The notes beneath the pieces are model-generated. The model worked only from the letters and a program-made list of their open reading frames with translations, searched no databases and was not told the DNA's origin. A stretch of 64,000 nucleotides of DNA, taken from positions 64,108,001 through 64,172,000 of the forward strand of contig NC_043009.1 in the NCBI RefSeq assembly GCF_006345805.1. The letters run 5' to 3'. Source of the stretch: Octopus sinensis. Lineage: Eukaryota. Of this stretch, positions 1 to 64,000 are shown one piece after another; position 1 is the stretch's first letter; each line of letters opens with the position of its first letter. A program made the position numbers and the translations under genes.

Positions 1-53
1 TGCGTCTAGAAAAGATTGCATCTTCTGATACTAATCTATTAATACGTCTTCTT

Positions 54-108
<55 letters not shown>

Positions 109-613
109 TTGTATAATGAGCAAACTATTTGAAAGATATGAATTATCTGCCTGACATAATTGTTTTTTTAGAAATTGTTCCTGGAGTGGCTGTGTGGTAA
201 GTAGCTTGCTTCCCAACCACACGGTGCCGGGTTCACTCCTACTGCGTGGCATCTTGGGCAAGTGTCTCCTGCTATATAGCCTCGGGCCGACCAAAGCCTT
301 GCGGTTCGGCAAAAGAGAACGATAGAATAAGTATGAGGCTTACAAAGAATGAGTCCTAGGGTCGATTCGTTCGATTAAAGGCGCTGCTCCAGCATGGCCG
401 CAGTCAAATGACTGAATCAAATAAAAGAATAAACAACCCCAGGGGGTATTCTATTTTCACAGGTCTATAAATTCATAACAGCTCCCTATGTAGCGAGTTA
501 CATAAGAGCCAACGCACCAAGCTTTTAGGCCTTCATTCACTCTGCTATTGTGCTAAATATTAATAAAAAAGATATTTGTTTTCAGTTCTATTTTGCCTGC
601 CTGTATCACCCAA

Positions 614-666
<53 letters not shown>

Positions 667-899
667 TATATATACATACATACATATATGCGCTTGGCTT
701 AGATTTTCCTTTGGGGCTGGCTAGATCGGAGCAATCTCAAGATTAATCAGCCGAAATTGCGAGGATGATCCGGTTCTTGACTGAAGATTGAAGGCTTCGA
801 ATCTCCCGTCCGTGTTTTTTGTATCGTCTTCTAAATGTTTTGCGTTCTTGTCCCAGTTTGTATTTTTTTACATATACATATATACATATACATATACGT

Positions 900-979
<80 letters not shown>

Positions 980-991
980 GTTATATATAGT

Positions 992-1038
<47 letters not shown>

Positions 1039-1351
1039 GTTAATCCAAACATGAACAAGCAAGAAAAACAAACAACACGAGGATGTTGAAATAAGTACAG
1101 GGTTATTGGACGCTCAGGAAAGGAAAGAAAGAGGATTTCCTCGTTTCGAGCGGAGCTCTTCGTCAGAAATATAGAGAAAGTCCAAAGAAGGGAAGACGGA
1201 GAAAGAAAATCGTCAACGATACACACGCGGTGACATATTGAAAATACATATACATACATACGCACACACACATGCATACACACACATATGGGGTGGGGAG
1301 GTGTACGGGCAGGGTGGTTTTGCTTTATGCTAGTGAGTTTGTTGCACGTTT

Positions 1352-1752
1352 TTTGTACCACATTGACATTTTTGTACCACATTAGCGTTTTGTACCACAT
1401 TGCCGTTTGTACCGCATTAGCAGTTGTACCACATTGGCGTTTTGTACCACATTAGCGTTTTGTACCACATTGCCGTTTGTACCGCATTAGCATTTGTACC
1501 ACATTGGCGTTTTGTACCACATTAGCGTTTTGTACCACATTGCCGTTTGTACCGCATTAGCATTTGTACCACATTGGCGTTTTGTACCACATTAGCGTTT
1601 TGTACCACATTGCCGTTTGTACCGCATTAGCATTTGTACCACATTGGCGTTTGTACCACATTAGCGTTTTGTATCACATTGCCGTTTGTACCGCATTAGC
1701 ATTTGTACCGCATTAGCATTTGTACCACATTGTCGTTTGTACCACATTGGCG
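1352..1752. repeat. 18-19-bp minisatellite (ttttgtaccacattagcg) x~21
   Basis: Direct reading. Confidence 0.95.
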
Positions 1753-1832
1753 CAGATCATTTACATCGACAGTTTTCGCCGTTAGTTTATATGATACGTA
1801 TTTCTCATTACTAAATATATATTCATTTGTAT

Positions 1833-2205
1833 TGTGGAGGCGCAATGGCCCAGTGGTTAGGGCAGCGGACTCGCGGTCATAGGATCGCGGTTTCGATTCC
1901 CAGACCGGGCGTTGTGAGTGTTTATTGAGCGAAAACACCTAAAGCTCCACGAGGCTCCGGCAGGGGGTGGTGGTGATCCCCGCTGTACTCTTTCACCACA
2001 ACTTTCTCTCACTCTTACTTCCTGTTTCTGTTGTACCTGTATTTCAAAGGGCCGGCCTTGTCACTCTCTGTGTCACGCTGAATATCCCCGAGAACTACGT
2101 TAAGGGTACACGTATCTGTGGAGTGCTCAGCCACTTACACGTTAGGCTGTTCCGTTGATTCGGATCAACCGGAACCCTCATCGTCGTAACCGACGGAGTG
2201 CTCCC
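1833..2205 (+). mobile_element. SINE family 2 (tRNA-derived head tgtggaggcgcaatggcccagtggttagggc...ttcgattccc)
   Basis: A/B-box head; copies at 12695-13078+, 14099-14262+, 41808-42118-, 61253-61568+; variant tails at 27257-27652 and 52370-52675. Confidence 0.85.
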
Positions 2206-2265
2206 AATCCAATTCATTTGTATTTTAATTCAGAATCGTTAAGATGGTCAACATTTCATACTTAC

Positions 2266-2369
2266 TTGTCAGACAATATTCCACACACAGAACTTCCAAT
2301 AAGAACACCAACAAACATTATAGACACTATTAGGTTTCTCATCCATTCTTTTTCGCAAACTAAATCAAA
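2266..2369 (-). CDS. SLC22 paralogue A exon 3 (104 nt, [35 protein letters not shown])
   Basis: tttcag|TTTGATTTAGTTTGC ... GACAA|gtaagt. Confidence 0.93.
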
Positions 2370-2649
2370 CTGAAATAGAAAAAAACAAAAAGAGAAAAAC
2401 AAACAAAAATATTACCAACAACTAACTCTTTACTCTTTTACTCTTTTACTTGTTTCAGTCATTTGACTGCGGCCATGCTGGAGCACCGCCTTTAATCGAG
2501 CAACTCGACCCCGGGACTTATTCTTTTTGTAAGCCCAGTACTTATTCTATCGGTCTCTTTTGCCGAACCGCTAAGTAACGGGGACATAAGAACACCAGCA
2601 TCGGTTGTCAGGCAATGCTAGGGGGACAAACACAGACACACAAACACAC

Positions 2650-2682
<33 letters not shown>

Positions 2683-5600
2683 CATATATACGACGGGCTT
2701 CTTTCAGTTTCCCTCTACCAAATCCACTCACAAGGCTTTGGTCGGCCCGAGGCTATAGTAGAAGACACTTGCCCAAGGTGCCACGCAGTGGGACTGAACC
2801 CAGAACCATGTGGTTGGTAAACAAGCTACTTACCACACAGCCACTCCTGCGCCTAAGCTACAAACTTTTGTTAAACATAGTTATGAAGTTCTATAAAACA
2901 GTTTTAAAATCTATACGAAAGTGTTGCTATATGCAAATCAGCTGAAATCATTTATACAACAATCCCTCGACTATCGCGGGTGTTACGTTCCGAAGCCCCA
3001 CGCGATAGGTGAAAATCCGCGAAGTAGAAACATTACTTTACTGTATATTTTAAAAATTATTTTTATAATTTCTATATATTTATTTTATTATAAATGTAAA
3101 ATAACACCTCGGAGGAATTGGAGTAAGCTTAAATAATAAACCGCGATAAGTGAACCGCGATATGGCGAGAGATTACTGTATCGTACTTCCAGAATTACTT
3201 TCGAAAAACGTATGTATTAGTATAGATACTACTAGCAGTATCGCCCGGCGTTGCTCGGGTTTGTAAGGGAACTAACTATATAAGCATTTTTAGAGAGTTA
3301 CTTCCCTTATAGATGCCAATTCGGGCTTTCTTAGCCATTTCTGTTTTGGTGTCTTCAAGCCATGAAGTCGTTGTTCTAAAAGAACGCTGGTCTCCTTGAC
3401 AACGCTTTACGACGTTGATTTCCTTACACTCCCTTCCCCACAGCTTCACGAGGGAGGGAAGAAGGGGGAGAAGCAAACAGGTGCAGGTGTGACCATGGAC
3501 GCCAACTCCGCCGCCATCGACACACGAAAAATTATGCATTAAAATGGAATAAAAAATGATGTTAAATTATTTTTAAAATCGTAGACTCATCGTAGACGCG
3601 CGCTAATAGCCAGACGGGCTCGATATGAATCACGACTATAAGATATCCGAATTTGGTTAAACTGCACCGCAAAATGTGGGAGTAGTTAGGAATCTAAATC
3701 GAAGAGGACAGACACTCACACAACTACAGTTTTATATATATAGATATATCGTTATAATTTGTTTATATATAAATATTTTAATAGTGAGGAATCGTGGCGT
3801 AGTGGTTAAAGTATACGACTCACGATCGGTACCTATTTCTTTACACAAGGGGCTACACACAGAGAGGACAAACAAGGACAGACAAACGGATTAAGTCGAT
3901 TATATCGACCCCAGTGCGTAACTGGTACTTAATTTATCGACCCCGAAAGGATGAAAGGCAGAGGTCGACTTTGCCTTTCATCCTTTCGGGGAACCAATTA
4001 TGCACTGGGGTCGATGTAATCGACTTAATCCCTTCCCCCAAATTTGAGGCCTTGTACTTCCAGTAGAAAGAATTATTATTATTATATGATGGTATTTGTA
4101 CCATTTGGCTCCAAGTCTCACCCAGAGTCCTCTAGAGACAATAAGTTAGAAGTTCAAGTTGGTGTTATGCCTAGGGTGCCGTATATATTTGGTTTTGCAC
4201 AAAGTATTGTTCTAGAGAATGCTTAAGAAGACATAAGAAAATTATAAATTTGTTTTAAAATTTGAGATTACATAGAAAGTATTTTACGTAGGATATGGGC
4301 AGTTCCCATGAGCACTGTTGTTTGAATTTCTGCCATTTTTGGAATTCCTGGTATCTGAGCTAGGTAGGAATCAACCCATTTTGCTATCATTCCAGGGGCA
4401 CCTATGACAATAGGTATTGTTTTGGTCTTGAGGTTCCACATTTTGCCAATTTCTATTTCAAGATCTTTATAATTGCTCAGTTTTCGGTTGGTCTTGACAG
4501 ATACATTTATGTCGATTGGGACAGTCATATCGATGAGGAAGCATGATTTTTGTCTGAAGTCTTTCAATATAATGTCTGGTCTATTCGCTTCTCTCTTTCT
4601 GTCAGTTTAAACGGTGAAATTCGAGTGTAGTGAGACGTGGTCATTTACAAGCACTAGAAGTGGTTTGTGTTCCCACCAGTTTTTATCATAGGGCAGGTCC
4701 AAGTTTTTGCAAATTACCCAGTGAATATCATCATCATCCTCATTATCAAGGCAGCGAGCTGGCAGAATCGTTAGCTCGCCAGGCGAAATGCTTAGGTCGA
4801 CATTGCTTTTCATCCTTTCGGGGTCCCTTAGACGTATTCGTTCGGCATTAAGTAACGTACGTATACATACATACATACATACATACATACATACATACAT
4901 ACATACAAACATACATACATACATACAACATACATACATACATACATACATACATACATACATACATACATACATACATACATACACATACGCATACACG
5001 TGCACATATCCAAGCACATAAATACACGCATATACACATACTTACACACACACATATATACACAGACATATATTTATATATATATATACACACATACATA
5101 TATGTTTATGTATATATGTATATATATATATATGTATGTAATATATATATGTATATATGTATATATGTATATATATGTATATATGTATATATGTATATAT
5201 ATATATATATATATACTGAGAGCAAGGTAGAGAGAGAGGGTAGAAAAGGCAAGAAAGAAGAGAGAGAAAGAGAAAAAAGAAAAAGAGGAGAGGGAGAGAG
5301 AAAGAGGAAGAGAGAGGTATGTAAAATAAACTTTCTACAAAAAAAGTTTCATTTTCATTTTTATCTCACGATTTTATCTTTCATTTTTCTTTCCATTTTC
5401 GTTTTGATAATTTCATTGTTTTATATGCATTTTCATTGGGGACAGGTTTTTAGCAAGTATAAGTTCCCACTAATCCCAATCTAGTCCTTTCCCTCTAGGG
5501 AACGAAGGCGCATGTGTAGGTTGCAATGTCTTCTCTTCACTCGAATACTTCTGTGTATACGATGTTCCTAGCTGTTCCTTTGGGCGAAAACATGAAAACA

Positions 5601-8600
5601 TCATTGCGCCCCCCAACGCGTGAACAGCCCACGTACAGCCCAGAAAATGTGTTGCATATAAAAAGCTTAGATTCTCGACCCCATGTCGAATTTATCGATT
5701 TTTTCAGAACCGGGGGAACTTTTCAAACTTTTCGCTGCGTTAGTTTTGAATTATGACATTGGGCTATGTGTGTGTCAAGTTTCATCAGAATCGGTTGAAA
5801 GCCGTGGTCAGGGTGAGGGTACAACCTGACAGACACACAGACACACAGACAGACAAACTGCCGTTTATATATAGAGAGATTTCTTTGGAAGTCGTAGATT
5901 GTACAAGAGAGCTGAGCCAAGTTGTTATTGATGTTAGGTGTATGTCCAGTAAAGGTGGCGAGCTGGCAGAAACGTTAGCACGTCGGGCGTAATGCGTAGC
6001 CATATTTCGTCTGCCGTTACGTTCTGAGTTCAAATATATGCGTGACCGCCGCCTTCAATCGCTGGGTCCCAAGTCGCCGCTTGCTGCTGCTAGTGGTCAA
6101 ACGTTCTACGACCCCCTTGCCTCGCTAACTACCACGATAGGCAAGCGGGTCGTGCTTCCGGTGGTTCGCGCATGCGCGAGAGGGCCCTTCCTTTCTCTGC
6201 CTTGGTAAAGGCACCAACACGCGCGAAATACAAATGGACGGTGCGCGAGCGCGCGCCGTTGTAGGATCACTACAAATGGAATAGTAAATAAAACAGAAAA
6301 AAACAGAGCTTGCTTTGGGGCCAGTCACTGGAATATGTTTGTTAGTAATTTAAGGCCAAAAAATCGAGTAGTCTTTCTCTGGATGTGGTCTAGGATGTCT
6401 GTGAGTGCAGCTACAGCACCGACGCAGATGTTTGAGTAATAAGTCTTTCTGTTGTCTTCACAGCTCTGCAGCGCTCGGAATTTACTTTCTTGTCCGTAAA
6501 ATACCAAACACATTCGACGCTTCCAAATTTTGTTTTTTTGAGAAATACTTTAGATGTGTTAAAATGAAAACGTGTTTGATTCTCGTGTATGTCGTAGATA
6601 TGTAAAGAAGTGTTTCCAAAGGAAATGAGGTCTACTAATTAGTTGTCAAAGAGTTATTGAAAGATTCCTGGATCTGGTAATGAGGGGTTTCTTTAGTTTT
6701 GGTTGGGGAGGGCGCGTGGCTTAGTGGTTAGGGCATTCGGCTCATGATCGTGAGGTTGTGAGTTCGATTCCCGGCGACGCGTTGTGTCCTTGAGCAAGAC
6801 ACTTTATTTCACGTTGCTCCAGTCCACTCAGCTGGCAAAAATGAGTTGTACTTGTATTTCAAAGGGTCAGCCTTGTCACTCTCTGTGTCACGCTGATTAT
6901 CCCCGAGAACTACGTTAAGGGTACACGTGTCTGTGGAATGCTCAGCCATTTGCACGTTAATTTCACGAGCAAGCTGTTCCGTTGATCGTATCAACTGGGA
7001 CCCTCGTCGTCGTAACCGGCGGAGTATTTTAGTTTTGGTTGATAGAAAAAGATAAAAAAGAGATAAAATAATCTGTCGCTTTTGTAAATAAAATGTTATC
7101 TCGTCGTTATCGGAATTTAGTGTGTTTGAAATTCATCATCATCATCATTGTTCGACCGTGGTCGAGACAATGGAATTTACCATGCTACGCCAGACTTCAC
7201 GGTCCATCATAGCATTACGGAGGTCCTGTTGCTGGATGCCTGTATCCCTGGAGATTACATCAGGGTAGGAGAGTGTGCGCCCTCTGGTATCACGAGTAGA
7301 TGGCTTCCAGGGGAGAAGAGTAGAAATTGCCTCGTTTTCAGCTCTACAGCAATGTCCAGCAAACTGGACTCTCTTACCTGAAATTCCTACAGCATATTCC
7401 ATTAAAAAACCCCCAAAGAATGTATAAACAATGGAGTTAGAACTACTTACCTCAGATACAATGGTTGAGAACTCCTTTGTGTTGAACATCCGACCATTAC
7501 TACACGGTTCCTTTGTAGAATTACTGACTGGAAGATTATAAAATCCTTCTTCCATATCAAGGCGATACACAGAGCATTCATCATCTTCAGTAGTTATCTT
7601 ATCCAAGAATTCATTCAAGGTGATATTTGATGGAATCAAGGATTTATTGAAATTTGAAGGATAACAAGCAAAGGGGACCTTCTCCCTTACAAACACCATC
7701 GTTAAAAATTGTAAGGCATCAAAAACTACGTATAATATAACAAAGGCCGTAAGTTTCTTTTGATATGGGCCAAATCCTCCACAGTTTTTCAGTATTTCCT
7801 CGGTAATTTCAGATATTGACAAATCTAAAATTAAAAATTAAGAATTTCACTAATTAAATTTAATGATTTCCACTTGGATTATTTCTGATTTAGAGTTTAA
7901 TTATTTTTGAAGCAGGTAACAAATACAAGCACATCAAATGAAGACATACAAACGATTGGATCAGCACCAATGTACGGTAAACCCTCGACTATCGCGGGTG
8001 TTTCGTCCCCACCGCACGCGACAGGTGAAAATCCACGAAATAGAAATAGTAGTGTACTATATATTTTAAAATTATTTTTATAATTTGTATATACTTGACA
8101 ACCGATGCTGGTGTGTTTTCGTCCCCGTCACTTAGCGGTTCGGCAAAAGAGACCGATAGAATAAGTACTAGGCTTACAAAGAATAAGTCCCGGGGTCGAT
8201 TTGCTCGACTAAAGACGGTGCTCCAGCATGGCCGCAGTCAAATGACTGAAACAAGTAAAAGATAAAAGATAAAGAAGATACTCTTTTACTCTTTTACTTG
8301 TTTCTGTCATTTGACTGCGCCATGCTGGAGCACCGCCTTTAGTTGAGCAAATCGACTCCAGGACTTATTCTTTGTAAGCCTAGTACTTATTCTATCGGTC
8401 TCTTTTGTCGAACCGCTAAGTTACGGAGACGTAAACACACCAGCATCGGTTGTCAAGTAATGTTGGGGGACGAACACAGACACACAAACACACACACACA
8501 TATACACATATAAACGACGGGCTTCTTTCAGTTTCCGTCTACCAAATCCACTCACAAGTCTTTGGTCTGCCCGAGGCTATAATAGAAGACATTTGCCCAA

Positions 8601-8673
8601 TGTGCCACGCAGTGGGACTGAATCCGGAATGTGGTTGGTAAGCAAGCTACTTACCACATAGCCACTCCTGCGT

Positions 8674-8714
<41 letters not shown>

Positions 8715-9333
8715 GACGAGCTTCTTTCAGTTTCCGTCTACCAAATCCACTCACAAGGCTTTGGTTTTTAAATGGCTTATAAACACCTTCCACGCTGCAA
8801 TTGTTTAAAAACTAGTTTTATAGGAACTTCTTTCAAAATTCCTCTTCTGCTTTTCACACATTAACTTGTATAGTTCTATATTTAAGAGATGAGGAATTAT
8901 TTACATTATTTACATTTGATGGAAATATTTACATTATTTACATTTGATGGAAATATTTCCTCATCTTGTTTGTTTTTAACACAACATTTCGGCTGATATA
9001 CCCTCCAGCCTTCATCTGGTGTCTTGGGGAAATTTCGAACCTGGGTTCTCATTCCTAAGGTATTTTTCGATGTTATTATTATTATCATTATTATTATTAA
9101 GATCACTAACTGGAAACGAACTCGGAATCTTGGGGTTAGTAGCCCACTCTTTTAAACACTACGCCACATGCCTCTTAACTACTACGCCATATGCCCGCGC
9201 TATTAACCACTACAGCATATGCCCCACGGGCATGTGGCGTAGGGGTTAAAAGCGCGGGCTAATGACCTCAAGATTCCGAGTTCGATTCCAGGTAATGACC
9301 TGAATAATAATAATAATCATAATAATAATAATG

Positions 9334-9376
<43 letters not shown>

Positions 9377-10777
9377 TGATGATGATGATGATAATAACAA
9401 CATCAAAAAATACCTTAGGAATGAGAATCCAGGTTTGATGAAGGCTGGAGGGTATATCAGCCGAAATGTGTTAACAACAAACAAGATGAGGACAAATATC
9501 CGTCAAATGTAAATAATGTGAATAATGTGAATAATGTATATTAACCTGTGTAGGTAGAACTATGTAAAATACCAGAGGAAGAAACCGAGCTGTTTCATGC
9601 CATTCATACCAATACATACACCGAAAGCAACATTTTTTCAGGGGCCCTTAAAATACTATTGTGAACTCACAATTTACTATTTTGTTGCGTGGACCCTCCT
9701 AAGTTTTATATAGACAACTCAGAGGCCATATGAACCCGGGCTGAGAACCCCTGACAAATAACGGAGAGTTGTTCAGTGCATGCATGATGCTCAATACGTG
9801 AGAATCAAGATATTTCATACCAAATATACCAGGTTTCGATTCCTGCGTAAAACATTTTTGCACTCGTATATCTTGTGTTTCAGACCGAATGAGCAGTCTT
9901 GTGGGTTAAGGACACAACAGACAGATAATCGTTTTATTATTGACACTGTACAAATTGATGGTTTTAGAATTAATCTAATTATCCGACATATGTTTGGAAG
10001 ACATTTTCATTTCAAAGTTTATATATATTGGGTTGGTGCATAATTATTGCGTTTTTTTTTTTCAACAAATTTTATTCAACGAAAACAATAACAATATTTA
10101 AGAAAAACATCTTTAAATGACGGTCTGACCGTCTGCCAAGCAAATTCTGAGACCCCTTTCGGTCATGACTGACCATAGGATTGCACCTAGAAATTTACCC
10201 TCCCAGGCACAAGTCCGGGCAAGGTTGTTTATGGAAGACCAGCAGTCGCCCATTCCTACCGGCTTCCCCTCTCCACGCCACCAGTGTTATCCAAGGGAAA
10301 AGCAAAAGCCGTTACAGCTTGGCATCTGTGACGTCGCAACTCATTTCTACAGCTGAGTGAACTGGAGCAACGTGAAATAAAGTGTCTTGCTAAAGAACAC
10401 AACACGCAGCCCGGTCCGGGATTCGAACTCACAACCTCACGATCGTAAGCTCGACGTTCTAACCACTGAGCCATGGGAAGCAGTAATTGAAGTAGATGGT
10501 GAATATTTTCCGGAATAATCATTTAAACATGTTTTTGTTGAATAAAATTTGTTGAAAAGAAAAAAGCTGCAATAATTATGCACCAGCCCAAAATTTAAAA
10601 CGGATCCACTGAGGAGGCGAATGAAACCGCCAAGCACTTTAAGCATTTAAATTTACTACCGACAGAATATACATTATCTATATAAATTTAATAAAAACGC
10701 AAAATAATATTCAAACTTTTTGATTCAGGAACAAATTCTTCGTTTAAATCTTCCATAGTATTTGACTCATTTTCCAT
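2266..10777 (-). CDS. SLC22-family organic ion transporter, paralogue A (5' part; continues off left edge). Coding exons 10777-10717, 7824-7451, 2369-2266
   Basis: Spliced frame is continuous: [44 protein letters not shown]...CYP...CSVY...EPCSNGR...IVSE|FDLVCEKEW...GILSDK. The ECL cysteines and DLVC and SD(K) motifs are typical of SLC22; GT-AG phases are 1, 0, 2. Confidence 0.9.
2425..2855 (-). mobile_element. SINE family 1 (tRNA-like head, internal (TA)n/(TG)n, aaaagagt tail)
   Basis: Other copies: 183-430+, 8096-8270+, 8278-8673-, 11366-11585+, 11650-11825+, 11990-12380-, 20040-20625+, 27835-28195+, 33559-33975+, 38701-39110+, 58905-59398-, 60705-61090+, 63272-63735-. Confidence 0.85.
2955..3180 (+). 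mobile_element. Tigger/pogo-type MITE
   Basis: TIRs tacaacaatccctcg... / ...cgagagattactgta; a 5' half copy lies at 7972-8095. Confidence 0.7.
3230..3748 (+). mobile_element. Putative non-autonomous Helitron/Helentron-like element
   Basis: 5' actagcagtatcgcccggcgttgctcggg, 3' acagac...tatatataga; related copies at 5497-5880, 53785-54189 (-) and 55250-55632; class assignment is an inference from the termini. Confidence 0.5.
4085..4610 (-). mobile_element. R4/Dong-clade non-LTR retrotransposon 3' end (restriction-like endonuclease)
   Basis: [30 protein letters not shown]...[11 protein letters not shown]...IPIVIGA; ends next to a TAA repeat. Confidence 0.85.
7132..7378 (-). mobile_element. RTE-clade LINE 3' fragment with (ATG)n tail
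   Basis: [23 protein letters not shown]...[15 protein letters not shown]...AMMDREVWR; near-identical to 48205-48430. Confidence 0.85.
7451..7824 (-). CDS. SLC22 paralogue A exon 2 (TM1 + large extracellular loop, 374 nt)
   Basis: ttttag|AT TTG TCA ... TCT GAG|gtaagt; same length as exon 2 of B and clearly similar peptide. Confidence 0.93.
8873..9540. mobile_element. Head-to-head pair of SINE family 4 (tRNA head + (AAT)n + HHR-bearing PLE-like tail)
   Basis: Minus copy ~8873-9185, plus copy 9228-9540; tail-only copies at 40915-41029 and 51613-51683. Confidence 0.75.
10027..10592. mobile_element. Mariner-type MITE with a nested SINE (10149-10477, minus)
   Basis: TIRs ttgggttggtgcataattattgc / gcaataattatgcaccagcccaa; empty copies at 34027-34288 and 35634-35835. 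Confidence 0.8.
10717..10777 (-). CDS. SLC22 paralogue A, putative first coding exon (61 nt)
   Basis: aacATGGAAAATGAG...AAAA|gtttga. Same length (61 nt), same phase 1 and similar peptide as the first exon of paralogue B. The donor is weak. Confidence 0.65.
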
Positions 10778-11602
10778 GTTACAGATAATAGTTTTCGAGT
10801 TACAAAGCCTGCATGTAGAATGTCACTGACTCACATGCAGCGTAAGCAGTTTGGCCGATATCTTTTAACTAAAACAAAAAAAAAAAAAAAACCGTCATAA
10901 AACAAACAAACAATTTTGAGAGACGGGACATAATAACTACTAAATACTAAATAGATTTAATACTACAATAAACAAGAATAAAGTTCATTGATTCAAAATT
11001 CAGTTTTGATGATGAGAGAGTTATTTCGAGGACTATTCATTATGTAATAATGATATCTAAATATGTGAAGTTAGTTTTAAGCAATGTGTTCTGTTTTTCT
11101 GCGCATTTTGTCAAAGCTTTTACAGTTGTGAGCATAGGCTAATCAGAACTAAAGTTTTAATATATTCGCTGCTTTTTAGTATGGCAGGGTCTAATTTTAG
11201 TGAGAGTTCTAACCTGTCGAATCTTTCATTGATTTACGTAATGTTCCAGAGGGTCTACGATGTAACAGGAGTTAAGTTTTCATGTTATTGGGTCTCATAT
11301 GCTTACCCTTTTTTGATCAGTGTTCGGAAGGGCAATAAGTTGTTAGACATGGGGTATGTCTTGTGAATGGATTTGGTAGACGGAAGCTGTAAGAAGCCCG
11401 TCGTATGTGTGTGTGTCTGTATATGTTTATGTGTCTGTGTTTGTCAACCGATGCTGGTGTGTTTACGTCCCCGTAACTTAGCGGTTCGTAAAAAAGAGAC
11501 CAATAGAATAAGTACTAGTCTTACAAAGTATAAGTCCCGGGGCTGATTTGCTCGACTAAAGGCGGTGCTCCAGCATGGCCACAGTCACATGACTGAAACA
11601 AG

Positions 11603-11651
<49 letters not shown>

Positions 11652-11944
11652 GTATGTCTGTGTTTGTTCCCTCACCATCGCTTGACAACCGATGTTAGTG
11701 TGTTTACGTCCCCGTAACTTAGCGGCTTGGTGTAAGAGACCGATAGAATAAGTACTAGGCTTACAAAGAATAAGTCCTGGGTTCGATTTGTTCAAATGAC
11801 TGAACCAAGTAAAACAATAAAAGAATACGTCGTTACACACACACACACACACACGCACACTCACACACACACACACACATATATATACACACATATATAT
11901 ATACACACATATACATACACACACATATATATATATACATATAC

Positions 11945-11982
<38 letters not shown>

Positions 11983-12694
11983 TACTCATTTACTCTTTTA
12001 CTCTTTTACTTGTTTCAGTCATCTGACTGCGGCCATGCTGGAGCACCGCCTTTAATCGAGCAACTCGACACCGGGACTTATTCTCTTGTAAGCCCAGTAC
12101 TTATTCTATCGGTCTCTTTTGCCGAACCGCTAAGTAACGGAGACATAAACACACCAGCATCGGTTGTCAAGCAATGCTAGGGGGTCAAACACAGACACAT
12201 ACATATATATATATACATATATGCGACGGGCTTCTTTCAGTTTCCGTCTACCAAATCCACTCACAAGGCTTTGGTCGGCCCGGGGCTATAGTAGAAGACA
12301 CTTGCCCAAGGTGCCACGCAGTGGGACTGAACCCAGGACCATGTGGTTGGTAAACAAGCTACTTACCACACAGCCACTCATCTAGTTTCAGCTCAGCCAT
12401 TTCTATTAAAACTCATAAAACATTACATTTACATTTATGCCACATGGGCATAATATCATCAGAGGCAAAAAAAAGACGTACCTTTAGATGCCACATGTGT
12501 GTTTGTGGATTCATTTCAGCAGACAGTATTTCCTTGGATGAAACCGTCCCTTCATGAGGTTAACACAACCTCTGATTAAATTTAATATATGTGTATATAT
12601 TATCTTTCACATAACATTTATTTATGTTATGTGAACATTTTGAAAATAAAGTGCTTAATGCTCAATTTCATGTACATATTTATATATCATAAAG

Positions 12695-13078
12695 GTGGAG
12701 GCGCAATGGCCCAGTGGTTAGGGCAGCGGACTCGTGGTCATAGGATTGCGGTTTCGATTCCCAGACCGGGCGTTGTGAGTGTTTATTGAGCGAAAACACC
12801 TAAAGATCCACGAGGCTCCGGCAGGGGATGGTAGTGATCCCTGCTGTACTCTTTTACCACAACTTTCTCTCACTCTTACTTCCTGTTTCTGTTGTACCTG
12901 TATTTCAAAGGGCCGGCCTTGTCATTCTTTGTGTCACGCTGAATATCCCCGAGAACTACGTTAAGGGTACGCGTGTCTGTGGAGTGCTCAGCCACTTACA
13001 CGTTAATTTCACGAGCAGGCTGTTCCGTTGATTCGGATCAACCGGAACCCTCGTCGTCGTAACCGACGGAGTGCTTCC
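12695..13078 (+). mobile_element. SINE family 2 copy
   Basis: Near-identical to 1833-2205. Confidence 0.85.
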
Positions 13079-13489
13079 ATCCCCCAACCATTTATATGTT
13101 TGTGTGTGTATGAATCTGATAACCAAATACAATTTACGATAAGAATTTAGTTTTATTTGGATCAAAATTCCACTGCCTTCAGAGTCAAATTTCAATGCTG
13201 TCGAATGCTTTGAATGATGTTGGCCTGCCTTCATCACATTTCAGAGTTTGATAGGGAGAGGAATGCATAAGACCGAAATAGATGGAGGAAAAAAGTGCAC
13301 GGTAGTTGTATGAAGTTTGAAAGAGAGAGAACGAAGCAGGAGAAAGCTTAGAAAGAATTAATCAGTTGGAAATGAAGGAGTATTGATTTTTATGTGTGAT
13401 TTGTAGGAGTAAATGTTTAAGACATGCAGGCCTGTTCAGCTATGAAAGAAGCCACAGGAATCGTCCCTTTGTAAATTATAATACAGTTA

Positions 13490-14080
13490 TTGTTGACAAC
13501 ATAATTAAATTGATCGGGTCTGGTTTGGTCCGCATCTCCAAGTGGAGAAGAAATGGGACGAAGTGACGAGCAGGGTAGCCAATCTTACCCAGTAAAGGGC
13601 CGAGAGAAAGCTATCCTTGAAAAGTTGGGTAGAGGTGACGAACGCTTACATCGCCTCTGTTATGTGTTACCGCTTGACCATTGTGCCTTGTCCCAGTTTG
13701 CATCTGACAAAACTGGAGTGCACACTCTTCCGCTTTCTGTGGAAGGGACATGTTCCACTGGTTAGGCACTCATTTGCTGGTAACACCCGCTTGGTATGCG
13801 TTGCAGCTGATGCGTAGACATACGCTGCGGTTACGAGATCTCCAGCGCTTCCTTGACGGTGAGCAGGTGTTGCTGGCATTTATCAGATAAGATTTTCCAC
13901 AACTCGTCTCTTTGACTGAGCTGCAGTTCTGGACCAAGCGTAGAGTGTCAACAGGTGCTTACAGTCTTCTGCCAGTCCAGCAATGCTGTTGGTGGAGGTC
14001 GTTCTATAGAGGATTAGTGGCGGGCAAGTGCGATGACGTTCTCTGGGCATCAACAAGAATCAACTGCAAAGTCTGTTCCG
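13490..14080 (+). mobile_element. Tx1/L1-clade LINE fragment (post-RT region)
   Basis: KLSLKSWVEVTNAYIASVMCYRLTIVPCP...LE..LFRFLWKGHVPLVR. Confidence 0.7.
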
Positions 14081-14351
14081 AAAGAATTATATATATGCGT
14101 GGAGGCGCAATGGCCTAGTGGTTAGGGCAGCGGACTTGCGGTCGGAGGATCGCGGTTTCGATTCCCAGACCGCGTGTGGTGTGTTTATTGAGCGAAAACA
14201 CCTAAAAGCTCCACGAGGCTCCGGCAGGAGGTGGTTATCCCTGCTGTACTCTTTCACCACTCTAAAATGCGGTGCTCCAGCATGGCCGCAGTCAAATGAC
14301 TGAACAAGTACAGAAAAAAAAAAAAAAAAATATATATATTATATTACATAC

Positions 14352-14410
<59 letters not shown>

Positions 14411-14518
14411 TACATACAGATATATATATATATATATATATATTACATACAGATATATATATATATATTATATATTATATATAGATATATATATTATATA
14501 TATATATATATATATATG

Positions 14519-16805
14519 AAAAAACAAGTCAAAAATAGAAAATGCTAAGATAATTTTATAGTGAATCTTTCAGTACCGGTTTCGGTCATTTTGAGACCTT
14601 TTCAACTGTACGATTAAATAATTAAATTTAGAAAAATTAGAAGAAAAGTTTTTTTAAAAGAATATTTCTATAGTAGTGTTCAGATATAAGTAGCATTCTG
14701 CCTTTCTCTGACTCCCTTGTTTGCACTTGTGTGTTCGAGGTCAGGTCGTTGTGAGTTCTTGGTAGGGTAGGTGAAGAATAAGGAGGCTGATGTGGTGAGG
14801 GGGTGGGGAAATCTGGGAATGCCTTGATGGTCGTATTTTGAATGGTCAGTGGCTGATAGCAGTCGCAGTTCAATTCAGGAATTGTTTATGGAATTTGCGT
14901 AGGCGTTATACTGAAAGACATTAGTGACAAGGTTAAGGGGTGGAAGGTGGAGAAGTAGAAGAAGAAGAAGAAGATGACGATGTTGATGATGATGATGAGA
15001 TGAAGAAGAAGAAGAAGAAGAAGGAGAAGGGAAGATGATGGTGATGATGGATGGTGATGATGATGACGACGACGATGATGATAATGATGATGATGAAGAA
15101 GAGAGGAAGAAGAAGAAGAAAAAAACAGAGAAGGGAGAATATGAATGGGTGAAAGTATAGCTGTGATGGGGCTGATTAGTAATGGATTCTATGGAGTGTA
15201 ATATTTGTGTGTGTATATATTCTTTTATTCTAAAGTGAGGTATATTAATTGTTTGTCGTAGACCCGTTAAGAAGTGGCTTGTATTTTGTAATAAAGAGAT
15301 TTTCTTTACTTATTCGTTGTCTCGAGGTTGTATCGTCCCTAAATTGGTAGAGGGGGAAAATCCTGAAGTTTGGTGTTTTTGTTGGCGCAAGTATCTATGT
15401 GTGGCTAAAAGCTATTTTTCTGTTTTGGGGAATTTTTATCTGGGATCTGTGCAGGGCCATTCGTTTACGCAAACCATTTTTTGTTTGGCCTATGTTCTGC
15501 TCTTGACACCGGAGCAGGTTAGTGAGTATATTAGGTTCTCCGAAGCACATGTGAAGTTGCTTTTCACTGTAAACCGTTGTCCCTGTTTGAAGGAGAACTC
15601 TGATCCCTCAATTAGATAGTCGCATATCCCGCAATTGGGTCTTCCACATTTTTTTACTGTCGGCTTCTGTGTTGAAGAGTGAATTCGGGCTTGTGTTAGG
15701 AGACTTTTCATGGATCTAGGCTGTCTTTTGCTTTTTATGATCGTGTGTGTTGGAGGATTGTGTTCATTCTGTGGTCTTTTTTTAGGAGGGGTATGTTGTG
15801 GAGGATGGTGCTGAAGCTTCGTTATTGAGAGGGTTGTGTGTGGAGATGTATGGTAAGGCTTTTGGTTGTAAGTTTTTCTTTGATTTGGGATGTCTCAGTT
15901 CCTTGATGTTAAGTTGAAGGGCACGTTGAATGCACTGTCAATAAGTGAAGGTGGATAGTTCCTGGTGATAAGGGTATCTTTAGTTCTTGTAGTCGTGTGT
16001 CTCTGGTGTTTGCGTTAGAGACTATAGTGCATATCCTTTTTGCTAGATTGAAGGGGATATTCATCCTGGTGTGTCTGGGGTGGCCTGAATTGAATGGAAG
16101 ATATTGCTTAGAGTCTGTAGGCTTATAGTATATGTCTGTTTCTATTATATTATTAGCTTTCTTAATGAGGATATCGAGGAAGGGGAGTTGTTGTTGGCTG
16201 TATTCCATCGTGAATGGATGTTTACGTCCAGTCCGTTTAAAATTTCCTGGAATTCTATGAGTTTTTCTATATTTTTATGCCAAAGGATGAAACAGTCATC
16301 TAGATATCTCTTCCAGTTGTTTCTATGTAGATGGAGAAAGGGCTGCCATATCTTTCTAGAACCTTACGATACAGACTGATCTCTAGGTATCCTATGACTA
16401 GGTTGGCAAAGGAGGGGGCCATTCGTGTACCCATCGCAGTCCCCGATTTTTGTCGTAGAAGTTGTCATTGAAGGCGAAGAAGTTATTTTCCAGGATGAAT
16501 TTAACCCCTTCTATCACAAATTCTTTTTTGATGCGGTGTGGTAGTTCGTTGGCGTGATTCTCTAGCCAGAATTGGATTGCCTCTAGTCCTAGGTTGTGGG
16601 GGATATTGGAGTAGAGTTGACTACATCGAAGGATACCAGTATGGTGTTTTTGTTTATAGTATTCGGTAGGTGATTGAGCATATCTAAGTCGTCCCTATAT
16701 AGCTTTTGACATGTTTGAGGAGTGGTTTTAACAGGGTGTCTAAAAAGTTACTGAGGCGGTGGGTTTCGCATGCGGGACCTGCTATTATGGGTCTAAATCT
16801 TTAAA
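14519..16805 (-). mobile_element. Penelope-like retroelement, 5'-truncated and decayed (RT + GIY-YIG endonuclease + 3' UTR with HHR), flanked by (TA)n
   Basis: Frameshifted peptides ...GTAMGTRMAP..., RYLDD, LPFLDILI..YYKPTDSKQYL..SGHPRH..IPFNLAKRI, KCGRPNCGICDYL...FTCASENLIYSLTC; (TA)n at ~14330-14518 and ~16810-16834. Confidence 0.9.
14564..14615 (-). ncRNA. Minimal type I hammerhead ribozyme, U3-A8 core variant, at the PLE 3' end
   Basis: minus strand: aatcgtacag-TTGAAAA-ggtc tcaaaat gacc-GAAA-ccgg-TA-ctgaaagatt; the palindromic ccgg in place of stem III is typical of PLE HHRs. Confidence 0.7.
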
Positions 16806-16837
16806 AACTATATATATATATATATATATATATACCA

Positions 16838-17247
16838 ATTAAGGACTGAACACGAAAAGTGGACAGTCAACATGCTAGATATAGACGTCAAATCGCCATT
16901 CTCCACAAAAGATTATGTTCTCAGATCAAACTCAACACAAAACCATAGCAATAAACAAGTGAAAAATATACGAAATAAAATAATTTCGGTATCGTGTTTG
17001 CATCTAGTCCAGCAAATTACATTTATAACGGACCATGCTGATGATGGCTGCAGTTTTCCTTGCGGAAAATAACAGCTGAAACTAATTTAGTACATGGGTA
17101 ATTATTTTATTTCGTATATTTTTCACTTGTTTATTGCTATGGTTTTGTGTTGAGTTTGATCTGAGAACATAATCTTTTGTGGAGAATGGCGATTTGACGT
17201 CTATATCTAGCATGTTGACTGTCCACTTTTCGTGTTCAGTCCTTAAT
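16838..17247 (+). mobile_element. Foldback element: perfect 148-bp inverted arms (16838-16985 / 17100-17247) around an HHR-containing spacer
   Basis: The arms are exact reverse complements read base by base; TA-rich flanks. Confidence 0.85.
17033..17097 (+). ncRNA. Type I hammerhead ribozyme (canonical core)
   Basis: ccatg-CTGATGA-t-ggctg[cag ttttcc ttgc ggaaaa taa]cagct-GAAA-cta att tag-TA-catgg; stems I, II and III all pair; GUA cleavage after 17092. Confidence 0.85.
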
Positions 17248-17350
17248 GGTATATATAAATATTTTAATCTTCGGATTCTTTTTAATATGCTAGACCACTG
17301 GTCTTAATTGATAAATATCAATTCTACCCTTAATTAATTTTATAATATAT

Positions 17351-17416
<66 letters not shown>

Positions 17417-17945
17417 TACATACATGCATACATACATAATATATATATATATTGAGGTTATGAGAGGTAATGGTGTTAAGAAGACCCAAAGGTGTCAGGT
17501 AATCCTGAGTAAGTACTATGGACAGACCATAGTTAAGCTCCATGTTCGGTGATTATGCGAATGAGGAGTCCAACGTAGGTCATATATCAGCACGTGTATA
17601 TGTAAAAAAATTAACAGAATGAGATAAAAATCCAAAACTGTGAAAGATTTCAGAACATTTATAAATGGAAGGTCTTAACAGCTGTTTCTGGGATATTTTA
17701 TATATCTCTTCATCGGAGACGGTGTGAGAAAATGGTTAAGCAATAGTTATTCTAGATAAGTAATGAAATAGAGAGAGAAGTGCAGGAATGAAAACAGAAG
17801 TGAGATATGCAGGGATATTGTATCTGCAGTTCCATTATTTAGGCAGAATGGTATACATACAGGATTCCTTTAGCTTGTAAGTTCCGATAGTATTGCATAC
17901 TATTGGAACTTACTCACAAGGTACAGGTAACCTATATGTATACCA

Positions 17946-18177
17946 GCGGCGAGCTGGAAGAAACGTTAGCACGCCGGGCGAAATGCGTAGCCGTATTTCG
18001 TCTGCCGTTACGTTCTGAGTTCAAATTCCACCGAGGTCGACTTTGCCTTTCATCCTTTCGGGGTCGATAAATTAAGTACCAGTTACGCACTGGGGTCGAT
18101 GTAATCGACTTAACCCGTTTGTCTGTCCTTGTTTGTCACCTCTGTGTTTGGCCCCTTTGTGGGTAGTAAAGAAATAT
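17946..18177 (+). mobile_element. SINE family 3 (ggcgagctggcagaaacgttagc...gagttcaaattcc...cctttcatcctttcggggtcgat)
   Basis: Copies or fragments at 3829-4060, 4750-4850, 5955-6033, 36151-36383-, 38448-38660, 53004-53115, 53555-53745, 56650-57510, 59870-60425, 63185-63270. Confidence 0.85.
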
Positions 18178-19149
18178 ATATGTATACCATTCTGGCTAAA
18201 TAATCGTCAGATCCCAAAGCCCTGTTGACTCAAGACTTCTTAAAAATATGGAAGAGGAAATGCCTCGCTACTCACAGGGGACAAGAATTATCTCCCTTTG
18301 CTACTAGCCATCTTGTGGGCTTCAAAAAGCTAGCAGGAACCTCCTGAAATGCAATAGAGTATGTATGTGTGCATGCGTGTTTGTGTCTGTGTTAGTCCTC
18401 CACCGCCGCCGCTTGACCACGGGTGTTGGTGTATTTATGTAAATTTCCACGCTGAATCTCAGGAGATAATTCATTTTCCAGTAAAATTTTCTAAAAACAT
18501 TTACAGAGTTTTAAAGTTTGCTAATTTTTTACTCAGTCAAAAAAAAAAAATGTAAAAAAAAAAAAAAGATTTGCAAGCTGTCACTTTGTGGATGACAGCA
18601 CGTGTTGTCAACTGTAAACAACTGAAATGGGATTCTGCTTTACGCACGCCATATAACCCCTTATAAAGTTTTTTATTTTGAATTTTAAGAAAACTTTTAC
18701 AAATTTGTATCCTACACACAGGAATTCATTCGATTATGCAAAAGCGAAAAAAAAAAGTAAAAACAAAAAAAGTAAAAACAAAAAATTCTGCGTGATTTAA
18801 GGCCTATTTAGCTGTTACTGTTAGAACATCTCATTCCGCTTGTGTTTTAAGCATTTGATAAGCGACAAAAAGAACACATTGTATGGAGCTTGGCAACACA
18901 TTGGCTTGTCACTATGGAAACAGGCACCCATATGTCTGGCTTTCGATTGCCTAAAATTACCCCAAATTTTCAATCTCTAAAAACTATTAACTTTTTATTG
19001 AATAATGGCAAAAATGAATTTCATGTCAATCTTTATCATACAATACTATACCAACACGCAAAATATGAAATCAATTGGAACAAAAACCGAAGAAATTGAA
19101 AAGTGGTAACCCAACAGAAAAGATCCGATAAAAGATATACATACATACA

Positions 19150-19960
19150 CCAATATACACAGATAATTAGATAAATACATAAATAATTAAAAGAGGTAAA
19201 TAAGTAGATTAAAGTGGAAATAAACTGGAAAGAAAAACATATTGTACCTGTGTAAGAAGCGTGGGAGTCACTGCAATCGGAAACGCTGTTGAGGTTGAGT
19301 TTATATTCACATGAAGAGGCAGATTCAATGATTTGCTTCAAAATGGTATCAGAAGTAGGCGTAGATGAGATATTAAGTTTATGCGCGCTGATAGAAAACA
19401 GAAGTAACTCCTATAAATAACTCCCACATAGGATTCTAGTATATCTGCACAAGTTCCTTCCTGACACTTTATCCGTTGCACAGTGTTTCTAATTTTGTAG
19501 TTGGTAAGTAGGTTAATAGCATGTTACACATAATAGAGACTATTGAATGGAGGTCAAACCGGTCTTTGTCAAATAGGTGTTACCCTACTCATAATAGATT
19601 TTATAGCTCCCCCTTTCTCTTTTCTTTGACCTAGATATTAGGCTCGGTTGCGTGGGGTGGAAAGTAGTAGCGGCGTGGAAGCACGTTGCTGGGGTCCACC
19701 GTTTGCGGGTAATTGTTGACTACGCCTGGCGGTCGACACCCCTGCACCACTCGGAGAACAGTCTTCCAACCCATGGGTATGTATGGGTGGTCATTGCTGG
19801 TGAGGGTTTTACGAGGTCGGAGTAGAAAGGTAGTTAAAAAAAGAGGTTCAAGCTGGTCGTACAGGGGTTGGGGTTCCCTAAATACTCTTGTTAGTTCATT
19901 CGTTATGTGTAGCGTCTACCGAAAGAGCATTGTTCTTCGTCTTCTCATTGACGTCCCTAC
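19150..19960 (-). mobile_element. Highly decayed Penelope-like fragment
   Basis: Remnants QRIKCQEGTCADILE / LIYAYF / MFFFPVY parallel the GIY-YIG region of the 14.5-16.8 kb PLE. Confidence 0.4.
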
Positions 19961-20208
19961 CCACTTAAAATGACGTGGACACTATACTACTACAAATTCA
20001 AAATCAGGTTAACTAACTGATTATTTAATTAATTTTTAATAGGCAGGCGTGGCTGTGTGGTAAGTAGCTTGCTTACCAACCACATTGTTCCGGGTTCATT
20101 CCCACTGCGTGGCATCTTGGGCAAGTGTCTTCTGTCTTCTACTATAGTGTCGGGTCAACCAAATCCTTGTGAGTGGATTTGGTAGACAGAAACTGAAAGA
20201 AGCCCGTC

Positions 20209-20249
<41 letters not shown>

Positions 20250-20369
20250 ACAGTGATCACCGTGACCGACCAGGCTAACAGATGTTGCTACACATCGCTG
20301 TCACAATGCGCTTCGCATTGTTTTAGCCTTCAAATGACGCCACCCCGCTGGCTAAGCGAGCAGGTCAAT

Positions 20370-20417
<48 letters not shown>

Positions 20418-20767
20418 GTATGTATGTGTGTGTATATGTTTGTGTGTCTGTGTTTGTCCACCAGCATAGCTTGACAACCGATGGTGGTGTGTTTACGTCC
20501 CCGTAACTTAGCGGTTCGGCAAAAGAGACCGATAGAATAAGTTCCGGGGTCGATTTGCTCGACTAAAGGCAGTGCTCCAGCATGGCCGCAGTCAAATGAC
20601 TGAAACAAATAAAAGAGTAAAAGAGTATTGTTGAGCTTTTACCCCGCCTAGTTCTTCTTCCTCCCACCCCTCGTTGTTCTTCCACCCACTCTACTTCCTC
20701 CTCTCCTCGTTCTTTATCTTTACGTTTAATATCTTTACTGTTATATTATTATTGTTGTTGTTGTTGC

Positions 20768-20809
<42 letters not shown>

Positions 20810-20811
<2 letters not shown>

Positions 20812-21195
20812 TATGTTTGACTTTTGCTTTATATGTGTACAAGTTGGCTCCAAGTCTCACCCAGAGACCTCAAGAGACAACAGGTTGGAAGTTCATGGTT
20901 GTTATTATGCCTAGTGTGTCATATATTTGTTTTTTTTTTGGTGTTGTACTAGTGGATGTCTAAACCCCCCCCCCCAAATTATGTTTGTTTTAAACCTTGA
21001 CATTACATAGAAAGTATTTTGCATAGGATATGAGCAGTTCCCATGAGCACTATCTTTTGAATTTCTGCCATTTTGGGGTTTCCTGGTATCTAAGTTAGGT
21101 AGCAATCAGCCCCTTTTGCTATAATTCCCAGGGCACCTATGACAACAGGTATTGTTTTAGTCTTCAGCTTCCACATTTTGCTGATTTCCATTATA
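20810..21195 (-). mobile_element. R4/Dong 3' fragment flanked by (TAA)n on both sides
   Basis: Nucleotide similarity to 4130-4450; (ATT)n at ~20745-20810 and ~21190-21243. Confidence 0.8.
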
Positions 21196-21249
21196 ATTAT
21201 AATTATTATTATTATTATTAATTATTATTATTATTATTATTATACGACA

Positions 21250-22370
21250 TGACTCAGGTTTGGTCATACTCCTGGTAGAATTTATGTGGGTAGTGGTTTA
21301 CCACTTCTGACTTGAAAGATCCAAACGATTTCACTAAGCCATCAAGTGCTCAAAACATTTTTGATGCTCTTTCCTGTCTCTTAGAAACAAACCTTCAGTT
21401 GAAGCTCTGCATTTCATTTCAATCACCTTTAATCATTTGTCTTATGTCATCACTCACATTTCCTAATGCACCAATTATCACAGGTAAAAACTTTGCAGAT
21501 TTCCTGTTCCAAATACTCACAAACACATCTGTTAAGAGTTTGTATTTTTTTATTTTTTCATCTGCTTTCTTTCCAATCCTGGAATCAAATGGACATGATG
21601 AAACCTTCAGTGAGCAATCGACTTTTACTTGTCTATTTTTCTAATATCTAGCTTGTTATGTTCTATCTTCTTACTCGTTTGAATTGAAAAATCCTACAAA
21701 ATGTTGCCTATTTCCGACTAAAGTACTCTGTCTACCCGACGATTTTACTATGTACTTACTGCTTCAAACCACCATTTCTGACAAAGCTCCAAGTGTAAAA
21801 CTTTCACAACTTGATCCTGAAGCCCCCTGTGTGTCATTGTTTCATTCCAAATTCCATAGACTCTACATTTTGCCGACACTCTCTCCTTATACTTATATTT
21901 TCTGAAGTTGTTTGTCTTCAGTGCTTGATCTTGAGCTGCTATAAATAAGTCTTTCCGTTTCCTTTTTCAATTGCCTTGCCGTTTATAATTTCTCTGTACT
22001 CTTCCGTAAATAATCTAGTAAGCTGTTTTGTTCCATCTTCCAAACCGATTCAGCGTATTCCACACTGGTCTCTTTTCAATTACAACCGGTTAATATCAGC
22101 TTTCTGATGGTGGACTCCATATATGGTCAGCAGCTTTATAGTTTTGCTGTCAAGTTTCTGTATTTCGCCTTTTGTCCAATCCATAATTCCAGCTCCATAT
22201 TTTATAATCGGCACTGCTATTGAATTAATCCTTTCAATAACATTTCGTGAATTTAACCTTGACTATAATATTTTCCTCACTCTCATTGTATACTCCCTAC
22301 TTGTAATTTTCCTCAACTCTTTTCTTTTTATTTCATCTATCTCCAGTATTCCCAAACACTCGAAGAATGG
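21250..22370 (-). mobile_element. Older R4/Dong fossil (RT C-terminal region)
   Basis: LGILEIDEIK..ELRKITS.EY..RVRKIL.SRLN..NVIERINSIAVPIIKYGAGI.DWT..EIQKLD.KT.KLLT...HHQKADINRL, with stops. Confidence 0.75.
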
Positions 22371-22984
22371 GTAAAACCAATACAAAGCTATAACAATAAA
22401 CTGAAACAAACGTATCGTGAGGGCGTCGGTTGTTACCTACTTCGTCCTGCGCAAAAATTTTAACGTGCACTTTCGAGTGCGAGAGTTGCAGAACGAAAAT
22501 TTTGGAGGGTAGTTTTTCACTCGTGAATTGATAAAAAGCACAAAATGTTTCTCATGTTTTATTTTCTATTTAATTATATTTTATTCTAATTGTTGTGTGC
22601 TAGCTTTCGCACGCTTTATTCACATTTTTTCCATATCGGGAGTCATTTTCCGGTTCAGTTCAGAATTTCCAGTGTTTTCATTACTGAGGGGATCAAATGA
22701 AGTCGAAACACCGTGCTTGTCGGTCTCCATTCTGAGTGAGCTCTGTTTTTTTAATACGTAAGTCTCTTAAAGAAGTTTCTCCGAGGTAAAACATTACAGC
22801 TAGTGAGGTACCACATTTGTACATACATAATAAATGTTATCTACATCGGTGATTCTTCAATATCCCTCTACAGAAATATATCCTCACCATTTAGAAATAA
22901 ACTACCCTCTTTAAGAATCAAAATCTCTCTGACCCTGCCAACATATTACTCTAAAAGAAGAAGTGGCTTCTTTGCGCTTTCTCA

Positions 22985-23135
22985 TTTTCTCTCTGCTTTT
23001 CTCTCTCGTTTTCCTTCTGCTCTTCTCTCTCTCGTTTTCCCTCTGCTCTTCTCTCTCCCGTTTTCCCTCTGCTCTTCTCTCTCTCTCGTTTCCCTCTGCT
23101 CTTCTCTCTCCCGTTTTCCCTCTGCTCTTCTCTCT
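22985..23135. repeat. ~26-bp pyrimidine-rich minisatellite (ttttccctctgctcttctctctctcg)
   Basis: Direct reading. Confidence 0.85.
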
Positions 23136-24610
23136 ATTCCTTGATTATCAAGTACAGTTGTCAGCGAATGAAATCTAAGGAAGTCTCGTGGGTTTGTGCC
23201 ATTATAAGTGTTCTTTTGTATTTCACAGCTTCGGCAAAAGCAGTCAGGTTGATCAGTGAATACTTTTAACTTATCATCAACCTATCGCCTACAACTGTTT
23301 CTCATCTCCACCATGGAAAGTTTCTTGTTCTATAGAATCGATAAGTATGGAGTCTACACAATCCTTTTTTATCAATTCTATTGAACACTAAAGTCTAATA
23401 ATGTCTCCTCCATCTGTAAATGGAGATGTTTGTCTAATAAAATATACAGGATATTAGGTAACATCACTTTTCCCACCTCCTTAATTTTGTGCGCATATGC
23501 TACATATACAATTAATTTACATCACTTCCTAAATGGCAAATATTTAAACTATTCTCTGTAGCCGCTATTCATATGGGCAATAAATCCTTTCGGTTACAAT
23601 TTACAGTTAGAATAACAGTCACTACTTTTGTAAATATATATCGTTTTTAAAAGCAGTCACCTTCTGTATATTCACCTCTGGCCATATAGAACGTCATATG
23701 TTCCAAGCACAGAAAGTTCTTAACATCAGACATTATATATGGCTTCAACCTGTCACAACTCAACTAAATTTTATGAGATCCTTATATTAGATACCTTGCT
23801 AAAAGCGTATCTTTTGACTTTGCAACACTCCACAGGCGACCAAGGAGACTTTGTAATCATCGCTGCGTCTGAGCAAACCTTCTGCTTCGAACTCAATCCT
23901 GCACGCATTTAGAAAGTACCCACCAGGATAAAAATACCTTCTCAAGAAATATAACATCACAATCAGCAACTCCGATGACTCCCAATGCATCAAGATTATA
24001 AGTTTTTGACGGTAGGTTGATAACAAAAAACAAGCAGTACGTTCCAAATCATATCCCCATTAGATGTTGGATTCTGTTTCGGCTGCAATCCATGCCAATA
24101 TCATCGGACATCCTACTGTCTCTTCTATTCCTAAGAAACATGCCTGACTGACCTTTCCAAGTGCCGATCTATTGCCTCCATTTAAAACAATCAAGCTGAT
24201 AGAAACAGTAGCAGCCAATCACTATCTTCATATTGAATCTTATCTCTTCGCTGTAATCACGGTTTACACAAAGTCAAATCTACCCGAACGCTCTTTTTAC
24301 CTATGAAATTCAGGGGTTGTCCGTTCGCCCTTGAAAACGTCGTCGGGATCGCACTGCACTCATCAGTATCCCATCGCATTCAAAAGTCGGCTATAAAATT
24401 TGCATGGTGTCCGCCGATGATGACTCACCACTAATATATGCCAGGGTATTGATAAAATAAGTAGCAGCTGATTATATAACTCCATTGTAAATCTATAACT
24501 TCCTACGAAATTATAAATTAATAAAATTGTAATAAATGAATGACAAATGTATAATATATAACAAATATTATTTACTGAAATTTTTTAAATACAGCGCATT
24601 CTGTAACCTT

Positions 24611-26004
24611 ATTTACCACATCGTCTCATAAACAATGTCCGAAGTTTTGTTTGTTATTTTAAGATATTTGAATGGCAACATCGCTCATTAGCATGAACTT
24701 GTGCATTCGCTAAAAAATGATTTATATCGCATAGATAAGCCAATGCGACGATCTTAAAGATGGCTGTGTCCTCGGATAATTTAAGCTGTATAATTCCTTA
24801 AGGGTCCAAGAAAGATAATAATGTGGCAATATGAAATAATGAAGGTGTTTGTGAGAAGAATTGCTTTAGCTCAAGAATCAGTCGAAGATGTTTTGAAAGG
24901 TTTAGGAAGAGTGATTTCAGCATAAAAGATGCTCCACGAATAGATCGTTCTGTTTAATTTAAAGAAGGTCTGCTTTTGTAGAACTTGATCGAAATAAGAA
25001 ATGAAGAATTAAAGCTGAATTCCAGTCCGTCAAAAGTGCAACGACCTGGAAAAACGACCCCAAAACGACAGAAAAGAACCTTGCATCGCAATTAGACATC
25101 TGCAATTTTCTACGCTCTCATCAATGGAAACCGCCATTTTCGGACAGATTAATGCCCAGTGCTAAAAGGTGGATCTGTCATGGAATGTTAAGCAATTCAG
25201 CCAATGGGTTAAAGAAGGCAAATTGGTTAAACTGCAACCCAAAAGACGCTAACCAAGAAGAGCATTGATCAGTATTTTTTAGGACTATGTTAGTGTGATC
25301 CACTTTGATTTGATACCACTTGATGAGATTATTACAGCAGATATTTATTGTCTGCAGTTAGAACATTTAAACGCTGCTCGGAACGAAATGCGGCTTACTT
25401 TAGTGAATCGCAAAAGAGAGGCGTTCCATCATGATAATGCACAATTCAATACAACAAAGATCAGGGTGGAAAAGACTGAAAAATTCGGCAGAACTCCATC
25501 CACTCTCCCGGCTGCTCTTACTCCAACTGATTACCAGTAATTCAAACGTTTACAGAATGACTCATCTTGGTGGATTAGTTCATAAAGAGGGAATAGGTTA
25601 AACATCATTTCTGCCGGCTTCCCGGTTAAAAACACTGACGATCAACACATGTAGAAAAAGAAAAATGCAGTCGATTCTGTCCGTTAGTTTGCCTGCAGTT
25701 GTTAATCTTGAGCTGTATATGCAACTATTTATTTTATTGGCTCGGAAGCCCAGGTGAAGGGTGAAGCTAGACACAGGGGCCTAGGCCTGATGGAGTTAAA
25801 ACACCTGAAGAAGTAGAAATTAGCTTCTCTAAATTCTTTTTCTACGAAAACAAAAGTATTTTATGCAAATAGTATTAGAAGGCTTAGAAATCGTTGGCAT
25901 GAAGTCATCGGTAATGTTGGTAATTAGGTTAATGAATGAAATTTATAGATCTTTTCCCTTCTTTCATAATATTCGGACATTACTTATAAGGTGATCTGAT
26001 AAAT
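24611..26004 (+). mobile_element. Full-length decayed mariner transposon
   Basis: Degenerate ~33-bp TIRs (24611-24643 / 25972-26004); peptides RFRKSDFSIKDAPR, ITADIYCLQLEHL...FHHDNA...LTPTDY. Confidence 0.85.
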
Positions 26005-26044
26005 TAAGCTGCTCGATAGATATTTTTTTTGTGAGGAACAAAAT

Positions 26045-43853
<17,809 letters not shown>

Positions 43854-44396
43854 GTGACTGTAGTTGTCTGTTTTTGACAACCTCTCTAAGCCAGGCTTGT
43901 GGTTGCTTTGAGTTTATGAAAGCTTATGACATATAAGATTTCATTGCCAAATTCTAAACTTACAATGTCAAATGAATTTCAGATGCGCCAATAAAATGTA
44001 GGTACATCATGAAAGATTGAAAAGGTATGTAAGCTCTAAGCTGAAACGAAAAATATGATAATGAGATTTTCTGAAACGTAAATTTTCGGTTATCCGAATA
44101 CACTCATTAACGCATGCATACATCCGCTTGTTTTTCATATGAGCACAATTTATCCCTAACTTAAGGAGTTGTGGTTGTGTCATTGAAGAGATTGCTTCCC
44201 GACCTTGTAGTGTTTGGTACCGTCCTGCTCGCTGCACGGCATCTTGCGAATGGGTTTCGTAAAGAGAAACTGAAATAAGCTTGTCGTATATACGAAAAAA
44301 ACAAAAGACGAAGATATGTTGTGTACAAAACAAACAGATGTATTAGTATAACGCTCAGGAATGTATGTAAATATATGTATATATGAATATATTTGC

Positions 44397-44468
<72 letters not shown>

Positions 44469-44481
44469 TTACACAAGTTAG

Positions 44482-44530
<49 letters not shown>

Positions 44531-47149
44531 CACAAGTTAGGAATATATCATACAAATTATACGTCTTCACATACAAACATACAAATATCTAGCATTCCCC
44601 GATCCTGGTGTTTAGTTCGACTAGATGTACTGTCAGAAAAAATCTACATACACGCACCTTCAGAATTGAGTCTGATCATATACGTGAAACCATATGTATT
44701 TCATATTTAAAGAGGATATCTATAAACCTTTTATAAGGATATGGTAATGGTAATATTAAAAAAAATTAAACTGAAGATTTAAGTGTGATAGTAAATAATA
44801 TTATTAAATAATATCATTAAATCGCTTTTGTTTAATAAAGAGGTTTTTTTTCATGTGTCTACATGAAAAAAACTTTTTCATCCCTCGTATTAATTAGGTT
44901 CCCTTTCCGATTCATTATTTTATAGTTTACTTCCAGGCATAATCTACAGAATTTATTGTTAATTTTGTAAGAAGGTGCATTATGCTAAAATTTTCCATTC
45001 AATTATGAAGTTAACGTTTTTTTTGAGATGCCAAATTTTTTGGAGAGTCCAGTACTGTTCATTTTGTTTTGGTCACCGAATGTCGATTCGTGGTTCGCTA
45101 TTCATAATTTGATCCAGTTTTGTGTCGATCCAATATAATGATACGTTGTTCCGTTGATTAGATCAATTGAACCGTCGTCATTGTAATCAACGGAGTGCCA
45201 GTATTTTAATAGCTTTCATGATTTTTTTTGTCCTCCCACGCGTTCTCACACATTTGGCTTCTAGTGACCCTCTTTTTTATGATAATTTCTCAATTTCTGT
45301 TGTCAACAGATGTTATATATTAAACTCATTTATTATTATAATTGGTTGTTGTATGCATAGCTAACTAAGGAAATTACCACAAGAAATACTGTGAATGAAC
45401 TCAAAACATTCCAGTTCATCAGAATTAGTGTTGCGTTCTGGAGAAGAAATCACTAACTCGCTAATTAATGTTAATGAGACAAAGGGACAGAAGCTCTGAA
45501 ATATTAATTTCCATCAATTGTCACATTATATCAAGTAATTTTGTGTATCTCTTTATTGTGATACGCTGTTACAAGGTCCAGGAAATAATGAGAAAATTTA
45601 TGCTTCGCTGAAGATGATTACAAATACTGATAAAAAGGCTTGGGTTTTTGCCTCTTTAGCAAAATTTACATTAATCATATATTTGTTATCGAGGTATTGT
45701 TTTCACCTCTGTTAATGTAGCAGAAATTTAATTTTAATTAATTAAAATCGCGGCGTTGTCTTCTCTTTACTCAGATTAGATTATATTAAAAATTAGAAAT
45801 TCAACTCGTTTTCCTCTCGCCATTACAGCTGCAATTCAATTTTTCTTTCAAAAATGACACATTAACAACTATATCTTGAATCCCATACAGCAAAATTACA
45901 TTATGACGCAGTCGCAGAATGGATATGTAATGGAATATATATATATACATCCAATCTTATATAGTCACATCCCGAGTTCAAACCCTCATCTGGATTTATT
46001 TTATTTTCTCGTTGGTGTCGATGAAATACATTCCAGTCTTGTATGATGCTAAACCTTTTGTTTACCGCCACCTTCAATAAACCAGTGGACGCACATGGTG
46101 TCGATTTGAGATAGCGTATTTTCCGTCATACAAGTCGACGTAGAATATAAATTACCTATTTAGCATTCACATAAGTCTGTCAAAAGAAATGCTTATTTAT
46201 TCAGATTGTTTTGAATTAATCATACATTATCTTGAATGCAGGTTATTAATTTATAATTTCTTTCATAATGAACGACCCTAATTTTTTGAAACGTAAATCG
46301 TTGAAGCTACTTCAAACAGAGATCATCAAACAATTATACAGGACACAAATATAGAGAAACCTTTTAGGATGAGAGTTCCAAACAATAGTTCCACAGGATT
46401 TATCTATAATCATACTGTTTTATAACGAATGATCGAAATCTTTTGAAAGGAAGATTATTTATAGAGGGTAATTCAGGCATATTTAACATAACAATTATAC
46501 GGCATGTAGAAGCGTATGAGAAGCTCACCACGCAAATTTGAGAAAATTCAAATTCAAATGATAATAATGAGACGTGTAAATTCATGAAATATCAAGATAG
46601 TATGAAAATAATGGTCTCGGTCTCTCTGCAACTCTTTGTTTATCTCTCCCTCTCTCAGTCTCTGTCTGTCTCTGTCTGTCTGCCTGTCTCTCTCATACAT
46701 ACGCACACACACAACACGAATAATCACTACATGAATAAACGTATCTTGAAAGAGGACATCAACACCAATCGATGAATCACCAGTTCTTAAAATGTCACCG
46801 CGCTGACGGCGAGCTAGTCTCACATTCACAGACAACGAAATGAAGAAACCCAGTCGTTATAAGCAATTTATTACATCGTGATCCACGACCAGAGAATAGA
46901 AGTGGAGAAATTGTAAAGCCATTGTAAGAGAAATATTTTAGTTTAATGTCAAATGCAAATAAACTAGCATCCGTTGGGGTTCCGAGGTTCGCTCGCTTTC
47001 AACTAAGTGACTTTAACCGTGGCGGTTGAACAATTGTACGATGGGTGATAAGTATTAATCATTTCTCTTGAATTCTGCCAACGTTAATATAAGGCTCTGA
47101 ACTTAACCCATACTAACCAATAAGGGCCTGAACCAGTTACGATTTTATT

Positions 47150-47640
47150 TACGGCCTCCTTGCTCATCCTTCGCTCCGAGAATACCTGAACGATTTGCCA
47201 CTAATGAAATTCATAGTAGCTCTGAGCTGAATCATCAACTTTCACATTCATCTCAGAGCCTTTATTACTATTTCTCTTGTTAAAAAGTATTTGTAGAAAC
47301 CTACTGAAGCTTTTAGAATGATTCAAATTCTTCAATGTTCTTCAAATCCAAATTTTAGCCGGACATTTTTGATGATGTAACACAGAAGATGAAGGGTTTT
47401 GTGGACAGAAATGCCCGAGACTGTACAGTTTTCGGCGAACCTGATAACGCTATCTACAACTTGTACCAACTTCTTTTGGTACAATCTGATAAACCCTTTA
47501 CTGTTATCTTTAGCAGTCATGGATCTGAATTTATTATTTTACTTTGCTTTCTTTCTCCCCAGCTCCACTACTTCCGCTACAAGCGTACGACTCGAGAGGA
47601 GGATCCTAGTCAGCCACCAGCTATGATTGGCGTCTATTAA
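47150..47640 (-). mobile_element. Decayed Tx1/L1-like RT fragment
   Basis: KLVQVVDSVIRFAENCTVSGISVHKTLHLLCYII resembles the L1/Tx1 RT 'RL..VV..L....Q.C.VPGR.IH.NLHL.RYI' motif. Confidence 0.5.
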
Positions 47641-48199
47641 AACAGAGGAAAATATGTTTAGAACACAACAGGAGAGTTTGTAAAATAGGTCATTCATACC
47701 CGATGACCCGTCACCCGTATAATCGAATATAGCGTCCGCTTAAATAGGATTTCTGCTACATTTTGCAGCAGATCGTCGAGGCACGCATTGAAGCATAGAA
47801 TCTCGAAGCATCCGGACCGCATGAACAGTTCGATGGTGTTGCTAAAAAAAAAACAAAAAGACACACAGGTTCATTTCAACTCATTGGATAATCGCGTCCC
47901 CATCATACTCCACCAAAAACCCTGTCGTTCTTCAGTTTCCTCGACAAGGATCATCCAGCCGGGCCCCAAAAACAGTTCCAGGATTTATTTCTGCTTCAGT
48001 GTACTCACCTTGGCTCCGACAGGAAAGCTCCGAATTAACCGCCGAAGAAAGGGTAAAGTTTCATCCTCATTGCCAACCAGTGCAGCTGCAAAATCCTTTC
48101 TGACAACATTTTGTAAATAAACAGTTAATAACCTCGCCTGCAAGCTAACGCTTTTTACTACTACTTCCTTACTATGCATTATCTACTTTGAATTTTTAA

Positions 48200-48735
48200 T
48201 TCATTCATTGTTCGACCGTGGTCGAGATAATGGAATTTACTATGTTACGCCAGACTTCACGGTCCATCATGGCATTACGGAGGTCCTGTTGCTGGATGCC
48301 TGTATCCTTGGAGATTACATCAGGGTAGGAGAGTGTGCGCCCTCTGGTATCGCGAGCAGATGGCTTCCAGAAGAGAAGAGTAGAAATTGCCTCGTTTTCA
48401 GCTCTATAACAATGTCCAGCAAACTGGACTCTTCTACCTTTCACAAGAGATGATACAGATGGTAGGTTCCCATATATTTGTACTTTGGTTGGATGACGCT
48501 TCCACGAGAGATTTTGAGCTCTCATAAGGAGGCGAGTGTAAGTTCCATCCAACCGCCTCTCAAGCTTCTTTGATAACGTCCAGGTTTCTGAGCCATATAG
48601 TAGAATTGGTTCGACTGTGGCTTTGAAGATTTTAAGTTTGAAATCTCTACTTAGATTTGATGACCAGATCTTATGCATATCATTACAGGCTATTAATTTT
48701 TCTTTAGTCATATATGGGGCATCATGGCCTACTCT
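48200..48735 (-). mobile_element. RTE-clade LINE 3' fragment
   Basis: KIWSSNLSRDFKLKIFKATVEPILLYGSETWTLSK...LDGTYTRLL; (ATGA)n tail. Confidence 0.88.
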
Positions 48736-49706
48736 AGCAAAGAGTTATTACTGTTGGAGACATATCCGGGTGTAGGAGGTTGGTCCGGGATTTTTTGAAG
48801 AAATTTGTCCAGTGAACTTTTGAATTTCATGGGATCCGTTTCCGTTTTGACGTATTTTGGCATTAAAGAGAGCTGGACCGGTTGAGGTAAAGTAGTTGTG
48901 GCGTAATGTTGTTATGCGTCCTGAGTTCTATTTTTGCAGTTAGTGGATAGCACAGGGGCCAAGTCTTGGGTGGATTTTAAAATTGATGGAATATTGATAG
49001 AATATTGATTTTAAAATGGATGTGCAATATTGATGGGATATTTTCCCCATCACACAAATGATGTAGCGCTCCCGGCGGCGTTGGAGAGAGTAGAGATTGT
49101 TGTTTTTAGTCGACCCCAATAGTCAATGCCTCTCATATCATCTGTCTCTCTCGGTATTGACCTCTGGAGTGGTTCCACTTTCGTAATGAGTTGCTTCGTG
49201 TGGGGAGACATGTTAGAGAAACGAATATTTTGAATTGTATTTATATTTATATAAAATGCAGTCTTAAATATTCAAAACGTGACATCTGTTTTATAAACAA
49301 TTATCTACAGTTTTTATCCACAACATCTGAATTACGGGACGAAATATATGCAATGAGTTTTGTCAACTCAAAATTAGAGAACAAAAGAAAGTTTGTTACT
49401 CATTATGCATACATGAATAAACACATACATACATATCAATATGCTTATACAGGCACAAGTTTACACGTTGCATATACAAATACACACACACACACACACA
49501 ATTATATATATATAACAAAAAGGAGGATGTGTTGCATTTCTTGACTCTTCAAACAGGCAAATCTGTGAAGTTCCGCCAGCCAGAGTATGTAAGTAAATAT
49601 TACAAATCCACTCTTCATAAATACATACATATATACATACATACACACACACATACACACATACATATATATATGTATATATACATATATATATATGTAT
49701 ATATAC

Positions 49707-49772
<66 letters not shown>

Positions 49773-51139
49773 AGATGTATATATGCACGCACACACACAC
49801 ACACATCTTGTATACATAAAATTGATGTTTTCTTTTTGTGTGTACAAAATTTCAATGTACAATAACTTCTACATCTTTCATCCGATTTCTTTAAAATTTT
49901 ATACACAACTGGTTCACATCCAGGACCCGAACATAGGTTACTTAGATTTTTTTAACATCGATATTGGGGCCTCTAGAGCTTACCCAACTAGGTAGATATT
50001 TACAAGTACACCCTAACGTTTTTCACTCGAAAAAAAAAATCCATGATTTTTCGATTGGAATCAACTTCCCCGACCTCCTACTTTCTTGCAAATCCCTTAT
50101 TTTTGTAGTTCGGAAAAAAAAATCGGGTGGGGGCGCTTCCCCCCGCCCCGAATTCTTGGAAACTGTTTTTTTTTTTTTTTTTAGAATAGATTACGGTGAG
50201 CTCCTAATATGCCACAACCCCCCTTTTTTTGTTCGGAAAACGGGGTGGGGTGCATTCCTTGGAAATTTCACACCATCCTACAAATTTCCTTTTAGAAATA
50301 ACAGCCAAATCTCCCTAGCCTCACTGCACCGCCTTTGTTGAGCAAAACGTAACCGTACGGTATTCTTTCGTTATTTGTGTGTGTGTATATGTGCATATAT
50401 ATGTGTGTATGTGTGTGTGTATATATGTGTGTCTATATGTGTATATATGTATGTGTATATGTGTGTGTGTATATGTGCGTGTATATGTGTGTATATATGT
50501 CTATATGTGTGTGTGTATATGTGTGCATATATGTGTGTGTATATGTGTGCATATACACACACATATGCATACACACACATATATGCACATGCATGTATAT
50601 ACATGCGCATATATACACACACATATATAGATACACACATATATATATGTACACACACACACGCATATATATATATACTCATCGACACACACATATACAC
50701 ACATATACATATACACACATATTCATATACGCACACATATACACACATGTACACACACATGTACACACACATGTACACACAAAAGATAACGTACAGGTAC
50801 GTTTTGCTCAACAAAGGCGGTGCAGTGAGGGTAGGGAGATTTGGCTGTTATTTCTAAAAGGACGAGTGCTACTGGAAAGTCCCTTTGTCAACAAGTACTG
50901 ACCTTCGTGTAAAGATTTGCCAAAATATTTTCCTTGTGGAATTGAAGGTGAGAGGGGGATTTCCTAGTGAAATTTTTTTGGGGGAGTGAAATTTCCGAGG
51001 GTTCCACCTCCAGGTTTTCCGGACAAAAAAAAAGAAGGGTTTTGTGGCATATTTGGAGCTCATCGAAATTGTTAGCTGGTAGAAACGTTAGCACACCGGG
51101 CGAAATGCTTAGCAGTATTTCATCTGCAGTTGCGTTCTT

Positions 51140-51615
51140 CTTGTATCACCGATAGTGCTTCACCAGTTGGGACTTTGGTGAACAGACTTATCACACCTTG
51201 ACTGACCATCTGGTTAGATTCAATGGGGGTATCCTTGATCAATTCTGTGAAGTGGGTGGAATTCTTCACGTACGATGTTGACTTTCCTGCTAATGGACTG
51301 ATTATATCCAACAAGGAAGCAGCTCAGTGGATGACATGCTGAACCACTACAACTCACTATTGGTCTTTAATGGAATAGCATCCTTGTGAATCTGAGGGAG
51401 ACTGTACATGTGTGGTAGCTTACTGTAGTGTTGAGTCAGTTGTCTGTACTTCATTGGTGTAAAGTGACCCTTGTTCTTGATCAAGATCTGTGACAACTTC
51501 CTCTCTGTTTTTAAAGTAGGACCTTTCTTTACTTTGCTGTAGCTACCATCACTTATAAGACTTGCCAGTTTTTCCGAGTAGTTAGACTTGTTCGTCACCA
51601 CTGTAGCATTTCCCA
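51140..51615 (-). mobile_element. Penelope-like RT N-terminal fragment
   Basis: GNATVV...Y.EK...SDGSY...PT...LPHMYSLPQIHKDAIPL and VKNSTHF...MVS..VISLFTKVP..EAL. Confidence 0.85.
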
Positions 51616-52944
51616 AGATGAGGACAAATATCCGTCAAATGTAAATAATGTAAATAATTCCTCATCTCTTAAATATAGAACTGCCTCAGTTTTTTTGTTT
51701 TATTTTTTTACGCGGGAGTGGTGGTGATTGAATAGAGATGTTTCGGAATTGCATTGTTATTATTATTATTGTTATTATTTTTATATTGTATGAGCGGAAA
51801 TGATGAGCGGAACACTGCGTACGCGACGAATTTTTTAATTGTGTTTTTGCTATCAAAGTGTTCACATCCGGTTGGTGGTGGACATTAGGTAGAGTGAATC
51901 AGAAGACTTGGGGAAGAATGGGACAGCAGGCCTTTCTTATTGTCTTCGAAAGTCTTGTCTCTCATAGTACAATAAATTTAAATATTGAATAAACAAGCCA
52001 TAGGGCTTCAGTTCTCACGGACCGGTCAAAATCCCTTCGCGGACAGGATCCGACCCGCGTGCCGTAGATTGTTGACCCCCGATTTAGTGCTTTTCGAATA
52101 TCATAAAGTCATGGCTTCGATTTAATTTCTACTATTAACATTTTTTCTTTAATAATTCTTGCTTTCATTTTCAAGTAACGTTTTCATGTTTTCTCACAAT
52201 TTTTTAAAAATAAAAATGTTCATAAACTGACTATATTTCGAGAGAGGTGGCCATATCAGTAGTACAAGAGGTACAAGAAGTTTCTAAATAGAAGCTTTTA
52301 CAGAAAATTTTAAGAACGTATTACTTTAAGATGATGCTCATGGTCTTTGAAAAGAAACCACAATCTTAATGTGGAGGCACATGGCCTAGTGGTTAGAGCA
52401 GCGGACTCGCGGTCGAGGGATCGCGGGTTCGAATCTCAGACCGGGCGTTGTGTGTGTTTATGAGCGAAATACCTAAGTTCCACGCGGCTCCGGCAGAAAG
52501 TAATGGCGAACTTCCGCTGACTCTTTCGCTACAACTCTCTCTCACTCTTTCCTCCTGCATCTTGCAGTTCATCTGCGACGGACCAGCGTCCCGTCCAGGT
52601 GGGGAACCTATACGCCAAGGAAACCGGGAAACCGGCCCTTATGAGTCAGGCATGGCTCGAGAAGGAACAAACAAAAACACTATCTTAATACTTCTTATTC
52701 TTACTTGAAACGTAAAGCTCTACAAATGTAACCTAAAATGACTAATATTAATGAAATATATAATCTTATTTTGAAAATAACAAAGGTAACTTAAAGGATT
52801 TAACTCATTTAGTTCATATTTATCTTTGAAATATTCTAGATGAACAGAAGTGACAATTTTGAAGAGAGGCTTAAAAATAACAGTTTCAACCAGGTTGAGA
52901 TTGAGAAATATGAACTAAGATATAATTGAGGAATATCAACTAAC

Positions 52945-52996
52945 ATGGCTGAAATCGAAGAATATCAACTGAAATCGGACAAAGAAATAAATTCAA
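52945..52996 (+). CDS. SLC22 paralogue C putative first coding exon (52 nt)
   Basis: aacATGG...TCAA|gtaaat; phase 1 as required by exon 2; aacATGG context as in A. Confidence 0.6.
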
Positions 52997-55900
52997 GTAA
53001 ATAATTTGCCTTTCATCCTTTCGGGGTCGATAAATAAAGTACCAGTTACGCACTGGCGTCGATATAATCGACTTAATCCGTTTGTCTGTCCTTGTTTGTC
53101 CCTTCTGTGTTTATCTACCCATATGGTTCTTGGTCTCAAGCATTTGTCTTATGAAGAAAGGCTGAAGACGCTCGACCTTTATTCTCTAGAAAAACGACGA
53201 CGCCGTGGTGATCTCATTCTTGCTCACAATATCATAAGCGGAAAGAGCTGTTCTTCACTCCTGTTCCAGAGCGTCGGCTGCGGGGTCACTCCGAAAAGCT
53301 CTATCTGCGACGATTTCATCACAATCGAAGGAGAGGGGCTTTCTTCGTCCGGGTTGCGGATCCGTGGAATAAGCTGCCGGACGAGATAGTGAAGATGCCG
53401 GCGACCGCTCGGTTCAAAGTTTCTCTTGACCAGAAATGGCCTGAACTCTTTGCATGAACACCACCCTGTACATAACTCTATGTCCCCCTACATGGCCTTG
53501 CTTTTTGCTTTTTGAGCCAAAAAAATTAACTTAATTTAACTTAACTTAACTTAGCCCCTTGTGGGTAGTAAAGAAATAGGTATTTCGTCTGCCGCTGCGT
53601 TCTGAGTTCAAATTCCGCAGAGGTCGACTTTGCCTTTCATCCTTTCGGTGTCGAAAAATTAAGTACCAGTGAAACACTGGGGTCGATGTAATCGACGAGT
53701 CCCCTCCCCACAAATTCAGGCCTGGCGCCTATAGCAGAAAGGACTATTAATATGTAGGGAGAAACATTTGCTTTTGTGTCACTAACATATATCTTTATAT
53801 ATAAAAGTGAGGTTGTGTGCTGTCTGTCTCCTACGATTTAGATTCCTAACTACTCCCACATTTTGCGGTGCACTTTAACCAAAACCGGGTATCTTATAGT
53901 CGTGATTCATATCGAGCCCTTCTGGGTATTAGCGCGCGGCTACGATGAGTCTACGATTAAAAAAAAAATTACCATCAATTTTTCCCATTTTTAATGCATT
54001 TTTGGCATATATAAGGGAAGTAACTCTCTAAAAATTTATTATTAAATCTCAGAACGTAAAAAGCTACAGTAACCCCCCCCCACTTTGTGGTTAGCCATAT
54101 TGAGATGGCTATTATACTTTACATCTCTAAAAATGCTTATATAGTTATTTCCCTTACAAACCCGAGCAACGCCGGGCGATACTGCTAGTGTTATATATTA
54201 TAAAACATCCACGTTTCTTATTTCAGGTGCGAATATTAAACAGCTTTTAGAGAAATGTACTTATGGACCTTATCAACGCAGGGTATACATCTGTGTATTC
54301 ATCACACAGATTTTATCAGTTGTTTTGGGAATGAATTTGACATTTATCACTTCAAACGTCCCTTTCTTGTGCTACCCTCCAAATTACAATATTTCAGCAA
54401 TTCCTGCAAATTTTACGGAGAATGAATATCTACAAATGTTTCATCCCGAAGACGATCACTGTTCTGTGTATAACAACACCTTCACTGAAATATATTATAA
54501 AGTGTCCTCTAACAATTTATCTAAAGTACAATGTTCTTATGGACGGAAATTTCTGACAGAGAAGTTTTCCTCAATTATAAGTGAGGTGAGTTAATGAATC
54601 TTATAATTGTTCTAAAACAAGACTTCATGCCTTGTTATTTCCTTATTGCTAATGATCACTGTACGCTAAAGGTAAGTTACCACAAAACGATTTTGGTTTT
54701 AATGTCTGTTTTTCACATTATAGATATGCTATGGAGAAAAAAGTATGATTATTACACAGCGATTATATTTCTTAAACACCCTATAGCAAATATATAAATT
54801 AATGCTATACACACCACACACACACACACCACACACACACACACACACACACCACACACACACACACCACACCACACACACACACACACACAACACACAC
54901 ACACACACACACCACACACACACACACACACACTGAATTTGGTATTACTACAACTTGTAGTAATAGAGTCTGTAAATGCAATCGCCGGTCGTTCTATAAC
55001 TTTTTTCCATATCATTTTTCACTTCTCTAAATCTGCAACTTTTTCAATATTCATTTTTTTCAGGTGTTTTACATGTTTAAATGATTTTAATCCGTTATAC
55101 AACACTTTATGGTACGCACGCGATATGAGGATCGGTAATATTACTGGTGTTTATTTGTACGTTTGTTCATATTGCTTCTTTTCAACTTATGAACACGTGT
55201 GTGCGAGTTGTAATGATTGGCTTTAGTTGGTTTCCATCTTATTGTATCACGAGCAGTATCGCCCGGCGTTGCTCAGGTTTGTAAGGGAAATAACTATAAA
55301 GCATTTTTAGAGAGTTATAGCCAAAAAATAGCCAAAAAATGGAAAAAAATGATGGTAAATTTTTTTTTGAGATTTAAAAAAGGTGGAGTTGCGTCCCCTA
55401 GACAGTTTGTGGTTCGTGTTTCTGATTCTCGACCCCATTCGAATTTATCGATTTTTTTCAGAACTGGGGGAACTTTTCAAAATTTTCGCTGCGTTAGTTT
55501 TGAATTATGACATTGGGCTATGTGTGTGTCAAGTTTCATCAGAATCGGTTGAAAGCCGTGGTCAGGGTGAGGGTACAAGCAAACAGACACACAGAAACAC
55601 GCACAGACAAACTGCCGTTTATATAGAGAGAGATTACGCTTCTACTACTGTGGGAATGGGTTGTGGTTAGTTGGTGTATATGTGACGTTCGCTTCTATTC
55701 GTATAACTTCTGCAATCTTAATGTTATGGCTTTTGGTTATGGCACATTTTTCTATCGAGCGATTGTTTCTCTGTACAGTATGATGGTAAAATGTGGATGT
55801 TTTCCTTGTCTCACTTTACTCTTACCAGTATCCGCCATTCTTTCCCTTAAGCTGCGAGCCGAATCTCCTCTAGATTATGATGATGGCCCTACAATGAGCG

Positions 55901-58900
55901 TTGAGACGGACTGGCTAAACTCAAACTCCAATACATTACAACGAAATAAGAAAGACGATTCACATGTTAGTGCTAGCGTAAACATGACACTAAAGGGGTA
56001 CATATTTAAACGCAATAGTAAAATATGTAATTAAGAGAGGAATGTAATCATTAGTGCTGACATTACTGGAGACGTATCCGATTTATTCATAGTATGGTGA
56101 GATAAGCAACTCAAGCGACAGTTAATAAAGAAACCTATAGTACTAGTAATGTACTCGCAGGATGTCGATGATATAAACACATGATTACAATAATCCTACC
56201 AGATAATACAAAGCAAAAAGAAAAATATACGAAGAAAATATACCAACGAAAAGATTAAGAACATCAGAAACTTTCTCCACCAAAACAATAAGGCTTCTCT
56301 CGATTTCCCATCCAAACGTTCCAATAAAAATCTACCGGTTCTAGATACGGAAATATATGGTAAGAAATTATAAGTGGCATGGAACAACATCATTCACTCA
56401 AATTATAAGAAAATTACGACGACCAAACACCTGATCCTTCAAAGCTCTGCTTTGCTAACATATGAAAAGATAAACAACTTGATAGCAGATCTTGTAAAGA
56501 CCCGTAAGAAGCACAAGAAATGTATCTCTTTAACCTGCATTCTGTGAACCGAGAAAGCACTCCATGATTTCATCCACCTCATAGGTGTCAAATTTTTTAA
56601 TCAACACAAATAACATACAAGTATAAACAATGTATTTGGATCATTATTTACGTTCTGAGTTCAAATTCCGCCGAGATCGACTTCGCCCTTCATCCTTTCG
56701 GGATTGATGAATTAAGTACCAGTTGCGTACTGGGGTCGATCTAATCGACTGGCCCCCTTCCCAAAAACTTTCGGGCCTTGTGCCTAGAGTAGAAAGAAAT
56801 ATATTTGGATCGTTTTGAATTTCGTCAATCTTCAGACCAAGTTACCTGACGAAGAGCAGCAGCATACATTGCGCCATTCCTCTAAAACATTAGGCTAGAG
56901 TGCTTAGTACTAATAATTCTTTTTACTAAAGGCACAAAGCTTGAAGTTTGGAAGGAGAAACCTTGACGGGTCCATTAAACGCAGTACTCCACTGGCACTT
57001 ATTTTATCGACCCCGAAAGGACGAAAGGCAAAATCGATCTCGGTGCCATTTGAACTTAACACATAAAGACGGGCGAAATACCGCTAACCATTTTGTCCGG
57101 CATGCTAACGATTCTTTTCTACTCTAGGCACAAGGCCCGAAATTTTTGGGGAGGGGGCCAGTCGATTGGATCGATCCCAGTGCGCAACTGGTACTTAATT
57201 CATCGACCCTGAAAAGATGAAAGGCAAAGTCGACCTCGGCGGAATTTGAACTCAGGACGTAAAGACAGACGAAATACCTATTTCTTTACTGCCCACAACG
57301 GGCTAAACACAGAGGGGACGAACAAGGACAGACAAACGGATTAAGTCGATTATATCGACCCCAGTGTGCAACTGGTACTTATTTAATCGAACCCGAAAGG
57401 ACGAAAGGCAAAGTCGACCTCGGCGGAATTTGAACTCAGAACGTAGCGGCAGACGAAATACCGCTAAGCATTTCGCCCGGCGTGCTAACGTTTCTGCCAG
57501 CTCGCCGCCTTATCCTAACACTGTGAAGCAAAATTCAATTTTTTTTCTTTGGTTATTTCCTGTTTGCTTCTTTGGTTATTTCCTGTTTGCTTCTATCTAG
57601 AATTCAAAAGAAACGACCACTATTCCCTTCAAACTATGCTTTTGTGACCTGGATATCATGCGTAACCCTTGACGTGTAGTTCTCAGAGAGATTCAGCGTG
57701 ACACAGAATGTGACAAGGCTAACCCCTTTGAAATACAGTGACTAGAGCAACGGCGAGTATCGAACTCACGACCCTACGATCGTGGGCCGAATTCATACAC
57801 GCACACACACACAAATTCACATACCTCCTTTTTACATACCCACACTTATACTCACACAGAGTTGAAACGCTGATTTTTTTTCACCCCTTCCTTTTATATT
57901 CATCTATCACTCCCTTCCTTTCTCATTCATATGTTGTGACGAGAAGATAGAAGATACACGACGCGCTCTTTGCCACTTCCTTTCTCTCATTGCTGTTACT
58001 TTCTTGCACTCTCTCTCAGTCAGGGCTATTACTCTCACTACTTCTCCTTCACTGAATTACTATTTTCTCTCCTCTCCCTTCACTTATACCACTCTTTCTC
58101 CAAAAACCATCCTACTCCTACTCTGTCATTTTGGACGCTCATTACTATATCAGGAGATTATCTATATTTATATGCTTTCTTTCAGTTTGACTTAGTGTGC
58201 GAGAAGAAATGGCTGAGGTCCACTTTACAGTCAGTTTATTTTGTCGGTTATCTATTTGGATCAATTGTATTTGGAGTTATATCTGATAGGTACAGTATCA
58301 TTAAATCATTAATTTCCATATATTTAATATGATATTTATATAATCTACACGCTTTTAAAGTTTATAATCGTTGCCATTTCTAGCAAAATTCTTTCCGTTT
58401 GAAATTTTGAATAATTTCCACATGAAACTGAAATCGACCATTAGAGAAAGAAATAATTTTCCTTTATACCTAAAATATGTCGTCAAAACACGTCCTACAT
58501 TCAAATGTGTGTGAAGGCGCATGGCTTAGTGGTAAGGGATATTCGGCTCACGATTGTAGGGTCGTGAGTTCGATACTCGGCGTTGCTCTAGTCACTGTAT
58601 CTCAAAGGGGTCAGCCTTGTCACATTCTGTGTCACACTGAATCTCTCTGAGAACTACACGTTAAGGGTAAGGGATGTATGTGAAGTGCTCAACGACTTGC
58701 ACATGAATTTCACGAGATGGCTGTTCCGTTGACGGGGTCAAGTAGGACGCTCATCGTCATAAACAACGGAATGGCATTTTTTTTTTTACTTGCAAGTTTA
58801 AAGTTAGAATTGATACAGTGCTTGTCTGTTCATCTCCAGTATGTTAGCATTGCTTTCTAGTGTAGAGGACATAACAAATACGTGATGAGGTTTCCATCTG

Positions 58901-59151
58901 ACACACTCTTTTATTCTTTTACCAGTTTCAGTCATTTGACTGCGGCCATACTGGAGTACCGCTTTTAGTCGAACAAATCGACCCCAGGACTTATTCTTTG
59001 TAAACCTAGCACTTATTCTATCGGTCCCTATTTCCGAACCGCTAAGCTACGAGGACATAAACACACCAACATCAGTTGTCAATTGATGGTAGGAGGACAA
59101 ACACAGACGCACAAATGCATACATACATACATACATACATACATACATACA

Positions 59152-59184
<33 letters not shown>

Positions 59185-59185
59185 G

Positions 59186-59217
<32 letters not shown>

Positions 59218-62038
59218 CGTGTCTGTGTGTATATGTGTATGATGGACTTCTTTCATTTTCCATCTACTAAATCCACTCACAAGGCTTTGGTCGGCCCGAA
59301 ACTTTAGTAAAAGACACTTGCTCAAGGTGCCAAGCAGTAGGACTGAACCCGGAGCCATGCGGTAGGGAAGCAAGCTTCTTACCACACAGCCACTCCTGTT
59401 GAAATACTCTTTACCTTTTGGATACGGTTTGGCGCAGTGGAAAACAAATAAGCTTCGAGAAACACACATTTGTTTATAAATTGAAACTAGATGATAACAT
59501 TGAAATATCACAACCTGCCCATTCACTCTCCTCTGAAAATTCTTTTCTCTACAATTAGAGACATTTTATCAGTGAAAGTCTAAGTATTATCGTGAACTAC
59601 GAAATCGAACTTCGCAGCCAGATGATATTGGGACATGATTTCGATTCTTGAATGGCTTTATATAATTCCATTTTACACTTCATCACGAACGAATAAATAA
59701 ACAAACGCCATCTATCTACTCTTTGATGTCACGAACTTCATGCCCGTGTCAGAAATTATTGTGAAAGCTTGAAGGCTCTCGAATTAGCTTCAAATTCTTG
59801 CACAAGCCCAGCAATTTCAAGAAGGGAGTGAGTCGATTACACCGACCACAATGCTCAACTGAAACTTATTTTTTGAACCTCGAATGGACGGCAGTTAAAG
59901 TCGACCTCAGTAGTATTTGAACTCAGAACGTAAAGACGTATGAAATACCTATTTCTTTATTACCCACAAGGGGCTAAACACACAGAGGACAAACAAGGAC
60001 ATTCAAACGGATTAAGTCGATTATATCGACCCCAGTGCGTAACTCTTCCTTATTTAATTGACTCCCGGAAGAATGAAAGGCAAAGTCGACCTCGGCGGAA
60101 TTTGAACTCAGAACGTAACGGTAGGCGAAATACCGATATGCATTTCGCCCGGCGTGCTAACGTTTCTGCCAGCTCGCCGCCTTTGACGTGTGAAATACCT
60201 ATTTCTTTACTACCCACAAGGGGCTAAACATAGAGGGGACAAACAAGGACAAACGGATTAAGTCGATTATATCGACTCCAGTGCGTAACTGGTACTTATT
60301 TAATCGAACCCGAAAGGATGAAAGGCAAAGTCGACCTCGGCGGAATTTGAACTCAAAACGTGGCGGCAGACGAAATACCGATAAGCATTTTTCTAGGTGC
60401 AGTAACGGTTCTGCCAGCTTCACGCCTTTATAAGCTTAACTTTATTGACCTATTATGTATATATATATTATGTATTGACCTATTATGTATATATATATTA
60501 TGTATTGACCTATTATGTACATAGGCCGTTAAGTTGAAGTCAGATCATTGTCAAGAATGAGAATGTTTTAACTCCAGCGATGACACACTTTATTCATTTA
60601 TACAATGAAATGCCGGACGAAATGCTGCTAAGCATTTTCCTCGCCGTACTAGCCATTCTACCAGCTTGTCGCCTTGAAAGATTTCATAGTTTCAGTTGAA
60701 TTATGCAGTGTGGTAAGTAGCTTGCTTAACAACCACATGGTTCCGGGTTCAGTCTCACTGCGTGACATCTTGGGCTAGTGTCTTCCACTATAGCCTCGGG
60801 CCTTGTGAGTAGATTTGGTAGACGGAAACTGAAAGAAGCCCGTTGTATATATGTATATATGTGTGTTTGTTTGTGTGTCTGTGTTTGTCCCCCTAGCATT
60901 GCTTGACAACCAATGCTGGTGTGTTTATGTCCCCGTCACTTAGCGGTTCGGCATAAGCGACCGATAGAATAAGTACCAGGCTTACAAAGAATTAATCCTG
61001 GGGTCGATTTGCTCGACTAAAGGCGGTGCTCCAGCATGGCCGCAGTCAAATGACTGAAAGAAGTAAAAGAGTAAAAAGGGAGTAAAGAGAGTTAAATTTC
61101 ACGATAACATCGTATTAAAACGATGAGACAAGATAAAGCCTAAAAAATATGATTATATTCTGGATTTCTGCTTGGGGTTCACGCTTAATCGCCTGATTTC
61201 AGATTTAATAAGCAAAACGCATCCTTCAATGATTGTCTTTATAAGCTCAAATGACCGGGCGTTGTGAGTGTTTATTGAGCGAAAACACCTAAAAGCTCCA
61301 CGAACCTCCGGCAGGGGATGGTGGTGATCCCTACTGTACTCTTTCACCACAACTTTCTCTCACTCTTACTTCCTGTTTCTGTTGTACCTGTATTTCAAAG
61401 GGCCGGCCTTGCCACTCTCTGTGTCACGCTGAATATCCCCGAGAATTACGTTAAGGGTACACGTGTCTGTGGAGTGCTCAGCCACTTACACATTAATTTC
61501 ACGAGCAGGCTGTTCCGTTGATTCGGATCAACCGGAACCCTCGTCGTCGTAACCGACGGAGTGCTTCCAAAAAAAAAAAAAAAGCTCAAATTCCAGTTAA
61601 ATAGAAGATGCAGGCATGAACATAAACAATTGTAATTAATGGAATAACTTAATTTTGTATTCGTATGTAATTTTTAATTTACCATTAATTATTTTCGAAT
61701 AAGGCTTTTATTCTGATTCACATAAATAATTAGGTTTACATTTTTCTTTTTCGTACAGATTTGGTCGGAAGCGGAGTTTTTTCTTGGCAAACCTATTCTT
61801 AGTTGTATGTGGACTCGGGAAAATCTTCGTGCCATCATTGACCATACTTATGATTCTCCTTTGCTTTCAAGGTTATGGTTATATTGGCCAATTAATTAGC
61901 ATTTATACATTGTGTAAGTTATTGCCATAGTTATCGATTTATATTTTTTCGTAAGGTATATCGTGAAACTACGTGTTTTTGCATAATTTTTTTCTGCTTG
62001 TACAACCAAACGTGCGCAGGTGTGTGTGTGCGCGCGTG

Positions 62039-62115
<77 letters not shown>

Positions 62116-62667
62116 GTATAAATATAAGAGAGTGGTCACTAAGTGGCTCACTCTGGCACTAGAAATAGATCCGATAGGTTTAAGCCAAACCTATCGGATC
62201 TATTTCTAGTGCCAGAGTGAGCCACTTAGTGACCACTCTCTTATATTTATGTATACAATTTTGTCATAATCCAGGTTTTTTTGTGCACTGGGTCACTTGG
62301 TGTTAAATGGATGTACTATTAAATTAGTATCCAATTTTCTCACCCTTATCAGTTTATATATATATATATTATTTGAGGGAATATTATTCCTAACTTACAG
62401 AGAAAAATTCAATTTAGAAATACTAAATAAAATTTCACAAAATATTATATATATAATGGCCGCGGCCTTCGGGCTAAAACATTTTAAAGGATTTTTTAAA
62501 GGATTTATATATATATATGTATTTATAATATATATATATATATTTAATTTTAATATTTCTATTATATGTAATTTTCTTGATGGTGTAATTTAATTGTTCA
62601 TTTTGAATTGATAAAAAGTGTTTTTTTCTAATTTATATATATATATTATATATATTATATATATATA

Positions 62668-62739
<72 letters not shown>

Positions 62740-63504
62740 CAGTGTGCAATGTTTTACCAAAAGGGAAAACTATAAATGTCACTAAATACGAGTAGGGCGT
62801 TAGAAACACCTAGATTGCTAGGAATAAGAGCTAAAGTCCTCTAATGCTGTAGTCAAAACACATAATTGTATACATGTTTAATGACAGGACCTAGAGTCGC
62901 CCGAAAGCACCAATCGAGAATTGCCCATACTGATCGGTCAGTTTCGGCAATTTCCGTTGCCTCATCAGTAAGGACTGGCTCAACTTGGACAGATTCCGAG
63001 CTTAATACTCCGTCAGTATATATGTTTCCACAATAAAAATCTATGGATGATTTTGCGAATCGCTAATACGCATACAGAAAATTAAAATACTCAGCAGTTT
63101 GCAATGTTTTACCTAAAAGGAAAACTATAAATGTCAGTAAATATGACTAAGTTGTTAGAAACACCTACATTGCTAGAAATAATTATTTAATCGACCCTGA
63201 AAGGAATAAAAGGCACAGTCAACCTCGGCGGAATTTGAACTCAAAATGTAAAGACGGACGAAATGTTGCTACTCTTACTCTTTTACTCTTTTACTTGTTT
63301 CAGTCATTTGACTGCGGCCATGTTGGAGCACCACCTTTAGTCAAGCAAATCGACTCCAGGACTTATTCTTTGTAAGCCTAGTACATATTCTATCGGTTCT
63401 TTTGCCGGACCGCCTAGTTACGAGGACGAAAACACACCAGCGTCGGTTGTCAAGCGATGCTAGGGGGACAAACACAGACACACAAACATACACACAAACA
63501 CATA

Positions 63505-63563
<59 letters not shown>

Positions 63564-64000
63564 CATGCATACGACGGGCTTCTTTCAGTTTCCGTCTACC
63601 AAATCCACTCACAAGGCTTTGGTCGGCCCGAGGCTATAGTAGAAGACACTTGCTCAAGGTGCCACGCAGTGGGACTGAACCTGGAACGATGTGGTTGGTA
63701 AGCAAGTTACCTACCACACAGCCACTCCTGCGCCTGCTAAGCATCTTCTCCGGCATAGTAACGATTCTGCTAGCTCGACGCCTTTATAGGCTTTTGCCAT
63801 ATTGAGCTGTTATGTATATGTGTCGTTAAGTTGACGTCAGAACAACGTCAGGAACGGGAATATTCATGCAGCAATGTATTTCAACCAATTTGTTAAAAAA
63901 CCCTATTTACATTTTCTTTTTTAATTTCACAGCTTTGGAACTCGCCACTTCAGGTGTACGTACGCCTTTTAATTTTTGCTTTATGTGTACTTATTCATTT
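52945..64000 (+). CDS. SLC22-family organic ion transporter, paralogue C (5' part; continues off right edge). Exons 52945-52996, 54227-54585, 58186-58289, 61759-61913, 63933->end
   Basis: In-frame splice: MAEIEEYQLKSDKEINSS-ANIKQLLEKCTYGPYQRR...CYP...CSVY...QCSYGR...IISE|FDLVCEKKW...ISDR|FGRKR...YTLS|LELATSGVR; same intron phases as A and B. Confidence 0.92.
53125..53490 (+). mobile_element. CR1-clade LINE 3' fragment
   Basis: GLKHLSYEERLKTLDLYSLEKRRRRGDLI...RGHSEKL...FFVRVADPWNKLP. Confidence 0.85.
53785..54189 (-). mobile_element. Helitron-like element (same subfamily as 3230-3748)
   Basis: Reverse-complement match including the internal cgtagactcatcgtag segment. Confidence 0.55.
54227..54585 (+). 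CDS. SLC22 paralogue C exon 2
   Basis: tttcag|GT GCG...GAG|gtgagt. Confidence 0.92.
55250..55632 (+). mobile_element. Helitron-like element (second subfamily; 3' part also at 5497-5880)
   Basis: Shared 5' 68 bp; 3' part near-identical to 5685-5880. Confidence 0.55.
56650..57510. mobile_element. Cluster of nested/tandem SINE family 3 copies
   Basis: Four overlapping copies in both orientations. Confidence 0.8.
58186..58289 (+). CDS. SLC22 paralogue C exon 3
   Basis: 104 nt, ttcag|TTTGAC...AG|gtacag. Confidence 0.93.
59870..60425 (-). mobile_element. Tandem SINE family 3 copies
   Basis: Repeated acggattaagtcgattatatcgacccc blocks. Confidence 0.8.
61759..61913 (+). CDS. SLC22 paralogue C exon 4
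   Basis: 155 nt, tacag|ATTTGGTCGG...TTGT|gtaagt. Confidence 0.92.
62118..62250. repeat. Perfect 64-bp inverted repeat with a 5-nt loop
   Basis: 62118-62181 pairs exactly with 62187-62250; loop aagcc. Confidence 0.95.
62738..63182 (-). mobile_element. Retrozyme-like tandem unit (355-bp period, ~1.25 copies) containing an HHR
   Basis: ~90-bp direct repeat at 62738 and 63093 (about 85-90% identical by eye); begins at the end of a (TA)n tract and is cut off by a SINE at ~63183. Confidence 0.6.
62924..62972 (-). ncRNA. Type I hammerhead ribozyme (canonical core)
   Basis: minus strand: ctta-CTGATGA-ggcaa cggaaa ttgcc-GAAA-ctga ccga tcag-TA-tggg; stems II and III are perfect, stem I is 4 bp with 2 GU pairs. 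Confidence 0.82.
63933..64000 (+). CDS. SLC22 paralogue C exon 5 (partial)
   Basis: ttcacag|CT TTG GAA CTC...; LELATSGVRTPFN aligns with LIECVSQDYRMPLN of B. Confidence 0.85.

Follow-up and report, generated by a model that had tools for sequence, protein, structure and literature searches.

A 412-bp hammerhead-bearing foldback in octopus DNA, probably the footprint of a single PLE-type retrotransposition into a (TA)n microsatellite

A 412-bp foldback in the 64-kb stretch of octopus DNA analyzed here (the window) is probably the footprint of a single Penelope-like element (PLE)-type retrotransposition into a (TA)n microsatellite. It is built from a 264-bp copy of a unit carrying a hammerhead motif and a 148-bp inverted copy of the same unit's 3' end. 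The insertion pattern described for PLEs (PMC8557442, PMC11167929) was found, namely, an AT-rich, (TA)n target, 5' truncation, and inverted partial copies whose 3' termini are outermost.

Results

Anatomy of the foldback and its flanks

The features of the foldback and of the elements around it are listed in Table 1. The original prediction had described exact 148-bp arms around a 114-nt spacer, and this description was confirmed: the arms are 100% complementary over their whole length, with 114 nt between them. When one 1-nt indel was allowed (an extra A at 16837), the symmetry reached outward via CC/GG (16835-16836 and 17248-17249) to the TA tracts, and in the unique DNA beyond these tracts there was neither mirroring nor duplication of either flank. 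Read from arm to flank, both outer ends have the form ...TTCAGTCCTTAAT(T)GG followed by (TA)n and differ from each other by 1 nt (AAT versus AATT), and the last template nucleotide shared by both arms lies, to within 1 nt, at ...CCTTAAT(T)GG against (TA)n. The (TA)n setting abutting a Penelope copy, which had also been pointed out, was found as described, with (TA)13 and (TA)4 tracts as flanks and a minus-strand PLE adjoining. Near the 3' end of the tail, the right arm contains a predicted hairpin (GACTG...CAGTC, approximately 17217-17241).

Table 1. Coordinates of the foldback, its flanks, and the other hammerhead-bearing units of the window
Feature	Position	Strand	Basis or remark
Older PLE, 5'-truncated and frameshifted, with RT, CX4CxxC linker, and GIY-YIG remnants	14517-16808	-	Three-frame translation
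Left remnant of target microsatellite, (TA)13	16809-16834	.	Sequence reading; adjoins the older minus-strand PLE at its 5' end as well
CCA, complement of (T)GG; final 3'-terminal nucleotides of the inverted copy, one base extra versus the right end	16835-16837	-	
Left arm; inverted copy, truncated further, of the unit's 3'-terminal 148 nt	16838-16985	- (sense on minus)	100% reverse complement of 17100-17247
47 nt 5' of the ribozyme, with the 5'-truncation point of the longer copy	16986-17032	+	Head-to-head junction at 16985/16986
Type I hammerhead motif of PLE-class form	17033-17097	+	Descriptor scan; predicted cut after A17092
Right arm; the unit's tail on the 3' side of the ribozyme, including a predicted terminal hairpin	17100-17247	+	
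GG, final nucleotides of the unit's 3' terminus	17248-17249	+	Found at both outer ends
Right remnant of target microsatellite, (TA)4	17250-17257	.	Sequence; unique flank beyond is neither mirrored nor duplicated
Third hammerhead unit	62972-62739	-	Hit to Rfam Hammerhead_3 (E = 8.7e-4) with 28.1 bits, short of the gathering score (48.5)

The total structure (16835-17249; 412 bp) comprises the 264-bp longer copy and the 148-bp inverted copy. Its coding content is limited to chance ORFs of at most 66 aa without homologues, and an ORF for RT and GIY-YIG is absent, which is consistent with either extreme 5' truncation or a non-autonomous template. A single hammerhead is present and the unit is not directly repeated, so the structure does not have the head-to-tail organization of a retrozyme. 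The 47 nt immediately upstream of the ribozyme have no similarity elsewhere in the 64-kb window or in the fetched loci.

There are no differences between the arms over 148 bp (95% upper bound, approximately 2% divergence), which makes the insertion event a recent one. Among the close inverted repeats of the window and of three of the fetched loci (L001 to L003), the foldback arms are the only perfectly identical pair, as would be expected of one recent event; the remaining close inverted pairs are 75 to 94% identical. The interspersed repeats common to the window and the Octopus bimaculoides loci are 87 to 92% identical, which identifies the host as an octopus or a close relative.

The hammerhead motif

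Helix I of the motif pairs CCATG (17033-17037) with CATGG (17093-17097), and the conserved core is present as CTGATGA (17038-17044; C3-U4-G5-A6-N7-G8-A9) and GAA (17078-17080; G12-A13-A14). An extra, bulged T at 17045 directly follows A9. Helix II (17046-17077) consists of GGCTG/CAGCT, a 2x2 internal loop, and a 7-bp distal hairpin, and helix III (17081-17091; ACTA-ATT-TAGT) has 4 bp and a 3-nt loop. The A15.1-U16.1 pair is A17081-T17091, and H17 is A17092, a non-G, giving a predicted GUA cleavage triplet. Three helices of 5 bp, 5+7 bp, and 4 bp thus surround the core, with helix I open. At the position of the G10.1-C11.1 closing pair, U17045 is inserted and a G17046-U17077 wobble is found instead. 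The complete type I hammerhead of the original prediction, with its parts placed as here and its cut after 17092, was therefore recovered.

The frequency with which such a motif arises by chance was estimated from Markov-1 simulations (n = 500 windows of 64 kb). A looser descriptor, with helices of at least 4, 4, and 3 bp, 0 to 1 extra nucleotide, and G-U pairs allowed, is expected to match 0.008 times per 64 kb on both strands together, and a hammerhead with the observed 5/5/4-bp helices occurred in none of the 500 simulations. The motif is not a product of chance. Its secondary structure is iso-energetic with the minimum free energy (MFE) structure of the isolated 75-nt segment (-19.0 kcal/mol), and the pair probabilities are 0.60 to 0.87 for helix I, 0.92 to 1.0 for helix II, and 0.19 to 0.25 for helix III.

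None of the Rfam hammerhead models (RF00163, RF00008, and RF02275-7) matched the site at the gathering score when the whole window was searched, and no hammerhead was reported there at E ≤ 10 when either 701 nt or 87 nt alone was searched. The sensitive Rfam scan of the whole window gave only miRNA noise driven by microsatellites; the window is very rich in (TA)n, (CA)n, and (TATG/CATA)n, and many spurious miRNA-family matches are obtained with Rfam at relaxed thresholds. Because the site is not matched by any Rfam hammerhead model, the term "canonical" that had been applied to it is unjustified. The segment is a real hammerhead-class motif of non-canonical form, and self-cleavage is predicted for it. 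It lies 157 nt from the 3' terminus at (TA)n, and no RT-encoding parent of the same sequence was found in the window or the fetched loci.

The deviations of the motif are those of a published class. The hammerheads of PLEs have a bulged nucleotide after A9, a long helix II, and a short 5-bp helix I (PMC4209133), and all three traits are present in the foldback motif. Some PLE hammerheads are also bulged within helix II; as a class they have low activity in vitro, and some were missed by Cervera and de la Pena's own descriptors (PMC4209133). The original prediction had treated the extra nucleotide after A9 as a tolerated deviation. The nucleotide is indeed there (U17045), and such oddities are better described as the published signature of PLE hammerheads. 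With the minimal hammerheads (min-HHRs) of PLEs (Cervera and de la Pena 2014, PMC4209133), the foldback motif shares the type I topology, an unpaired nucleotide between A9 and helix II, an enlarged and interrupted helix II, a 5-bp helix I without a defined loop 1, and a tendency to be missed by standard models. It differs from them in that a G10.1-U11.1 wobble replaces G-C and in that helix III is a proper 4-bp hairpin with a 3-nt loop, whereas the min-HHRs have a 1- to 2-bp palindromic helix III; with such a hairpin, the foldback motif could fold as a monomer. Taken together, these comparisons support placing the foldback hammerhead in the PLE class.

In the predicted fold of the plus-strand RNA of the whole structure (-279.6 kcal/mol), the arms form a 148-bp perfect duplex, helices II and III persist at its tip, and helix I is absent from the MFE structure. 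A transcript through 16838-17247 of either strand would contain this perfect RNA duplex and would be a potential ADAR or small-RNA substrate; coleoid cephalopods edit RNA heavily.

The neighboring PLE and other hammerhead units in the window

The older PLE to the left of the foldback is bounded by (TA)n at both sides. Its RT matches Pfam RVT_1 (E = 5e-8), and its linker, CGRPNCGIC, is of the CX4CxxC type and Neptune-like. It has 732 homologues, many with RVT_1 and GIY-YIG, the best being O. bimaculoides proteins with at most 81% identity. At its 3' end is a decayed hammerhead (14608-14571, minus strand; CAG TTGAAAA GGTC..GACC GAAA CCGG TA/CTG) in which C3 is replaced by T and G8 by A and in which helix III is a palindromic ACCGGT; this is followed by a tail of approximately 57 nt and then (TA)n. 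We considered the foldback as the inverted copy belonging to this PLE and dropped the idea, since there is no significant similarity between the two and the foldback is therefore not its inverted partner. Judged from this comparison, the neighboring PLE is an independent insertion and not the parent of the foldback unit.

The third hammerhead (62972-62924, minus strand) has a more standard form, with CTGATGA, helix II GGCAA/TTGCC, helix III ACTGA-CCGA-TCAGT, and a GUA cut. It belongs to a 1.25-copy tandem (62739-63182, minus strand) with a period of 355 nt and a 189-nt tail ending in (TA)n, within which an 89-nt direct repeat (63182-63094 and 62827-62739) is 85% identical. This unit is a candidate non-LTR retrozyme or pseudo-LTR remnant. 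The order hammerhead, tail, (TA)n thus occurs in three units of the 64-kb window, with tails of 157, 189, and approximately 57 nt. No significant sequence similarity was found among the three outside the motif, which indicates that they belong to different families.

Other features of the window were also recorded. An SLC22-like (organic ion transporter) cluster is represented by paralogous first exons at 7145-7822 and 40871-41428 (both minus strand) and by an exon at approximately 58190-58300 (plus strand). Relative to the gene with its start at 41.4 kb, the foldback is probably intronic or downstream, and the hammerhead is on the other strand. The ORF at 7145-7822 (minus strand) extends from exon 1 to a LINE-like tail, which recurs at 48205-48711. 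A SINE-like repeat of approximately 300 to 380 bp has multiple copies (1835-2201, 12696-13074, 41821-42116, 61253-61564, and others), which are 88 to 91% identical to one site in the O. bimaculoides locus L003 (19403-19772). The segment 29488-30661 is occupied by two minisatellite arrays, whose repeat period is approximately 24 to 27 nt and which contain long repetitive ORFs on both strands (e.g., GPRSQESY and THPQLQG repeats).

Relatives with the same topology

Two relatives of the neighboring PLE, L006 and L007, were obtained from ENA assemblies, and in both the 3' ends are arranged head-to-head on a kilobase scale. In L007 (5163-7754), the 3'-terminal 610 bp are repeated in inverted orientation just upstream; the two copies are 99.2% identical and stop at one and the same template base, at a site where there is no TA tract. 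L006 (843-7872) is a composite with (TA)n on both sides, and its outer ends are inverted 3' termini, one of which carries an extra 41-nt "tail" of a known kind. Compared at the sequence level, the foldback is a miniature (264 bp plus 148 bp) of this head-to-head arrangement. No hammerhead was detected in L001 to L007 with the full descriptor, the core-only descriptor, or Rfam, so these loci support the topology of the insertion and not the form of the ribozyme.

Discussion

Proposed origin of the foldback

The single insertion that we favor would have proceeded as follows. The template would have been a hammerhead-bearing RNA, either the 3' region of an autonomous PLE or a non-autonomous retrozyme-like derivative. 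A PLE protein would have introduced a nick into each strand of the AT-rich target, and from the resulting 3'-OH ends, reverse transcription would have begun at one common template start site, ...CCTTAAT(T)GG. The longer cDNA, of 264 nt, would have passed through the tail and the hammerhead and continued for another 47 nt, the second would have extended for 148 nt, and the two would then have been joined head-to-head at 16985/16986. The outcome would be identical inverted arms with their outer ends on (TA)n, in which the 114-nt "spacer" would be the extra length of the longer copy and the hammerhead a passenger from the template, kept only in that copy. Since one event on one template is sufficient for perfect identity, the homogenization of the arms that had been put forward as an alternative is unnecessary.

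According to Craig et al. (PMC8557442), PLE hammerheads lie near the 3' ends of the elements, 5' truncation is strong, partial tandems are common, and an inverted 5'-truncated copy often directly adjoins PLE insertions; (TA)n is a preferred target of the clades Neptune, Hydra, and Naiad. Frangieh et al. (PMC11167929) showed in vitro that a purified PLE protein, that of the lizard Poseidon element, nicks and extends both strands at AT-rich targets and that the RT start site is identical for both strands. Two-strand extension from one RT start predicts opposite-facing copies that end at the same nucleotide and are joined head-to-head. We infer from this correspondence that two-strand priming, which is known in vitro from the lizard element and not from a cephalopod element, also took place in the formation of the foldback, and the identity of the template is likewise proposed. 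The lizard element has a hairpin at its RT start, at a place that matches the predicted 3' hairpin of the foldback tail; this is a resemblance only. Since no parent with the tail of the foldback was found, we infer descent from a PLE or a retrozyme from architecture and not from homology. Snap-back priming of one cDNA on itself was also considered and is disfavored, as no complementarity was seen between the would-be 3' end (the complement of 16986 onward) and the 17099/17100 side.

Comparison with known systems

The closest known structures are composite PLE insertions (Evgen'ev and Arkhipova 2005; Craig et al. 2021, PMC8557442), which consist of pseudo-LTR partial tandems with an adjoining inverted 5'-truncated copy. 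The foldback shares with them the head-to-head copies with 3' termini outermost, the (TA)n target, the extreme 5' truncation, and the hammerhead near the 3' end. It differs in its miniature size (264 plus 148 bp), in its lack of coding sequence and of an identified parent element, and in that neither of its ends has the 30- to 40-nt "tail" extension.

Metazoan non-LTR retrozymes, in which units of 150 to 450 bp, each with a type I hammerhead, are repeated in tandem (Cervera and de la Pena 2020, PMC7229834; Li et al. 2026 preprint), resemble the foldback in that the unit is short, AT-rich, and non-coding and has one type I hammerhead, and in that they probably depend on the PLE machinery. The length of the foldback unit, 264 bp or more, falls within the retrozyme range, and a tandem example is present in the same window (62739-63182, minus strand). 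Unlike that of retrozymes, the repeat of the foldback is inverted and not head-to-tail, and because only one ribozyme is present, neither a unit-length RNA nor a circle could be excised from it.

The proposed event is also reminiscent of twin priming in LINE-1 elements. There, both target strands prime on the element RNA and the two cDNAs are joined internally, as proposed here, and an upstream segment is inverted without duplication of the 3' end. Because both foldback cDNAs would begin at the same template site, a true inverted duplication would result, unlike in L1 twin priming.

Alternative origins and the search for further copies

The event could have been divided into two, with a 264-bp 5'-truncated insertion first and the left arm added later at the DNA level, by fold-back break repair or template switching at (TA)n. 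Both (TA)n tracts and palindromes break easily and favor template switching, the symmetry of the foldback takes in CC/GG and runs into the TA tract, and the arms are identical, all of which a later duplication would accommodate. We nevertheless consider it unlikely, since the duplication takes in none of the unique flank beyond the TA tract, since the arm stops exactly at the 3' terminus of the element, as it does in L007 without a TA tract, and since a further, separate event would have to be assumed, which is less parsimonious than two-strand priming, a documented process (PMC11167929).

A different possibility concerns what the arm-ribozyme-arm unit is. It could represent a young non-autonomous family of foldback retroelements, each a 148-bp rod with a self-cleaving hammerhead cap, copied by the PLE machinery. 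In keeping with this, the 3' end of the unit carries the same terminus that is used as the RT start site, the predicted RNA rod is very stable, and PLE-dependent non-autonomous hammerhead elements are known (PMC7229834; bioRxiv 10.64898/2026.07.22.740005). As a PLE template, a short RNA that begins close to the hammerhead cut is sufficient (PMC11167929), and a read-through transcript could in principle be remobilized. A BLAST search with the foldback returned only itself from the 64-kb window and nothing from 117 kb of fetched related loci, although a sample of this size excludes a very abundant family only and up to tens of thousands of copies could be missed. The chance ORFs of 66 aa and 43 aa, which span the arm/spacer and arm/ribozyme junctions, retrieved no record in exact look-ups, a homology search with the 66-aa ORF gave no candidate, and exact-pattern scans of metagenome contigs produced 0 matches. 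A search for the orthologous locus, made with the first exon of SLC22-like type at 41 kb, yielded just two 1.8-kb Logan contigs with 64 to 69% identity, which were uninformative. In addition to the lack of a second copy in any of these collections, the perfect 148-bp duplex would hinder reverse transcription of the foldback RNA, helix I is unformed in the fold of the full-length RNA, and the layout is fully accounted for as a by-product of insertion, as in L006 and L007, which makes a dedicated family the less economical reading. We therefore regard such a family as doubtful and distinctly improbable. The original prediction of a young, self-cleaving, PLE-mobilized foldback retroelement thus holds with respect to its youth and to PLE-type insertion and is not supported with respect to its being a mobile element in its own right.

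It is very unlikely that the left arm is an assembly artifact derived from a chimeric or fold-back read. The arms are perfectly identical and PLE inverted structures have been reported to trouble assemblies (PMC8557442), but fold-back read artifacts are normally of read length (kilobases) and not 148 bp with clean junctions, those junctions meet the (TA)13 tract and a different neighboring element, and the 1-nt difference between the ends (AAT versus AATT) is not expected of a mirrored read.

Least credible of all is a MITE or foldback DNA transposon with a TA or TTAA duplication and a coincidental hammerhead-like motif in its loop, for although long terminal inverted repeats are present and the termini can be read as TA/CC...GG/TA or TTAA/GGACTG...CAGTCC/TTAA, the motif at its observed helix lengths was absent from all 500 simulated windows, it shows the specific traits of PLE hammerheads, its orientation and distance to (TA)n match those of the two other hammerhead units in the window, and there are no other copies in 64 plus 117 kb. 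PiggyBac-like or Tc1-like readings of the termini (TTAA or TA) were set aside as uninformative, because the flanks lie within a TA-rich tract.

The break point beside the ribozyme

The right arm begins 7 nt past the predicted cut site, and the left arm accordingly corresponds almost exactly to an inverted 3' cleavage product, a point of the original prediction that is correct as an observation. An arbitrary truncation would stop this close on the 3' side of the cut approximately 3% of the time, by a post hoc estimate. In the lizard element, the hammerhead cuts at +26 and RT starts at +111 to +118, approximately 90 nt farther 3', and an RNA beginning at +20 is still an active template (PMC11167929). 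As the minimal PLE template starts just 5' of the cut, the 3' cleavage product of the ribozyme should be a competent template, and the short arm could be a near run-off copy of it. Ribozyme cleavage is dispensable for PLE insertion in vitro (PMC11167929), and RNA ends at the hammerhead cut site were not found in published PLE work. It is conceivable, though rather unlikely in our estimation, that the foldback records ribozyme action in vivo, with the arm a near run-off cDNA of the 3' cleavage product and a self-cleaved RNA as the PLE template; in a stronger version, the rod-plus-ribozyme unit would itself be propagating as a non-autonomous family.

Significance

The foldback would be a clean, very small, and very young specimen of a known by-product of PLE retrotransposition, in a cephalopod genome, a setting in which hammerhead-bearing elements have hardly been described. 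Two arms that end on one template nucleotide against (TA)n are the genomic counterpart predicted by two-strand nicking and extension from a single RT start in vitro. If the break points of inverted or truncated copies were found to cluster just 3' of the cut genome-wide, this would provide the first trace in a genome of the ribozyme cutting its RNA during the PLE life cycle.
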